A stretch of DNA of 64,000 nucleotides from an uncultured Methanoregulaceae archaeon (GCA_963737635.1 CAVTTL010000001.1:2304001-2368000); one strand, 5' to 3'; positions 1-64,000 are shown, counted from the first letter of the stretch. Notes: generated by a model not told the origin, from the sequence alone. Made by a program: numbers and translations.

Positions 1-698
1 AATCCTTTGTAATTTTCGCTCCCTTCATGCCCGCTGTAAACAACCGTGGTATTCCTGTCTATGGTGAATTCAAATCGGTCAAAAGTACGTCCGTGAATAG
101 TTACACTTGTCTCATTCACCGGATAGGATACGTTATTTGGGATCGGGTCTCCCATCTGCATGGCACTACCTTCTCTTACTGCAATCACCGAAAAATCGGG
201 AGTGCCAGGTACTTCGAATACATTTTCTGCGGTGACAGGTCCGTTAATCTGTCGCAAACGAGTGCGGACATTTTGTTGTTGACCGCCAAGTATTACCGCA
301 TAGTTCCAGATCCAAAAAGATCCTCCGTTCCCAAGCGGTTGCGCACCGTCAGCGAGTGTAAAATTTGTCAGTACACAGTCCCCCTGCAGTCCCCCGCTTA
401 GAATAACCATGCTGTCCGACGCTTCCCAATTCTTGGGGATATTGAGCGTATAGAGCATATTGCTGTCCTTGATTGATTTCATCTCAGGTAAAGCAGCGAC
501 TACAGGAGAAGGTGTTGCAGCTACAGTCGCAGTGGAAGATTCTGTGGCAGGTGTGCTGGCAGTAATTGGTTGAACTGTCGGTGTAACAACCGGTACACCA
601 CTCTGATTTGTGGATACGCACTCTGTGCCAATTGCGGCACCAACTGTTAGCACGAGGAAAATGATAATCCATCCGCGTTTTATTGTGGCGTCAGTCAT
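1..698 (-). CDS. Secreted/membrane-anchored protein with Thr/Pro/Ser-rich linker (runs off window start)
   Basis: Not in ORF track because it has no stop in the window. Manual translation from ATG 698: MTDATIKRGWIIIFLVLTVGAAIGTECVSTNQSGVPVVTPTVQPITASTPATESSTATVAATPSP..., open to position 1. Confidence 0.7.
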   Translation of the reverse strand, partial: MTDATIKRGWIIIFLVLTVGAAIGTECVSTNQSGVPVVTPTVQPITASTPATESSTATVAATPSPVVAALPEMKSIKDSNMLYTLNIPKNWEASDSMVILSGGLQGDCVLTNFTLADGAQPLGNGGSFWIWNYAVILGGQQQNVRTRLRQINGPVTAENVFEVPGTPDFSVIAVREGSAMQMGDPIPNNVSYPVNETSVTIHGRTFDRFEFTIDRNTTVVYSGHEGSENYKG

Positions 699-886
699 TT
701 CACCAGAACCGCGAACTTCTCTGAATCACCCTGTTCTCAGGTAGCCCGATATTCATTACTGTGCTTATGATTTCGATCAGTTTGATAAACATTATTATTC
801 TGACACGGGGAGATACCAAGCCGGCGTGCCGGATACTATCCGAAATGATAGCCAATCTTGCATCAGAAGATTTTTGCCCGCTGTTT

Positions 887-2562
887 TCATTCGTAAAAAA
901 CCGGTACGTCCTTGAACGTGACACTATCAAAGAGCCCGTGATCGGTGATCCTCAGCGCCGGAATAACGGAAAGGGCAAGGAACGAGAGATACATGAACGG
1001 ATCAGCAATGCCTCCCATTCCCGTTGTCTCTTCCCTGAGCGAATCGAGCATTGATTCAACTTTGTGAGCCGAAAGCGTGGACATGAGTCCGGCACAGTCA
1101 AGCGGAAGCACCGTAACCTCCTGCCCATGTATCGCGGTCATGGCACCGCCTGCCCGGATCACGGTATCGATCGCGGCCAAGATCGTCTCATCCTCCACTC
1201 CGGTTGCAATGATGTTGTGCGTGTCGTGGGAGACGCTTGCGGCGATCGCACCCTCCTTGAAGCCAAACCCATGAACAATCCCGGTACCGACCAGCCCCCG
1301 CCCGTACCGGTTGCAGATCACGACCTTGAGGAGATCACGCTTTATGTCGGGAATGGTATCCGCCTCGATGTCAAAGGAGAGTGATTCGGTGATGATCTGG
1401 CCGGGTACAAGCCCGATGACCCGCGCCCGCCCGTGGCCGGAAAGCGCGATCTGTTCCCGGGAGGGTATGGTGCACCGGACTACAGGCAACGGAACGGGGA
1501 CTGCAGGCTGGCATACATATTCCGTTACCGGCCTCCCACAGGAGAATGTCTCTTTTACGGCAAATGTACGGGGGTTGTCGACGATACAAAAATCTGCCCG
1601 CCTGCCCGGTGCAAGTGCCCCGCGATCAGTAAGCCCAAAACGTTCCGCTGCCGAAAGGGTTGCCATCCGGATTGCGAGTTCGGATTCAAGGCCGCAGTTT
1701 ACCGCTTTTCTAATGCACCGGTCAATGTGACCCTCCCGGACGAGCAGATCAGCATGGCAGTCATCGGTCGAAAAACTGCACCGGGACACATTATATGGTG
1801 TGATCATGGGCGCGAGCGCGGTGATATTCTGCTCAGTCGATCCCTCCCGGACAAAGATATACATCCCGCGCCGGATCTTCTCTTCTGCCTCTTCTACCGT
1901 GGTGCACTCGTGATCGCTGTCAGGGCCGGCAAGGACATATGCGTTTAGATCCATGCCGGACAGGAGCGGCGCATGGCCGTCACGGATGGTGGTAAGCGAA
2001 AGTTTCTCCAGAATTTCTCTATCCCCGGCAAGTACCCCCGGCACATTCATCATCTCGCCGAGCCCGATGACCCCGTCCCGGCCAACGAAGCCGGAAAGTG
2101 ACCTGGCATCGAGCACGGCTCCCCCGGTATCTCTGGGGGTCGACCGGCACACAGGATGGCAGCATGTACAGGATGTCCACCGGCGCACCGGCCCGGGCCG
2201 CCAGCATGAAGTCAATGCCTTTTGCCCCGGCAACGTTTGCAATCTCGTGGGGATCAGCGATCACCGTCGTGGTTCCATGGGAAGATACAAGCCGGGCATA
2301 TTCCTGCGGAACAAGCAGCGAACTTTCGACATGGACATGCGCGTCGATAAGACCGGGAACAAGATATGCCCCGGAGAGACTCCTTCTCGCGGATACCCCG
2401 GTACGAACGATCTATCCCTACGATAATCCCGTATTTTATCGCAATATCGCTCCGTTCCCATGCGCAGGTGAACGCATCGAAAATCTCAGCGTTCCGGTAA
2501 ACGACATCCGCCGGCTCAATGCCGCGTGCCGCCCGGATAAGGTCTGAAGAGGGACGTACCAT
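887..2562 (-). CDS. ade: Adenine deaminase (split by two frameshifts near 2300 and 2135)
   Basis: Pieces give DPHEIANVAG, LGEMMNVPGV, DGHAP, DSDHEC, TDDCH, SVSHDTHN and LSFLALSVIP, typical of the Ade amidohydrolase. Confidence 0.9.
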
Positions 2563-2567
2563 TCACG

Positions 2568-2918
2568 TCACACCGTAATGTCCCGGATAACGGCCGTCTC
2601 TCGTTCACCGTTTTCGGTGAGATAAATATATATTTTGTAATTACCCGGCGCAAGCTGTAATGGTATCGTGACCGTGTTCTGGGCTCCGGTTAGCGTGACG
2701 GTAGTCCCGGTGGTCAGAAGTTCGTGCTGTTCGAATTGATCCAGCGTAAAGACCCGTACCTGAACGCCAACGTTAAGAGGAGTTCCGGGACCTGCGACCC
2801 CCACAGTCAGGTTGCCGTTCCCATATGCGACATTCCCGATCGAGAGGGACGTACAGCCGGCAGTCACAAGAAGCAGCCCCAGTAAAAGACCAAAAAGAAG
2901 GCACCAGCGTCCGGTCAT
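2568..2918 (-). CDS. Small lipoprotein with Ig-like beta domain
   Basis: Hydrophobic signal ending in lipobox VTAGC, followed by a beta-rich body (LAPGNYKIYIYL). Confidence 0.7.
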   Translation of the reverse strand: MTGRWCLLFGLLLGLLLVTAGCTSLSIGNVAYGNGNLTVGVAGPGTPLNVGVQVRVFTLDQFEQHELLTTGTTVTLTGAQNTVTIPLQLAPGNYKIYIYLTENGERETAVIRDITV

Positions 2919-3219
2919 AGTTCTGTTGTCAGACTGTATCCATAAAAACCTATACCTGAACCTGAAAAATTCATCCGATCTGAATGGCTGAAGACGTCCC
3001 GGATCGTAAACGCGATTGCAGAGTATGTACAGGAAATTTCCTCGGCCACTGCAGAGATTTATTTATTGTGCGCCGGTAGAAACCTATTTCCTCTTTCGCA
3101 AAAAACTGAATAACGTGTCAATGAGACGGAAATAACGAATAAAATCGGTAGTCAGTCGATGATTTTAAAAGCAAAGGTTATTAAATAAGACCTTTATAAA
3201 AATTCTGTCAGGTGATATC

Positions 3220-4117
3220 ATTACAACCATCACGTTCTGCCATCATAAAGGCGGAACAGGAAAAACTACGTCCTGCCTGAATATTGCCGGATTCTGTTCT
3301 CTAGCAGGAAAAAAAGTGCTGGTGGTTGACTGCGATCCCCAAGCCAATGCGACAGCAGGTTTGGGGCTCAGCCCGGAAATCGGCCCGGAAAAACATGTAT
3401 GACATCTTCATGAGCCGTATTGACGGTTTTCCCCAGATAAAAATGACCGATATCATCTGTTCCACAGAATCCGGAATCGATCTTGCCCCGGCAAACCTTG
3501 ATCTTGTCGGTGCAGAACCGTACCTTTATGGCATTGCTTCACGTGCGGAAGTGCTCCGGGATGCACTGCTTCCCATCAAGCAGAACTATGATCTGATCCT
3601 TATCGATACGCCCCCAAGTATGGGGCAGTTTGTGATAAACGGCCTTGTTGCTGCAGATCATATCATTGTTACCCTTGATTCCGGATCATTTGCTCTCAAT
3701 GGCATAGGCCCGCTGTTTATTATTTTTGAGGACATAAAAGAGGATCTGGGGAAAAAAATCAACGTAGACATGGCAATCATCTCGCGCTGGGGCGAGGCCG
3801 GGGAAACGTGCGGCCCGGAACAGCAGGAGCAGCCAAAAGGCGATCTGATCAGCAGGTTTTTGTCGCTCTTTACCCAGCGTCATGAGCCTACCGAAGAAGA
3901 GACAATTGCCCAGAAAGAACGAGAAAGAGAGCATGAACGCCTGACCGGAATGCTCGCAGAAATCGGGAAAACGTTTCCCGATGTGCACACTGTGCCTTAT
4001 TCTCCCGAGATATACGAGGCCCAGAAACGTGGCATGCCCATCTCACATATCGCTCCCAAAAGCAGCGCCGGGAGCGCGTACAGGATGATTGCAGACGAGG
4101 TTATGAAATGGACTTAA
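3220..4117 (+). CDS. ParA/MinD-family ATPase, chemotaxis-associated (frameshift near 3390, start codon uncertain)
   Basis: Deviant Walker A KGGTGKTT and VVDCDPQANAT are in the frame starting at 3220. LIDTPP and EAQKRGMPI are in ORF 3326..4117. Confidence 0.85.
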
Positions 4118-6100
4118 CAACACTGGAACAGACCGTAAAGAAAGCCGCAGATGGGGACCTGAAGATCCGCATCGATGAAAATCATGCGGAGATAGAGATC
4201 AAGCCGCTGGTACAACAGATAAACCGGCTTATTGCAAAAGCCGCAGATACGGCAGAGAAGAAGCAGCGTGCTGATACCATGATCAAGTTCAACCCGCTCG
4301 CAATCGCTATCCTGAAAAAAGACCGGACCATCGTCAATATCAATAAAAAATATGAATCGCTCTGGCGCGGAACCCGCGAAGAGCTGATGAAAAAGAGGTT
4401 GTATGATTTTGATATCACCGTCGTTGCCGGGGATCATCTCTACGCCTGTTTTGAAACGAGAAAACTTTCGGTAAGTGAGTGCAGGGTGAAATTTGCTGAC
4501 GGCACACAGAAATACCTGACCCTTCAGGCAATGCCGATGCTCGATGCGGTCGGGGAGGTTGATGGGGCGTTCTATTTCTGGATCGATACGACCGAGCTCC
4601 ACGATAAAATTGCGGAATCTGAAAAGATCAAACAACGGGCAGATCGTATTATCGAAGAGAACCCGTACGCATTGTTTACTATCGATACAAGCCTTGCCGT
4701 TCGCTCCGCAAACAATGCATTCCTGAAACTCACCGGGTATTCCCGCGACGAGGCTGCTCGTCTTTCGATGAAAGATTTCCGGTACAAGAAAAACAAAGGT
4801 GCTAGTGTTGAGGCGACAATATCATCCAAGCAGCGTGGGCACGGTGAATCGGTTATTGAGTTCCCCGCAGGTACACTGATACTTGACTGGTATTATATCC
4901 CACTTCTCGATGGGTCCGGGACAGTTGAGAGCCTGCTTGTGGTATACAACGATATTACCGAACGGCGCCGGCAGGAGCATGAGATTCAAGATCTCATGGA
5001 GGACTCCAAGAAGAAAGCGCAGGCGCTTTCCGAAAGCGCTGTCGTGCTCGAGAGTGGGCTGTCGCGGATGGCAGAAGGGGATCTTACTTTTACCGCAGAT
5101 ATTGCAGAAAATGACCCGCTCGTTTCCTTAAAGAAAGATTACAACAAGGCAATTCTTTCCATAAAAGCGGTGATCGAGGAGATCAGTAAAGCCGCGCAGC
5201 AGCTCGATCTCACCACTGCCGAGACAGGCAGGAGCACCCACGAGATCTCCAAGTCCACAGAACAGGTTGCCATATCAACCCAGGAATCTGCGGAGGGAGC
5301 TGAAAAAACAGCTGACCGAGATCGAGAAGGTCAGCAGCGACGTTTCGGATCTCTCTGCATCCATAGAAGAGATCGCAAGCACCACCCATGATCTTATGAC
5401 GCATGCCCAGAAGGCGGCAAGCGAAGGCAACCAGGCCGCAGAGCTGGGCAAGGTAGCAACGGCAAAGATGAAGACCGTGGAGAAAATCTCGGGAGAAAGC
5501 GTCGCGGAGATCACGGCACTTAACGACCGCATGAAAGAGATCTCCAACATTGTCAAGCTGATTGCCGACATCTCAAGCCAGACCAACTTACTTGCCTTAA
5601 ATGCCGCGATCGAAGCGGCCCGGGCAGGCGAACATGGGCGGGGATTTGCCGTTGTTGCAGGAGAAGTGCGCAACCTTGCCGGGGAATCCAAGAGCGCTAC
5701 GAATAATATCGAGACACTTATCGGTTCTATCCAGAACAACAGCGAAAAGACTGCTGCAGCCATCAAAAATTCCTATCTGGAAATCCAGACCGGTATCGAG
5801 AGCGTAAACCAGACCATCGAAGTGCTCAACCGGATCATATCCGAGGCCGACGTTGTCTCCCAAGGAGTGACCGAGATTACTAAGGCTACCGAGGCCCAGG
5901 CCGAAGCGACAAACCGCGTGATGCAAGGTGTGGAACAGACTAATACCCTCTCCCATGAGACCCAGCAGCGCATGGAAGATATGGCAGCACTTGCTGAGGA
6001 GACAAGCGCGTCCACCCAGGAGATTGCAAGCGCGTCGGCCGAACTCTCCCAGATGGCCGAACGCCTTAAGGCTGCGACGAACAAGTTTAAGATACGGTGA
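4108..6100 (+). CDS. Cytoplasmic methyl-accepting chemotaxis protein with 2 PAS domains (frameshift in A-run near 5305)
   Basis: HAMP-like/PAS-PAS N-part (4108..5391) plus signalling hairpin [27 protein letters not shown] (5267..6100). No TM segment. Confidence 0.9.
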
Positions 6101-6103
6101 ACT

Positions 6104-6616
6104 ATGGCCGGGACAATCGATGTAGTAGAGTTCGAGCTGGGTGGAGAGCGGTATGCTCTGGATATCAATCTCGCACGCGAAATCGTGGAGATGATACCGA
6201 TTACTCCCATACCCCGGGCACCGCCATTTATCTCCGGCGTTATCAATCTCCGGGGAGAGATCACAAACATCATGAATCTTAATACGCTTCTTGGCCTTCC
6301 CGACAAGGAAGTAAGGGAGAACCAGAAGATCATTGTCCTTGTCCCTGATGCGGCAAAAGGGAATAATGTCGGGATAATCGTTGACGATGTCTCCAGTGTC
6401 CGCCAGGTGCCTGAGTCCGACATTGAGCATATCGGTGTGGGAATTTCGTCAGAGTTCTCCCAGTTTGTGAAGGGCATTATTAAGGTTTCAGGGGATGATG
6501 CTGAAAAGAAGAAAAAAGATCTCATCATCTGGCTTGACATGGAAAAAGTAATTCTGGATCTGGGCAACCGGTCCAAAAACAGCCCGGGTGCAGGCATTGT
6601 GCGCGAATCCGATTAA
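6104..6616 (+). CDS. cheW: Chemotaxis coupling protein CheW
   Basis: VVEFELGGERYAL, ITPIPRAPPFISGVINLRGEI, VGIIVDDV. Confidence 0.95.
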   Translation: MAGTIDVVEFELGGERYALDINLAREIVEMIPITPIPRAPPFISGVINLRGEITNIMNLNTLLGLPDKEVRENQKIIVLVPDAAKGNNVGIIVDDVSSVRQVPESDIEHIGVGISSEFSQFVKGIIKVSGDDAEKKKKDLIIWLDMEKVILDLGNRSKNSPGAGIVRESD

Positions 6617-6633
6617 ATTTTTGATGAAAAGGA

Positions 6634-9555
6634 ATGGGAAGTGAGAACGGTATGACTGAACAACGACCGGGACGGAAAGCCTTGTTTATTGGAGCACCGG
6701 CGCCGGAAGGGCGGGGTTCTCCCGATGAGATTGCAGAGCATGTGCGGGAATTGAACGAGGAACTTGCCCTTGCGCTCAAAGGGGCCGCTGCTAAAAAAGC
6801 GGTAAAGCCTCTTGAAGCATCGCATTTCGGAAAAGAGTATACAACCCTGGTGGACGCAGTCAATACTTCTTTAGCGCATATGGCGATGGCGAAACCTGAG
6901 ACCCCGACGCCGGCGGGAGAGCCTCAGGAAGTCCTCGAAGTATGCCTTAATAAAATAGATGTACTTGAACGACGGCTCGAGTTCATGGAGAAGAACAACC
7001 CGGTACCTATGCTCATTGCCACGCCGTCCCTGGACATTACAGAAGTTAACGCTGCGTACGTTGGAATGACCGGGATCCCTCATGACAAAATCGTCAAGAC
7101 AAATATCCATGATTTTTCCGTCACCAGCCGGTCCGGTGACGATGCCAGCGTCGCTGTCGAGAAGAAACGGCGTGCGGTAGGCGAACTCACAGTTACGTTC
7201 CCTTCAGGTATGCATACCTTGGAGCAGTATTGCATCCCGGTCCTTGACAAGACAGGAGAAGTAACGTCACTGATCGTGCTCTATGATGATCTCACTACAA
7301 AACGTAAGAAAAACGAGGAGATCGAACGGCTTAAGGTCAGATCGGAGACGATTGTCCAGCAGAACCCCATGCCAATCGTGCTCGTGGATACCGGTTTCAA
7401 AATCCGGGTAGTAAACGAAGCATATGTCACACTCACCGGCATTGAAAAAAGCCGGTTGCTGGCTATGTCGCTGCGTGATTTTAAGATCGCTGAACAAACC
7501 GGGCAAGGCTTGAAGAACGTTATCGAGACCGGCACACGTTCTGCTGGCGAAGTTGTTGTCGAGTTTCCCAAGGGCATCCGCCGTCTCCGACAGTACGGCA
7601 TTCCCATTCCCGGTGCGAAAGGGGCAATCGAAAGTATCCTTGTAGTCTATAACGACATCACCGAAGAGAAAAAGGAGATGGATGAGGTCCTTGCGGCCCG
7701 GCGCATGTCGGAGACGATTGTCCAGCAGAACCCGATCCCAATCCTGATGGCCGATCGCTCATTTAGGATCATCACGGCAAACGCAGCGTACGAGAAAATG
7801 AGCGGATATCCGCTGGACCGGATCGCCGGGATGAACCTACGCGATATAAAAATCCGCGAACAGAAGGGCGAGGGTGCAGGTCTTGCGATCCGGGAGAAGC
7901 GCCGGGCATTCGGTGAAGTCACAGTCGAGCTCCCAAGTGGCACGCGGATTCTCGAACAGTACGTGATGCCGCTGCTTGATAGCAAAAACGAGATCGAGCA
8001 CCTTCTTCTGGTCTACAACGATGTGACCGCTCAACGTACCAACCAGCTGGATCTTGCAAAGAAGATGGAGGAGGTCGCAGCTCTTAAGAAGCGTTCCGAT
8101 GTTATCGTCATGCAGAATCCAATGCCTATCATGCTCATGGACGCATCCTTTAAGATCATTATGGCAAACCAGGCTTATACCAGCCTGACCGGCATTTCAA
8201 AAGAAAAGTTACATGGCATGAACGCTCGTGAGTTTAAGATCCTTTCCCAGACCGGAGAAGGCCTCAAAAAAGTAACTTCCGAGAAAAGCCGGAGTTTCGG
8301 GGAGATCACGATTGAGTTCCCAACCGGTATCCACATTCTCGACCAGTACGGTATCCCCATGCTGGACGCGCAGCAAAATCTCTCGACAATACTGTGCGTC
8401 TATGTCGATGTAACGGCCCGGCGCGAACAGGAAAAGAAGATCCAAGAAATGATGGAGGAGGCAAAAGCCAGTGCAGAACTGCTTTCAGCAAGTGCTGCCG
8501 AACTCCAGACCGGCCTTGCAAATATCGCAGCCGGGGATCTTACCTTCCAGCTCAGTATTGACGATGCGGATCCGCTCGTGCAGCTCAAGAAAGATTACAA
8601 TTCTTCTATCGGGTCTATCCGGGCCCTTATTACCGAACTCATGCAATCCATCCGGCGACTGGATGTGACCATTCAGGATACCATCAAGAGTACAGACGAG
8701 ATCGCCAGGGCGACCGAACAGGTGGCCATCTCATCGCAGAAAGCAACCGACAACGCGAAGGATGAGATTTCCAGCGTTGAGAAGATATCAGGAGTCATAT
8801 CCGATATTTCAGCTTCGATCGAAGAGATCGCAAGTACATCTCATGATGTCATGGCCCATGCTGAGAAAGCAGCCCATGAAGGGATCCAAGCTGCCGGTGT
8901 GGGAAAAACGGCCACAGAAAAAATGGAGGCCGTTGAAAAGATCTCCCTGCAGAGCGTCAACGAGATCACCGCGCTTAACGAGCAGATGCACCAGATCTCA
9001 AAGATTGTCAACCTAATCACCGACATCGCAAACCAGACCAACCTGCTTGCCTTAAATGCGGCGATCGAAGCGGCACGGGCTGGCGAACACGGACGCGGGT
9101 TTGCCGTTGTCGCGGGTGAGGTAAAGAATCTTGCCGGTGAATCCAAGAAGGCCAGCAACCAGATCGAGACCCTAATAAAGTCGATCCAGACTAAGAGTGA
9201 GGTGACGGCAACATCAATCCAGAACTCCTTTAAAGAGATTAAGGGGGGTATCGAGAGCGTCAACATGACGGTCGAGTTGCTCAACAGGATTATTGCTGAG
9301 GCAAATGTGGTATCAAAAGGCGTCTCCGAGATTACCAAGGCAACGGAGAGCCAGGCCCAGGCAACTTCTGGCCTGATGGCGGGTATCGAATCGGTCAGGA
9401 CGGCTACGCAGAATAACCAGCAGCGCATGGAAGATATGGCGGCGCTTGCTGAGGAAACAAGTGCATCGACTGAAGAGATCGCAAGTGCCTCGGCTGAGCT
9501 TGCGTCCATGGCAGAGCGCTGCAACGGAATGATGAAAGAGTTCCATACAGAATAG
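6634..9555 (+). CDS. Cytoplasmic methyl-accepting chemotaxis protein with 4 tandem PAS domains
   Basis: Four NP(V/M/I)P...L(E/R/D)QY..P..VYxD repeats and a C-terminal MCP hairpin. No TM segment. Confidence 0.95.
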
Positions 9556-9622
9556 GGTCACACTTGACAAAAGAGACGGTAAACTTGTTCTACCTTTATA
9601 TCACAATGCCTCAAAGGAGAGG

Positions 9623-10441
9623 ATGTTTTTAATGACAATAGTTCACGATGATGGTTTTGCTGCCCTGAAACGGTATATCGAGCAGACCCTCAAAATCCAG
9701 TGTTCCAATTACAAGGAAGACTATATCAAAAGGCGGCTGCTTTCCCGGATGCGTTCGACCGGAACATCTTCCTATGAAGATTACCTCAAACACCTTCGCG
9801 AAAATAGCCCGGAACTGGAGAATCTGCGGAATGCACTCACGATTAATGTAACGGAATTCTTCCGGGACTCAGATGTTTATGAAAGGGTAAGAAAGGAAGT
9901 AATTCCTGCACTCTTTAAAGGCAGAAAAACGATTCGTATCTGGTGTGCTGGCTGTTCAACAGGAGAAGAACCATACTCCCTTGCCATGATCCTTTCCGAG
10001 ATCGTAGCGATGGACAAGACACTCTCCGGCCAGATCTTTGCGACCGATATCGATGAAGTCGTCCTGAAAAAAGCAAAAGAAGGAATCTACCCGGAAAAAT
10101 CGATGGCAAAACTTACTGAGGCGCAGATCCACCGACATTTCACCAAACTTCCCGACGGGACATACCAGGTAAAACCGCATCTCCAAGCACTCATCCGGTT
10201 CCGTCCTCACGATCTTATGAGTGGCCAGCCCATCTCCAAGTTCCTCGATATGATCACCTGCCGGAACGTGACCATCTATTTTACCGAAAAACAGAAAGAC
10301 GATCTCGCCCGGACGTTCCACGGGGCGCTTGTACCGGGCGGATACTATGTAATGGGCAAAACCGAATATCTCGGACGTGATGTTGAAGGGTTATTTACCC
10401 CGGTGCATTCCATCCAGAAGATCTATACAAAAAAAGATTAA
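9623..10441 (+). CDS. cheR: Chemotaxis methyltransferase CheR
   Basis: TINVTEFFRD, IWCAGCSTGEEPYS, ATDID, CRNVTIYF. Confidence 0.95.
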   Translation: MFLMTIVHDDGFAALKRYIEQTLKIQCSNYKEDYIKRRLLSRMRSTGTSSYEDYLKHLRENSPELENLRNALTINVTEFFRDSDVYERVRKEVIPALFKGRKTIRIWCAGCSTGEEPYSLAMILSEIVAMDKTLSGQIFATDIDEVVLKKAKEGIYPEKSMAKLTEAQIHRHFTKLPDGTYQVKPHLQALIRFRPHDLMSGQPISKFLDMITCRNVTIYFTEKQKDDLARTFHGALVPGGYYVMGKTEYLGRDVEGLFTPVHSIQKIYTKKD

Positions 10442-10455
10442 ACACCGTTTTAATT

Positions 10456-10725
10456 TTAATGCTTCTGGCGATCGTCAGCCCCGGTTCCGGCATTTTTCCC
10501 GATATTTTTTGTCAGCTCGGCCTGCATAGCCTTGCGTGAAGTCTGGGCTTTTATCTGGTTATAAATGGTAACAAAGTTAATGCCAACGACCACAATAACA
10601 AGCATCAGGCTAACCCAGAGCATTATGCCATTTACCGTAAGAAATGCCGCCCAAAGGAGGAGAACAAAAGAGATCAGGTAAAAAATTACCCATGTCCGCA
10701 GACCGGGAACTTCCATAACGATCAA
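10456..10725 (-). CDS. Small 2-TM membrane protein
   Basis: Two hydrophobic helices followed by a charged tail. Confidence 0.65.
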   Translation of the reverse strand: MIVMEVPGLRTWVIFYLISFVLLLWAAFLTVNGIMLWVSLMLVIVVVGINFVTIYNQIKAQTSRKAMQAELTKNIGKNAGTGADDRQKH

Positions 10726-10934
10726 TATACGTTATGGGAATACTAATGTATTTCCGCCCTCTCGAAGGTGTTGTCAGATTAGGGGAATTTTTATCGGTCT
10801 GCATGGATATATTTCTGACAACAATTTAGTGACGGGGGATCGAAAATCCTCTTCTCCTCATGGGATCCCTTTGAAGGCGGATGGCAGGTGAGGTAAAGGG
10901 ACTTCTAGTTGCGTACGCATGGGAGAGTTATCGA

Positions 10935-11306
10935 TCACCGGCGCAGCGCCCGCTCGATTACAGCCACAAGATCCTGTTCCATGCAGGGCTTGAGGATATA
11001 CCCATAAGGAGAGACGTCTATTGCCTCACCGATCCTCTTTTCTTCCGAATATGCCGTAAGAAATATGATCGGGATGTCGTGCAATCGCCGGATTTCACGC
11101 GCAGTCTGGACACCATCAAGTTTTCCACTGAGCCCGATATCCATCAGTATGACATCGGGTCGAAGACCCTTTCCAATCCTGTCGATCGCGTTCTCCCCGC
11201 TCCATTCAGGGGTCATAACCATGTACCCTACCTTCTCCAGGATTTCGGTGAGGTGCATTGCGATTAGGCCGTCATCTTCAACAACAAGAATGGATACGTT
11301 TGTCAT
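10935..11306 (-). CDS. Stand-alone response regulator receiver
   Basis: ILVVEDD, ILMDI, FLTAY, YILKP. Confidence 0.92.
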   Translation of the reverse strand: MTNVSILVVEDDGLIAMHLTEILEKVGYMVMTPEWSGENAIDRIGKGLRPDVILMDIGLSGKLDGVQTAREIRRLHDIPIIFLTAYSEEKRIGEAIDVSPYGYILKPCMEQDLVAVIERALRR

Positions 11307-11725
11307 ACTTTATCTTATCCTTCTATTTCTCTGAACAGGTGCAAGAATTCAGTCCAATATGCCCATCAACGTAGTAAGAAAGCCAAAAGAAAAAGTCAGG
11401 TGTAAGACCTCCGGTAGAATGTTCTCAATCTGGGGAGGTATTGTCAGAGGTTGCGACACAGATTTGTCATCCAGATGATGCTTTCCTGCCGGAGTGTCTC
11501 GAAAGGGAGATCAATTATTGATAAATTCGTTGGGGACAATTAATAATTGTCGGATCGAACAACGAGATATTATACAGTTCTCTATTTTCAATCTTAAAAA
11601 AATCCACAATTAAACTATCGCTTTTTCCAGTGGGAAGAACTTGATCCGCTATTACGGGCCCAAAATAGGGACTTTTTCTTTTTTAAAACGTCATTGTTTT
11701 ATAGACAATAATCCAGAAAGTACGT

Positions 11726-12376
11726 GTGGATAAAAGGGACATTTACACAATTGTTGGTGGCTTTTTGGTGATCCTACTCATTGCCATTATCGCGAATCCT
11801 GGTACTGTTTCCTCAGCACTGCCTGTGTCCCGGAGTAGCCCAACGATTCAGGAAACCACCTTTTCAACCCCTCCGCCGACGGTAACGTACACCGTGATAC
11901 CTGCGCAGACACCTCAGGTAAATATTACTCCGTCACCCCCGCCACCCCCTTATCGTATTACATACACGAATAACCCATTCAAGTATCCGGTGATTCATCT
12001 CCCCGATCATATGGAGACCTTCGGTGCATCTGATACCCCCTTACGGGAAAATGTGAGTGTGCCCTTTGCGTATCTGGAAGATTCAAGAGGCGGCCTCACC
12101 ACGATCTTTTCCGTGCCTTACGCAGTGTGGGCGTTAAATATCAGTGTTACGGCGAATAGCCGGCCCCAGTACGCAATATTCAATATGGTGCTCTGCGATG
12201 CAAAGACCGGTACTATTATCACGGGTGCTGAAATTCAGAATGGAGGTACAATGTATAAGGTAGTCCGGAGATCCGGTTCGATGTACCTCATCGTTGGTGT
12301 CAATTATGTTGACTCTTTCCGGATAACGCTGGAAACACCGTTATCTTATTATAAAAACGCGAGTTCAATGAAGTGA
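11726..12376 (+). CDS. Membrane-anchored hypothetical protein with Pro/Thr linker
   Basis: N-terminal TM, then PTVT/PPPPP linker, then beta domain. Confidence 0.75.
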   Translation: MDKRDIYTIVGGFLVILLIAIIANPGTVSSALPVSRSSPTIQETTFSTPPPTVTYTVIPAQTPQVNITPSPPPPPYRITYTNNPFKYPVIHLPDHMETFGASDTPLRENVSVPFAYLEDSRGGLTTIFSVPYAVWALNISVTANSRPQYAIFNMVLCDAKTGTIITGAEIQNGGTMYKVVRRSGSMYLIVGVNYVDSFRITLETPLSYYKNASSMK

Positions 12377-12430
12377 CGCGGCCCCCCTGTACACTGTGAA
12401 GAACAAGAATGTACGACGCCGGGGAGACCA

Positions 12431-12619
12431 TTACCCTATCTTTTCCACAATCACCCGGACGCGGTCACCTGATTTGAACTGGTGTCTTTTGGGGACATCA
12501 ATATTGAACCACAGCGAGCCGGGATTATCCTGGGTCGGGTCCTGAGACATCAGACAATCTTTCTGTTCATTGATATCTGCAACAAATTCGATGGATGATT
12601 CAAATTCCACTTTTGGCAT
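12431..12619 (-). CDS. Small hypothetical protein
   Basis: 62-aa ORF with protein-like composition, co-oriented with neighbours. Confidence 0.6.
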   Translation of the reverse strand: MPKVEFESSIEFVADINEQKDCLMSQDPTQDNPGSLWFNIDVPKRHQFKSGDRVRVIVEKIG

Positions 12620-12649
12620 AATAAAAGAAGGTAGTTATAATTAAAAAAT

Positions 12650-12901
12650 TTACAGGGCACGGGATGTAACCATCCACGTCGTGCTGTTCGAATAGCTCCA
12701 CCGGATAATGGACAACTCGTTGCACATATCGGCAAGGATTGCCATATTCGTTCCCACTTCCTTTGGGGATAAGCCCAAATCCTTTGCGATGTATTTGGAC
12801 TTGAAGTAGTGTTTACCCTTAGTTATCCCCGATTGGAGATAGGAAACGATTTTGTTCTGTGTTTCGTTATATCTATCACGTATGTTTTTACCTGGGGACA
12901 T
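12650..12901 (-). CDS. Small winged-helix protein (archaeal DUF7123-like)
   Basis: YFKSKYIAKDLGLSPKEVG...WSYSNSTTW wHTH pattern. Confidence 0.75.
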   Translation of the reverse strand: MSPGKNIRDRYNETQNKIVSYLQSGITKGKHYFKSKYIAKDLGLSPKEVGTNMAILADMCNELSIIRWSYSNSTTWMVTSRAL

Positions 12902-13118
12902 TGGTTCGCCTCAGTATTACGAAATCATATAGATCAGGACCTATATATAAATATCTAATGGTACTGGTAAGATTCATGCTTTTTTTAGCAATAATGACAC
13001 AAATCTGAAAGGAAACTATTTAAAACGATTAAATTTTGGGCTGATTTATATCCGGGTGAAATTATCGTTATTTTCATGATTCTGGGAAACGATCTCAACC
13101 GGAAAAATATCCAACGCC

Positions 13119-14954
13119 TTACTGCTGTACTGGAGCCTCGCCAATTTTTTTGATCAGTGCCTCAAGCACCACGTTCCGCATACCTTCAACGAACTTGATG
13201 CTCCCGACGACCAGGTGCCCGCCGCCGGAGATACCCCCGCCGGGGATCTCGTTATGCAAATCACGAACCATGCGGGGGATGTTCATGTGCACACCCCGGG
13301 AACGCAGCACGGCAAAGTCCGGGCCAAAGCCGATCGTAACAACCGGCTTTCCTTCATTCTGCCGGCAGAGCCGGTCGTGGACTTCCCCCGATGTTTTACC
13401 GGGTGGTGGAAAGGTAAACTTATGGGCATGGATCTCCACATCGATCAAAAAGAGCTTCGCGTCGTTTGGCAATACGCGGGCGTCAACATGGGGCATGCAG
13501 GCGCTCATCTGGTCCTCGATCATCGTATTGGCACCGTCCACCAGCAGGCCGACGAGTTTTACGTGGCGCTCGTGGTTCCCGACCAGATCCAGCATATCTT
13601 TAATGATTTCCCGTCCATCGTTGAACCGGAGCCAGAATTGCTCGTAGTCAAGGGCAAGCGCGATATCCTTGCATGCCTGTTCAGGGTACTGGTCTCGGAC
13701 AAGTGCCAGGTAAAGGGCTCGTTCAGGCGCTTCGCTCCGGTCGCCAACCCCGGCAACGGCAGGCAGGTGCCGGATGGCTGGTTCAACACGAGGATTGATC
13801 AGCCGGGCAACCTCCGTACCTAGCATTCCTGCCGTGACACCAAAATCTCCACCAACGTGGTACGGGTTGACATGCCCGACGAGGTACTTATCGATGGTTG
13901 CATCCGGGTGATGGTGGTCGATGACGACAAACGGAATGTCGTAAACGCTTGCGATCTTGTAGGAGGGTTCATCTTCTTCAGTAGAACCATTATCGGTAAG
14001 GATTACAAGAGGCATCTTCTGGCCGAACCGGGCATGGTCCTTGAGCGCAAAATCCAAGTCCCGGGTGATGTCCTCGATCTCGTAGAACGGCGCCTTTGAC
14101 GGGGCTCGCTTGAAGAGATAGTAGTCGGCATCAAAGTCTCCTCCCGACTCACGGATGAGCGAGGTGACTGCCTGTTCGATGGCGACGGCTGAACAGATGC
14201 CATCTGCATCGGCGTGGTGCCGGAGAATGATTGGCTGGGCGGTAAAAACTGCTTTCCTGATGATCTTTGCCACCTTGCGCATCTCGGGCATCAGACTCTC
14301 CAAGACGTCACTTTTCACCATTGGCTTTATGTTTTCGGGTTCGGCACGTGCATCAAGCGCCTTTTCTATCCGATCACGGACGGTTATCTCTTCGTTACTA
14401 GTAAGAGGGGTAACTGCGTCGGCTTCGATCTGGAGCTGATTGTTGCGCATCATAACTTCGCCAATGACCCTGACGATCATGTTCAGCTCGACCTCGGGAT
14501 ATGCCCGGACACCGGCTTCTACGAATGCGGCTACGTTCTGGGTTCCAGATTCGTCGACAATAGTAAAGATAGTAGGTCCGCTTGTCTGTTTGATCTGGGC
14601 GACTTCTCCTTCAATTGCGACACTTTTTCCCTGCTTTGCGGGGAGTTCGGCAATCCTGACTGTCGTTGATGTACGTTCAACTTGCTGGACCTGATAGATT
14701 TGGATCTGCTGCTCTTCAAGATCGATGTTCCCGTTAGGACGGATCTGCCTGACCCGCACAAGGACGCTGTCTTTTTCCTTGTGATCGGCCTTCATGCTTG
14801 TTTTGTGAACCAGCCCCTTGATCCGGTCATTGAGCTGGACAAACATCCCAAAAGTGGCAAAACCCTGGACTTTGCCCAGATAGATTTTTCCTTCTTCTAC
14901 ATCGGACAAGTCACATCCCGCGGCCAGCCGGTAAACAATAGTTTCTGTCTCCAT
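13119..14954 (-). CDS. RecJ-like DHH phosphoesterase with S1 and OB domains
   Basis: S1 (FGMFVQL..GLVH), OB (QIKQTSGPTIF), HHADADG, TDNGS, IDHH, GGGH. Confidence 0.9.
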   Translation of the reverse strand: METETIVYRLAAGCDLSDVEEGKIYLGKVQGFATFGMFVQLNDRIKGLVHKTSMKADHKEKDSVLVRVRQIRPNGNIDLEEQQIQIYQVQQVERTSTTVRIAELPAKQGKSVAIEGEVAQIKQTSGPTIFTIVDESGTQNVAAFVEAGVRAYPEVELNMIVRVIGEVMMRNNQLQIEADAVTPLTSNEEITVRDRIEKALDARAEPENIKPMVKSDVLESLMPEMRKVAKIIRKAVFTAQPIILRHHADADGICSAVAIEQAVTSLIRESGGDFDADYYLFKRAPSKAPFYEIEDITRDLDFALKDHARFGQKMPLVILTDNGSTEEDEPSYKIASVYDIPFVVIDHHHPDATIDKYLVGHVNPYHVGGDFGVTAGMLGTEVARLINPRVEPAIRHLPAVAGVGDRSEAPERALYLALVRDQYPEQACKDIALALDYEQFWLRFNDGREIIKDMLDLVGNHERHVKLVGLLVDGANTMIEDQMSACMPHVDARVLPNDAKLFLIDVEIHAHKFTFPPPGKTSGEVHDRLCRQNEGKPVVTIGFGPDFAVLRSRGVHMNIPRMVRDLHNEIPGGGISGGGHLVVGSIKFVEGMRNVVLEALIKKIGEAPVQQ

Positions 14955-15155
14955 CTTCTCTCTCCACACGCGAGGCGAAACGGACGATATGGTATGCGGC
15001 TTATTTTCGTATTTTGTATCGTTCAACGTTATCCAGCACAGAATGTGCTGCGTGTACCATGAATGGTCACCGGAGGGTTATGTTAGTTGCCATTCCTGCA
15101 CCCGTTGGTCTTCACTTCAGTGCAAAACAATTTTTTCTTAATAGATCACGCCAGG

Positions 15156-16094
15156 TCACTCCCGGTACGTGACCTCAAACATGAACAAGTCATCAGGAAT
15201 GATGATTGTACCTGAAAACACCGATTTTGCTTCCAATGCGTGATTGGTGGTATCAGTATACCGCGAACTGATATGGGTAAGGGCAAGGGTCCTAGCATCT
15301 GCCGCCGCCGCTGCCTGACCTGCCTGCATAGCGGTCGCATGGTAGAATTCAGTGGCCCGCTTCCTCTCGCTCTCATCGTAGGTCGCATCGTGGATCAGGA
15401 GATCTACATCCTTTCCGTAACTCATGAGCATCGGGATCACCGGTCGCGTATCCCCGGTGTAGACGATTTTCCGGCCCGGGCGCGGTACGCCCATTATATC
15501 TGATGGTAGCACCTCCACTTCACTGCCATCTTTTTTTATCCGGATCGTCTCGCCACGCTGGAGCCTGCCAAAGAGGGGGCCCGGCGGCACACCGAGTTCG
15601 ATTGCATGTTCCCGGTCGAACCGGCCCGGGCGGGGGTCTTCCTCGAGCACGTACCCAAGCGCCGGCAACCCGTGGCTGACTGGAAACGCGGTTACCGTAT
15701 AGCCATCAAAGCGCACCCATGAACCATCCGAAAGCTCAACCGAATCGAGCTGAAACTTAAGGTTAAACCGGCCAATCTTTTTTATGATCTCGACAAACTC
15801 GTGGACCCATATGGGGCCATAGATGGTGAGGGGCTCGGTGCGCCCATTAAAAGACATGGTCTGGACAAGGCCGAAGATCCCAAGGAAGTGATCTGCATGC
15901 CAGTGCGAGACAAAGATTGCATCGACAGTAAATCCGCACCGGGCCCGCATCATCTGTTGTTGTGCACCTTCCCCGCAATCAAAAAGGATCGTATCGGTGC
16001 CGCGCCGGATCATGATGCAGGGCGGATTACGCACCGGGGTTGGAAGTGCCCCTGCAGTCCCGAGGAAATATACCTGGAGGGTCTCGCCGCTCAT
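15156..16094 (-). CDS. rnz: Ribonuclease Z
   Basis: LGT..P, DCGEG, HWHADH, exosite GVPPGP, TGDT, HDAT, THISSRY. Confidence 0.95.
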   Translation of the reverse strand: MSGETLQVYFLGTAGALPTPVRNPPCIMIRRGTDTILFDCGEGAQQQMMRARCGFTVDAIFVSHWHADHFLGIFGLVQTMSFNGRTEPLTIYGPIWVHEFVEIIKKIGRFNLKFQLDSVELSDGSWVRFDGYTVTAFPVSHGLPALGYVLEEDPRPGRFDREHAIELGVPPGPLFGRLQRGETIRIKKDGSEVEVLPSDIMGVPRPGRKIVYTGDTRPVIPMLMSYGKDVDLLIHDATYDESERKRATEFYHATAMQAGQAAAAADARTLALTHISSRYTDTTNHALEAKSVFSGTIIIPDDLFMFEVTYRE

Positions 16095-16864
16095 ACAAAG
16101 CACTCCGAAAAGACAGCGAGACTTCTTTTTGCTTCATCGACCGAACGGCCCTCAATAACGATCACGCCACTATACCGGGCCGCGATTATCTTTCCGACAG
16201 CCTTCCAGTCGATTGTCCCGGCACCAAGCGGGAGATGCTCGTCTGAAACGCCATGGTTGTCGTGGATATGAATATGGTGTGCAGACCCAACATGCGCGAG
16301 AAACTCGGGGACTTTTGCAAGTGTGTGGGCATGCCCGAAATCAAACGTGAGGCCGATTCCCTCGATCCCCCCAGCCATCCCCATGAGCTCTCCTGAGTCC
16401 CGGCAGAGGAACTCTTTCTGGCTGATCATGTTTTCAAGGCAGGCAAGCACTCCGTGCTCAACCGCACACTTCCCGATCCTGCGCAGAGCCTCTTTCTGGA
16501 GGTCCCAGACTTTCTGAGGCATAAGTTTGCATGCCGGTGAAAGATACCCGGGATGAATAGTAACCTTGTCGGTGATGTCTCCCGCCTGCTGGATGCAGAG
16601 CTCGATCTGCCGTATAGACTCGCGCCAGATCGGGTCGTTGAGAGTTGCGAGATTGAGATCCCCATAGGGCGCATGCACGGTGGCCCCGAGCCGGGTGCTT
16701 GCGAGCACCTCCTGGATTTTTTTAAGGTTCTCGGGCTGTTCGAGCCGGTAGTTGCCATCTGCGACGATCTCCCAGCCGGCATACCCTGCCTCTTCGATAC
16801 CATATACCCACCGGATATCATCCCACACTTTTGCCGATGATGAGAAATACGGCCGCAGGCTCAT
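16091..16864 (-). CDS. Sugar phosphate isomerase/epimerase (xylose isomerase-like TIM barrel)
   Basis: VHAP, IHPG, LENM, DFGH, HIHDN...DEHLPLGAGTIDW. Confidence 0.88.
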   Translation of the reverse strand: MSLRPYFSSSAKVWDDIRWVYGIEEAGYAGWEIVADGNYRLEQPENLKKIQEVLASTRLGATVHAPYGDLNLATLNDPIWRESIRQIELCIQQAGDITDKVTIHPGYLSPACKLMPQKVWDLQKEALRRIGKCAVEHGVLACLENMISQKEFLCRDSGELMGMAGGIEGIGLTFDFGHAHTLAKVPEFLAHVGSAHHIHIHDNHGVSDEHLPLGAGTIDWKAVGKIIAARYSGVIVIEGRSVDEAKRSLAVFSECFV

Positions 16865-17409
16865 GCTTCCTGCTCCAGGCTCCTTATGAGTTCTGTAACG
16901 CATGCCGTAAATTCTTCCAGACTTCCATCATTGTTGAGCCTGATATCTGCCAGTTTCAGAGCGTTTCCGAGACCCCATCCCAGCTCGCGTTTGTCCCGGG
17001 TAATAAGCCCCTCTGCGGATCCGATGTCATCACTGCGTTTCCGTTCGCACAACCGCATCAGCCGTTTCTCAAACGATGTCTCAATGGCGATGAGACGGAA
17101 CCAAAGGAAATGCATCCGGAAGACCCGGACTTCCGCATCCCCCCGGATACCATCGACGAGAACTAAGGGTGCGCTCTGGTCCTGTATAGCGTCGACACAA
17201 AGAAGGGCAATAGCGTCCATACCGTGTTCGGAACGAAGATTGTTTGCCATCGCGCCAAGATTTTCGTCGGTAGGAGGTAGGCCGGCCTTTTTTACAGCGT
17301 TGCGGATCACATCGCCCATGACCACTACCGGGATCCCCAGACTCCCTGCTATCTTTGAAAACTCGCCTTTACCACTTGCTGGCAGCCCGACAACTCCGAT
17401 CACTTTCAC
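16861..17409 (-). CDS. P-loop kinase, UPF0200 / dephospho-CoA kinase-like
   Basis: GLPASGKG, MGDVIR, VDGIR, RDKREL. Confidence 0.85.
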   Translation of the reverse strand: MKVIGVVGLPASGKGEFSKIAGSLGIPVVVMGDVIRNAVKKAGLPPTDENLGAMANNLRSEHGMDAIALLCVDAIQDQSAPLVLVDGIRGDAEVRVFRMHFLWFRLIAIETSFEKRLMRLCERKRSDDIGSAEGLITRDKRELGWGLGNALKLADIRLNNDGSLEEFTACVTELIRSLEQEA

Positions 17410-18219
17410 AGGAGGTACCTCCGATTATATTCAATCTCGCCGATCTCCCGGGTCCGGATCCGGACATCGCGTTTCAGTCCATCTGCTATTTTCTGGATCT
17501 CTATAAGCGTCATTGGTGTGTACTGCTGAAGTGTCTCCCGCTTCCCGGCGATATACGCAGTGACGTTGGCGACCCCACCCGGAACCATCGGGATTTTATG
17601 CTCGCCCTGCTGGAGGACAAGAGGGATGTCGCTGATCGTGCGAGAAATCTCCTGTAAGTATTTTACATTCTCATAAAATACGGTTACTACAATTTCGAAT
17701 TCGGGAAGGGTCTTTTTCCGGAGCGCTTCCCCCGCGATTTCTATCGATTGCTGGACATTCTTCCGGTAATTCGAACGGGACTGCTCGCCGCTATCTCCCA
17801 CACAGGAGAACCCCTCCCATTGCGTCTTATAATCAATTGCAATCTTGTCCACTAACCGCTCTTCAAGGAGCGCTTCGATCGCGTTTGGGAAGATACCGTT
17901 TGTCTGGACGCCGGTGGCAAGACCGCACCCTTTTGCCGCACGGGCGATTTCGAGAAGTGCATCTTTCTGCATCGTGGGCTCGCCTCCGGAAAAGACGACC
18001 CCGCTTACCGCAAGTTTCGAGACTTTTGATGAGAGCCACAATCTCATCCGTGTCCCGGTAATCCTCGCCGGTAAGGATCGTGGCGTTATGGCAGTACGAG
18101 CAACGGAGCGGGCAGCCCCGGAAAAAGACGGTGCAAACCGACCGGCCTCGCCAATCTACCGTAGAAAGCGGGATAAAACCGCCGTAATTCAGCCTGATGC
18201 CATCACCGTCAAGGATCAT
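17406..18219 (-). CDS. nrdG: Anaerobic ribonucleotide reductase activating radical SAM enzyme (frameshift near 18030)
   Basis: STVDW..VFFRGCPLRCSYCHN (CxxxCxxC), then FSGGEPT and QTNG in the adjacent frame. Confidence 0.82.
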
Positions 18220-18235
18220 GTCTAGGAAACTGATA

Positions 18236-18847
18236 TTATTTAGTGTTCCGATTGTGACGCTCGCTCTCTGAATCGATCCGGTTGCCCGGCATACCGATGA
18301 TCCCGGATTCGGTCACGATCATATCCATGCGGACATCGGTGGGTTCCCCGGGGAGTTCCGGGATCTCCTGGCAGTCGAATGCGATACCGATTGTCTTCAT
18401 TCCGGGATGTGCGGCGAGGAACCGATCGTAGTAACCAGCTCCGTACCCCAGTCGGTTCCCTTTCCGGTCAAAGGCAAGGAGGGGGATGATCGCAACCCCG
18501 ATCTCCTCTGGTCTCGCCGGGATCTCGCTTCCGATGGGTTCCGGGACATGGAAGGTGCTGTCGATGAGAACTGAAGGATCCTCCAGATAGGACAGACGAA
18601 GGCTGACGGTCTCCGTTTCGATGATAGGGACAACAACCTTAGTACCGCGGGCGATGAGACCGGTAATGAGCGTTCCTGTTTCTACTTCCGGACGTTTTGC
18701 AACGTAGACCATCACTGGCACGGAACCATTCAGGATATCAAGCAGAAAAGAACAGATGCACCGGCTCTTCACCACTCGCTCCTCTGTAGTAAGACAATGC
18801 CGGCGCTGTTTTGCCATCGCCCGGATCTCCTGCTTGGTCCTGCCCAT
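18236..18847 (-). CDS. 5-formyltetrahydrofolate cyclo-ligase family protein
   Basis: PLLAFDRKGNRLGYGAGYYDRFL signature. Confidence 0.9.
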   Translation of the reverse strand: MGRTKQEIRAMAKQRRHCLTTEERVVKSRCICSFLLDILNGSVPVMVYVAKRPEVETGTLITGLIARGTKVVVPIIETETVSLRLSYLEDPSVLIDSTFHVPEPIGSEIPARPEEIGVAIIPLLAFDRKGNRLGYGAGYYDRFLAAHPGMKTIGIAFDCQEIPELPGEPTDVRMDMIVTESGIIGMPGNRIDSESERHNRNTK

Positions 18848-18968
18848 TCTCACATCCTTTCGATTTACCGGACTGTATTGGTCATGGGATCGCATAATCT
18901 TGTCCCTTTGGGATTTTACGAAGGATCATCACCGGAATTTCTCCCGGTGAGTAAAAAAGGTGGGATCT

Positions 18969-20246
18969 TTAGAACTTGAAATACCGGTTTACAATCTTAA
19001 TGGCGCAGAAGTCCCCGCACATCGTGCACCCATCAGTATCTGCCGGCATCCGTTCCGAACGGATCTGCTGTGCCCGGGCCGGGTTCATGGCCACGGCAAA
19101 CTGGCGCTCCCAGTCCAGATCGCGGCGTGCATGGCCCATCTCGAGGTCTGCCGACCGGGTCTTTTTGAGTTTTATCATATCACCGACATGGGCGGCAATT
19201 CGTGAACTGATGACACCCTCATATACCTCTTCCGGGGTGGGAAGGGCAAGGTGCTCAGCAGGGGTCACGTAGCAGATGAAATCAGCACCCAACGACGAGG
19301 AGATGGCTGCACCGATAGCGGCGACCCGGTCATCGTAGCCCGGCGCGATATCGGTCACGATTGGGCCGAGCATATAGAATGGCTTGTTGTTGGTGACCCG
19401 CTTCATAAGCTGGACATTGGTTGCGATCTCATCAATGGGCACATGACCCGGCCCTTCAACAATTACCTGCACATCCTGCGCATGTGCCTTGTCCGCGAGC
19501 TCCGCGTTAATGAGTAGTTCCTGGATACCGGCCCGGTCGGTCGCATCGTGGATGGCTCCTGCACGCATACCGTTCCCCATCGAGAGGGTAACCTCGTGCT
19601 CCTTCATGATCTCGAGGAGGTAATCGAATTCAGAATAAAGCGGGTTCTCCTTCTCGTTATGGAGCATCCATGCCGTCATGAAAGCACCGCCCCGGGAGAC
19701 AAGCCCGGCGTGCCGGCCCTGGTTCCTCAGTCTCTTTACGGTCTCCCAGTTGATGCCGGTGTGGATCGCCATGAAGTTTGTTCCAAGTTTTGCCTGCTCT
19801 GCCGTGATCCGGAAGAGGTCGTCCTCTTTCATGTGGATAACGGCACCGTCTTTTTTGACCGCTTCTATAAATGCCTGATAGAGGGGGACGCTTCCTACCG
19901 ACAGGGTGGTATTAGCAACTATCTGTTTTCTTATCTCGGTAAAATCGCCACCCGTTGAGAGTTCCATAAGAGTGTCGGCGCCCGCAAGCTCTGCCTGGCG
20001 TGCCTTCTCGATCTCCTCAGGAATATTGACAAGATCGGTCGATGTCCCGATTGAAGCATTCACTTTGGTGCGGAGGCCTTCCCCGATACCGCAGATCTTA
20101 ACCTTGCGGTACGGTGAGACCGGGATCACAATGTGTCCTTCGGCAACGTTGCGCCGGACAAAATCCTCGGTGACTCCTTCCTGCGCTGCGACCATTTTCA
20201 TTTCATCTGTTATGATGCCACGCTTTGCATCTGCAATGATACTCAT
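18969..20246 (-). CDS. thiC: ThiC-family radical SAM enzyme (possibly BzaF-type hydroxybenzimidazole synthase)
   Basis: KVNASIG, VSRGG, EGPGH, TPAEHL and C-terminal CTMCGDFC. Confidence 0.85.
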   Translation of the reverse strand: MSIIADAKRGIITDEMKMVAAQEGVTEDFVRRNVAEGHIVIPVSPYRKVKICGIGEGLRTKVNASIGTSTDLVNIPEEIEKARQAELAGADTLMELSTGGDFTEIRKQIVANTTLSVGSVPLYQAFIEAVKKDGAVIHMKEDDLFRITAEQAKLGTNFMAIHTGINWETVKRLRNQGRHAGLVSRGGAFMTAWMLHNEKENPLYSEFDYLLEIMKEHEVTLSMGNGMRAGAIHDATDRAGIQELLINAELADKAHAQDVQVIVEGPGHVPIDEIATNVQLMKRVTNNKPFYMLGPIVTDIAPGYDDRVAAIGAAISSSLGADFICYVTPAEHLALPTPEEVYEGVISSRIAAHVGDMIKLKKTRSADLEMGHARRDLDWERQFAVAMNPARAQQIRSERMPADTDGCTMCGDFCAIKIVNRYFKF

Positions 20247-20461
20247 ACCTTAGCAGTACAGCAAAAGAACAAAATAAAGGCTCGGTTTTACATTTCTGGA
20301 TGAAATCTGGCTTGTTATTTAAACAAGTAGACTTGATTTTAGAAAGATAAGTCGTTGTTGCGATCCCTGATCCCGCCGGAATCATCAGAATACTGTCACG
20401 ACTGGTGTTTTTATAGGTCACTACGCCCTACCGGAGGAATGAAAAGCATTGCGGTGCTCCG

Positions 20462-22882
20462 ATGGTAGAGACGAATTTTTTTGAGGTAACAGTCAAAGAG
20501 GCTGCACATAACGATGCTGGCCGTGGTATCGCACGGCTCAGTGTTGACGTGATGAAGAAACTAGGGCTTGTGTCCGGGGATGTTGTCGAGATCGTGGGAA
20601 AACGACATGCGGCGGCAATCATCTGGCCAGGACCTGCCGAGGATATCGGTTTTGCTATTCTGCGCATCGATGGAAGTATCCGGGCGAATGCGAATGCCGG
20701 CATCGATGAGAAAGTGAAGATCCGGAAATCGGAAGCAGTCTATGCCACAAAGGTGGTTATCCAGCCGGCACAGCAGACCCGGCTGGTCGGGGGCGAGCAA
20801 TACCTCTCCCGGGTCCTCCGGGGTCGATCAGTAGTTGAGGGCCAGACGCTCCGCGTAGATATCATTGGTAACTCCGTAACATTTGTCATTGTCCGGGTCT
20901 CACCGCGGGCCATTGCGATCGTCTCTGATGATACGGAGATCGAACTCAAGGATGAACCTTTTAACCCGGAAGAGGGAAAGCGCGAGATTTCGACAATCCA
21001 GTACGAGGATATCGGCGGGCTCGAACGCGAGCTCCAACTCGTCCGGGAGATGATCGAGCTTCCCTTGCGCCACCCGGAGATCTTCGAGAAGCTGGGGATC
21101 AAACCCCCAAAGGGCGTCCTGTTCTTCGGCCCGCCAGGGACCGGAAAGACTCTGATCGCAAAAGCGGTTGCTAATGAGGTGGACGCCCATTTCAGCACGC
21201 TCTCAGGCCCCGAGATTATGAGCAAGTTTTACGGGGATAGCGAGAAAGCCCTGCGCGACAAGTTCCACAACGCAGAGGAGAATGCACCATCCATTATATT
21301 TATCGACGAAATCGACTCTATTGCACCAAAACGTGAGGACGTTCAGGGGGAGGTGGAACGCCGGGTCGTCGCGCAACTTCTCGCCCTGATGGACGGCCTT
21401 GCCTGCCGGGGGCAGGTGATTGTCATTGCCGCGACGAACCTCCCTAATTCCATCGATCCGGCACTGCGGCGTGGTGGCCGGTTCGACCGGGAGATCGAAA
21501 TCGGCATTCCAGATAAGAAGGGCAGGCTCGAGATCTTCCAGGTACACACCCGGGGCGTTCCCCTAGCAAAGGATGTGGATATTGCCGCACTTGCAGAAAC
21601 CACATTCGGATTTGTAGGCGCCGATATTGCACTTCTCGTAAAAGAAGCGGCAATGAACGCTATCCGGAAGATCATTCCCTTGATCGATATCGACAAGGAG
21701 ATCCCAAATGAAGTGATCGACCAGCTCAGGCTCACAAAAAGCGACTTTGATGCCGCACGAAAAATTGTCCAGCCGAGCGCTCTGCGGGAGGTCCTCATCG
21801 AAGTGCCGGATGTGTCGTGGGACCAGATTGCAGGTCTCGACGAGATCAAGGACACCCTCATCAAGATCATTGAAGGACGGCTGCGGTACCCGCAGATATT
21901 TGAAAAACTTCGCTATAAACCCCCTAAAGGTATCCTGCTCTTCGGCCCGCCAGGGACCGGAAAGACGCTGCTTGCAAAGGGGATAGCAAGCAAACGCCAG
22001 CTCAACTTCATCTCAGTCAAGGGGCCCGAGCTCCTTTCCAAAGGGGTCGGCGATTCCGAAAAGCATGTGCGGGAAGCATTCCGGAAGGCCCGGCAGTCTG
22101 CGCCCTGTATCATCTTCTTTGATGAGATCGACGCACTCTTCCCGAAAACGGGGTACGGTCAACGATTCCACGCATGTCACGGAAAGCGTTTTAAGCCAAT
22201 TTTTGACCGAGCTGGACGGTGTCGAGGAATTAAAAGAAGTATTCGTCATCGGCTCGACCAACCGGCCCGACCTGCTCGACCCGGCCCTTCTTCGACCGGG
22301 CCGGCTTGAAAAACACCTGTATATCCCCCCGCCCGACGAAGCGGCCCGGAAGGCGATCCTCGCCACTTATCTCAAGGGGCTCGATGATATCCTCAGGTCC
22401 GGAAGTGAGTGTCGATGAGATGGCAGCACAGACCCGTTTCTTTGTGGGAGCCGATCTCGAAGCGCTGGTGCGGGAGGCAAAGGCAAGAGTCATCGACGAG
22501 TTAACCGGGGAACAAGGTACTGTTGAAGAAAATACAGGTACAGCTGGATACCTTCAGGATAACCAAGCAGCATTTCGACGCTGCATTTGAGAGTGTCAAA
22601 GGCACGCTTGACGGTGCTGACTTCGAACAGTACGAGCAGAAGTCATGGGATCTCCTGTATGCAAAAGGAAAACGTGAGATCCTGTACAAGGCTGTGAGTA
22701 TTGTTAACCAAGTTGAGTACCTCAAGAGAAAGAATCTAGTGGATGATGAGATTGCCCAGCGTGCAGATGAGCTCAGGGACCTCGTCTACTGGCAGAGGCG
22801 ATCCTTCGATACGATCCGGGAGCACACTACAGAACTCCAGCAGGCACTTGAGGCATTAGTCCGGAAAAACCCGGCAGCCTAA
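20462..22882 (+). CDS. cdc48: Cdc48/VCP-type AAA+ ATPase (three frameshifts in the 3' part, near 22140, 22400 and 22520)
   Basis: N-domain plus two AAA modules (GPPGTGKT twice, [21 protein letters not shown] and [10 protein letters not shown]). Confidence 0.92.
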
Positions 22883-23079
22883 TCCTTTTCTTATCAGCCT
22901 TGGAAACCATGATAGGTTCCACACAATCACGGTTCCGGAGAAGGCCACATCCCTTCCTGGCCATAGGAAAATATCCTCGTAACACCAATTACCGTTGTTT
23001 CATTCGGCTGTCGCTGACACTACCATATTCATTTCATCTATGCATAAATCCCGGAACGTTCCAAAAAAGATGAGGATAT

Positions 23080-23307
23080 GTGAATATGGATTATAACACT
23101 CTTATGAAGGAGGCGCGGAAAACTAACAAAGAACGCTATAATATGGAACTTGAAGGCTGTTTTGAATCGCTGAATGTCAGCTTGATGGCATACATAACCA
23201 CGGCAATGTCAGCAATCCAAACCGGGATCACAACTGATAATTTTGAAACAATCGCTGAAGGCCAGGCGATTCTTGAACAGGCAGTAGAAATCATCAGGAA
23301 TTGTTAA
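23080..23307 (+). CDS. Small helical hypothetical protein
   Basis: 75-aa ORF preceded by GAGGA. Confidence 0.55.
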   Translation: MNMDYNTLMKEARKTNKERYNMELEGCFESLNVSLMAYITTAMSAIQTGITTDNFETIAEGQAILEQAVEIIRNC

Positions 23308-23409
23308 AAGTAAATGCACCACTGTTTCTGTTCGGGAAAACCTGGGCTCCGTAATGTTACAGAATAGATCCGGTGAACCTAGGGTTGAACCATGTTCATT
23401 TTTTGCTAA

Positions 23410-23809
23410 TCACCCCAATACAAGTTTACTGTTGTCTCCCGGAAATATCTCGATATCCTGCTTAATGAGCCTGCCATGGATACGTTTCGGAAGCTCATCT
23501 CGTAACCGGTTGATAAGATCTATAGAATCGATTGCCAATTTTATGCTGATCTTTGTGGCCTCTTCAAAAATGAGAGGAACCGAAATGAAGAGATCGGATC
23601 CTGCCCCTCATAGTACGGAGACGGCGTGCATCCAGCGTGTAGAAAATTTCCATAGTCTGCTTTGCACGCTCAATATTTTCCGTTGCAGATCGTTCGATTC
23701 TGCAGATATTTTCTTTTGGAGTATGGAATATATCGGCAATCTATTGCTGCGTCATCCCTCTCCACCAGTATCGTAATACCTTTATCTGCCGGTCGATGAG
23801 AAGACTCAA
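23410..23809 (-). pseudogene. Tfx-family DNA-binding protein pseudogene
   Basis: Manual translation LIDRQIKVLRYWWRGMTQQ*IADIFHTPKENICRIERSATENIERAKQT...IHGRLIKQDIEI. In-frame TAG at 23741-23743 plus a frameshift. Missed by the ORF track. Confidence 0.8.
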
Positions 23810-24007
23810 ATTAATTCACCTGAATGTAACCTAGTTACGTTAGTTATTAGTAGTTATATTCTAATAGCTGACCAGAGTTTCTCAAATAATAACTGAAATT
23901 ATCCCTCTTTCCTGGATGGTATCGAAAATCCCAATAAACATTTATCTCCCACACGCATACCTGTGGAAAGTTATAACTAATGCGAGATTGATCATGAGGA
24001 ATGTAGC

Positions 24008-24235
24008 ATGAGTGTTGTCTGGAACAGACGCCTTTCCAACGAAATCAGGGAATTAGGATATGATAGTGAGACCGGGACCCTTATCGTGACTTTCCCTGAC
24101 GGGATTCGAAGATATTTTGCGCCAGTCACGTATGAGATGTATACTGCAATAAGTCACTCATCTTTTCCTGATCGGTTATTTCGGAACACTATTGAAGGAA
24201 AGATTCCCCGTATATACATGACAGAGTATCGCTAA
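24008..24235 (+). CDS. KTSC domain protein
   Basis: SNEIRELGYDSETGTLIVTF.DG..Y..V..EMY pattern. Confidence 0.8.
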   Translation: MSVVWNRRLSNEIRELGYDSETGTLIVTFPDGIRRYFAPVTYEMYTAISHSSFPDRLFRNTIEGKIPRIYMTEYR

Positions 24236-24748
24236 TGCGAATCAGTACATTTTAGTTTTCTCTTGCATTGCCTTCGTCGACACGCCCGAGGCTCACGTAT
24301 CTGAGACACAGTCTATCGTTCTAATCATGGAGAAGACACGCCCGACCGGAATTATCGTGTAACAAGAGATAAATTCTTTTGTTTAATCTTACTTTGTTGT
24401 AAAATAAAAAAAATTAAAATAATAGATAACTAAGATGGATATTGTCCCTTTGTAACACACGCACCAACCGGATACAGACACACAGACACAATGAAAATTC
24501 CCAAAGAGATCAGTTTCTTCGTCAGGCAGCTATGAGAGATAAACTTCAGACACGGGTGAACCTCACGCACAATGTAACATTCTATGCGTCGTTCCTCATC
24601 CGCCATGTATCATCCGGTGTCTGAAGGCCTGCGGCGAAGGTATTTTTAAAGTATTCCAAATATCCAGATGAGTCATTTGCTGTCCATAATACTGGACCGT
24701 CCTTTTCGTTAAAGGGGTCACCCATTTAGCCCGAGAAACATAATCCTC

Positions 24749-26480
24749 TCACGCATTAAGTACGGCGCGTAGATCCCTGAGGGGAAGCGTATTTACGATT
24801 TCCTTTGCGGCCAGCCACCCCCGTCGGGCAGTAGCAACACCGAGATCCATGGCGTGCAGGTCTTCCTTCCGGTGGGCATCCGAACTGATCGCAAACTTCG
24901 TCCCAAATGCCCGGGCAAGCATGCAGGAAGTATCCGGAAGATCTAGTCGGGAAGGATAAGCGTTAATCTCAAGGATAACACCAAGGCTTTGAGCAGCTTT
25001 GGCAACTGCGAGAAGGTCAAACGGCGCAGGTTCCCGCTTCAGGAGGATCCTCCCTGTAGGATGGGCCAGGATGTCCAGAGAGTCATTATGCAGGGCAGTA
25101 ACGAGCCGTGTAGTCATATCCCTTTCCTTCATATCCAAGCCATCGTGAACTCCCGCAATTACGATATCGAGATCTTTGAGCACTGTGCTGCTCATATCCA
25201 AACTTCCACTCTCATTGATGCCGCACTCGATCCCGGCAAGCACAGTAATGCCATCAAGTGTTCGGTTTACCTGCTCGATCTCTACCTGCTGCCGTGCGAT
25301 CTCATGTTTATCCAGCCCGCGGGTGACCTGCTGACTTTTAGCGTGGTCACAGATAGCAATATACTCGTAACCCAGAGACAGTGCAGCCGCTGCCATCTCC
25401 TTGATACCGTTTTTGCCATCACTCCAAGTCGTATGGACGTGGAGGTCGCCTTTTACCGTGCCGTATGGAATGATGTCAGGCAGGGTACCGGATTCAGCCG
25501 CTTCGATCTCTCCCCGGTTTTCTCTCAATTCCGGTTCCATAAACGGGAGGCCAATTGCCTGAAACATCTCCTGCTCATCTCTTCCGGCAAGTATTTTATC
25601 CGTGGAACGGTCAAAGAGCCCGTACTCGTTTAGTTTTGCATTCCGTGCGAGCGCTCGTCGGCGCAGGGCGATATTGTAGTCTTTTGATCCGGTGAAATAG
25701 AGGAGCGCAGCACCGTACTGCTCTTCGTCAACAACCCGCAAGTCGACCTGCAGACCTGACTTGAGTACAGACGGAACTCCGGGTCGGCCCCCGTTCAATC
25801 ACGCGTCCGATTCCCGCCAGTGTGCAGAATGCTTCCATCACCTTCTCAGGTGCCGGGGACGTTGCAAGAATATCAACATCTCCGATGGTCTCTTTCTTTC
25901 TCCTTAGAGATCCGGCAAGGCTGATACGGTGCATGGCAGGTTCGCGAACGAGCTGTTTCACGATCTCTTCTGCAACCGGGAGGATGTCCCCAAGAAGGTA
26001 CCGGGTACCGGCCTGTCGCCGCGCCTTGAGAATAGTAAGGATTTTCTTCTCACTGAGCTCCCCAAACCCGGGAAGATCTCTGATCCGCCCGGCTGATGCT
26101 GCTTCTTCCAACTGACTGATGCTAGTAATACCCAATTCTTTGATTAATACCTGGGACCTCTTCGGCCCTATGCCTTCGACCTCGGCAATTTCCCGTACAC
26201 CCCGGGGCATATCCTGACGCAGGTTTTCCAGATAGTTGAGGCGGCCCGTCTTGAGGATCTCCCGGATCTTGGCGGCAATATGCGTTCCGACACCGGGTAT
26301 CTCTTCCAGAGCCCCACGTCCACTTATCTCCGCAATGTCTTCCTGCAATTCGTCTATTGCCCGGGCTGCCTTCGCGTACGCCTGCGGTTTAAACTGGACT
26401 CCCTTTGCCTTGAGGAGATCCGAAATCTCATACAGGATAGCGGATACCTGCTTGTTATTTTTCAGTGCGGAAGGTTCCAT
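24749..26480 (-). CDS. polX: DNA polymerase X with PHP domain (frameshift near 25775)
   Basis: AY.KAA, HhH GVG/GIG, GSLRR.KETIGDVDIL, VDLRV, YFTGSK. PHP motifs HVHTTWSDG and SSDAH. Confidence 0.93.
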
Positions 26481-26904
26481 AGGTGGTGTTGCATTCGCGT
26501 ACCTTGAAAGGAAATGCCATATTCACACGAATAGAAATAAGAAGAGTATTTTCCTTCATACTTTGTTCATCTGACCTCTTATGGTACCTCAATTTATATT
26601 GGTTTCGCTGATCCCCACCCGGCATTGACCGTGACGACAGTTTCGGAAAACCTCTTCAGAATGTCTGGTTTGCGATGATGGTAGGGTCTCATCCGCTTTT
26701 CAATTTCTCCAGATTTCCAAGAAATATCTCGCATCCCTACCGGTCTTCGTTGTTAGCGTACGCCGTTGGGATAATCGGGTTCGCCACATGTTACGATCGC
26801 GACTCTGAACGCAACATTAATTTCAAAAAGAGAGGGGAAATGCCAGGTCCGGGGTCAAACAATTCAACCAGCCTATGCCTCAGTAGGCACGTGCAAGTAC
26901 ATCG

Positions 26905-27288
26905 ACTGTAATCCAGGTCTCCCGTTGCCGCGAGGAACTGGTGCTCGCGGACGTCTATTTCCTGCCCGGGTTTCAGATGGAGCCCCTATATATGTCCCGG
27001 GCCGTCACAACTGAAAGCGATCTGCCCCGGCCCGGTTGCTTCCGTTACGAATATTTGCATGCCGGCGATCATTCGCTTCATGGTACCTTTCATACGACGT
27101 ACACTGATAGCAATTCCTGTATCTTTCCGCAAAAGGAGATGGTGTTCGAAGAATATCGATTGTCCCTGTTTCAGATCGATTGTCAACGCTGGAACCAGCT
27201 CTCCATCCAAGTGATACGTAAAGCCGGCAAAAGTCTCGACAGGTGAACTCGTCAACAATAATTTAGGCCTTTCCAAAGTATTTCGCAT
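26905..27288 (-). pseudogene. Truncated AIM24-family gene
   Basis: GELVPALTI..IFFEHH..GMQIFVTEATGPGQIAFS, then shifted DVREHQFLAATGDLDYS. Similarity stops near 26905. Confidence 0.7.
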
Positions 27289-27432
27289 CCTTCGATGTAT
27301 TCAGTTGAGAACTACAAAAGTTACAACTAGATTCTTTCGCGTCTATGGTCGAAAAATACGTTTCGATGCGAAAAACTCCAATTGACGCGGATCCCGAAAC
27401 CGGTGGGGTTACGTTGTTTCGAAATTCTTGTA

Positions 27433-27807
27433 TCAGCCGATATAATCCTTTAATTTCTTTATCATGGCAAGCTGGTTGGTAGCCTGGTTCCTTTTCTCTT
27501 TCTCGATACTGTCCATGATCTCGGCAATGGGCTTTGCAAGCTCGTAGATCTTGATCGGGCGTCCTTTACTCTCGCCCTTGCTCTCGCGGCTCGAGATCCA
27601 GCCATTGTCCATCATGGTTCTCATAGCGATACTTACCTCGGGCTGGCGGAGGTCGGTGCCCCGCTCAATCGCACGGGATGTTGCTTCGGGAATGTTGGCC
27701 AGAAAGACCAGTACTTTTGCGACGTTTTTCTTTGTCCCGATCTCGATGAGGAGGTTTGCAAATTCTTCTTCCTTCTCGGTAAAATACATTACACTCTCTG
27801 TTCTCAT
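27433..27807 (-). CDS. Archaeal MarR-like transcriptional regulator
   Basis: ATSRAIERGTDLRQPEVSIAM...KGRPIKIYEL. Confidence 0.9.
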   Translation of the reverse strand: MRTESVMYFTEKEEEFANLLIEIGTKKNVAKVLVFLANIPEATSRAIERGTDLRQPEVSIAMRTMMDNGWISSRESKGESKGRPIKIYELAKPIAEIMDSIEKEKRNQATNQLAMIKKLKDYIG

Positions 27808-28036
27808 GCAATCTCATCCGCAAACATTTCTGTTGTTTATTTAAAATTTATCTTTGGAATGATATATATGTACTGTTATTTGCGGTTTTGTCAATCGCGA
27901 AATGAAAAAAGCAATAAAAAATCGAATCATTGCAGATCAATCCGGGATCTTATCTGCGATGATTCAAGGGTTCATTCCAAATAGCAAGATTCAATAGTGA
28001 ATAAGAAAAATTTAAAATAGTTTTGGATTTTCTCCA

Positions 28037-29440
28037 ATGATAACTATTCTCTACGTCGATGACGAGCCGGCTTTTCTTGAAATCGGAAAGATATATCTTG
28101 AGGAGACCGGAAACTACCATGTCGATTGCACCACATCCTGCAAAAAAGCCCTCAATCTTCTTACGACAAAGAAGTATGATGTTATCGTCTCGGATTACCA
28201 TATGCCCGATATGGATGGCCTAGCCTTTTTCAGAGCGGTGAGGGCAGCTCACGGGGATATTCCATTCATACTCTTCACCGGTAAAGAAAGGGAAGAGATT
28301 GTCATCGATGCGCTCTCGTGCGGTGTCGATTTTTACCTCCAGAGAGGGGGAGATACCCAAGCACAGTTCGCCGAGCTCTCCCATAAGATCAGGAGAGCGG
28401 TCGAACGGAAGCGGATGGCTCTACAGATCAAGGCAAACGAGACACGGTTCAGGGAACTTGTGGATAAATTGCCCGAAATGATCTTTGAGGGGGATAGCCA
28501 AGCTACAATCACGTTTGTGAACCAGACCGGCTTGAATGTGCTTGGTTACACAAAAAATGAGATCGAGAGCCTGTTCAATCTGGCCGACCTTATTGCACCT
28601 TCTCACCGGGACACGTTTACCAGGATGTTACGGACAATCCGGACCGGGGAGGGTCTACCAAGGCTTCTGGAGTGTTCCATGCTCAAAAAAAATGGGACCG
28701 AAATCTCCGTCGAAATTATGGCCAACTATGTTGTATCGGATGAAATAGAGTGCTATTTTGCCTTTGCCCGCGACATTACAGGACGAAAACAGGCCGAGAC
28801 CGCGACCGGCCTTGCAACCCGGAAGCTCCTCATAATGAAAGATGTTTCACGTCATATCATCAGGAACAAGATCACCGGCCTCATTGGGTGCGTCGACATG
28901 GCTTGCGATTCCCGGTCATCTGCCGAATCTCTTACCCTTACTCAGGACATAAAGGAGCTCATCCGGGATATCCAAAAACAGATCGATTTCACCCAGAAGT
29001 ACGAAGAAGTAGGGGTCAACCAGCCGGAATGGCAGAAACTCCGGGAGGTTATGACCAGGATAGATAAGACCGGACTAACGTTTGACTTCGACATTCCCGA
29101 TGTTGAGATCTATGCAGATCCCCTGCTCGGCGAGATCTTTGGGTATCTGGAAGATAACTCCCTCCGGCACGGTGTTAAGGTGACCACGATCTCGCTCCGA
29201 TCCACAGAATGTTCGGATGGGCTCGTTCTGATATACGAGGATAATGGCGTGGGCATACCCACAGAACAAAAGGAAATAATATTTGATAAAAGTTCTGCAC
29301 GGCCATCTGGTGTCGGTCTTTTTCTTGTCCGGGAGATCCTTACCATCACCGGTATCACCATCGTCGAAAACGGCATCCCCGTAAAGGGTGCCCGGTTTGA
29401 GATAACGGTTCCCCACGGGGGCTATCGGCGAGCGCCCTGA
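28037..29440 (+). CDS. Hybrid REC-PAS-histidine kinase
   Basis: VDDE/VSDYHMP receiver, PAS, H-box SRHIIRN, DNS..HG, EDNGVGI, GVGLF. Confidence 0.92.
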   Translation: MITILYVDDEPAFLEIGKIYLEETGNYHVDCTTSCKKALNLLTTKKYDVIVSDYHMPDMDGLAFFRAVRAAHGDIPFILFTGKEREEIVIDALSCGVDFYLQRGGDTQAQFAELSHKIRRAVERKRMALQIKANETRFRELVDKLPEMIFEGDSQATITFVNQTGLNVLGYTKNEIESLFNLADLIAPSHRDTFTRMLRTIRTGEGLPRLLECSMLKKNGTEISVEIMANYVVSDEIECYFAFARDITGRKQAETATGLATRKLLIMKDVSRHIIRNKITGLIGCVDMACDSRSSAESLTLTQDIKELIRDIQKQIDFTQKYEEVGVNQPEWQKLREVMTRIDKTGLTFDFDIPDVEIYADPLLGEIFGYLEDNSLRHGVKVTTISLRSTECSDGLVLIYEDNGVGIPTEQKEIIFDKSSARPSGVGLFLVREILTITGITIVENGIPVKGARFEITVPHGGYRRAP

Positions 29441-29711
29441 AGGTTTCTTTCAAATCGTCGGGAGCCATGCTCAGTACGGTCACATCCTTGGCAGCGGCCC
29501 TTTCCGGTAACTCTCTCATCGATTCTCCCACTTTACCATTAACGTTCTCATTCGGTTTCTAATCCTTCATCGGGTATTTTCGCCATGCCAAAAACTAAAC
29601 ACGGGAGGGAAAGATGAGGATCAACGAAACCCTATTAAAGACTAAGTACGAGTGCCCTGCATACCAGATTTGATTGAATCGTCCCTCAGAGGAAGGTAAT
29701 GAGGAGAGAAA

Positions 29712-30453
29712 ATGACACCGGAGAGCGAAAAAAAGAATCTGATGACAGTTGTAATTCTGAGCCTGGTTATTCCGGTCGCCGGATTTGTCGTTCTTGATCT
29801 TGGATTGCCGTCTCAACGATGGATCGACATTCCGATCCACACAATGCTCGAAACAACAGGACTCACTATTGGATTGATTACTGCGTTTTTCCTCCTCTCA
29901 AACGCCTGTCAAAAACCGGAAGACCGGCCAATCTTCAACTGGATTGCGGCAGCGTTGATAGGTATGGCCATTCTCGATGGGTTCCACGCAGCCGCATTGC
30001 CCGGAAATACGGCTGTCTGGTTTACACGGTATAGCGGCTCTTTCCGGCGGTGCACTGTTCATCTGCTCGTGGTGGGGAAAACGGATCGGTGCGAGAAAAT
30101 CCCGGTACTTCGTTGCCGGGGTTGTTGCCCTGTATGCGATTGTTTTAGGAACGGTTAGTGTGGCTTTTCCTGGCATTGTTCCCTTTATCACCGTAAACAG
30201 TGCCTTCGCATTTGTGGCAGATGGAACCAATGTGGCCGGCGGATTGCTGTTTATTGTCGCGGCTGCCGGTTTTTATTTCCTGTCGACGAAAGCAGAACCC
30301 GGAGAATTCCGGTTGTTTTCAGTATTCTGTGTTTTGAACGGACTCGCTGGCCTTTTCTTCCCAATCACCAGTTCGTGGGCTGCAGTATGGTGGTTCTGGC
30401 ATCTTGTCCGGGTCAGCTGCATGCCTCATCTTGATAATCTTCCTTTACGATAG
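29712..30453 (+). pseudogene. Multi-TM membrane sensor domain (MASE3-like), frameshifted and lacking an output domain
   Basis: About 7 TM helices over two frames with HTMLE, LDGFHA and WWFWH motifs. Ends with no kinase or cyclase. Confidence 0.6.
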
Positions 30454-30648
30454 GTTTGTCTTACGCTCTCAGAAAAATGGAGATTTCAAGAGGTAACATG
30501 TTTCGATCACCGGACTTTCCCGTTTTTCTTCTCACCCTGGTTTCGTCGCATTTACCATTATTAACCGCAATTTCGCCTATTAAACTCTCGATCACTGATA
30601 AACGAGCACCAAAAAAGAAGATGCAGTCCCGCAAGCCGGAATTTATTC

Positions 30649-33005
30649 TTACGATGTGAACCGGTATGCTCCTTTCGGCACCAGGATCTCGAACCGTGCC
30701 CCGAGACCCGGTGTTCCTGTCTCCCTGATTTTCATCCCGGAGAGGGTGAGAAACTCATGCACAAAAAACAACCCGAACGTTCCCACTCCTCCGATAATCC
30801 GGTCAAAAATATGATCTTTCTGTCCAAAGGGAATACCGACGCCATCGTCTTCGCAGACCAGCACTGCCCCTTCCGGGGTCTCGTGCCAGCTTACTGAAAT
30901 CCGGGTAAGTTTCTTCCCGTGGTTTATGGCATTAAGCATGAGGTTATAAAATACCCGGTCGATCACCGGATCGGAATAGATCTCAAATCCCTGGAGATTA
31001 TTATCCAGGATTATTTTCTGGTGCCGGCTTATACGGGAGAACTGCACTAATACGATTTTTTCAAGAGGAATCCAGCGGGACTGGTTTATGCCCATCTGCA
31101 AGTAATCCTTCGTTTTTTTAATCAGGGTATGGATTGTCTCGAGAATCAGCATCTCCTTTTCAATAAAAGATTTCCTGTCACCTTCATTCGCCGGCGCTTT
31201 GCTGAGTTCAACAAATGCCCGGAGTGCGGTCACCTTGTTCTGGATATCCTGGGAAGCCACTTCGGTCATAAGAGAGAGCTTACGGTTTGCAAGCCTGATC
31301 TTCTCTTCAGCCTGTTTGCGTTCGGAGACATCCCGGATAATCATGCTGATAAGGGTAATTCCTTGAATATCCACAAATCGTGACGTGGATATCTCCGCGG
31401 GGAAGGTGCTGCCATCACCCTTCTTCAGGAGGACTTCCCCTTTGAAATAACCTTTCGTCTCCCGCTCTTTTAACGCCAGATGGAAATGGGGGTCTGTTGT
31501 GTCGGAGATACCCTCTCGCCCGGCGCTTTTGATCTCTCTTTCTGTCATCCCAAACATGGCACACGCAGCGGAGTTTGCCGCCTTAATGGTGCCATCGGGG
31601 GTTACAAGGAGAATAGCATCCCGGGAATTTTCAAAGAGCAGGCGGTATCTCTCCTCACTTTCCCTCAGCGCGACTTCTGCTTGTGTCCGCTCTATTGCTT
31701 CGCCCATGGTTCTTGCTACGATCTCGAGTGCCTGAATGAGCTCAAGAGGCACCTTGCCCTCCCGGTGATCGGCAAGGTGGATCAATCCTATAATCCTATC
31801 TTGCCTGCGAATAGGGATAAGACCCACGGACTCATAGCCCACCTCGTTACAGATGTTCCGCGTCTTTCCTTTCTCCTCTTCGGATACGGTTGCAAGGAAC
31901 TTTGTTGTGGCATTTATGTAGAAGGAACCCCCGTGGGTGTAAAATGGCAGCGAAGGATCGGTGGTGCCCTTAATAACGTTGATGCACATGCACTGGTCAT
32001 TGACAAGAGAAAGAGGGCTTTCCATCTCGTAGACTCTTTAGTATATCCCGTATATGCTTGGAACGGTATACCGTTATTTTCATCGAGGAGCCTGATTCCT
32101 ATTGAGTCACAACCGGTATAGTCCTGGATGATACGAACATAATGATCAAGCAGCGATGACCGGCTGGAGAATTGAAAGGAAACCTGTAAAATAGTGTTTA
32201 ACAGGCGAATGATATTTTCATAATATTTTCGTTTTGTGATGTCGTGAGCTATCATGGAGGCGCCGGTAATTGCACCGGACAGATCCTTGATCGACGAAAT
32301 AGTAAGGGACACATCAAGAAGTTTCCCGTCTTTTTTCACACGCTTTGTATCGAAATGGCTGACAATCTTCCCATTGTGTGTCTTTTGGAGGATATTTGGC
32401 AGTTCATCTACTTCCCCGGGTGGAACAAGGAGAGATACCGATTTTCCAATGACCTCCCGGGCACTATACCCGTACATCTTCTCTGCACCAGTGTTCCAGG
32501 AAACTATGGTTCCATCGAGGTTTTTCCCGATGATAGCGTCGTCGGAAAATTCAACGATATTTGCCATGTGCTGGAGATCTCCGAGTGCCTGTTTCTGTTC
32601 AGTTACATCCTCAAAAACGGCAACAAAGTGCGCTTTTGCCGGTGAATATACAAAGATATGGAGCCACCTGCCGGAAGGTTTGAAATTGAGGTCGAACGTT
32701 TCCGGTGTACCGGTCAACGAAACTCTGCCATAGATCTCAAAGAGCTCCGGATAGGCCTCTTTAATGCCCGGAAAAACCTCGGTAGCCGGTTTCCCGGTGA
32801 CATTTGGAGTTCCGATGATCCGAATGAACGCAGGGTTGACATCGAGATAGATGTAATCTATCGGATGTCCCTTGTCGTCAAAGAGCATCCTGCAGTACGC
32901 AAGCCCTTCCAGAAGATTTTCAAAAATGGTATGATAGTACTCCGCGCTTTCCTGAACTGTCGCTCGCGTTGATTTGTTTTCGGTGCTACCACTGATAGTT
33001 GTCAA
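30649..33005 (-). CDS. PAS-PAS-GAF-PAS histidine-kinase-like protein (frameshift near 32030)
   Basis: ORFs 31914..33005 and 30649..32025 join within the GAF. HATPase motifs NAINHG and EDDGVGI. Confidence 0.85.
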
Positions 33006-33109
33006 CCCGTACCTTCCTCATCTTCGCGTACGAGACGTTATTCTGAAAATTTAACCGTTATTATATATTATTTGTATAAGTGGCGATATAATATCTCGTA
33101 TCTTTCATA

Positions 33110-33186
33110 GGTCTTATGCGTCTCCGGTTGACGATGCTAATTCATCCCGGAAACCTCCGGTCAACAGCCGACACACGATTAACCAA
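33110..33186. repeat. ~77-bp inverted-arm element (degenerate copy)
   Basis: GGTCTTATGCGTCTCCGG(TTG), 40-bp spacer, then CCGACACACGATTAACC. Confidence 0.5.
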
Positions 33187-33222
33187 GCGAGCGGATGGCC
33201 TCACGCCCAACTATGAAACAAT

Positions 33223-35568
33223 TTAAGACGTAAACCGGTACGCTTCTTTCGGTACGGTAATCTCAAACCGGGCACCTTTCCCGAATTCACCGGTCTCTTG
33301 TATCGTAAGGCCGGTTATCGATAGGATCTCCCGGGAAAGGAAAAGACCCAGGCCAGAATTTTTTCCAAAACCTTTCGTGAAAAGATGTTTTTTATCTACC
33401 GGAGAAATCCCCATTCCATTATCTTCGAAGATTAGGATGAGTCCGCTGTCCGATTCCCGCGATGACAAACGAATAGCGGTTACCTGGTTACCTCCATGCT
33501 TAAGCGTGTTATCAATAAGGTTATAGAACACTTTCTCGAAGAGCGGATCGGCATAAACGTCAATTCCCCCGATATCAGTCACGATCTGGATATCTTTCAT
33601 GGGAAGGACCGCCAGCGCCTTTTGTACGGATGCGTTGACATTCTGCCAGGCCGGGACATTAGCACCTAGATCCTCGTAGTCCTTGGTAAAAAGGATCTGG
33701 CTTTCAATTGCACGTGCGGCTCGCTCTCCCTTCACGATATGCTCAGACATCTTTGTGGCATCCCCGGAGGCATGTTTGCATAATTCAAGAATGGATTTCA
33801 GGATAAAGAGCTGGTTGAGAATATCGTGCCTGGTGATTCTCGAGAGCAAGTTTAATTTTTTAGTGGCCAGGATCCGGGATTCTTCAGCCCGTTTGCGTTC
33901 GGTAATATCTTCAAAAATCGCAACAAAATATTCCTTCTCCGGAGAATACACCGAGATATGCAGCCACTTGGCGGACGGCTTGAAATCGAGATCGAAGGAT
34001 TCCGGTCTCCCGGTTGACGCAACTCTTCCATAAATCTCAAACAACGCCGGATAAGCCTCGTTAATTCCGGGAAACACCTCCGTAACCGGTTTCCCGGTGA
34101 CCGTAGTGGTTCCGATGATCCTATTGAATGCCGGATTCACCGTGAGATAGATGAAATCAACAGGTCTCCCTTTATCGTCGAACACCATACGGCAGTGCGC
34201 CATTCCCTCCAGCATATTGTCAAAGAGGCTCCGGTATTTCTCCTCGCTCTCCCTCAGGGCATCCTCAGTCTGTATGCGTCCAGTGATATCCTCAACGATC
34301 AGAACTCCCCGGACATACGTGCCGGCCTTATCTTTAAGCCCGGTGGCGTTTATCTTAACATTGATAAATGAACGATCTTTTTTCTGCATCCGGAAGATCG
34401 CGCCAGACACCGTTTTTCCGGAGAAAACCTCACGGAGAAAAGAGTCCAGCTTCGTTTGATTCTCGGTATCGATAATTCCTGCGATCTGTTTTTCGAGGAT
34501 ATCCTCTTTAGGATATCCGAGCATATCATCGATTCTTTGGTTGCAGTCAACAATTATTCCTTGTGAGTCAATAGACATGATGAGATTGGGGGCGGCGTTG
34601 AAGATATCCCGGAATTTCCTGGCAGTCCGGCGGATATTATTTTCGGCCTTCTCCCGTTCTTCCTGATCCTCGCGAGCTTTCAGGGCAAAACTGATATCGC
34701 CGGTCATCTCATCGAGCAGATTGATTATCTGGTCGTTGAAAAAACCGGGTTCCGGGGCGTAGAGTGTCAACACACCCTCATACCTGGTCTTCAGAGCAAA
34801 CGGGAATGCAGCGACCGATCGGTACCCGCGGGAAAGTGCCTCATCCCGCCATGGTTGCATGAGAGGGTCGGCCGCAAGATCGTTTATGATGGTATGGCGT
34901 CCCTCCCTCAATGCGGTGCCGGAAAGGCCCCGGCCGGCAGGAATGTCTTCAGCGGACACGTTACTTCGGTCAAGGTATCCTTCGATGTGACCACACGAGG
35001 CAAACGGTTCTATCAACTGTGTTTCCTTGTTGATCCATCCTGCCCAGACCATCCGGAAGCCACCGATACCTATTGCGATCCGGCAGATCACTTCGAAAAG
35101 TTCCTTAATATCTCTGTGATGAATGATAGCGTGGTTTGTCGCGGAGAGAACCGAATAGAGCCGGTTGAGGGCAAAAGCCTGGGCCTCGGCTCTGCGTCTT
35201 TCAACAACGCTCGTTATCTTCCGGATCAGCTCTGCAAACTGGGCCTTTGGCGCACCTCCCTTCTGGAGATAAAAATCTGCCCCGGCCTCAAATGCCTGGA
35301 TCGCAATCTCCTCGCGACCCTTCCCGGTGAAGATGATAAAGGGGAGCAAAAGGTACTCTTTGCGCAGGACTTTCAGGAACTCGATCCCGTCCATTCCGGG
35401 CATTTGGTAATCCGAGACGACGACCTCATATTTTCCAGATTTCAGGAGTTCAAGCCCTTGTTGTGCTGATACCGCGGTGTCCACAGAGAAATCACCTGAG
35501 CGTTCGAGAAAAAGCTTTGCGACATCAAGAAGTGAAGGTTCATCATCCACGTAGAGAACGGTTATCAT
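33223..35568 (-). CDS. Hybrid REC-GAF-PAS-PAS histidine kinase
   Basis: Receiver, GAF, two PAS, H-box TRHDILNQL, EDNGMG, GKNSGLGLF. Confidence 0.93.
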   Translation of the reverse strand: MITVLYVDDEPSLLDVAKLFLERSGDFSVDTAVSAQQGLELLKSGKYEVVVSDYQMPGMDGIEFLKVLRKEYLLLPFIIFTGKGREEIAIQAFEAGADFYLQKGGAPKAQFAELIRKITSVVERRRAEAQAFALNRLYSVLSATNHAIIHHRDIKELFEVICRIAIGIGGFRMVWAGWINKETQLIEPFASCGHIEGYLDRSNVSAEDIPAGRGLSGTALREGRHTIINDLAADPLMQPWRDEALSRGYRSVAAFPFALKTRYEGVLTLYAPEPGFFNDQIINLLDEMTGDISFALKAREDQEEREKAENNIRRTARKFRDIFNAAPNLIMSIDSQGIIVDCNQRIDDMLGYPKEDILEKQIAGIIDTENQTKLDSFLREVFSGKTVSGAIFRMQKKDRSFINVKINATGLKDKAGTYVRGVLIVEDITGRIQTEDALRESEEKYRSLFDNMLEGMAHCRMVFDDKGRPVDFIYLTVNPAFNRIIGTTTVTGKPVTEVFPGINEAYPALFEIYGRVASTGRPESFDLDFKPSAKWLHISVYSPEKEYFVAIFEDITERKRAEESRILATKKLNLLSRITRHDILNQLFILKSILELCKHASGDATKMSEHIVKGERAARAIESQILFTKDYEDLGANVPAWQNVNASVQKALAVLPMKDIQIVTDIGGIDVYADPLFEKVFYNLIDNTLKHGGNQVTAIRLSSRESDSGLILIFEDNGMGISPVDKKHLFTKGFGKNSGLGLFLSREILSITGLTIQETGEFGKGARFEITVPKEAYRFTS

Positions 35569-35794
35569 ACATCGGGGCCAGAGTCATATGTAGTTTTTAT
35601 ACCGAATTAATATTATTATAATACCATACTTGTCCAGCCGGATTCTTGTTGATGAAGAAGAGTTTGAAGTCCAACCAGTAGCATACCCGGAGCATTCTCC
35701 TCATCTGCCCAAAAGTCGGCAGATCAGGTGAAATTCCTTTCAGATTCCACAATACCAAAGGACTAAAGTCCGCTATTATCGTAATGTAGTATGT

Positions 35795-36698
35795 ATGAAC
35801 CAGGACCCCGGCCCAAAGAATAGTTCGAGATCAGGACCGAGCCGGACTGCAGAGGGGTGTTGCAGCAATCCGGGCGGTCGAATCGATGCTTCCGGAAGAT
35901 GAACGAGTATGTTACGATCCCTACGCTCTCCGGTTCGTCGCTCCCGGGCGTCTTGCAGCAGTGGCTGCATATTCCGAAGAGAAATTCCCCGGACTTCGGA
36001 ATACTATCGTCGCAAGAGTCCGGTATTTCGATGATGTCATCCGAGCTGCTGCCAAAGAAGGGCTTGCACAGCTGGTTATTATGGGCGCAGGGTATGATAC
36101 CCGGGCGTACCGGATCCAAGAACTCGCAGAACACGTGCGGGTCTTCGAGATCGATCATCCCGATACCCAGCAGATCAAAAAAGAGAAGATCCAAGAAATT
36201 TTTGGCAGACCTCCGGATCACATCGTGTATGTCGCGGTCAATTTCGAAACCCAGAACTTCGGCCGGCGGCTGATAGAATGCGGCTATTCCCCGGAGAAAA
36301 AAACACTCTTTGTCATGGAAGGCCTCATTATGTACCTCAGCCTTCCTTCCATCGATGCTATGCTTTCGTTTATCATACAGAATTCCGGCAGGGGCAGTGC
36401 CATCCTCTTCGATTGTTCAGCAAAAACCGGTGACGACACTTCGCAGGAGGAAACCCGGAAAAAACTCGGCGATCACACCGCGAAAGGTGGCGAACCGATC
36501 CTGTTTGCCCTCCCCAAAGAAGGCGCCGAAACGTTCCTTGCGCCGAGAGGATTTTCCCCGGTCCTGACAGTGAAAAGCGATGAATACCGGCAGATGTACT
36601 TTCAGGGAAAAAATAAAGACCGGAATCTCTCCGGATTGACCTTCACGTACGCAGTCGTCAATGACGTGACCCACAGGACGTTCAGTGATGTACGGTAA
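35795..36698 (+). CDS. SAM-dependent methyltransferase, LCM/TIGR00027-like (frameshift in G-run near 35853)
   Basis: GPSRTAEG|VAAIRAVES, DPYA, ARVRYFDD, MGAGYDTRAYR, FEIDHP, MEGLIMYL. Confidence 0.88.
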
Positions 36699-36924
36699 TT
36701 TCTTGTTCTGTCATTATCTGATTTCACTCAAAAGTTCCGTTATCCTTTCAGAACTCTTTTTTGAGAGTCCCGGGCGATTCAATCTATCATTAATTCCATT
36801 TTAGGACGTTGAACCGGGATCCGGTACTTCTTATGTCTTTTTGATTATATATGTTGATAAATTCATCCATATATTAAAGAAATATATATATTCTGGAGCT
36901 GATAACCACAGTGGAGTGAATCCA

Positions 36925-37174
36925 ATGACGACGGTATTCCGATGTATGACCTGCAACAAAACATTCAAGTCAAAAAAAGAGGTTGAAGAGCACAAAAAAA
37001 GTCCACTGGAACAAACAGATAGGAAAATTCGATAAGGATCTCCCCTACTTGGGACATAGTGTAAAAATCATCACAACAGGTGGTTTCAGCGCAAGCCGCC
37101 GGTCGAATCTGATACCATCTCATACCGTTGCAATAATCCTCGGTTTTCTGCGTTCTCTCTTCAAAATGCTATAG
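36925..37174 (+). CDS. Small C2H2 zinc-finger protein (apparent +1 in A7 run)
   Basis: FRCMTCNKTFKSKKEVEEH-KK then VHWN in the next frame, which gives C-x2-C-x12-H-x3-H. Confidence 0.55.
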
Positions 37175-37293
37175 AAAATATAGAGAGAATTCCCATACAT
37201 AAGTGAATTTCATCAAATCTATATAGTAGCAGAACGACATGAAGGTGGGAAGAAGATCCCGGCTAAGAAAACAGAGACTTTCTGGAGGAGGCT

Positions 37294-37665
37294 ATGATCT
37301 CATCATCCAGGACCCACGAAGATCAGATACGAAAGGTCACACAGAACCTGAACGCACCCTTTCAAATCCGGAAAGCCGAATCCGGGAGATACGATAGGTC
37401 AATCACGGGGAGAACGCAATCAACAGAATCACAACCTGCAGGTAGTCACCCGGTGCGGCAGCAAGAATTTCTCGATACGGACCAGGAACGAGATGATGCC
37501 GTTCCCGATGATGACCAGGAATTGCTGGATTCGGACCCCTTATCGCGGCCAATGGCTTCCCAGAGGCAGTGTATCCGGTGCAGCGCCCGTATTCCGGCGA
37601 TGGATTTTCTCTATACGAAAAAGACCGGCCTATGTATCCCCTGCTGGGAAGAACAGGAGATATAA
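37294..37665 (+). CDS. Hypothetical protein with C-terminal CxxC...CxxC zinc ribbon
   Basis: GGAGG before ATG. CIRC...CIPC. Confidence 0.6.
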   Translation: MISSSRTHEDQIRKVTQNLNAPFQIRKAESGRYDRSITGRTQSTESQPAGSHPVRQQEFLDTDQERDDAVPDDDQELLDSDPLSRPMASQRQCIRCSARIPAMDFLYTKKTGLCIPCWEEQEI

Positions 37666-37708
37666 TGGACTACTGGAGATCCTGATACATCCTGCTCTGG
37701 AGGAAAAA

Positions 37709-37966
37709 ATGACCCGTTTACCAACGCAAATGACGGATGCAGCCTATCAGAAAGCTCTCCGCGACGCGGAAAAGCAGCTGACTTTGGTACAGGCAGAGCA
37801 TCTTAATGCCCGGTCTGCCTGGAATACCTCATCAATCAAACAATTTGGGATCCGGCGACATCTGGCAAACTGGCTGCGAGTCCGGAACCTTGCAAGAAAA
37901 GTGCGAAAAAACCAAGCACATCTCAATTTCCTCCTTGAATTTGAAAGGCAGCGAAATAAGGATTGA
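37709..37966 (+). CDS. Small basic helical hypothetical protein
   Basis: GGAGG SD at 37699 followed by ATG at 37709. Confidence 0.5.
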   Translation: MTRLPTQMTDAAYQKALRDAEKQLTLVQAEHLNARSAWNTSSIKQFGIRRHLANWLRVRNLARKVRKNQAHLNFLLEFERQRNKD

Positions 37967-38256
37967 TTGTTTAATTTACCCAATAGTATTAACAGCGAAA
38001 TCTATATTTTAACTAAAAACTCTATAATTACTAATGAAAGAAATAGATGTCATGATAAGACCAGATCCGCTCAATGAGAAATTTGAAGCGAAGATCAGCT
38101 GCGTTTTTGCACGTCTCAGGCAGGGTGAGATGTGGACAGTATTTTATTACCACTTAAAGATCCCCCGGATCTTTTGCCGATTGATATGATTTTTTGAGAG
38201 AGAGAAGACAGAGATCGAAGGGTAGCGTATCCCATATTAAAAAAAAAGGCGAAAAA

Positions 38257-39064
38257 ATGATCGTTTCACTAGCAGCATTCTTGATCTCGACGGTCATCGG
38301 GATACTAGCAGCACTGATCGGCCTTGGTGGTGGATTTCTGTATGTTCCCACGCTCACCCTGATCTTTGGCTTCGACCCACGGATGGCTGTGGGAACGAGT
38401 CTTGCAGTAATGGTCATTTCCTCATTTGCCGCGACCATCGTATACCGTTCCCAAGGTAAAGTCCTCTATAAGGCCGCGGCAGTGCTCTGCATCCCCAGCA
38501 TGCTCCTCTCGGTAGTGGGATCAATCATTACAGACCACATGGATACTCGGCTCATCATTATCGTTTTTTCCATGGTGCTTATCCTTATTTCCCTGGAAAT
38601 GCTCCTCCCGGACTTCCGCCTGATCCGGAAACTGGACTTCGGCCCGTCGCTCACCTTCATGTGCAGGGACCAGACCGGAGAGGAAAAACCGGTCCATATT
38701 CCCTATGCCCACCTGATCATCTGGGGGGCGTTCGGGGGCCTTGTGAGCGGTGTCACCGGGACAAGTGGAGGAGCATTTTTTGTTCCGGCATTAGTCGCGA
38801 TTGGCGTGCCTGTGCATGTCGCAGTCGCCACATCACTCCTGACGATCATTCCCACCTCTCTCGCCGGCGCTTCGACCCACACCGCTTTAGGTCATGTCTC
38901 TCTTCCTTTTTTTGTACCTGTACGGCGCAGGTGCAGGGCTTGGTGCGTACGCGGGAGCCCGTCTTGCACCCCGGATCCACGCGGACCACATCAAGAGGAT
39001 ATTCGGTTTCATTCTCATCTTCATCGCCGTGCTCATGATCCAGCAGAAAGTCCTCGGTATGTAA
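38257..39064 (+). CDS. Sulfite exporter TauE/SafE family membrane protein (frameshift in T-run near 38910)
   Basis: GLGGGFLYVP, AVGTSL, GTSGGAFFVP, AVATSL. Confidence 0.88.
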
Positions 39065-39099
39065 AGACCTTCATGAACCCGGGTGTTCAAAAATCCGGA

Positions 39100-40731
39100 T
39101 TATTTCCGCGTGGCAGATGCAAGAGCGAATACGGTAATAAGAAAAGCTAAGACAGGAACTGCGACCGGCAGGAGTGCCCGGGCAGTCGATGAGCCTGTGG
39201 TGATTCCGGTAGTCGCTTGGGGGATCGATGCCGCCGGCAGAGTGGGAAGTTGCGTCGGTACTGAGGTGGCTGTCCCGTTTCCCTGGACGGTATCGATAAC
39301 AGATTGCACACTTCCCTTCGGCAGGGGAGCGGAGACATTGATATAATAAGCCTGATTTGTGGTATTACTTCCATACACGTTGTTTACCTCAAGCGTTACC
39401 GGATAGATACCCGCCTTGACATAGGTATGCGACGGGTTCTGCCGCGATGATCCGGCAGGGATAAGCCGCCACACATCGCCATTTTCATTGCCGCTCGTAT
39501 AACCGCCCATGAGGACTATACTTCCATCCGGCATCACTACACTACTCTGCCCGGCTCTCGCTGACCACCCGGGATTTACCGTCACCTGGGTCCACGTCGC
39601 CCCGTTATCCGTCGACCGCCACACATCGTTATTATAGATACTGCTGCCGCTATAACCGCCCATGAGGACTATACTTCCATCTGGCATCACTACACTACTC
39701 TGCCCGGCTCTCGCTGACCACCCGGGGTTCACCGTTTCAAGAGCCCAGGTTGCTCCGCCATCTGTCGACAGCCACACGTCGTTATTATATTGGCCGTATC
39801 GGCCGGATTGGCCCCAACCGCCCATGAGGACTATACTACCGTCCGGCATCACTACGCTGCTCTGGCCCGCCCTTGCAGACCACCCGGGGTTCACCGTTTC
39901 AAGAGCCCAGGTTGCTCCATCATCTGTTGACTTCCATACATCGTTATCCGCCTGGCCGCCCCAACCACCTATGAGGACGATGCTTCCATCCGGCATCACT
40001 ACGCTACTCTGCCCCGCCCGGGGTGACCATCCCGGACTCACCGTCTCAAGAGTCCAGGTTGCTCCGCCATCTGTCGACAGCCACACGTCATTATTATAGG
40101 TACCACCGCTCGTATAACCGCCCATGAGAACGAGACTCCCATCCGGCATGAGCACAGCGCTCTGTCCTGCCCGTGCCATCCACCCGGGATTTACCGTTTC
40201 AAGGGCCCAGGTTGCTCCGTCATCGGTCGACAACCACACATCGTTATTATAGATCGTGCCCCCACTGTACCCACCCACCATAACGACGTAATTATTCGCT
40301 GCTACCCGGTTGATTTGTGCATATCCCGAAGAAGACCCGGGAATAGCGACCAGCTGCAGCCACGGTGCAGCGTTCGCTGTGGACATCCCCATACGATTAC
40401 TGTAACCGCCGCTATACCCCCCGATAAGGATGATACTGCCGTCCGGCATTACTACGCTGCTCTGGCCCATGCGTCCCGACCACCCGCCATTCACGGTCAT
40501 CTGGTTCCATGGTGCCGTGAAATTCTCGTCGCCAAAAAACCAGGCCCAGCCGGAAGGGTTGTTTGCCGACAGATCGGTAAAGGAGACGGCGAGGGGTGCA
40601 TGACCGGACACGGGCAGGCCCGTGAAGTTGGCGACCGGAGCTTCAGCAGTCACCGGAACGATGGTTATCGAAACCAGTACCAGGAACAGAAGAGATGTCC
40701 TGCAGCCAAGTAGCTTCACGCGATGTGCCAC
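39100..40731 (-). CDS. Cell-surface protein: PKD domain with inserted Kelch/Asp-box beta-propeller and C-terminal TM anchor
   Basis: Signal peptide, PKD halves APVANF..WFFGD and QNPSHTY, ~49-aa repeats, Thr-rich linker, TM followed by RK. Confidence 0.88.
   Translation of the reverse strand: MAHRVKLLGCRTSLLFLVLVSITIVPVTAEAPVANFTGLPVSGHAPLAVSFTDLSANNPSGWAWFFGDENFTAPWNQMTVNGGWSGRMGQSSVVMPDGSIILIGGYSGGYSNRMGMSTANAAPWLQLVAIPGSSSGYAQINRVAANNYVVMVGGYSGGTIYNNDVWLSTDDGATWALETVNPGWMARAGQSAVLMPDGSLVLMGGYTSGGTYNNDVWLSTDGGATWTLETVSPGWSPRAGQSSVVMPDGSIVLIGGWGGQADNDVWKSTDDGATWALETVNPGWSARAGQSSVVMPDGSIVLMGGWGQSGRYGQYNNDVWLSTDGGATWALETVNPGWSARAGQSSVVMPDGSIVLMGGYSGSSIYNNDVWRSTDNGATWTQVTVNPGWSARAGQSSVVMPDGSIVLMGGYTSGNENGDVWRLIPAGSSRQNPSHTYVKAGIYPVTLEVNNVYGSNTTNQAYYINVSAPLPKGSVQSVIDTVQGNGTATSVPTQLPTLPAASIPQATTGITTGSSTARALLPVAVPVLAFLITVFALASATRK
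39470..40500 (-). repeat. Intragenic ~145-160 bp tandem repeats (about 6 copies)
   Basis: Repeated WSARAGQSSVVMPDGSIVLMGG...NDVWxSTDxGATW. Confidence 0.9.
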
Positions 40732-40829
40732 GATACAACCGACCCCCTCTCGGGTAAATCCAACAGGATAGGAGTATCAGTTTGCCGATAAAAACCTTCT
40801 CGCCACCGGGTATTCCAATGTATCCAGAA

Positions 40830-41138
40830 TTATCTGCCGGATAATTTCCGGAATGCATCGTCCAGCGTCTTTATCCGGTGGTCGACTTTTTTTGCCGCGG
40901 CAGCCAGCGTAAAACCGTCATCCAGAAGCTCTTTGATCAGCATAATCTTCTTGATATTGAGGAAATTGTAGCGCCGGGTAGTGCCATCCCCGCCATCTAC
41001 CGAAGAAATGAACCCTTTCTCCTCCCAGTACCGGATCTGCCGCTGGGGGACACCCGTTATTTCCGAGACCTCCCCTATCCCGACGATAAGGCGCCGCATC
41101 AGGGTCTGATCCAGGGAAGGCACGTCATCGTCGCTCAT
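40830..41138 (-). CDS. Small MerR-family regulator
   Basis: IGEVSEITGVPQRQIRYWEEKGFI...RRY. Confidence 0.9.
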   Translation of the reverse strand: MSDDDVPSLDQTLMRRLIVGIGEVSEITGVPQRQIRYWEEKGFISSVDGGDGTTRRYNFLNIKKIMLIKELLDDGFTLAAAAKKVDHRIKTLDDAFRKLSGR

Positions 41139-41189
41139 AGTACAAGTATATTGAAATCACTATATATTCTTAAAAACATTTCTCCAAAC

Positions 41190-41239
41190 ATTACAATTAT
41201 TATCGATTATTGCCAATAATTGTAATAAATTTACAATTA
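41190..41239. promoter_or_regulatory. Overlapping inverted repeats, candidate MerR operator in the divergent promoter
   Basis: ATTACAATTATT-13-AATAATTGTAAT and TAATTGTAA-5-TTACAATTA. Confidence 0.65.
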
Positions 41240-41291
41240 CCTTCACATCGATGCCGACCGCACATACATACGAGTATCCCGTGAAAGACCC

Positions 41292-42710
41292 ATGACAGAA
41301 GCAACCGATCCCGGCACCATTATCCCGCCGTCGCAAGGATACCCGACCCGGTATGTCATCCTCGCCATCATCCTGACCGGGATATTCATGTGCGTGCTGG
41401 ATGTCCAGATCGTTGCGATTGCCCTTCCCTCAATCATGCAGGCACTTGGCGCCGGGATAGGCCAGGTCCAGTGGATTGCAACCGGGTACGTGATAACGGT
41501 CCTTGCAACGGTGCTCCTTTTCGGGTCACTCTCCCGGTCTATCGGCAGCGGCAGGCTCTTTATGGCCGGGCTCCCGCTCTTCACTCTCAGTTCTCTTGGC
41601 TGCGGCCTCTCGACCTCCATCCCGGAACTCATCCTCTTCCGGGTCCTCCAGGCACTGGGGGCATCGATGCTAATGAGTGTCTGTGTGGCGATCATTATGC
41701 TAGTCTTCCCCCAGGAGGAACGGGGCCGGGCGATGGGATACTATACCGCCGTTGTCGCACTTGGCCTGATCGTCGGGCCGGCCGCCGGCGGATTGATTGT
41801 CGACATCACCGGCTGGCCGTTCATCTTCCTCGTCAATGTGCCGGTCGGCATCGTGCTTATGGCCGCTGCCGTGAAGTATCTCAGGATCGACCGCGACCCC
41901 CCGGTCTTCCGGCACCTCGACTACCCGGGAGCATTCCTGTTGATTGGCACCATGGCAACGCTGGCGATCGCTCTGAACACGCTCTCAAACCCGCCGGTCC
42001 GGCTTGAATCGTTCGGGTTCTGGTCCGCCGTGTGCCTCGTCTTTCTTGTTGCCTTTATCCATACCGAACGAAAGGTGGAAAACCCCCTTGTACCGATCGG
42101 GATCTTCCGTAACCGGGCATTTGTCCTGCCTTCTGTCAGCCTTATCCTGTACCTGACGGCAACCTTTGTCCTGCTCACCGTCCAGCCGTTCTACTTCGAG
42201 TACGTGATGGGGCTCCGGCCTTCGCATATCGGCTTTATTGCCCTGATCCTCCCGCTTTCGATGCTGGTCGCCTCGCCCCTCTTTGGCTGGCTCTATGACC
42301 GCTGCCGGTCATCCCGGTTTCCGATCACCGGTATAACCATCATGGGTCTCGCGTTTCTTGGGTGCGGCTTCGCATTCACCCGGATGGACTTTGTCCTGAT
42401 TCTTGGTCTTTTTGTGGTTGCGGGGATAGCCCGGTCCGTGTACCAGGGCCCGAACAGTATCGAGATTATGGCATCGCTTCCGCAGGCACTCCACGGCATC
42501 GGTTCAAGCCTGATCACCGCTCTCCAGTATCTCGGTATTGTGCTTGGGATCTCGATTGCCGCCTTTCTCATGACCGCTCAGCTTCCCGGGAGCGGTTATG
42601 CCGGGCTGGCTGGTGCCGGCCCGGCGCTGCTTGCTGCAGTATTCGGGAACTGCATGTATGTTGCCGGCTTCATCTGCCTGGCCGCAGCGGTGTGCGAGAT
42701 CAAAGGCTGA
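41292..42710 (+). CDS. MFS drug:H+ antiporter (DHA2, EmrB/QacA-like)
   Basis: LDVQIVAIALP, WIATGY, FRVLQALG, GWPFIFLVNVPVG and about 14 TM helices. Confidence 0.93.
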   Translation: MTEATDPGTIIPPSQGYPTRYVILAIILTGIFMCVLDVQIVAIALPSIMQALGAGIGQVQWIATGYVITVLATVLLFGSLSRSIGSGRLFMAGLPLFTLSSLGCGLSTSIPELILFRVLQALGASMLMSVCVAIIMLVFPQEERGRAMGYYTAVVALGLIVGPAAGGLIVDITGWPFIFLVNVPVGIVLMAAAVKYLRIDRDPPVFRHLDYPGAFLLIGTMATLAIALNTLSNPPVRLESFGFWSAVCLVFLVAFIHTERKVENPLVPIGIFRNRAFVLPSVSLILYLTATFVLLTVQPFYFEYVMGLRPSHIGFIALILPLSMLVASPLFGWLYDRCRSSRFPITGITIMGLAFLGCGFAFTRMDFVLILGLFVVAGIARSVYQGPNSIEIMASLPQALHGIGSSLITALQYLGIVLGISIAAFLMTAQLPGSGYAGLAGAGPALLAAVFGNCMYVAGFICLAAAVCEIKG

Positions 42711-42796
42711 CCTTGGCAACCGGCTGAATGGACATAATCGTGTCAGCGGCCGAAGAGACAGATACGCTTTTACCCTGTAACTAAGAAGTATCAATA

Positions 42797-43438
42797 ATGA
42801 CTGCCGTGCATCCAAACCATGAAGAGGGATTTACCGGCCTTGAAGCTGCTATTGTCCTTATCGCATTCGTTGTTGTCGCGGCGGTGTTCTCGTACGTAGC
42901 GCTCGGCGCCGGGTTCTTTACCTCCCAGACTGCACAGTCAACGATTCATACTGGGGTCCAGCAGGCAAGTTCCAGCTTTGAATCTGTTGGGAGTGTGTAC
43001 GGCATTGAGGATCAAAACGGCATTTGTGACCCCGACAATAATTGTCTGCGATATATAAATGTGACCCTCGCCCTCACTGCGGGAGACACTCCGGTTGATC
43101 TGTCCCAGATGGTTGTATCCTATAATGATGGATCAACCCACTGGCCAAACCTGAGCTATGCTGGGGAAGACTGTTGGGGTCATTTTGATACGATGATGAG
43201 CGCCAATCTCCCCGATCAGGAGGGATCGTGGTGTATAGCGCAAAAGATCAACAATGATACGTCAGATACCAGTGAACTGCTGGGCCCGAACGAGCAATTT
43301 ATCGTAGCAATCCAGATGCCTATTACGACAAGGCCCAATACCAGGATTACGGTTTATCTCCAGCCAGCCTCAGGCGCAGCTCTTTCACTTTCCCGGACAG
43401 TACCCAGTGCGATTACTCCAGTCCAGATCTTAGACTAA
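42797..43438 (+). CDS. flaB: Archaellin (archaeal flagellin)
   Basis: Class III signal EG|FTGLEAAIVLIAFVVVAAVFSY...GAGFF. Confidence 0.9.
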   Translation: MTAVHPNHEEGFTGLEAAIVLIAFVVVAAVFSYVALGAGFFTSQTAQSTIHTGVQQASSSFESVGSVYGIEDQNGICDPDNNCLRYINVTLALTAGDTPVDLSQMVVSYNDGSTHWPNLSYAGEDCWGHFDTMMSANLPDQEGSWCIAQKINNDTSDTSELLGPNEQFIVAIQMPITTRPNTRITVYLQPASGAALSLSRTVPSAITPVQILD

Positions 43439-43448
43439 TCTGATTCGT

Positions 43449-44462
43449 ATGCGGGAATGGAAGATCATCCTGTTACTATTGCTACTCGTCGTCACAGTGG
43501 CGGTTATAACCGCCGCTCTGGTATCGGCATTTCTCCTGGGATCACATAATCTCCCTCAAAACAACGCCGTTTCAGATAACAACATCGTGGATTTGCAGGA
43601 GCCTCCTTCTCAAGACCCGGTGTTGAATACCACACCGTCTGAAAAATATGAGACCGGCCCAGTACAGAGAGAGTTTCCCTACATCGTAAACGCGAAGCGA
43701 GGAGAGATAACCATCACTCTTCACGCTGGAGTCTATAATGGAATAACAGATCCATCCATACCGGCCTGCGCTTTCAATAAAACCTCTTGTACCCACCAAG
43801 AGATCCAACACTATTTCACTGATAACATAAACGAACCTGTTCAGAAACAAGATTTGGACTCACTCGTAGATGCAATCAAATCCAAAACCCCAAAAGGAGA
43901 CGATCAGGTTAGGATAGCAATTAGTCTGGTTCAGAATATTCCCTACGACAACAATGAGGTAGAGGGATTAGATAACGGGAGTATTCTCACTGAGCGCACT
44001 CCTTACGAGGTCCTGTATGATAACGGAGGAATTTGTGAAGATAAATCGTTCCTCCTTGCCTATCTTTTGAGAGGGTTAGGATACGGGGTAACCTTGTTCT
44101 CATTTCCTGTGGCGGACCATATGGTGGTTGGCGTTAAGACCCCCACCATGTACGCCTATGACAATACCAGTTATGCATTTGTGGAAACCACCACTCCTTT
44201 GATCATTACCGATGGGAACGAACTCTATGGGTCGTCTTACCAAAAACTGACCGAAGTTCCAAGCATGTATGTTATTTCGGACGGAAACTCTTTTTCGCCT
44301 TCCTATGAACTTCATGATGCACGTGAATTCAACCAGCTTAACCTTGAAGTAGAACAGAACGGATGCCAGGATCCTTCAGTCTGTGCCTCATTATATTCGT
44401 TGGGTAAAAACTATGGGATGCGGATCCCCACAATGACGCCCTATTATACTTTTTTTGACTAA
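43449..44462 (+). CDS. Membrane-anchored transglutaminase-like protein
   Basis: VQNIPYD, PYEVLY..GGICEDKS, HMVVG, FVETT (Cys-His-Glu triad). Confidence 0.82.
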   Translation: MREWKIILLLLLLVVTVAVITAALVSAFLLGSHNLPQNNAVSDNNIVDLQEPPSQDPVLNTTPSEKYETGPVQREFPYIVNAKRGEITITLHAGVYNGITDPSIPACAFNKTSCTHQEIQHYFTDNINEPVQKQDLDSLVDAIKSKTPKGDDQVRIAISLVQNIPYDNNEVEGLDNGSILTERTPYEVLYDNGGICEDKSFLLAYLLRGLGYGVTLFSFPVADHMVVGVKTPTMYAYDNTSYAFVETTTPLIITDGNELYGSSYQKLTEVPSMYVISDGNSFSPSYELHDAREFNQLNLEVEQNGCQDPSVCASLYSLGKNYGMRIPTMTPYYTFFD

Positions 44463-44575
44463 CCTTTTTTTTACGGATGCTTGCATCTCTCTTGTAGTAT
44501 ACGGCTTCCTGTCAGAATGGTGTTCATCTGCATGGATTAACTGTCACATATTGCTTGAATCCAAAGTTACCGATA

Positions 44576-44872
44576 TTAAGGATCTCCGCCCTCTTTAAAT
44601 TCAATTTTTACATCGCCCGATATTTCGATCGAATTTTCGAGTTTGATATCAGTAGATTCTTCGCGTTTAAGTGCAATTTTTCTCCCATTTCTTAAGGTCA
44701 GTACCGCAATTTTGTCCCCCTTGCTTATTGGCGATAATTTTACAGCGACCGATTTTCCACTAATTGTCGGAATTACCACAACGCGATCCCCCTTTTTGAT
44801 AGGATCGAGTTTTATAGCGACGTGTTTTCCGCATGTTGGAAGGATAAGAACTCTATCCTCTTTTTTTAACAT
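44576..44872 (-). CDS. Small basic protein with three ~23-aa repeats
   Basis: KKEDRVLILPTCGKHVAIKL / KKGDRVVVIPTISGKSVAVKL / SKGDKIAVLTLRNGRKIALKR. Confidence 0.6.
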   Translation of the reverse strand: MLKKEDRVLILPTCGKHVAIKLDPIKKGDRVVVIPTISGKSVAVKLSPISKGDKIAVLTLRNGRKIALKREESTDIKLENSIEISGDVKIEFKEGGDP

Positions 44873-45310
44873 AACCCACAATACAATAACCCCAATGATA
44901 AACTTACCCCTCATGTAATGGAGTCTTATATCACGAGGCACAAAATCAAACAACAACATTCTTGAACGCTTAAACGGCACATTCTGAGAGAGTACAAAGT
45001 AGTCAGAAGTTTTGACAGCGGGATGGGTCGGCGGAATTTGCAGCAGGGATGCAGACTTACTACAACTACATCCGACCACGTTAGGGAATCAATGGAATGG
45101 CTCCCACGCGGATGGCAAACGTTCCGCTGGATGACGATGATCGGGTTGGCAATAAAATAACATTTTTTTCCACGATTGCAAATAGATAGATATTGACCTA
45201 TTATCACACGTTTGCAACCATTAATTTTTATCTTGAGTAAATGTAATGGCGAATGTTTGAGAGGTGGGAGGGTTATCGAATATAACAGTAACAATATAGG
45301 GTTTGTTAAT

Positions 45311-45679
45311 TTAGGCGTAGGGTGCATTTTTTGGCCACCACCACCACTCTCTAAATGATCCATCATCTCCGATCTTTTGAAGGGGTTGAGAATCTAAAAG
45401 TTGGGTGGGATTTTGGGATACTACTCCGGTTAGGGTGACTGTTCCACATACATTACCACTATTACCGACTGTACACAAAATCTTCCACTCAATATTTTCT
45501 TGAAGTTTGTTGCCTTGTTGATCTACACAGTCACACGTGTATTTTTGTTCGGCATCTGAAGAGCACAGAAGATTTTCAACAGTGTCGGTTGTATTACTTT
45601 CTTGATGCCTTTGTCCAGTTTTTGGATCGGTAATCCACCGGTTTGTTGGGTATAACCCAATCGCAATTTTTTGAGGCAT
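45311..45679 (-). CDS. AT-rich hypothetical protein, probably the 5' part of a decayed longer gene
   Basis: ORF with Cys and WWWWP. Coding-like sequence continues past the stop. Confidence 0.45.
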   Translation of the reverse strand: MPQKIAIGLYPTNRWITDPKTGQRHQESNTTDTVENLLCSSDAEQKYTCDCVDQQGNKLQENIEWKILCTVGNSGNVCGTVTLTGVVSQNPTQLLDSQPLQKIGDDGSFREWWWWPKNAPYA

Positions 45680-45793
45680 ATTGATCGATTTATAATGTGA
45701 AAGAGGTGATATTTAAATTTTATATAATAATCACTCACTCTAAAAAATCTCGAAGTCTCGCCAAGCACCAGATCTGGTGCAAATATCAAAAGT

Positions 45794-45812
45794 CCGCCAA
45801 CGCAACAGAACC
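45794..45812. repeat. Arm of the ~77-bp element family
   Basis: CCGCCAACGCAACAGAACC, one base from the bcp stop codon. Confidence 0.6.
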
Positions 45813-45813
45813 G

Positions 45814-46308
45814 TTAATTCGTCTTCTCTTTCCTTTTCATCAGCACTGACTTGACTTCTTCCGGATGGCCTTTAGGAGAGACCTTTCGCCAGACATCGGT
45901 AATCACTCCTTCCGGGTTGATCAGGAATGTGTCCCTTGACGTACCCAGCATCTCTTTACCGAACAGCGTCATTGGTTTCCAGGAGTCATACGCAGTGAGT
46001 ACCGTATGATCGGGGTCGCTCAGGAGAAGGATGTTGAGACTATATTTATCGGCAAACTTCTGGTGGCTTTCCTGCGAATCGGTGCTTATGCCGATGACCT
46101 GTGCCCCCAAATCGACGAATTTCTCAAGTGCCGCATTGAACTGCATCGCTTCTATAGTGCACCCCGGGGTGTTGTCTCGGGGATAAAAATACAGTACCGC
46201 CCATTTTCCCCGGAAGGTATTCAGACAGAACGAAGTTCCCTGTGCATCCGGAAGACAGAAATCCGGAGCCGTTCTCCCGACAAATGGATCTTCTTTTGAT
46301 TCAGGCAT
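45814..46308 (-). CDS. bcp: Peroxiredoxin, Bcp/PrxQ type
   Basis: APDF.L, LYFYPRDNTPGCTIEA, LLSDPD, RDTFLI. Confidence 0.93.
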   Translation of the reverse strand: MPESKEDPFVGRTAPDFCLPDAQGTSFCLNTFRGKWAVLYFYPRDNTPGCTIEAMQFNAALEKFVDLGAQVIGISTDSQESHQKFADKYSLNILLLSDPDHTVLTAYDSWKPMTLFGKEMLGTSRDTFLINPEGVITDVWRKVSPKGHPEEVKSVLMKRKEKTN

Positions 46309-46349
46309 ACCAATCAAAAACATGATTGTTACCCATAATCTTAAAGATG

Positions 46350-46410
46350 CGTTTGATGCTCAGACGGTTGGTGATTCATACATCACTCCCTGCCGACACC
46401 GTGACAGAGT
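46350..46410. repeat. Degenerate copy of the element family
   Basis: Right arm CCGACACCGTGACAGAGT is nearly identical to the reverse complement of 56436-56453. Weak left arm TGATG..G.CGGTTG. Confidence 0.5.
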
Positions 46411-46422
46411 CCGTATGGGCAT

Positions 46423-46611
46423 TCAGGCATCCCTGCGGCTAAAAAGACCTATCCTTATCGAAAAATAACCCAATACCACCATAACAATTACGGCGATTGA
46501 GATGCCAGTGTAAAACGCGGCAAGCACAACACCTGCAATAATTAACACGATTCCGCCAGTCAAAAATTCAAAGCTTATTTTATCCTTATCTACCGTAATT
46601 CCCGCCACCAC
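46423..46611 (-). CDS. Small 2-TM membrane protein or fragment
   Basis: Two hydrophobic helices. Confidence 0.45.
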   Translation of the reverse strand: MVAGITVDKDKISFEFLTGGIVLIIAGVVLAAFYTGISIAVIVMVVLGYFSIRIGLFSRRDA

Positions 46612-46662
46612 AAACTCAGACAGTAATAATTAAAAATCTTATATAAAGTACGATAGTTTGAA

Positions 46663-46731
46663 GTTCTGAAGCGTCTCCCGCCACGCACCAGTGCTTTTCA
46701 AAATGCCCGATCTCCCGCCTGGCAAGAAATG
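46663..46731. repeat. Degenerate copy of the element family
   Basis: Left arm GTTCTGAAGCGTCTCCCG. Shares GCCAmGCACCAG with 45760. Confidence 0.45.
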
Positions 46732-46869
46732 ATTTTCGATATACCCGGCTTGACTTCCCACTATCAGAATGATAATCATTATAAATACTACATTAATTAT
46801 TCAACATATTTAGAGATTTTTTTGATCCGGTTCTGCCATTCGTTAAAAACGATAATCTATAAACACGAA

Positions 46870-46953
46870 GTTCTGTTGCGTCTTCGGTTGATTTGATAAA
46901 ATCAATGAGGTAAAAGAATTGAAGATCATCCATACTGCAACAACATTCAAAAT
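46870..46953. repeat. Copy of the element family
   Basis: GTTCTGTTGCGTCTTCGG-TTG...GAGGTAAAAGA...TACTGC. Interior matches the 54392 copy. Confidence 0.6.
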
Positions 46954-46971
46954 GCACTAAAAAAAAAGTCA

Positions 46972-47305
46972 ATTATTTTTGGATCAGTATGGTTCCCGAC
47001 ATGAGTGGCGTGGTCGGTCCTGCATTCTCCGGTGCACCCACCTAGTTATCATAGACCAAGGCATTCGTCGCCGTATTCCAGATTTGTATACGGAAGGTGT
47101 TTGGCACATTCTTACCTACTAACTTCCCTTCAGTAGTACTTACCAGGAACGTATAGCCACTTTTCCCGTCTACCGTACCGGTGCCTTCAAACCATGCAGT
47201 CGAACCATTTACTGCGAGCCACTGATAATTAGTTGAGAAGAAATTAAAGGCAGTGTCATTGAAGAAGAAGTCACTTACACCTTCAGGTGTGGATTTCCCA
47301 TTCAG
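46972..47305 (-). pseudogene. C-terminal beta-domain remnant of a surface/PKD-type protein
   Basis: NFFSTNYQWLAVNG..FEGTGTVDG..FRIQIWN..LVYDN*VGAPENAGPTTPLMSGTILIQK. No 5' part, internal TAG. Confidence 0.6.
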
Positions 47306-47839
47306 GTAATCTGCCGAGGACCGAACCGGATAACTTCGGCCGGGCAGAGACGGATACATCCGAAACAGAGCTCACAGTGATGTTGCCAGGCCGGCCTGCC
47401 ATCCATAAGTTCGATATTTTTGACCGGGCACATAGCTGCACAGATTCCGCATGATGTGCAATGGTCGTTGACACAGAAGATGCTGGTCTTCATGTTTTTA
47501 CATCACTCTTACCTATTTCTACATCCCGGCAACGCAACGGAACCGATAGTACTCACATGAGTTCTATCACGTAGTCAGCCCAGAGTCACAAGGCCAAAGA
47601 CGTACCGGGTTCCCGCGAAGCTGAGCCGTCGTGCACATTCTGCCACGGTCACCCGGGAGGCCCACATCATAGACCGGGCAGACAATCCCGACGCGTCCTG
47701 CCGGAGGGACAACGTCTCCGGTGGTATTCTTAAGCGGTGCAATGGGTACACAATCGCAGTTCCCCAGTTCTGTTGCCATCTTTTTTGCAGCGGCAAGCGA
47801 GTTGCCGGTACCGGTGAAATAGTAGACAACCGTCTTCAT
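47302..47839 (-). pseudogene. Disrupted EFR1-family flavodoxin/ferredoxin paralog
   Basis: MKTVVYYFTGTGNS N-part and CTSCGICAAMCP...CELCFGCIRLCP C-part. The middle is replaced by a short segment containing an element arm. Confidence 0.75.
47526..47544. repeat. Arm of the element family inside the disrupted EFR1 gene
   Basis: CCGGCAACGCAACGGAACC. Confidence 0.6.
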
Positions 47840-48642
47840 GGCCCGGGATTCTCCTTCCGGCGCATTAGTTCCGCAATGCTGACTGCCGGGTTCCGGTACC
47901 GCGGCCGTATTGTGGTCCGGGGACCGCCTTGGATCGCTTTTACCGGGCAGATGTGGATACACCCAACACAGAGCTCGCAGTGATGTTTCCAGACCGGCCT
48001 GCCTTCTATAAGTTCGATATTCTCTACTGGGCAGATGGCTGCACATATCCCGCATGATGTGCAGGTATCATCGACCGTGAAGTTCCGGTCATCATTATGG
48101 ACACGAGATACGAACCCGGGATGCCTAAGAGAGTAGATCAGTTGTACCGTGAGATGATACGGCAATTTCCGGTTCTCACGACGACCAACCATCCCCATGA
48201 TATCGGTGAGCTGTTTATCGGCTTTTGCGAGAATCTGCTCCCGCTTTTGTCCTACCTGGACACTGTGCATCAGGATGTTATTGCGGGGCATATTTACTAC
48301 AAATCCTGCATCCAATCCACGGTTCTTTCGCTTCTTAAGAATGCTGTTGAGCTGCTGCAATGCTGACGATCCTCCCAGTGCATATTGTGTGGCAACAGAG
48401 AACGTATACTGCGAATGTGAGAGATCGAGGCGTCCGGCAAACGAGGCCACAATTACCGGCAGACCCTCAGAATACACCGGGTAAACAATCCCGATCCGGC
48501 CTGCCCGCGGCGTTATATCCCCGGTCGTATTCCTCAGCGATGCAATCGGTACCAGTTCGCAATCCTCAAGACCGGTAGCGATCTTTTTTGCGGCGGCAAG
48601 CGAGTTGCCGGTGCCGGTGAAATAGTAGATAACCGTCTTCAT
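47836..48642 (-). CDS. EFR1-family flavodoxin-ferredoxin
   Basis: YFTGTGNS flavodoxin loop and two CxxCxxCxxxCP motifs. Confidence 0.92.
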   Translation of the reverse strand: MKTVIYYFTGTGNSLAAAKKIATGLEDCELVPIASLRNTTGDITPRAGRIGIVYPVYSEGLPVIVASFAGRLDLSHSQYTFSVATQYALGGSSALQQLNSILKKRKNRGLDAGFVVNMPRNNILMHSVQVGQKREQILAKADKQLTDIMGMVGRRENRKLPYHLTVQLIYSLRHPGFVSRVHNDDRNFTVDDTCTSCGICAAICPVENIELIEGRPVWKHHCELCVGCIHICPVKAIQGGPRTTIRPRYRNPAVSIAELMRRKENPGP

Positions 48643-48648
48643 GATCCT

Positions 48649-49908
48649 TTACACCGCTTCTACCGTGATCGAGCCAACGCCCTGCTTGATCCGGCACGTG
48701 ATGGTGGGGGCATCAGGGCGTGCTGAACTGGTGGTATAAACGTTCCCGTTTACCACAAAGCCCCGCACATTCGTGGCTCCGATTCCCCCGTGGATCTCTA
48801 CACTCAAACGGGCGTCTTTTGGCAGGCGTAGCGTCAGTTCCCCCACGCCGTTTTTGATGGTGGCGTCGAAACTCCCGCCGTGGTACCCGCTAAGGTCGAT
48901 CCATGTATCACCGACGCCATTTTTGATCACGAGAGAAGAGAGGTTGAGCTCCCCAAGGGCAAGAAGGGTCCGGCCGGCATGGTTTTTTACTTCAATGGCG
49001 ACCGGGACATCCCGACTTACCCGGACATCCCCGGTATATGCCGATTCGTCCGCGGGCCAATCGTCTGCGCACCACCAGGAAAAATGCCGGTTCCGGATCC
49101 AGACCCGTTTTGTCGCGCCGTCCATCGAAGATGAGTACGTGAGCGGACCCATACAGCCTAAGGAGCCGCTCGTCATGCTCACGAGAGCCTGGCCGTCGGT
49201 CATGCTGCCGAGGTTCAGCTCACCGGCGCCCATGCGTACCTGGAGATCGAGTGCGGCTGCACCGTCCCTGCCGATTGCAAACGTCTGGGGAAATTCCTGC
49301 TGCGACGGGAAGAGCCCGGCATCTTTTTTTGCCGGGAGTTTTCCCTTGAGGTGCCGGATGGTGAGGCGGCCAAAGAAATGCGCAAGCCACACGTCTGCGA
49401 CAAGGATGATGATCCCTGCAATAACGATCCCAAGGGAGACGAGCACCCCTGGTGCCGAGGAGAAGTGCAAGGGGTGCCAGGGAAGGGTGAGCGCAATTCC
49501 CAGCAGTTTTAAGACTGCGAGGAGCAGCAGGACCGCCCCCCCGCAAATCATGGAAAGGCCGGCGATAAAGACCAGGCCGAAGACGACCGCAAAGAGGATG
49601 AACGGCACGATCACAACGGCGAAGTTGAGGCCGTGAAGCCGGGTTGTGGCCCGGGTTGCCTGCCAGATCGTGCCGGCACTCTTGGTCTGCTCAGCCTTGT
49701 GAATCAGGTACGCCGCCCGCATTTCCTTTGCCACGTCCTCTGGCGATCCCAGCGCCCGGCAGAGTTCTTCTTCGGTCCGGCCCCGGGACTTCCCGATGGC
49801 AAAATGCCCGGCATATTCTTCCAGGATCTCATCGAGGTCCTCGCTGGTGACATACCCGGTAAGCCGGTCCCTGAGTGTGTCCAGGTATTCTTTTTCAGTC
49901 TGCACCAT
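48649..49908 (-). CDS. DUF1700/HAAS membrane protein fused to a LiaF/toast-rack-like beta-solenoid
   Basis: EYAGHF..G...EEE....[12 protein letters not shown] helices, repeated GAGEL/GVGDT/GVGEL/GIGAT. Confidence 0.85.
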
Positions 49909-50221
49909 GTGGTTCACCTTCCAGAAGCGCTTTGACGGATGCCGCAAAATGGATCCATTCATCGCGCTGTTCTTGTTCCTTTGTCTTTCCTGCATCGGTT
50001 AACCGGTAATATTTCCGTGGGGGGCCTTCACCGGATTCCTGCAGGTAGGTGGTTACCAATCCTTCGTCTTTGAGCCGGTGGAGCAGGGGGTAGATGGTAC
50101 CTTCTGCAATGTCGATCTTTTTTGAGATCTCGTCCACGAGCTCGTACCCGTAACAGTCTTTTCTGGCAAGCACGCAGAGGACGCAGATCTCGAGCACTCC
50201 TTTTTTGAACTGGATATTCAT
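49895..50221 (-). CDS. PadR-family transcriptional regulator
   Basis: [34 protein letters not shown]. Confidence 0.95.
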
Positions 50222-50287
50222 GGCATCCCCGTTATCATTTCATACACCCGGGCCGATGAGCGGCCGTCGCAATGAGTTGCGTAACAC

Positions 50288-50310
50288 TGTATCTTGCATT
50301 GTAAGATACA
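50288..50310. promoter_or_regulatory. Palindrome upstream of padR, candidate autoregulatory operator
   Basis: TGTATCTTGCA-T-TGTAAGATACA (11-bp arms, 1 mismatch). Confidence 0.6.
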
Positions 50311-50510
50311 TGTTAGTGTTTGGATGAGAGGTATATTAAAGCATCGGAGAACGGCGCTTTTCACCTGAACCCCCTTTTTGCATCTCACGGAGATCACTCG
50401 TTCCTTTAAGAGGAGCTAAAAAACGAGGCACCATTTTTGAGGCCTCATGTCGTTTTTAGCACTGCACAATTACGACTATTTTATCATCGAAGGATAATTC
50501 AGAGGCTATC

Positions 50511-51350
50511 ATGCAAATGGTCATTTCAGAAGACGGTACACAGATCGTTTTTGATAAAATAGGTAAAGGCCCCGTCCTTATACTGGTCGCCGGTGCGTTC
50601 CAATACAGGGCAATTGACGAGCGGACGAAACGACTTGCCGGGCTTCTCGGAAAACACTTCACGGTGTATAACTATGATCGCCGGGGAAGAGGAGACAGTA
50701 CTGACACCCGGCCATATGCCGTAGAACGGGAGATTGAAGACCTTAATGCCCTCATCAAAGATGCTGGTAGATCGGTATATGTATTTGGCATGTCGTCAGG
50801 AGCCGTTCTTGCTCTCCATTCAGCCGCACGAGGTCTTGATATTACTAAACTGGCGGTGTATGAGCCGCCGTTCAACTCCGGGGATAAGGACGCCCGCCAG
50901 GCAGCGGAACGCTATACACAACAGTTGATCCTTCTGCTGTCAGAGGGCCGCCGGAGCGAGGCCGTTGAACTGGCACGGACGAGCTTTGGGGCGCCTCCCC
51001 ACGTGATCGCCGGGATGAAACAGACCCCCGTGTGGTCACTGTTTGAGGCTGTTGCACCGACGCTTGCGTATGATAATGAGATCATGGGTGATGGTTCCTT
51101 ACCGGAAAAACTGGTTGCGTCGGTGACGATGCCCCTCCTTGTCATAGACGGGGGAGCCAGCCCTCCCTTCATGCGTAATGCCGCAAAAGCAGTGAGTGAG
51201 ACAGCTCCCCGGGCGCAGTATCGTACCCTGGAAGGCCAGACTCACGAATATGATCCGGATGTCCTAGCCCCCGTGCTTATTGGGTTTTTTTTCTTCCTGA
51301 AAACAACGCATGTATGCTTCCCGGAAACCCTTTCACTCATCTTAAGCTGA
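50511..51350 (+). CDS. Alpha/beta hydrolase
   Basis: YDRRGRGDS, GMSSG nucleophile elbow, YEPP, GQTH. The 3' end may be shifted in a T-run. Confidence 0.9.
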   Translation: MQMVISEDGTQIVFDKIGKGPVLILVAGAFQYRAIDERTKRLAGLLGKHFTVYNYDRRGRGDSTDTRPYAVEREIEDLNALIKDAGRSVYVFGMSSGAVLALHSAARGLDITKLAVYEPPFNSGDKDARQAAERYTQQLILLLSEGRRSEAVELARTSFGAPPHVIAGMKQTPVWSLFEAVAPTLAYDNEIMGDGSLPEKLVASVTMPLLVIDGGASPPFMRNAAKAVSETAPRAQYRTLEGQTHEYDPDVLAPVLIGFFFFLKTTHVCFPETLSLILS

Positions 51351-51490
51351 CCCGGAATATGAGTGAATTCCCCTTTTCAGCGAGATGGTTTAGCGGCCTA
51401 CTACCCAGTCCCATGGTCTCCTTACCTGACGGACTGATCCGGGTGATGCATACGGTAGGTTATCCCGGGAAACGCAAACGATACGGTTGT

Positions 51491-51940
51491 TCACCGGGCA
51501 TGCTCGTCATACCACGCCCGGATCTGGTCCTGGAGCGCTGCGTTAGTCTTCTCAAGTTCTGCATAGACCTTCTTTATCGCATCCGTAACCGGGGCCGGTA
51601 ATTGTGCGAAGACGGCGTCCGGTGCCAGGTCCGTGTGGACCCGTAGTTTTCCCGTGTCGTCCCTGGTAACGCAGACCTCAAATGAACAGACCCGGTCGAG
51701 AGAATCCACAGGTTTGTCTGCTGCAGCTTCGGTAATTTTGAGCGCCACCTCAATGGATTTTTTATTGTTGTCATTGTCGACTTTTAACCGGACAATGGGA
51801 AAATGGGGTACGGCATTGACAAAGAAAGCATCCTTTTCCTTGTTCACGAAGATCGAATAGTTAAACACCTCAAGCTTTTGTGAGGCGATGAGGTAATCCA
51901 CAAAACTTTTGATGAGATCTGACTGCTTATTGTCGCTCAT
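51491..51940 (-). CDS. Hypothetical protein
   Basis: 149-aa ORF from ATG 51940 with a C-terminal coiled helix. Confidence 0.65.
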   Translation of the reverse strand: MSDNKQSDLIKSFVDYLIASQKLEVFNYSIFVNKEKDAFFVNAVPHFPIVRLKVDNDNNKKSIEVALKITEAAADKPVDSLDRVCSFEVCVTRDDTGKLRVHTDLAPDAVFAQLPAPVTDAIKKVYAELEKTNAALQDQIRAWYDEHAR

Positions 51941-52202
51941 ACATTCCACCCGGATGACTATTCCTCTGTACAGGTTCTTGTTGCTCTCCTTATACATTAA
52001 ATTCCCGGTTCTTTCCCGCGGGACGATCCTTTCGGGTGCCGGTCCGGATGGTTCTGATTCGACAGCGGGATTTTTTTCAAATCCGGTGTTTTCTACGAAA
52101 AACACATCCACTGACTACTTCTCTTTGACTGCATTCCCCCTCCGGTAGATCTATCCGAGATCTTTTGTAGCTGGACGGAAAGAATGCCTATCCGGTGCAG
52201 TC

Positions 52203-52589
52203 ATGAAAGACGAACGTGAAAGAAACAGGAAGATGGTAGAGGAGTTCTACCATCTTTCCTTAAATCGTGGGAGGCCAGAAGAGGCCGCCGAAAAGTGCCT
52301 GGGACCGTACTACCGGCAGCACAATCCCGGGGCAGCGGATGGCGCAGAGGCTTTCATTGGATTTGTCCGGGGGTTCCGACAGGCATTTCCCCATCTCCGG
52401 TTTGATTTCCGGCGGTTCATCGCCCAAGACGACCTGGTGGTAGTCCACAGTCACCTGGTGAGGGAGCCCGGGGACCGGGGCGTTGCCGTCATGGATATCT
52501 TCCGGATCGAGAACGACCGGATAGTCGAGCACTGGGATGTCCTGCAAGATGTCCCGGAAACGGCGGCCAACAGCAACACCATGTTTTAA
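52203..52589 (+). CDS. SnoaL/NTF2-like protein
   Basis: YRQHNP..ADG, DLVVVH, DIFRIEN..IVEHWDV. Confidence 0.9.
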   Translation: MKDERERNRKMVEEFYHLSLNRGRPEEAAEKCLGPYYRQHNPGAADGAEAFIGFVRGFRQAFPHLRFDFRRFIAQDDLVVVHSHLVREPGDRGVAVMDIFRIENDRIVEHWDVLQDVPETAANSNTMF

Positions 52590-52674
52590 GGATCGGATTT
52601 GCCTCTCCGTCCCCGGTAAATCATATCAACTCACCGGAAAATTCGAAGATGCAGATCTTTTTTTTTATTCTATG

Positions 52675-52765
52675 GTTCTTCTGGACCGTATTTTTTCCTT
52701 GAATTCCCATGATTACTAAATCATTTCGGAGAAAAATCCTCATCAACCGCAAATGCATCAGAACC
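52675..52765. repeat. Copy of the element family (right arm clear, left arm degenerate)
   Basis: CAA-CCGCAAATGCATCAGAACC at 52744-52765. Confidence 0.5.
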
Positions 52766-52834
52766 AATCCTAACATGGTGGAAAAAAGAGGATATTACCC
52801 ACCGGTAATCTCTGCTCCCTTAAAACTCGTGGCG

Positions 52835-54278
52835 TCATTGTCCAGCACCGGACACCGGGGTGATTGCCGGTGGCTGCCAGCCCGTGCCATTGAGGATGCC
52901 TGGGATCGCGGCCGGCTGGGGAGCCAGGAGCCGCCAGGTAATCTCGAATCCCTGTCCGCTCGCGGTCGGCAGCCAGTTGCCGGCCAGAGCCGGGTCCGAA
53001 GGCTGCGTGGCCTGCAGATAGATATCCACTGAGCCGTCGGCGTTGTGTGCGAGCTGCGACGTGTCGCTGATCGCGAACCGGTTGATCGGATTGGGGATCA
53101 GTGCCCCCTTCAGGTTGTAGACGGTAAGCGACCAGCCCTCGGTCACCGGCGGAGCAGACGCCATGTGCACGACGTAGCTGGTCGATCCGTTAAGCGGCTC
53201 TTTGTTATGATCTGCCCAGCTCATGGCAAAAATCGTCTGGTCGGAGGTAACGGCACCAAGGCCAACCTGAGTTACGACCGCACGCAGCGGGTAGTTGGTT
53301 CCGTACTGCCCAAAGCCTCCCAGGAAATAGCCGTTGTGCTGGTCGAAGCTCGCAAGAAACAGGGTCTGGGTGTCGTTCCTGATCTGCGCAGGGCCGGCGG
53401 CCACGGCGTCTTCAAGACCCCTGATAGTATCTTTGCTCAGGTGCACGTTCTGCGAGGGTGCCATGCCGGGTCCGATCCCAACCTCCGCGAACTTTTGAAG
53501 CTCGGGCTGGTCGGCTGCCGGCGGTGGGAACAGCTGCGAGCTGTTGTCCGAGCATATCGTAGAATTCAAGCCCGGTGGGAAGCGGATAGTTCTGGACGGT
53601 CGTAGTGGGATTTGTCACGTTCTTCGGGCGGTAGTTCGTCCCGTACTGGCTCAATGGCGTCAGGGTGTAGTTATCCTGGATAAGGTTGACATTTGTAAGG
53701 TCGCTACTCCCTTTCAGCTGGGTCGATCCTATTATCCAGATGCGGTTGTAGTCGACATCGATACGCTGGGTTCCCGCCGGGATGGGCACATTATACTCGT
53801 CGGGCCCGGCGATGACGTAATCGCCCGGCGGGGTATCGTGGACGCTGCCGAGGTTCATAAGGTCGTTGGTGTAGGGGTCGACGAGGGCGAGGACGAAGAA
53901 GTGGTCGGTCACCTCCGGCACATGGAGGACTTGCGGCTCTGTGCTCAGATCGAGCCATGCGATCGACGAGAGCCCGGTCGAGCCCGGCGCGACAACCACC
54001 GTGCTTCCCGGGTTGTTGAGGGAGCGCACGTTGTTGAACTGGTTGACCGGGCCGAACGCACCGTTCGAGACATCGATGCTGGTCATGGTCTCAAACGTCG
54101 TGTTGGTCTCAAGCAGTGGCAGGCCGTACGTGTAGGCTTCCAGCCCGATCTCGTAGCCCTTGGTGTAATCGGCTTGTGAAACGGCCGACACGTAAGCCGT
54201 TATGAGCAATGAAGCCGCTATCAGCACTATCGCCGCACAGATAACGACGAGCGCACGTTTTCGCGTAATCGCATCCAT
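52835..54278 (-). CDS. DUF1254/DUF1214 exported protein (frameshift near 53550)
   Basis: YTYGLPL, WLDLSTEP, YGTNYPLRA, WSLTVY, DGSVDIYL, NWLP. GC-richer than its flanks. Confidence 0.85.
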
Positions 54279-54391
54279 ACCTGAAAAGAGACATTTTGCC
54301 ATTTTCAACGTGTATGCTTTTGAGAGTTTATCTCATTAACGTTTGTATTCGGTTTTTACCGGTATAGTATCCCGAAAAAACATTATAATTT

Positions 54392-54469
54392 GGTCCTGAT
54401 GAGCTGGCGGTTGTTTTGAATTTTTGCCGAGGTAAAAGATCAGTGATCTACTGCGAACGTATCAGGACC
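54392..54469. repeat. Complete ~78-bp inverted-arm element
   Basis: GGTCCTGATGAGCTGGCGG, 40-bp spacer, CTGCGAACGTATCAGGACC. Confidence 0.7.
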
Positions 54470-54493
54470 TCAAGAGCGATGGTCCCCGTATTT

Positions 54494-55417
54494 TCAATCC
54501 ATATATTTCTTAAACCATGCAAGCATTTTGGTCGGACTTTTTGAAAAATACGTATAACCATCCCAACGTCTGGTTGTTCCCATAATCCAGAACAGGTCTT
54601 TGTCTTTGATCGGGAGGTTATCGAACATCGTTTGCACATCGCTTGGTCGTGTCAGCACATCATCGTGTACCTGATACAGGAACGTAGGAACGGGGACGTT
54701 CTTTGCGGCGTTGATTGGCGACATCTCATCCAACCTGAAGCTTGTAACCAGCCTAACCGCTCGATCGAGATCTCCGAACCGTGAGGAGGGAACGCCAGCA
54801 AGTTCAAGAATCCTCTCCAGAATAACTCGTGAAGAAACGGGCTGTGCGCCAACTAAACACCTTACCCCGGTGAAGACCTCAGGCCTGCGGGTCATAGCGT
54901 GAATGGTGGCGTTACACCCAAGGCAGCGACTGAAGAGACCGATGGTCATACCTTTGAGGTCTTGTCGTGTCCTTGCGTAAAGAATGGAGCCAACGACGTC
55001 GCGCGATTCGAATATCCCACCGGTGCACAGGCTCCCGTTACCATCGCCGCTGTGACCAAAATTCCTGAGATCGTACGTTAAAACGTTGTAGCCCGCCTCA
55101 TGCAGAATCCTATAGTCGGGAATCAGGTTGACCTCAAAGTCATTACCTCCAGCTGCGAACATTGATCTCCAAGGTTCGATATGTGACGGAAATCCGTACC
55201 GATTGAAGTAGCGCGGGTGATTTACGATGATGAGCTTATCTGAGCCGTTTCGAGGGATGACCCAGGCTTCCAGTGGCACCCCATCCTCAGAGGAGAATGT
55301 CACGTTTTCGTACTCAAGATTCTCATCGGCAGGCGTCCCGAGAATCGGTGCCCTGGGTTGCAGCCTGAAGCCATTCGCGACGTTTTGAATTAATCGTGTG
55401 CTTTCCTCATCATTCAT
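54494..55417 (-). CDS. Alpha/beta hydrolase (Cys at the nucleophile position)
   Basis: EDGVPLEAW, YDLRNFGHS, FSRCLG, RRWDGY. Confidence 0.85.
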   Translation of the reverse strand: MNDEESTRLIQNVANGFRLQPRAPILGTPADENLEYENVTFSSEDGVPLEAWVIPRNGSDKLIIVNHPRYFNRYGFPSHIEPWRSMFAAGGNDFEVNLIPDYRILHEAGYNVLTYDLRNFGHSGDGNGSLCTGGIFESRDVVGSILYARTRQDLKGMTIGLFSRCLGCNATIHAMTRRPEVFTGVRCLVGAQPVSSRVILERILELAGVPSSRFGDLDRAVRLVTSFRLDEMSPINAAKNVPVPTFLYQVHDDVLTRPSDVQTMFDNLPIKDKDLFWIMGTTRRWDGYTYFSKSPTKMLAWFKKYMD

Positions 55418-55494
55418 TGGTGGGTGGTGGGTACGCAACTAAAATCACCTTTCCTTTCCGATGAGGCCCCTGTCAGCAAAAGTCCGAGGCCATA

Positions 55495-56298
55495 CTAGAA
55501 TTTGCCGTTGTGATTATTCCACTGATCCCGAGGGGGAATGGTCTCGATGACATCCCAGTGCTCGGCGATTTTGCTGTTTTCGAGCCTGAAAAGATCGTAG
55601 TAGGTGACGGGTTTGCCGGAAATAGAACCGCCGGCGACGACAAGAACGAAGTTACCCTGTCCGAGAATCATGAAAATCTTATCGACATTCATGTCCATCC
55701 CTTGTTTCGCCAACTGCTGCATCATTGTAGTCAATGCCGAAAGTCCATCACCGCCCCGGGCGTCGTGCCGGATGTACTTATCGCCATCGAAATACTGAGG
55801 CATCTTGTCAGACTGGCCCTTGAGGAAGATAGTCTCGTAGAACTCTTTGATCAGTGCCTTGTTTTTCTCGGTATCTTTGAGGTCTGTTGCTTTTGTCGGA
55901 CCATCGGTCGGCGTATGTCCACTCTGGTTTGGGGGCGTCCAATCAGTTTGATTGTCCCAGTGCTCGACGATGTGGCCATTCTCGAATCTGTAGATGTCGA
56001 AAAAGACTTTCTTCCCGAACAAGTCTCCTTCTGAATGGGTAAAGACGTAGGATCCATCCTGAAATGCGCGGACGACCTTCAGGGGACTTTTCTCCTTGGG
56101 AAGGTGGCTGATAAATCCTTCAACTCCCTGCACCCCGTCATAAGCCATTGGGCTATGATTTTTGAAGTTCTGGCGATTGATGTATGTGGTCGCCAGAGCT
56201 GGGTCTCTGTTTCCGATTCCTTCAGACACGGTCATGGCCTTTTCGATTTCAGTAATAATGAGACTCGTACCATTTCCTCCTTGGGCTTTACCGATCAA
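55495..56298 (-). CDS. Tandem SnoaL/NTF2-like protein (start uncertain)
   Basis: Two D(I/L)(Y/F)R.EN..I.EHWD modules. Confidence 0.88.
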   Translation of the reverse strand: MIGKAQGGNGTSLIITEIEKAMTVSEGIGNRDPALATTYINRQNFKNHSPMAYDGVQGVEGFISHLPKEKSPLKVVRAFQDGSYVFTHSEGDLFGKKVFFDIYRFENGHIVEHWDNQTDWTPPNQSGHTPTDGPTKATDLKDTEKNKALIKEFYETIFLKGQSDKMPQYFDGDKYIRHDARGGDGLSALTTMMQQLAKQGMDMNVDKIFMILGQGNFVLVVAGGSISGKPVTYYDLFRLENSKIAEHWDVIETIPPRDQWNNHNGKF

Positions 56299-56299
56299 A

Positions 56300-56363
56300 G
56301 TGTGGTCCTGAAGACCGATTCCTTTGTTGGCCCCGGTTGCCGAGGCGAGGGTTTATTCTGCAT
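56300..56363 (-). pseudogene. 5' remnant of a short-chain dehydrogenase
   Basis: AGGAGG SD, MQNKP, then shifted ASATGANKGIGLQ (TGxxxGIG). The rest is missing. Confidence 0.55.
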
Positions 56364-56434
56364 GGTTATCCCCTTTGTTCCTCCTGAATATTGATAAATG
56401 AACGTAATGGTACGATCTTTAGATTTCATCTGGA

Positions 56435-56513
56435 AGTTCTGTCACGTTGTCGGCAGTTCTGAACATCACCACTCCGAAGATAATTGACACCATGCCAAAG
56501 ACGTTACAGAACC
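56435..56513. repeat. Complete ~78-bp inverted-arm element
   Basis: GTTCTGTCACGTTGTCGGCA...TGCCAAAGACGTTACAGAAC, with a 41-bp spacer between the 18-bp cores. Confidence 0.72.
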
Positions 56514-56560
56514 TGTAAGGAAAACATATATAATGTCAACCCGCATAAGTTGTCTTATCG

Positions 56561-57001
56561 ATGCTGACCAATGAAAAATGGTTTGAATTCTGGAAACTTC
56601 GGCGTGATCATGTACCGAACATCACCATCGCGACGAACCTGGGTATCTCCCGGCAGGCCGTTTCAAAAGCCCTTCTCGCGATTGACGGGAAGATCGAGAC
56701 TGCCCTTCGCACTATGGCAAAAGCCAACAAAATTTCGATCGGGAAAATTAACCCACAGCTCGGGATTCTTATCGGTCATTCGGTTCCGATGGATACTGGT
56801 GCGGTCATTTTCATATCCGGCAAGCACGGCGTGCAGGTATGGTACGAACATGACGGGGATTGTGAAACGTGCGAGGAGTATACAGAGTGCATCGAACTGC
56901 TCTGGGATTATGCCGATGAGTTAAAAATAACCCTTTCTCAGAGTGCAGACCCGACAAAAATGGCAGAAGAACTCTTCGCAAAAGTAAAGGAGATAGCATG
57001 A
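56561..57001 (+). CDS. HTH transcriptional regulator with Cys-rich C-terminal domain
   Basis: IATNLGISRQAVSKAL and WYEHDGDCETCEEYTEC. Confidence 0.85.
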   Translation: MLTNEKWFEFWKLRRDHVPNITIATNLGISRQAVSKALLAIDGKIETALRTMAKANKISIGKINPQLGILIGHSVPMDTGAVIFISGKHGVQVWYEHDGDCETCEEYTECIELLWDYADELKITLSQSADPTKMAEELFAKVKEIA

Positions 57002-57351
57002 AACTGACCTTTTCTGAAATTGGCCATCGGCTTGGCTGGTGCCCGAAAAAGCGGAGATCACAGATTGTTTTGGATCAAGGTTTCATGGGAATTACCACAG
57101 CTGGAGGATTTACTATGGATGGAAAACAAGCACCTGACAGAAAAATAGATACAAGAGAAGGTATGGACACATGGCTCTCGACATACCTCAAGCTCGTAGG
57201 GCTTGAGCTTGTCCTGAGCGTGATTTTTATCTCGCTCGGGTACATTTCTGCAAGCAGTTATTTCCGCGGCGTGGGAGTGGGCTTGTTAATCGCCTGGGTG
57301 ACAGGCGCCATAGCCTATTTTGTCGTGGGGAGGAGAATGGTAAAACCATGA
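56998..57351 (+). CDS. GWCP-motif (DUF1673-like) 2-TM membrane protein, copy 1
   Basis: FSEIGHRLGWCP N-terminus. ATGA overlap with the regulator. Confidence 0.8.
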   Translation: MKLTFSEIGHRLGWCPKKRRSQIVLDQGFMGITTAGGFTMDGKQAPDRKIDTREGMDTWLSTYLKLVGLELVLSVIFISLGYISASSYFRGVGVGLLIAWVTGAIAYFVVGRRMVKP

Positions 57352-57695
57352 GATTTTCCGAAATTGGCCATCGGCTTGGCTGGTGTCCGAAAAAGCGGAG
57401 ATCGCAGGTTGTTTGGGATCACGATTTCATGGGAATTAGTATACCTGGAGGATTTACTATGGATGAAAAAAAAGATGAAATAGGCAGGGTCCTTCCGATA
57501 ACGTTCGTGAAGAGAATACTCATATTCATACTGGCACTCGTGGTCGTTATGAACTTTGGTGTGTTTTATTTTCACGACAACACAGCAATCAGCACTGTTC
57601 TTGGCGTAACCATCTTTGAGATAGTGTATATGGTCATTTTCTTCGCGTTCTGGGTTCCCCGGTATCAACGTGCAGGTGCCCAGGTCAAGTGGTGA
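57348..57695 (+). CDS. GWCP-motif (DUF1673-like) 2-TM membrane protein, copy 2
   Basis: Same N-terminus, different TM region. ATGA overlap with copy 1. Confidence 0.8.
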   Translation: MRFSEIGHRLGWCPKKRRSQVVWDHDFMGISIPGGFTMDEKKDEIGRVLPITFVKRILIFILALVVVMNFGVFYFHDNTAISTVLGVTIFEIVYMVIFFAFWVPRYQRAGAQVKW

Positions 57696-57787
57696 ACTTC
57701 GTAAATGGCAGTGCCCGGATGAAATGAAACAAACCAGAACCCCACGAAAATGGCAGAAGAACTATTCGCAAAAGTAAAGGAGATAGC

Positions 57788-58141
57788 ATGAAACTGACCT
57801 TTTCCGAAATTGGCCAACGGCTTGGCTGGTGTCCGAAAAAACGGAGATCGCAGGTTGTTTGGGATCAGGACTTCATGGAAAGTACTACAACTGGAGAGGT
57901 TGCAATGGATGCAAAAAAAGATGAAATTGGTATAATCATTCCGATAACGTTCACGAAGAGAATGCTTTTGTATATAGTCTTAGATTTGTTTCTGATTAAC
58001 CTGGTAGTGTTCTACGTGCACGAAAAACTGTCATTACCCCTTGTTATTATGGTAAGTCTTATTGAGATGATAGCCTTGGCTGCCGCGTTTGTGTTCTGGA
58101 TCCCCCGATATGAACGTGCGGGCGCTCAGGTCAAGTGGTAA
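57788..58141 (+). CDS. GWCP-motif (DUF1673-like) 2-TM membrane protein, copy 3
   Basis: Same N-terminus. Preceded by a duplicated 3' end of the regulator. Confidence 0.8.
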   Translation: MKLTFSEIGQRLGWCPKKRRSQVVWDQDFMESTTTGEVAMDAKKDEIGIIIPITFTKRMLLYIVLDLFLINLVVFYVHEKLSLPLVIMVSLIEMIALAAAFVFWIPRYERAGAQVKW

Positions 58142-58151
58142 CTTCTTTTTT

Positions 58152-58230
58152 GGTTCTGTTAACGTGTTGAGAGATCGCATGTTTTTTCAGGCATGGAAAT
58201 TTGATAATTCCCTAACAAGTTAACAAAGCC
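58152..58230. repeat. Complete ~79-bp inverted-arm element
   Basis: GGTTCTGTTAACGTGTTGAG, 39-bp spacer, CCTAACAAGTTAACAAAGCC. Confidence 0.65.
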
Positions 58231-58251
58231 TTCTTATGAGCTATCGGATAT

Positions 58252-58461
58252 TCATGGAGCCGGAACTTTTTTCCTGCGCTCCATGATGTTTTTAATGATC
58301 TTATCCGGGTCTTTCTCCAGATATTTTTTCCGGTCTTTTGTCCAGTCGCCGCTGCCGGTTTCATAGATATGGAGGAACCGGATAGCATCGTCAGGGCCAA
58401 GTTTTTCGACCAGCACGTCAAGTCCTTCCTGCTGGATCTGGTGCAATGTTCTGGCGCTCAT
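58252..58461 (-). CDS. Probable antitoxin
   Basis: EGLDVLVEKLGPDDAIRFL..YETGSGDWT. Overlaps the PIN gene stop. Confidence 0.75.
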   Translation of the reverse strand: MSARTLHQIQQEGLDVLVEKLGPDDAIRFLHIYETGSGDWTKDRKKYLEKDPDKIIKNIMERRKKVPAP

Positions 58462-58895
58462 TTGGTTTCCTCCTTTAACCAGATAACCGGGTTTTCTATA
58501 CGTACCTGTATGTCCCGGTGCATCTTAAAAAAGGTTATCATGCCGTCATCTGTTGTGAGAAGAATTGCTCCGGCACGTTCTGCACAGGCGATATGGAGCG
58601 AGTCCATCGCATCCCCTCCCATTGCGATGAGCACGTGCATCCGTGCAATTATATCCTCGTCAAGGATTACCTGTTCTTCCGCAATGGATACAACTTTCTC
58701 CACGCGAAGACGTTTCCTGATATCGGGAATTTTTGAGATTTCTTCGGTTATCACTTCGCTTTTGACCAGCGTATATTCCCGCGATGCGCAGCGACGGATG
58801 ATCTCTTGGACTGCGGTTACTTCGAGACGGATACGCCCTAAAGTCTGGTCATCAAACGGCCTACAGAGGCAGCAGACATCCATGTAGATTTTCAT
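58458..58895 (-). CDS. PIN-domain (VapC-like) toxin
   Basis: IYMDVCCLCRPFDDQ, DSLHIACAE, LLTTDD. Confidence 0.9.
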   Translation of the reverse strand: MKIYMDVCCLCRPFDDQTLGRIRLEVTAVQEIIRRCASREYTLVKSEVITEEISKIPDIRKRLRVEKVVSIAEEQVILDEDIIARMHVLIAMGGDAMDSLHIACAERAGAILLTTDDGMITFFKMHRDIQVRIENPVIWLKEETK

Positions 58896-59088
58896 TTCCC
58901 GCTCCCAGATTCTCCATAACCTTCGATCTTACTTTCCTTCGATGCGATAAAAAACGATAGGGAAAACAAAGCATTTTTTACAATTCGTAATGTGAATATC
59001 GTCATATTGAAAAATTCATTGTTCCCTTTTCTGCCGGATTACTGGTTTTGCAATTCGTAGCGAAAATATGATTTATGGGGTCATCGAT

Positions 59089-59637
59089 TCACTGTCCATT
59101 ATTGCCGGGCGTAGCACTCATTACTGGCCCGTTCCCATTTCCGGGTGCACTCATCGTTACCGGCCCGGCCAATCCCAATGCTTCCACCAGCTGTTGTGTC
59201 GTCACGCCTAACTGGGTGGCTGCTGCGTTAAAGTTCACCGGGCCATTGGAAATCGCGTTTGCGTTCAAAGCGTTCTCAAGATCCTGTTCGGAGACGCCCA
59301 GTTTTCCCGCCGCTTCTGTAAGGAGTGTTTTATTCGAAAGGAAGGAAAGGAATGCCTGGCCATTGCCTGTCGACCGGATAGTCCCCGGTCCGGAACCAAC
59401 CACTTGACCATTCGTCCCGGGACTTCCATTCACCATTTTCTGGACCGATGCAGCTCCGGGAGAGGGTTGTCCGGAGATGCTGCTGGTCGGGCTTCCGGTG
59501 ACGATCGGCGGTGACGAAGGTGTTGCGAGAAGATTGTCCTGTCCGGGACTGCTGCCAGAGTTCTGAACGCATCCGGTCATGACGATCAGAACAATAAGGA
59601 GTGCTGGCAGGGCCAGCGCTATGGTCAGTTTTTTCAT
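59089..59637 (-). CDS. Lipoprotein with one double HTH-like repeat
   Basis: Lipobox VMTGC and LTEAAGKLGVSEQDLENAL...AAATQLGVTTQQLVEALG. Confidence 0.75.
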   Translation of the reverse strand: MKKLTIALALPALLIVLIVMTGCVQNSGSSPGQDNLLATPSSPPIVTGSPTSSISGQPSPGAASVQKMVNGSPGTNGQVVGSGPGTIRSTGNGQAFLSFLSNKTLLTEAAGKLGVSEQDLENALNANAISNGPVNFNAAATQLGVTTQQLVEALGLAGPVTMSAPGNGNGPVMSATPGNNGQ

Positions 59638-59715
59638 CCTGCCGTCTCCATTGTTAAAAAAAGATGAATTCATTTCTGGTGATCTCCTGGCTTCATTCCT
59701 GCCCTTCACCGGCAT

Positions 59716-60711
59716 CTATTGTCCGGAAGAACGCATGACCACGAGTGCGACGCCATTAGACCCCGCAGTTCCACACGAGAGGGTTTTCGTGATAGTTTCA
59801 GGTGAAGGTAATCCCAGTGCATCTGCTAACTGCTGTTGGGTGATGCCAAGCTGCTGGGCGGCGGCATTCAGGTCCACCGGTTTATCTGCCGTAGCGTTGA
59901 GGGCATTCGCGAGGGTCCGTTCGGAAACCCCCAGTTTTTCCGCTGCGTTTGTCAGTACGGTGACATTTGAAATATCAACAAAGATCCCGGTCTTTCCTGA
60001 GGTAACCGTTACCGGTGTGGGAAATCCCAGTGCATCCATCAGCTGTTGCGGGGTTACTCCCAGCTGATTGGCGGCGCCGATAAAGTTCACCGGACTATCC
60101 GGTGTCGCGTTAAGCGCCTGTGCAAGAGTCTGTTCAGGGACGCCCAGTTTTCCCGCCGCTTCCGTTAAGAGGGTGACATTCGAAAGGAATGATCCAAATC
60201 CCGTCCGGAAAAGGGAATCCGCCGGGACTGCTTGTGTAACGAAAACTCCGGTTTTTCCCGAGGATGCGTTTATGGCGAATTTTGTCGGGAGTGCGGGTAA
60301 TCCGAGAGCATCCATCAACTGCTGCGGGGTAACACCAAGTTGTCCGGCTGCGGCATTCAGGTTCACCGGCTCATTGGTGGTCACATTTAGCGCGTCTGCA
60401 AGTGCCTGCTCGGTGACACCGAGTTTTTCTGCTGCCTGAGTCAGCATAGTGGCGTTATCCGAAACCGCGACAAACGCTTGACCGTTAACGGGCGAAATGG
60501 CTACAACCTCAGCGTTCGTGATTGCGCTCCCGTTTAAACTAAGTGATCCTTGGGTAGCGATTGCATAGCCACTTACCGGACCAAAGCACGTACCGTTGAT
60601 CTGGACCTGAGTTACTGTCGTTGCCCCGACAGCACCAATACTCAGTCCCATTACTGCAACGATAATGCAAAGACCGGTAAGGAGCCTGGTAAATCTCATC
60701 TCTTTTTTCAT
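59716..60711 (-). CDS. Secreted protein with three double HTH-like repeats
   Basis: Signal peptide and three AA(E/G)KLGV.E..LA.ALN.T...PV....AA.QLG.T.QQL.DALG.P units. Confidence 0.8.
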   Translation of the reverse strand: MKKEMRFTRLLTGLCIIVAVMGLSIGAVGATTVTQVQINGTCFGPVSGYAIATQGSLSLNGSAITNAEVVAISPVNGQAFVAVSDNATMLTQAAEKLGVTEQALADALNVTTNEPVNLNAAAGQLGVTPQQLMDALGLPALPTKFAINASSGKTGVFVTQAVPADSLFRTGFGSFLSNVTLLTEAAGKLGVPEQTLAQALNATPDSPVNFIGAANQLGVTPQQLMDALGFPTPVTVTSGKTGIFVDISNVTVLTNAAEKLGVSERTLANALNATADKPVDLNAAAQQLGITQQQLADALGLPSPETITKTLSCGTAGSNGVALVVMRSSGQ

Positions 60712-61004
60712 GATCTCCTCCTTTTTTTTGAAACAACCGTCCCTTTGGGACTGCTTGTGCGGAATTATATTTCCGCATTTCACTGTATTGATGGCTCATT
60801 CAAAAGGAACTCTGGCACATTTCTTAACCTCTCCGACGATAAGAAAACGTCTGTGCCGGATAACATATATACTGTATAATTCCCTCTTGGGAATTTCATC
60901 TCTTTTTTCGCGTGCAACCAGCCCCCTGCCGCACAACCATTCCTCCCGATGAGTAGAGACTTGTGTCAGATATCTTATTTATCGCGTCTACCGAATAGTG
61001 TATC

Positions 61005-61983
61005 ATGCGTTATCGGATAGCAGCTGGCCTTGTATGCCTTCTTCTGGCGCTCTGTATCCCCCTCGTGTCAGCAGCCCCGGTATCCGATATTCTTTATCCC
61101 GCTGTACCTGCGGGAACCGTCAATGCAACGCTCGCTTCAGCAGATCTGAATGGTAATCCGGGAAATGCCGGGTTTGTCACCGGTCTGGCATTACGTGCCG
61201 GCCTGAACGCGAATGCAGTATTTGCCCAGTCCGGATCGGCTGCGATCGTTTTCCAGGCTCAGGGGAATACGTCCCTGCCGGTTACCGCACTTGAGACAGC
61301 GACACTTGATTCAACGGCTATAGCGGCGCATTCCGGGCTTTTTGTCTGGACTTCCGGAAGCAATGCCGGCCTCTCCACCGAACCGGCGTTACTTCCTGCT
61401 CATGTTGTCGTCGTCAGAAGCGAAAAAGTCGTCTCCTATGATGGCCCGCCCGGAACCGGAATAACCGTTGGGGCGGTGACGACGGTTTCAGAAAACCCCG
61501 GAGTACAGGTACTATTTCCTCGGGAATGTCAGCGAGATTTCTACGGTCACCACCACACACGCGAAGGTTATTGTCTTAGGCACCAATGCAGTCCCGGCGG
61601 TTGTTTCTCCATCGGCCAATGCAATCTATTTCGCACGAGGTATTTCTGTTGCTACTCCGGGCCAGTCTCTGCTGATGAACAATGAACAATTTGACATCGA
61701 TCCATCATCGGTGAGATATTACGAGGATTCAGTTCCTGCGGGTAAACAACATGAATGGGTCGACCTCAATTGGACGGCACCGGATAAAAATCTGGAGCTT
61801 ACGATTTATGCGCCGGATGCCACGCTTGGCCCCTTTAACGATTCTTCAGACGGAAGGAACGATGGCAGGATTTTCCTCGATGTAGCAAGCATGGCAAACA
61901 TCACTGCCGGGAACTGGTTCTTCAAAGTGCAGAACGATGACGGTGATACCGTTGATTACACGCTGAACACGTATTCGGCCTGA
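61005..61983 (+). CDS. Secreted protein with C-terminal PPC-like (pre-peptidase C-terminal) domain (frameshift in C-run near 61497)
   Basis: Signal peptide. The frame after 61500 (YRYYFLGNVSEI...) runs into VDLNW..LELTIYAPD..GPF.D..DG..DGRI..GNWFFKV. Confidence 0.75.
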
Positions 61984-61989
61984 GGGTAT

Positions 61990-62724
61990 ATGGGACGACC
62001 TTTTCTTATTTTGGGTATTGCGCTTCTCCTGGTTATGGTATGTACTGCCGGGGTGTCTGCCCAGGAATATACGGTCCGGTCAGGATACCAGAACCCGCCT
62101 CCCCCGGATGCAGTTCCCCGGACTCCGGCACCGGTCGGCTTCTTCGATCTTCCCGTATGGGTCATTCTTGCCCAGCTGGCACTCCTCCCGCCGGAATTCT
62201 TCCTTTCGATAAAACTCTGGGCATTCCTCGGGTTCCGGAGGGTGTCCGGGGAAAACGTGCTCGAACAGGGCGTTCGTGCACAAATCTACGAATATATCCG
62301 GCAGAACCCGGGTATTCATCTGAGAGGGCTTGCAGAAGAGATGGGTATCAGTATGGGTACGCTTCGTTATCACCTCAACATTCTCCGGGATACTCATAAG
62401 ATCACGCTCAATGAAGGTGTGGCGTCGGTCAGGTTTTATGAAAATAACGGATCGTATACACCGGCCGAACAGCACATTCTCAAACACCTCCGGAACGAAA
62501 CCACGAAAAAGATCCTTACGATCCTGATGAATTCGCCGTCATCTACACGAGCAGAGATTGCGCAGGAAATCGGGGTGACCGGGCCGTCTATAACCTGGCA
62601 TATGAAAAGACTAGAGGACGATGAGATATTAGTCACTCACCGGGAGGGACGAAAAATATCCTACGAGATCCTTCCTCACATTGCGAGTTATCTTTCACGA
62701 AGGTTCGCCTCAGTGGATGTATAA
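61990..62724 (+). CDS. Signal-peptide/TM-bearing double winged-HTH transcriptional regulator
   Basis: Signal, hydrophobic segment, RAQIYEYIRQNPGIH..GTLRYHL and TRAEIAQEIGVTGPSITWHMKRL. Confidence 0.88.
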   Translation: MGRPFLILGIALLLVMVCTAGVSAQEYTVRSGYQNPPPPDAVPRTPAPVGFFDLPVWVILAQLALLPPEFFLSIKLWAFLGFRRVSGENVLEQGVRAQIYEYIRQNPGIHLRGLAEEMGISMGTLRYHLNILRDTHKITLNEGVASVRFYENNGSYTPAEQHILKHLRNETTKKILTILMNSPSSTRAEIAQEIGVTGPSITWHMKRLEDDEILVTHREGRKISYEILPHIASYLSRRFASVDV

Positions 62725-62969
62725 AGCCGGTTGTGTACGAAAACGATATTGTTGTTTAATCCGTCAATGTTGACTACTGTAAATGTCCCGACATGCACTG
62801 GAACCCGCCTAATCTCTCCCCTCCGTTTTCCGGCGTGAGACCCAGGCACCCGGCGGCAACGAGAAAAAGAAGGGCAATGGTGAAGAAAAGAGACGGGATT
62901 TTCATCAAAAGAGGGGAGTATTTTGGGAGGGATAAAGATGCTGGATGCAAGCCCGAAAAGAGAGAACGC

Positions 62970-63650
62970 CTAACTGACAACAACAGTCCAGTTATGCGTC
63001 TCGAGAATGCGTGGTTCAGGTTGTATATACCGTTGAAGAGTTGCGTTTATTGTCTGTATTCCGGTATTGGTCATAGTGACATTCCACCGGTCCACACCAT
63101 GCCCCGTATACCCCCCATTCACTACTGACGATGGCACGTCTGTAACGTCGATGAGCGTCCCGTTCAGAGCATACCAATAATACGTCATACCCTCATCGGT
63201 TATCTGGAGACCGGGACTTGCGTTTATGATCCACTGGTCTCCCAGCAGGGAGTAATCACCCAGTTCGAGGGTGAGATTGCTGTCCAGTTTTGCATAGATC
63301 GTCGCATCGTTCCACGTTTCATTGATCGTCATATTTTGTCCCGGTACTACCAATGCCGAATAATTGACTGGTCCAATATCCACGGTGGGAGTTGGCTTAA
63401 CCGGCAAATTCTGTCCCGGCACTGACGATGTCAAACTGTGTATTGATGCATTGTTCACGTTGGGAGTTTGCTCAGTCACCGTAGTTTGTCCCGGTACCGG
63501 TGCATTGCCCGCGTTGGGGTTTTGCCCGCTGGACCCAAGGCAGCCGACCGATAACACAACCATGAGGATGACCGCCCCGACTATGACCATGCCTGATTTT
63601 TGTGGAATCATGTTTACCATTCTCGACACTATGTCTCTAACTGACCACAA
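62970..63650 (-). CDS. Lipoprotein with chagasin-like (I42) Ig fold, divergent
   Basis: LSVGC lipobox and NETWNDATIYAKLDSNLTLEL..QW...SPGLQI...GVDRWNV..TGIQTINA. Start uncertain. Confidence 0.65.
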   Translation of the reverse strand: MWSVRDIVSRMVNMIPQKSGMVIVGAVILMVVLSVGCLGSSGQNPNAGNAPVPGQTTVTEQTPNVNNASIHSLTSSVPGQNLPVKPTPTVDIGPVNYSALVVPGQNMTINETWNDATIYAKLDSNLTLELGDYSLLGDQWIINASPGLQITDEGMTYYWYALNGTLIDVTDVPSSVVNGGYTGHGVDRWNVTMTNTGIQTINATLQRYIQPEPRILETHNWTVVVS

Positions 63651-64000
63651 AGGTCCAGTTAAGTGTCTCTAGATTGCGGGGTTCAGGAGTAGGATAAAAC
63701 TGGAGCGTGGCGGTTATCGTTTGTAGGCCAGTCTGTATCATGGTGACACGCCACCGATCTACACCATGCCCCATTCCCGACCCCATATACGTCACATTCA
63801 TGCCTGGCCTGTTTGTGATATCGATGAGCGTCCCGTTCTGAGCATACCAATAATACGTCATGCCCTCATCGGAAATCTGGATACCAGGACTCGCATTCAT
63901 GATCCACTGATCTCCAGCCAGGGACCCGTCAGTCAATTCGAGGGTGAGAGAGCTGTTCAGTTTCGCGCAGATCTCGGTATTGTTCTGCGTTTCATTGATC
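63637..64000 (-). CDS. Tandem paralog of the chagasin-like protein (5' end outside window)
   Basis: GDQWIMNASPGIQISDEGMTYYWYA..GHGVDRW is near-identical to the downstream gene. Confidence 0.75.
   Translation of the reverse strand, partial: INETQNNTEICAKLNSSLTLELTDGSLAGDQWIMNASPGIQISDEGMTYYWYAQNGTLIDITNRPGMNVTYMGSGMGHGVDRWRVTMIQTGLQTITATLQFYPTPEPRNLETLNWTFVVS

Follow-up and report, generated by a model that had tools for sequence, protein, structure and literature searches.

Gene Modules and Short Palindromic Elements of the Locus

The window, a stretch of 64,000 nucleotides from the genome of an uncultured Methanoregulaceae archaeon, contains a series of accessory gene modules separated by short palindromic elements. 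The first module holds a DUF1254/DUF1214 gene on the minus strand (52835-54308; Pfam PF06742, 98 bits, and PF06863, 113 bits), divided between two ORFs that overlap each other (52835-53569 and 53412-54308); in contigs of four metagenome runs one base is missing at 53536, within the overlap. The second comprises, also on the minus strand, a hydrolase-like ORF (54494-55438; Hydrolase_4 at 22.6 bits, a weak match below the cut-off), whose stop lies 24 bp from the element E2, and a SnoaL-domain ORF (55495-56298; PF07366, 45.6 bits). On the plus strand, the ORF map places a 146-aa ORF and three paralogous ORFs (56998-57351, 57348-57695 and 57788-58141) at 56561-58141; the GWCP repeat of the latter is readable directly in the sequence, and paralogues of these ORFs occur elsewhere in the genome and in relatives. 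The series continues with a toxin-antitoxin-like pair formed by a small ORF and a PIN-domain ORF (58252-58895, minus strand; PIN scores 23.3 bits, slightly below the cut-off of 23.6), homologues of which, 83% identical and with no element adjoining, occur in the related genomes G009 and G001. Most of the gene partition proposed in a first-pass annotation of this DNA is borne out by the Pfam search, with matches to DUF1254 plus DUF1214, SnoaL and PIN and a weak one to a hydrolase; neither the ORF labelled "HTH" nor any of the three ORFs with the GWCP repeat gave a match.

Inspection and an inverted-repeat scan locate three elements of 78-79 bp with paired arms. E2 (54392-54469, 78 bp, subfamily A; 61.2 bits with the covariance model) has 20-nt arms that are 75% complementary and 38 nt apart. 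E3 (56435-56513, 79 bp; 53.3 bits) lies between divergent genes, belongs to a subfamily common to the genome G103, and has 20-nt arms at 56436-56512 (80% complementary, 37 nt apart). E4 (58152-58230, 79 bp, subfamily B; 62.1 bits) is found 10 bp past the last GWCP stop codon, with 17-nt arms that are 82% complementary and 45 nt apart. E1 (52675-52765) is a degenerate 91-bp copy, absent from the covariance-model matches, in which the right arm is intact (one-arm HMM score 12.6) and the left arm decayed. The first-pass annotation had described inverted-arm elements at these four sites, the one at 52675-52765 as a partial copy, and its observation that the arms co-vary holds as well, with compensatory changes at 10 of 16 predicted pairs in 19 copies. 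Upstream of E1-E4 there are weaker, degenerate ends: a solo right-end-like terminal repeat at 45757-45812, which ends in GCAACAGAACC and whose partner left arm was not seen (one-arm HMM score 8.8, E 8.6, weak), an end resembling the E3 arms at 46363-46411 (score 6.9, weak), and an 80-bp element at 46869-46948 with a good left arm and a decayed right arm (score 11.9; absent from the covariance-model matches). A colinear core of 22.9 kb within the window has zero elements. The window encodes no transposase, as had been noted earlier, and the nearest one lies 19.5 kb past its end.

An Element Family in Species-Specific DNA

The covariance model detects 36 loci in the genome at E <= 0.1, all of them non-coding and 74-98 bp long. 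In BLAST searches E2 matches a copy at genome positions 1645485-1645565 with 86% identity (E 1.3e-18), E4 matches genome copies at 697678 and 1614181 with 80% as well as copies in G003, and E3 matches one copy in G015 with 79%. The likeness among elements is beyond chance and does not depend only on the seed. It spans the whole element length within each of the subfamilies A, B and C; the elements have the conserved columns GGYTCTG and CAGARCC, and most copies contain a central T-run. Orientation is mixed within subfamilies (A 5:1, B 4:3, C 6:2, the last in an array at 2139-2157 kb). E1-E4 are spread over different subfamilies, so that an exchange between identical copies cannot account for this array.

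According to a crude ORF map, 31 of 33 elements are intergenic; 16 are located within 50 bp of the 3' end of a gene, 7 are flanked by divergent starts, and further copies by convergent gene ends. The elements concentrate in species-specific DNA, where the modules that they border are of the regulator-plus-enzyme or transporter type. A regulatory palindrome, such as a transcription-factor operator, an archaeal terminator or insulator, or a small structured RNA, would suit the location of those 16 elements downstream of genes and the central T-run, and an element kept for another reason could act as a terminator. Nevertheless, a regulatory origin is very improbable considering that the position relative to gene starts is not fixed, that the Rfam search of the elements returned no family at E <= 1, that the copy number varies from none found to ~25 among species of one genus, and that the arms are homologous to insertion-sequence ends.

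Resident Insertion Sequences With Matching Ends

Four insertion sequences of 2.8-5.2 kb (2769-5230 bp) reside in the genome, each with a gene for a PF13610 transposase of 382-421 aa that contains a SWIM finger, a zinc ribbon, an HTH and a DDE domain of the IS240/IS6 type. All four transposases match PF13610 at 48-57 bits (cut-off 27), and IS6 (NF033587) heads the NCBIfam matches, with 114.1 bits across the full model (positions 1-202 of 202), which is below the 125-bit cut-off. The full elements start and end with GGTTCTG, and their terminal repeats of 24-60 bp, which begin with GGTTCTGT or GGTTCTGA, have GG tips and an internal cTGTt motif, while the "caaa" motif of the IS6 review is missing from them. 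Their cargo ORFs include GmrSD_N plus HEPN and radical SAM plus SocA/Panacea, which makes these full-length partners notable as IS6-like elements with defence-type cargo. The best arms of the small elements are identical to these terminal repeats at 20-23 of 24 bases, and at positions 9-24 the identity reaches 13-15 of 16 bases against a shuffled maximum of 11-13. Subfamily B, to which E4 belongs, has no full-length partner in this genome.

These matches bear on two readings in which a different enzyme would act on the palindromes. Integron attC sites have conserved R''/R' core sites and keep structure rather than sequence. If the elements were sites of the attC kind in an integron-type array, on whose folded single strands a tyrosine recombinase acts, their hairpin-forming sequence, fixed length and co-varying arms would be accounted for, as would the many copies directly after a stop codon and the single gene-plus-element units that sit between core genes; moreover, integrons are reported in Archaea (PMC9668308). 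This possibility, offered as an undescribed archaeal cassette system in one of the two proposals of the first-pass annotation, is largely refuted and keeps only a trace of probability: an integron integrase was not found (best TIGR02249 match 48.8 bits, cut-off 265), the genome has just two tyrosine recombinase genes (PF00589), located at 274 kb and 1460 kb and separated by hundreds of kb from every array, the conserved termini differ from the attC core, the copies fall into sequence families in mixed orientation, and the terminal repeats that the arms match belong to elements with a DDE transposase. The second reading, in which REP-like or IS200/IS605-type palindromes travel in single-stranded form with the help of an HUH (Y1) transposase, would involve a route without target duplication and would agree with the hairpin form and the intergenic position, but a search of the genome (90% complete) for Y1_Tnp (PF01797) gave no match and the arms correspond to DDE-type insertion-sequence ends, which leaves it with practically no probability.

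Flanks and Target Duplications

The full-length insertion sequences carry 8-bp target duplications, which are perfect in IS_a (GACTAACG) and IS_d (CGTGAATA) and imperfect in IS_c; in IS_b, CCTCTAGA is present at both flanks if the right end is placed at 1065642. The flanks of the small elements show no such duplication, in agreement with the first-pass annotation, and match on average at 2.08 of 8 positions (25 copies) compared to 2.11 at 2000 random sites. When offsets of +-2 bp are allowed, at least 6 of 8 flank bases match in 5 of 25 copies versus 7.6% of controls, and hence a few copies may be old simple insertions; the flanks of E4 reach 7 of 8 with an offset, in T-rich sequence. Two near-alike copies at 1613390 and 1621181 (score 71 in a 79-bp global alignment) both lack duplications. 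Among 37 elements no pair shares a split 8-bp duplication, the only matches being those of IS_a and IS_d with themselves; this counts against recent replicative cointegration since this reaction would leave one.

Breakpoints and Co-occurrence in Related Species

Rearrangement breakpoints between related species fall at element termini. Modules X and Y adjoin in G035 and G126 and are permuted in this genome, where the broken ends are element termini, and in the same two relatives an element terminus adjoins the remaining 14 nt of a gene that this genome has in full. A unit composed of element, 2.6 kb and element is found again in G103, and a gene-plus-element unit in G003; in both cases homology covers the inner flanks but not the outer ones, which are unrelated, and it stops at the outer element termini in three species. 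The coincidence with synteny breakpoints, which the first-pass annotation had put forward as a check, is positive at the three loci analysed and in the singleton copies, 6 of 6 of which are at core/accessory boundaries. Singleton cassettes carry one element and not two, which speaks against modules moved by these elements. Within the window, the four modules show no direct gain or loss at an element in any relative compared, and the covariance model gave 0 matches at 19 loci with homologues of these modules in other species. Homologues of several modules of the 2139-2157 kb array also occur in other species mostly without an adjacent element, as judged with the covariance model.

Among genomes of the genus, which are non-independent samples, the transposase was found in 9 of 60 other genomes and elements occur in all 9, and elements are also found in 15 of the 51 genomes where the transposase was not found. 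G103 has ~25 elements, and no transposase was found there with this query. Contigs of the four metagenome runs cover the region identically, with no module-skipping, back-joined, excised or variant form, which is weak evidence against reaction products because contigs drop rare variants.

A Proposed Role in the Assembly of Accessory Modules

The small elements are probably miniature non-coding derivatives of the resident IS6-like insertion sequences, by which modules would be joined in an IS6/IS26-type reaction; this reading is given a probability of about 0.65. The other proposal of the first-pass annotation, that of IS6-like MITEs acting in trans on gene modules, is supported by the match of the arms to the terminal repeats of the four insertion sequences, by the co-occurrence of transposase and elements, and by the breakpoints. 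In this reading each element consists of a pair of terminal inverted repeats set back to back, ~79 bp in total, and both arms would be bound by the transposases of the full-length relatives; as the small elements have no gene, any action on them could take place in trans only. The elements are not scattered as simple insertions, given the lack of target duplication, the intergenic species-specific sites and the outer termini at module differences. In the most likely mechanism, the transposase would cut at the element termini and link these to other DNA. Two routes are conceivable, replicative cointegration accompanied by the deletion of neighbouring DNA, and a conservative exchange in which two copies take part. 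The DNA beside an element may then be fused, lost or carried off as an element-plus-module unit, and repeated rounds would leave arrays in which elements and modules alternate.

Several of the data above could also be explained if the elements were passive MITEs, namely relics of ordinary insertions kept only where they are tolerated, in the intergenic parts of rapidly changing accessory regions. The breakpoints would then lie at the elements because the duplications were erased by host recombination of repeated copies or by simple turnover of accessory DNA, and modules would never be moved by the transposase. The mixed orientation within subfamilies, the different subfamilies that bound the window modules, the module homologues that mostly lack elements, the excision joints not seen in the contigs of the four runs and the five copies with flank matches under offsets are in line with this explanation. 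It is judged unlikely in view of the near-alike copies that both lack duplications, and of homology that stops exactly at an element terminus inside a gene (G035, G126) and at outer termini in three species; in addition, recombination between copies within the genome would keep half-duplications, and none occurs among the 37 elements.

An extension of the preferred reading, put forward tentatively and with the odds somewhat against it, is that in this methanogen genus the 79-bp IS6-like elements are mobile sites of recombination, which would be to a DDE transposase what attC is to an integrase. DNA would be exchanged conservatively at their termini, without target duplication, by transposases encoded elsewhere, and modules together with an element could be captured, reordered and passed between species in an archaeal cassette-array system that has no integrase. 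The functions of the modules would in that case include detoxification, efflux, redox, toxin-antitoxin and defence.

In bacteria, resistance regions are assembled mainly by arrays of the IS26 type. No description of an archaeal counterpart was found in the literature searched, and in this methanogen lineage a similar part appears to fall to a gene-less element about as long as two terminal repeats. If the mechanism is true, it would account for the building of accessory islands in these archaea, IS6-type chemistry would require only ~80 bp in cis, and the covariance model would provide a simple sequence marker for mobile modules in metagenome-assembled genomes.

Comparison With Known Systems

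REP/BIME sequences, which RAYT transposases mobilise, are small palindromes that sit between genes, frequently next to a 3' end, and show no target duplications. The elements described here resemble them in all these features, and differ in that the genome search gave no HUH transposase and the arms are homologous to DDE-type ends. With integron cassettes, including those of archaeal integrons (PMC9668308), they share the separation of accessory genes by short imperfect palindromes of fixed length, often directly after an ORF, and the single gene-plus-element units at otherwise conserved sites; unlike integrons, they have no IntI, other termini, sequence families and mixed orientation, and the presumed enzyme is a DDE transposase instead of a tyrosine recombinase.

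MITEs of the IS6 family are represented in ISfinder by MITEBth2 and MITEHarch3 (PMC6807381), of 227 and 336 bp (PMC7986276). Like them, the present elements lack a transposase and are built from both ends of an insertion sequence of the IS6 type. The differences are a length of 74-98 bp with little beyond the two repeats, several coexisting subfamilies, the absence of target duplications and the link to module boundaries.

Also close is the IS6/IS26 family itself, known for its pseudo-compound transposons and translocatable units (review PMC7986276). The transposase of the full elements has an N-terminal SWIM finger and an IS1-type zinc ribbon, unlike that of IS6/IS26, and zinc-finger extensions are reported in the review for Clostridia clades only. 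IS6 members are described as small, 700-900 bp with a single gene, and IS6/IS26 elements of ~800 bp have repeats of 15-20 bp, compared to 2.8-5.2 kb, cargo and repeats of 24-60 bp here. Array units also differ, being gene-less 79-bp elements of several subfamilies, with cointegrates or circles conjectural, whereas IS26 arrays consist of identical full copies in direct orientation. Common to both are a DDE transposase with IS6 as the best profile match, GG-tipped terminal repeats with a CTGT motif, 8-bp duplications on full elements, single copies within arrays without duplications, and rearrangements that stop exactly at element termini.

Elements and genes in the window

The window (contig C1, positions 2304001-2368000 of a 2.46-Mb genome) contains three complete inverted-arm elements, E2 (54392-54469), E3 (56435-56513) and E4 (58152-58230), which were recognized in the sequence and by an inverted-repeat scan; their arms comprise 17-20 nt, with a complementarity of 75-82% and a gap of 37-45 nt. 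The first-pass annotation had listed these three elements as well as a partial copy, E1 (52675-52765), and the latter was also borne out: by direct reading and a one-arm HMM its right arm is good, whereas the left one has decayed. The gene partition proposed between the elements stands for the most part. Pfam recognized DUF1254 plus DUF1214, SnoaL and PIN domains and gave a weak match for the hydrolase, and found no match for the ORF taken as HTH or for the three GWCP ORFs, the GWCP repeat motif being directly readable in the sequence. For the claimed SDR remnant, reading by eye shows a putative Rossmann-like N-terminal stretch, which is separated from E3 by about 64 bp.

Other features of this region were observed. 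One base at window 53536, inside the DUF1254/DUF1214 ORF overlap, is missing in the contigs of all four metagenome runs; either an assembly error or variation among strains may lie behind the apparent frameshift. The stretch of about 90 bp directly right of E1 (52759-52851) is found again at genome positions 206646-206739 (82%) and 2373672-2373732 (90%) and, in one metagenome contig, directly after the right end of another element (loose end 52791); it may represent one more family of repeats linked with the ends of elements. Paralogues 66-70% identical to window 56528-57048, a stretch with a 146-aa ORF and the beginning of the first GWCP gene, exist at three other places in the genome and also in several relatives. 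The contigs of two metagenome runs part ways at 57693, past the second GWCP gene, and a single back-joint (57477>57132) occurs, which suggests copy-number variation of the GWCP genes.

A genome-wide family of small elements

The whole genome was scanned with a profile of 16 copies, followed by a covariance model derived from 19; the latter detected 36 loci at E <= 0.1, including 28 at E <= 1e-5. The loci are clustered, with 12 within 17 kb at 2139-2157 kb, 4 at 1613-1621 kb, 4 at 2409-2419 kb and 3 in the window. Co-variation of the arms was evident as compensatory changes in 10 of 16 predicted arm pairs. The small elements form subfamilies that are similar over the whole element including the centre: E2 belongs to subfamily A, E4 to subfamily B and subfamily C predominates in the 2139-2157 kb array, while E3 has close relatives in another species (genome G103). 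Orientation is mixed inside subfamilies (A 5:1, B 4:3, C 6:2). Immediately before the left terminus of the element at 1616882 there is a partial end, GGTTCTGTC (1616872-1616881; L010 8872-8881), which is conserved at the same place in a related genome (G003, C65) and may be a remnant of an earlier element.

An integron-type cassette system had been offered as one of two readings of the elements; the genome search found no integron integrase, and the small elements differ from attC sites in that they fall into whole-length sequence subfamilies. Mobilization by an HUH transposase is disfavoured, no such enzyme having been found in the genome search, and so is a structured RNA family, Rfam giving zero matches for window 50000-64000 at E <= 1.

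Full-length IS6-like partners

The genome encodes four proteins with a DDE_Tnp_IS240 domain, each gene lying inside an element of 2769-5230 bp with long terminal repeats that start GGTTCTGT or GGTTCTGA. The 382-aa transposase of IS_c, the full element closest to the window, has the NCBIfam IS6 model as its best match (114 bits over the full model, below the 125-bit cut-off), and at its N-terminus there is a SWIM finger together with a zinc ribbon of the IS1 type. A review of the IS6 family takes GG tips as defining, along with a cTGTt motif and a duplication of 8 bp (PMC7986276). Perfect 8-bp target duplications flank two of the four full elements; a third has an 8-bp duplication if its end is moved one base inward and the fourth an imperfect one. 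The best small-element arms are identical to the terminal repeats of the full elements at 20-23 of 24 bases, and at positions 9-24 the identity amounts to 13-15 of 16 bases vs a shuffled maximum of 11-13. We regard the small elements as IS6-like miniature elements, with a probability of about 0.85.

Two full elements, both outside the window, carry cargo of defence type between their terminal repeats (C1 425105-429100, L039 2106-6101; and 1060413-1065642, L040 2414-7643). In one of them it consists of GmrSD_N (DUF262) and a RiboL-PSP HEPN protein; in the other there are genes for a radical SAM and a SocA/Panacea protein, and two further ORFs that match no family. Homologues of the transposase form 4366 clusters at E <= 1e-5, and those with a name, from Methanoregula, Methanoperedens and others, bear only the label 'DDE-type integrase/transposase/recombinase'. 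At 2385503-2385548 (L012 503-548) a solo right terminal repeat of the IS_c type faces the left end of IS_c across a gap of 10 bp; a partner left end for it was not found.

Applied to a 100-genome sample of the order, the covariance model matches four of the six members of the genus and, beyond it, two further genera of the family and a single genome from a different family. Within 60 genomes of the genus, 24 have model matches (from none found to about 25 copies), the nine genomes in which the transposase was found all carry small elements, and 15 of the 51 without a transposase match carry them too, including G103 with about 25, these being counts over related genomes that are not independent and draft assemblies that often lose repeats.

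Target duplications and placement

The left and right flanks of 25 small copies share a mean of 2.08 of 8 bases, vs 2.11 at 2000 random sites, and two small copies that score 71 in a 79-bp global alignment both lack duplications. A search for split duplications between element pairs, in direct or inverted flanks at >= 7/8, recovered only the own duplications of two full elements. When offsets of +-2 bp are allowed, 5 of 25 copies reach at least 6 of 8 matching flank bases vs 7.6% of controls, and for this reason a few small copies may be old simple insertions; E4 is among the five, with a 7/8 match in T-rich sequence. The spacer that the relatives have at the 1669551 locus is replaced here, not interrupted, and the empty-site comparison therefore yields no readable duplication.

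On a crude ORF map covering 85% of the genome, 31 of 33 small copies are intergenic, 16 lie within 50 bp of a gene 3' end and 7 between divergent starts. Placement is thus varied, with no fixed position relative to promoters.

Accessory modules and rearrangement breakpoints

The coincidence of elements with synteny breakpoints, a relation raised in the first-pass annotation, was observed in a comparison that covered six singleton sites, three loci and one control stretch of 22.9 kb. Five relatives are colinear with the control, window 1-22.9 kb, which has zero elements; synteny with these relatives ends at about 22900, the DNA from there to the window end is species-specific or scattered, and region 50-62 kb has scattered gene matches only, across 30 relatives. 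Each of the six singletons examined sits where conserved DNA gives way to variable DNA. In one example, a PK_C-domain gene and an element separate two genes, for a tRNA synthetase and a PAS kinase, that are 119-190 bp apart in three relatives (G126, G015, G004).

The modules that elements set apart in the 2139-2157 kb array are composed of a regulator plus an enzyme or transporter: TetR and an ABC transporter; HxlR, a metallo-beta-lactamase-fold protein and an MFS transporter; MarR and a nitroreductase. Two of these modules are adjacent in relatives G035 and G126 (88-95% identity) and permuted here, with element termini at the broken ends. The breaks are base-exact: in both relatives an element terminus adjoins a 14-nt stub of an FMN-reductase gene that is intact in our genome. 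The HxlR gene is followed by a subfamily C element here, a subfamily A element in G126 and the last seven bases of one element in G035. A unit of element, 2.6 kb and element (1614181-1616961) also occurs in G103 with 79-94% identity, and a gene plus element recurs in G003; in these shared units homology of the inner flanks extends as far as the element itself, with unrelated outer flanks. G035 and G126 lack a 196-bp stretch (2149367-2149562; L008 13367-13562) that lies between the MFS and metallo-beta-lactamase-fold genes and has the direct repeat TCCCATTTAAAT at its borders; either another small insertion or a deletion mediated by the repeat may account for it.

The covariance model gave 0 matches in 9 loci of other species with homologues of the window modules, which gives no sign that these modules travel with elements; 10 loci around two singleton sites likewise gave none. 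The sequencing runs listed as containing this organism include no RNA data. The contigs of four metagenome DNA runs cover the region identically, with no module-skipping joint or circular junction, which shows the region to be present and cannot show variants to be absent; loose contig ends at 54421/54469 and 58197/58230 correspond to paralogous elements elsewhere. That the elements are passive relics, and the breakpoints a product of host recombination or island turnover, is the serious rival explanation: it agrees with the different subfamilies of the window's elements, with module homologues that elsewhere mostly lack elements and with the unchanged region in the metagenome contigs, but it is at odds with base-exact breakpoints at the termini, of which one falls within a gene, and with the complete absence of duplication halves. 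Our preferred reading, to which we give about 0.5-0.6, is inferred: the small elements mark the sites at which accessory modules are joined and lost, and probably bring these events about; IS6/IS26-type transposase reactions in trans would join or remove modules at the elements, in line with the other reading first offered, that of IS6-like MITEs acting on modules in trans.

Comparison with known systems

The small elements differ from ordinary MITEs by the absent target duplications. Only two IS6 MITEs, of 227 and 336 bp, are reported in the IS6 review (PMC7986276; PMC6807381), whereas the elements described here are very small, duplication-free and divided into several subfamilies. The review mentions only one cargo-carrying IS6 member, and zinc-finger extensions in Clostridia only, while the partners found here are unusually long, cargo-carrying IS6-like elements in an archaeon. 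Literature on IS6 MITEs in archaea, Methanoregula transposons, translocatable units with MITEs and ISM1 yielded no description of the small elements, a group that may already bear a name in ISfinder.
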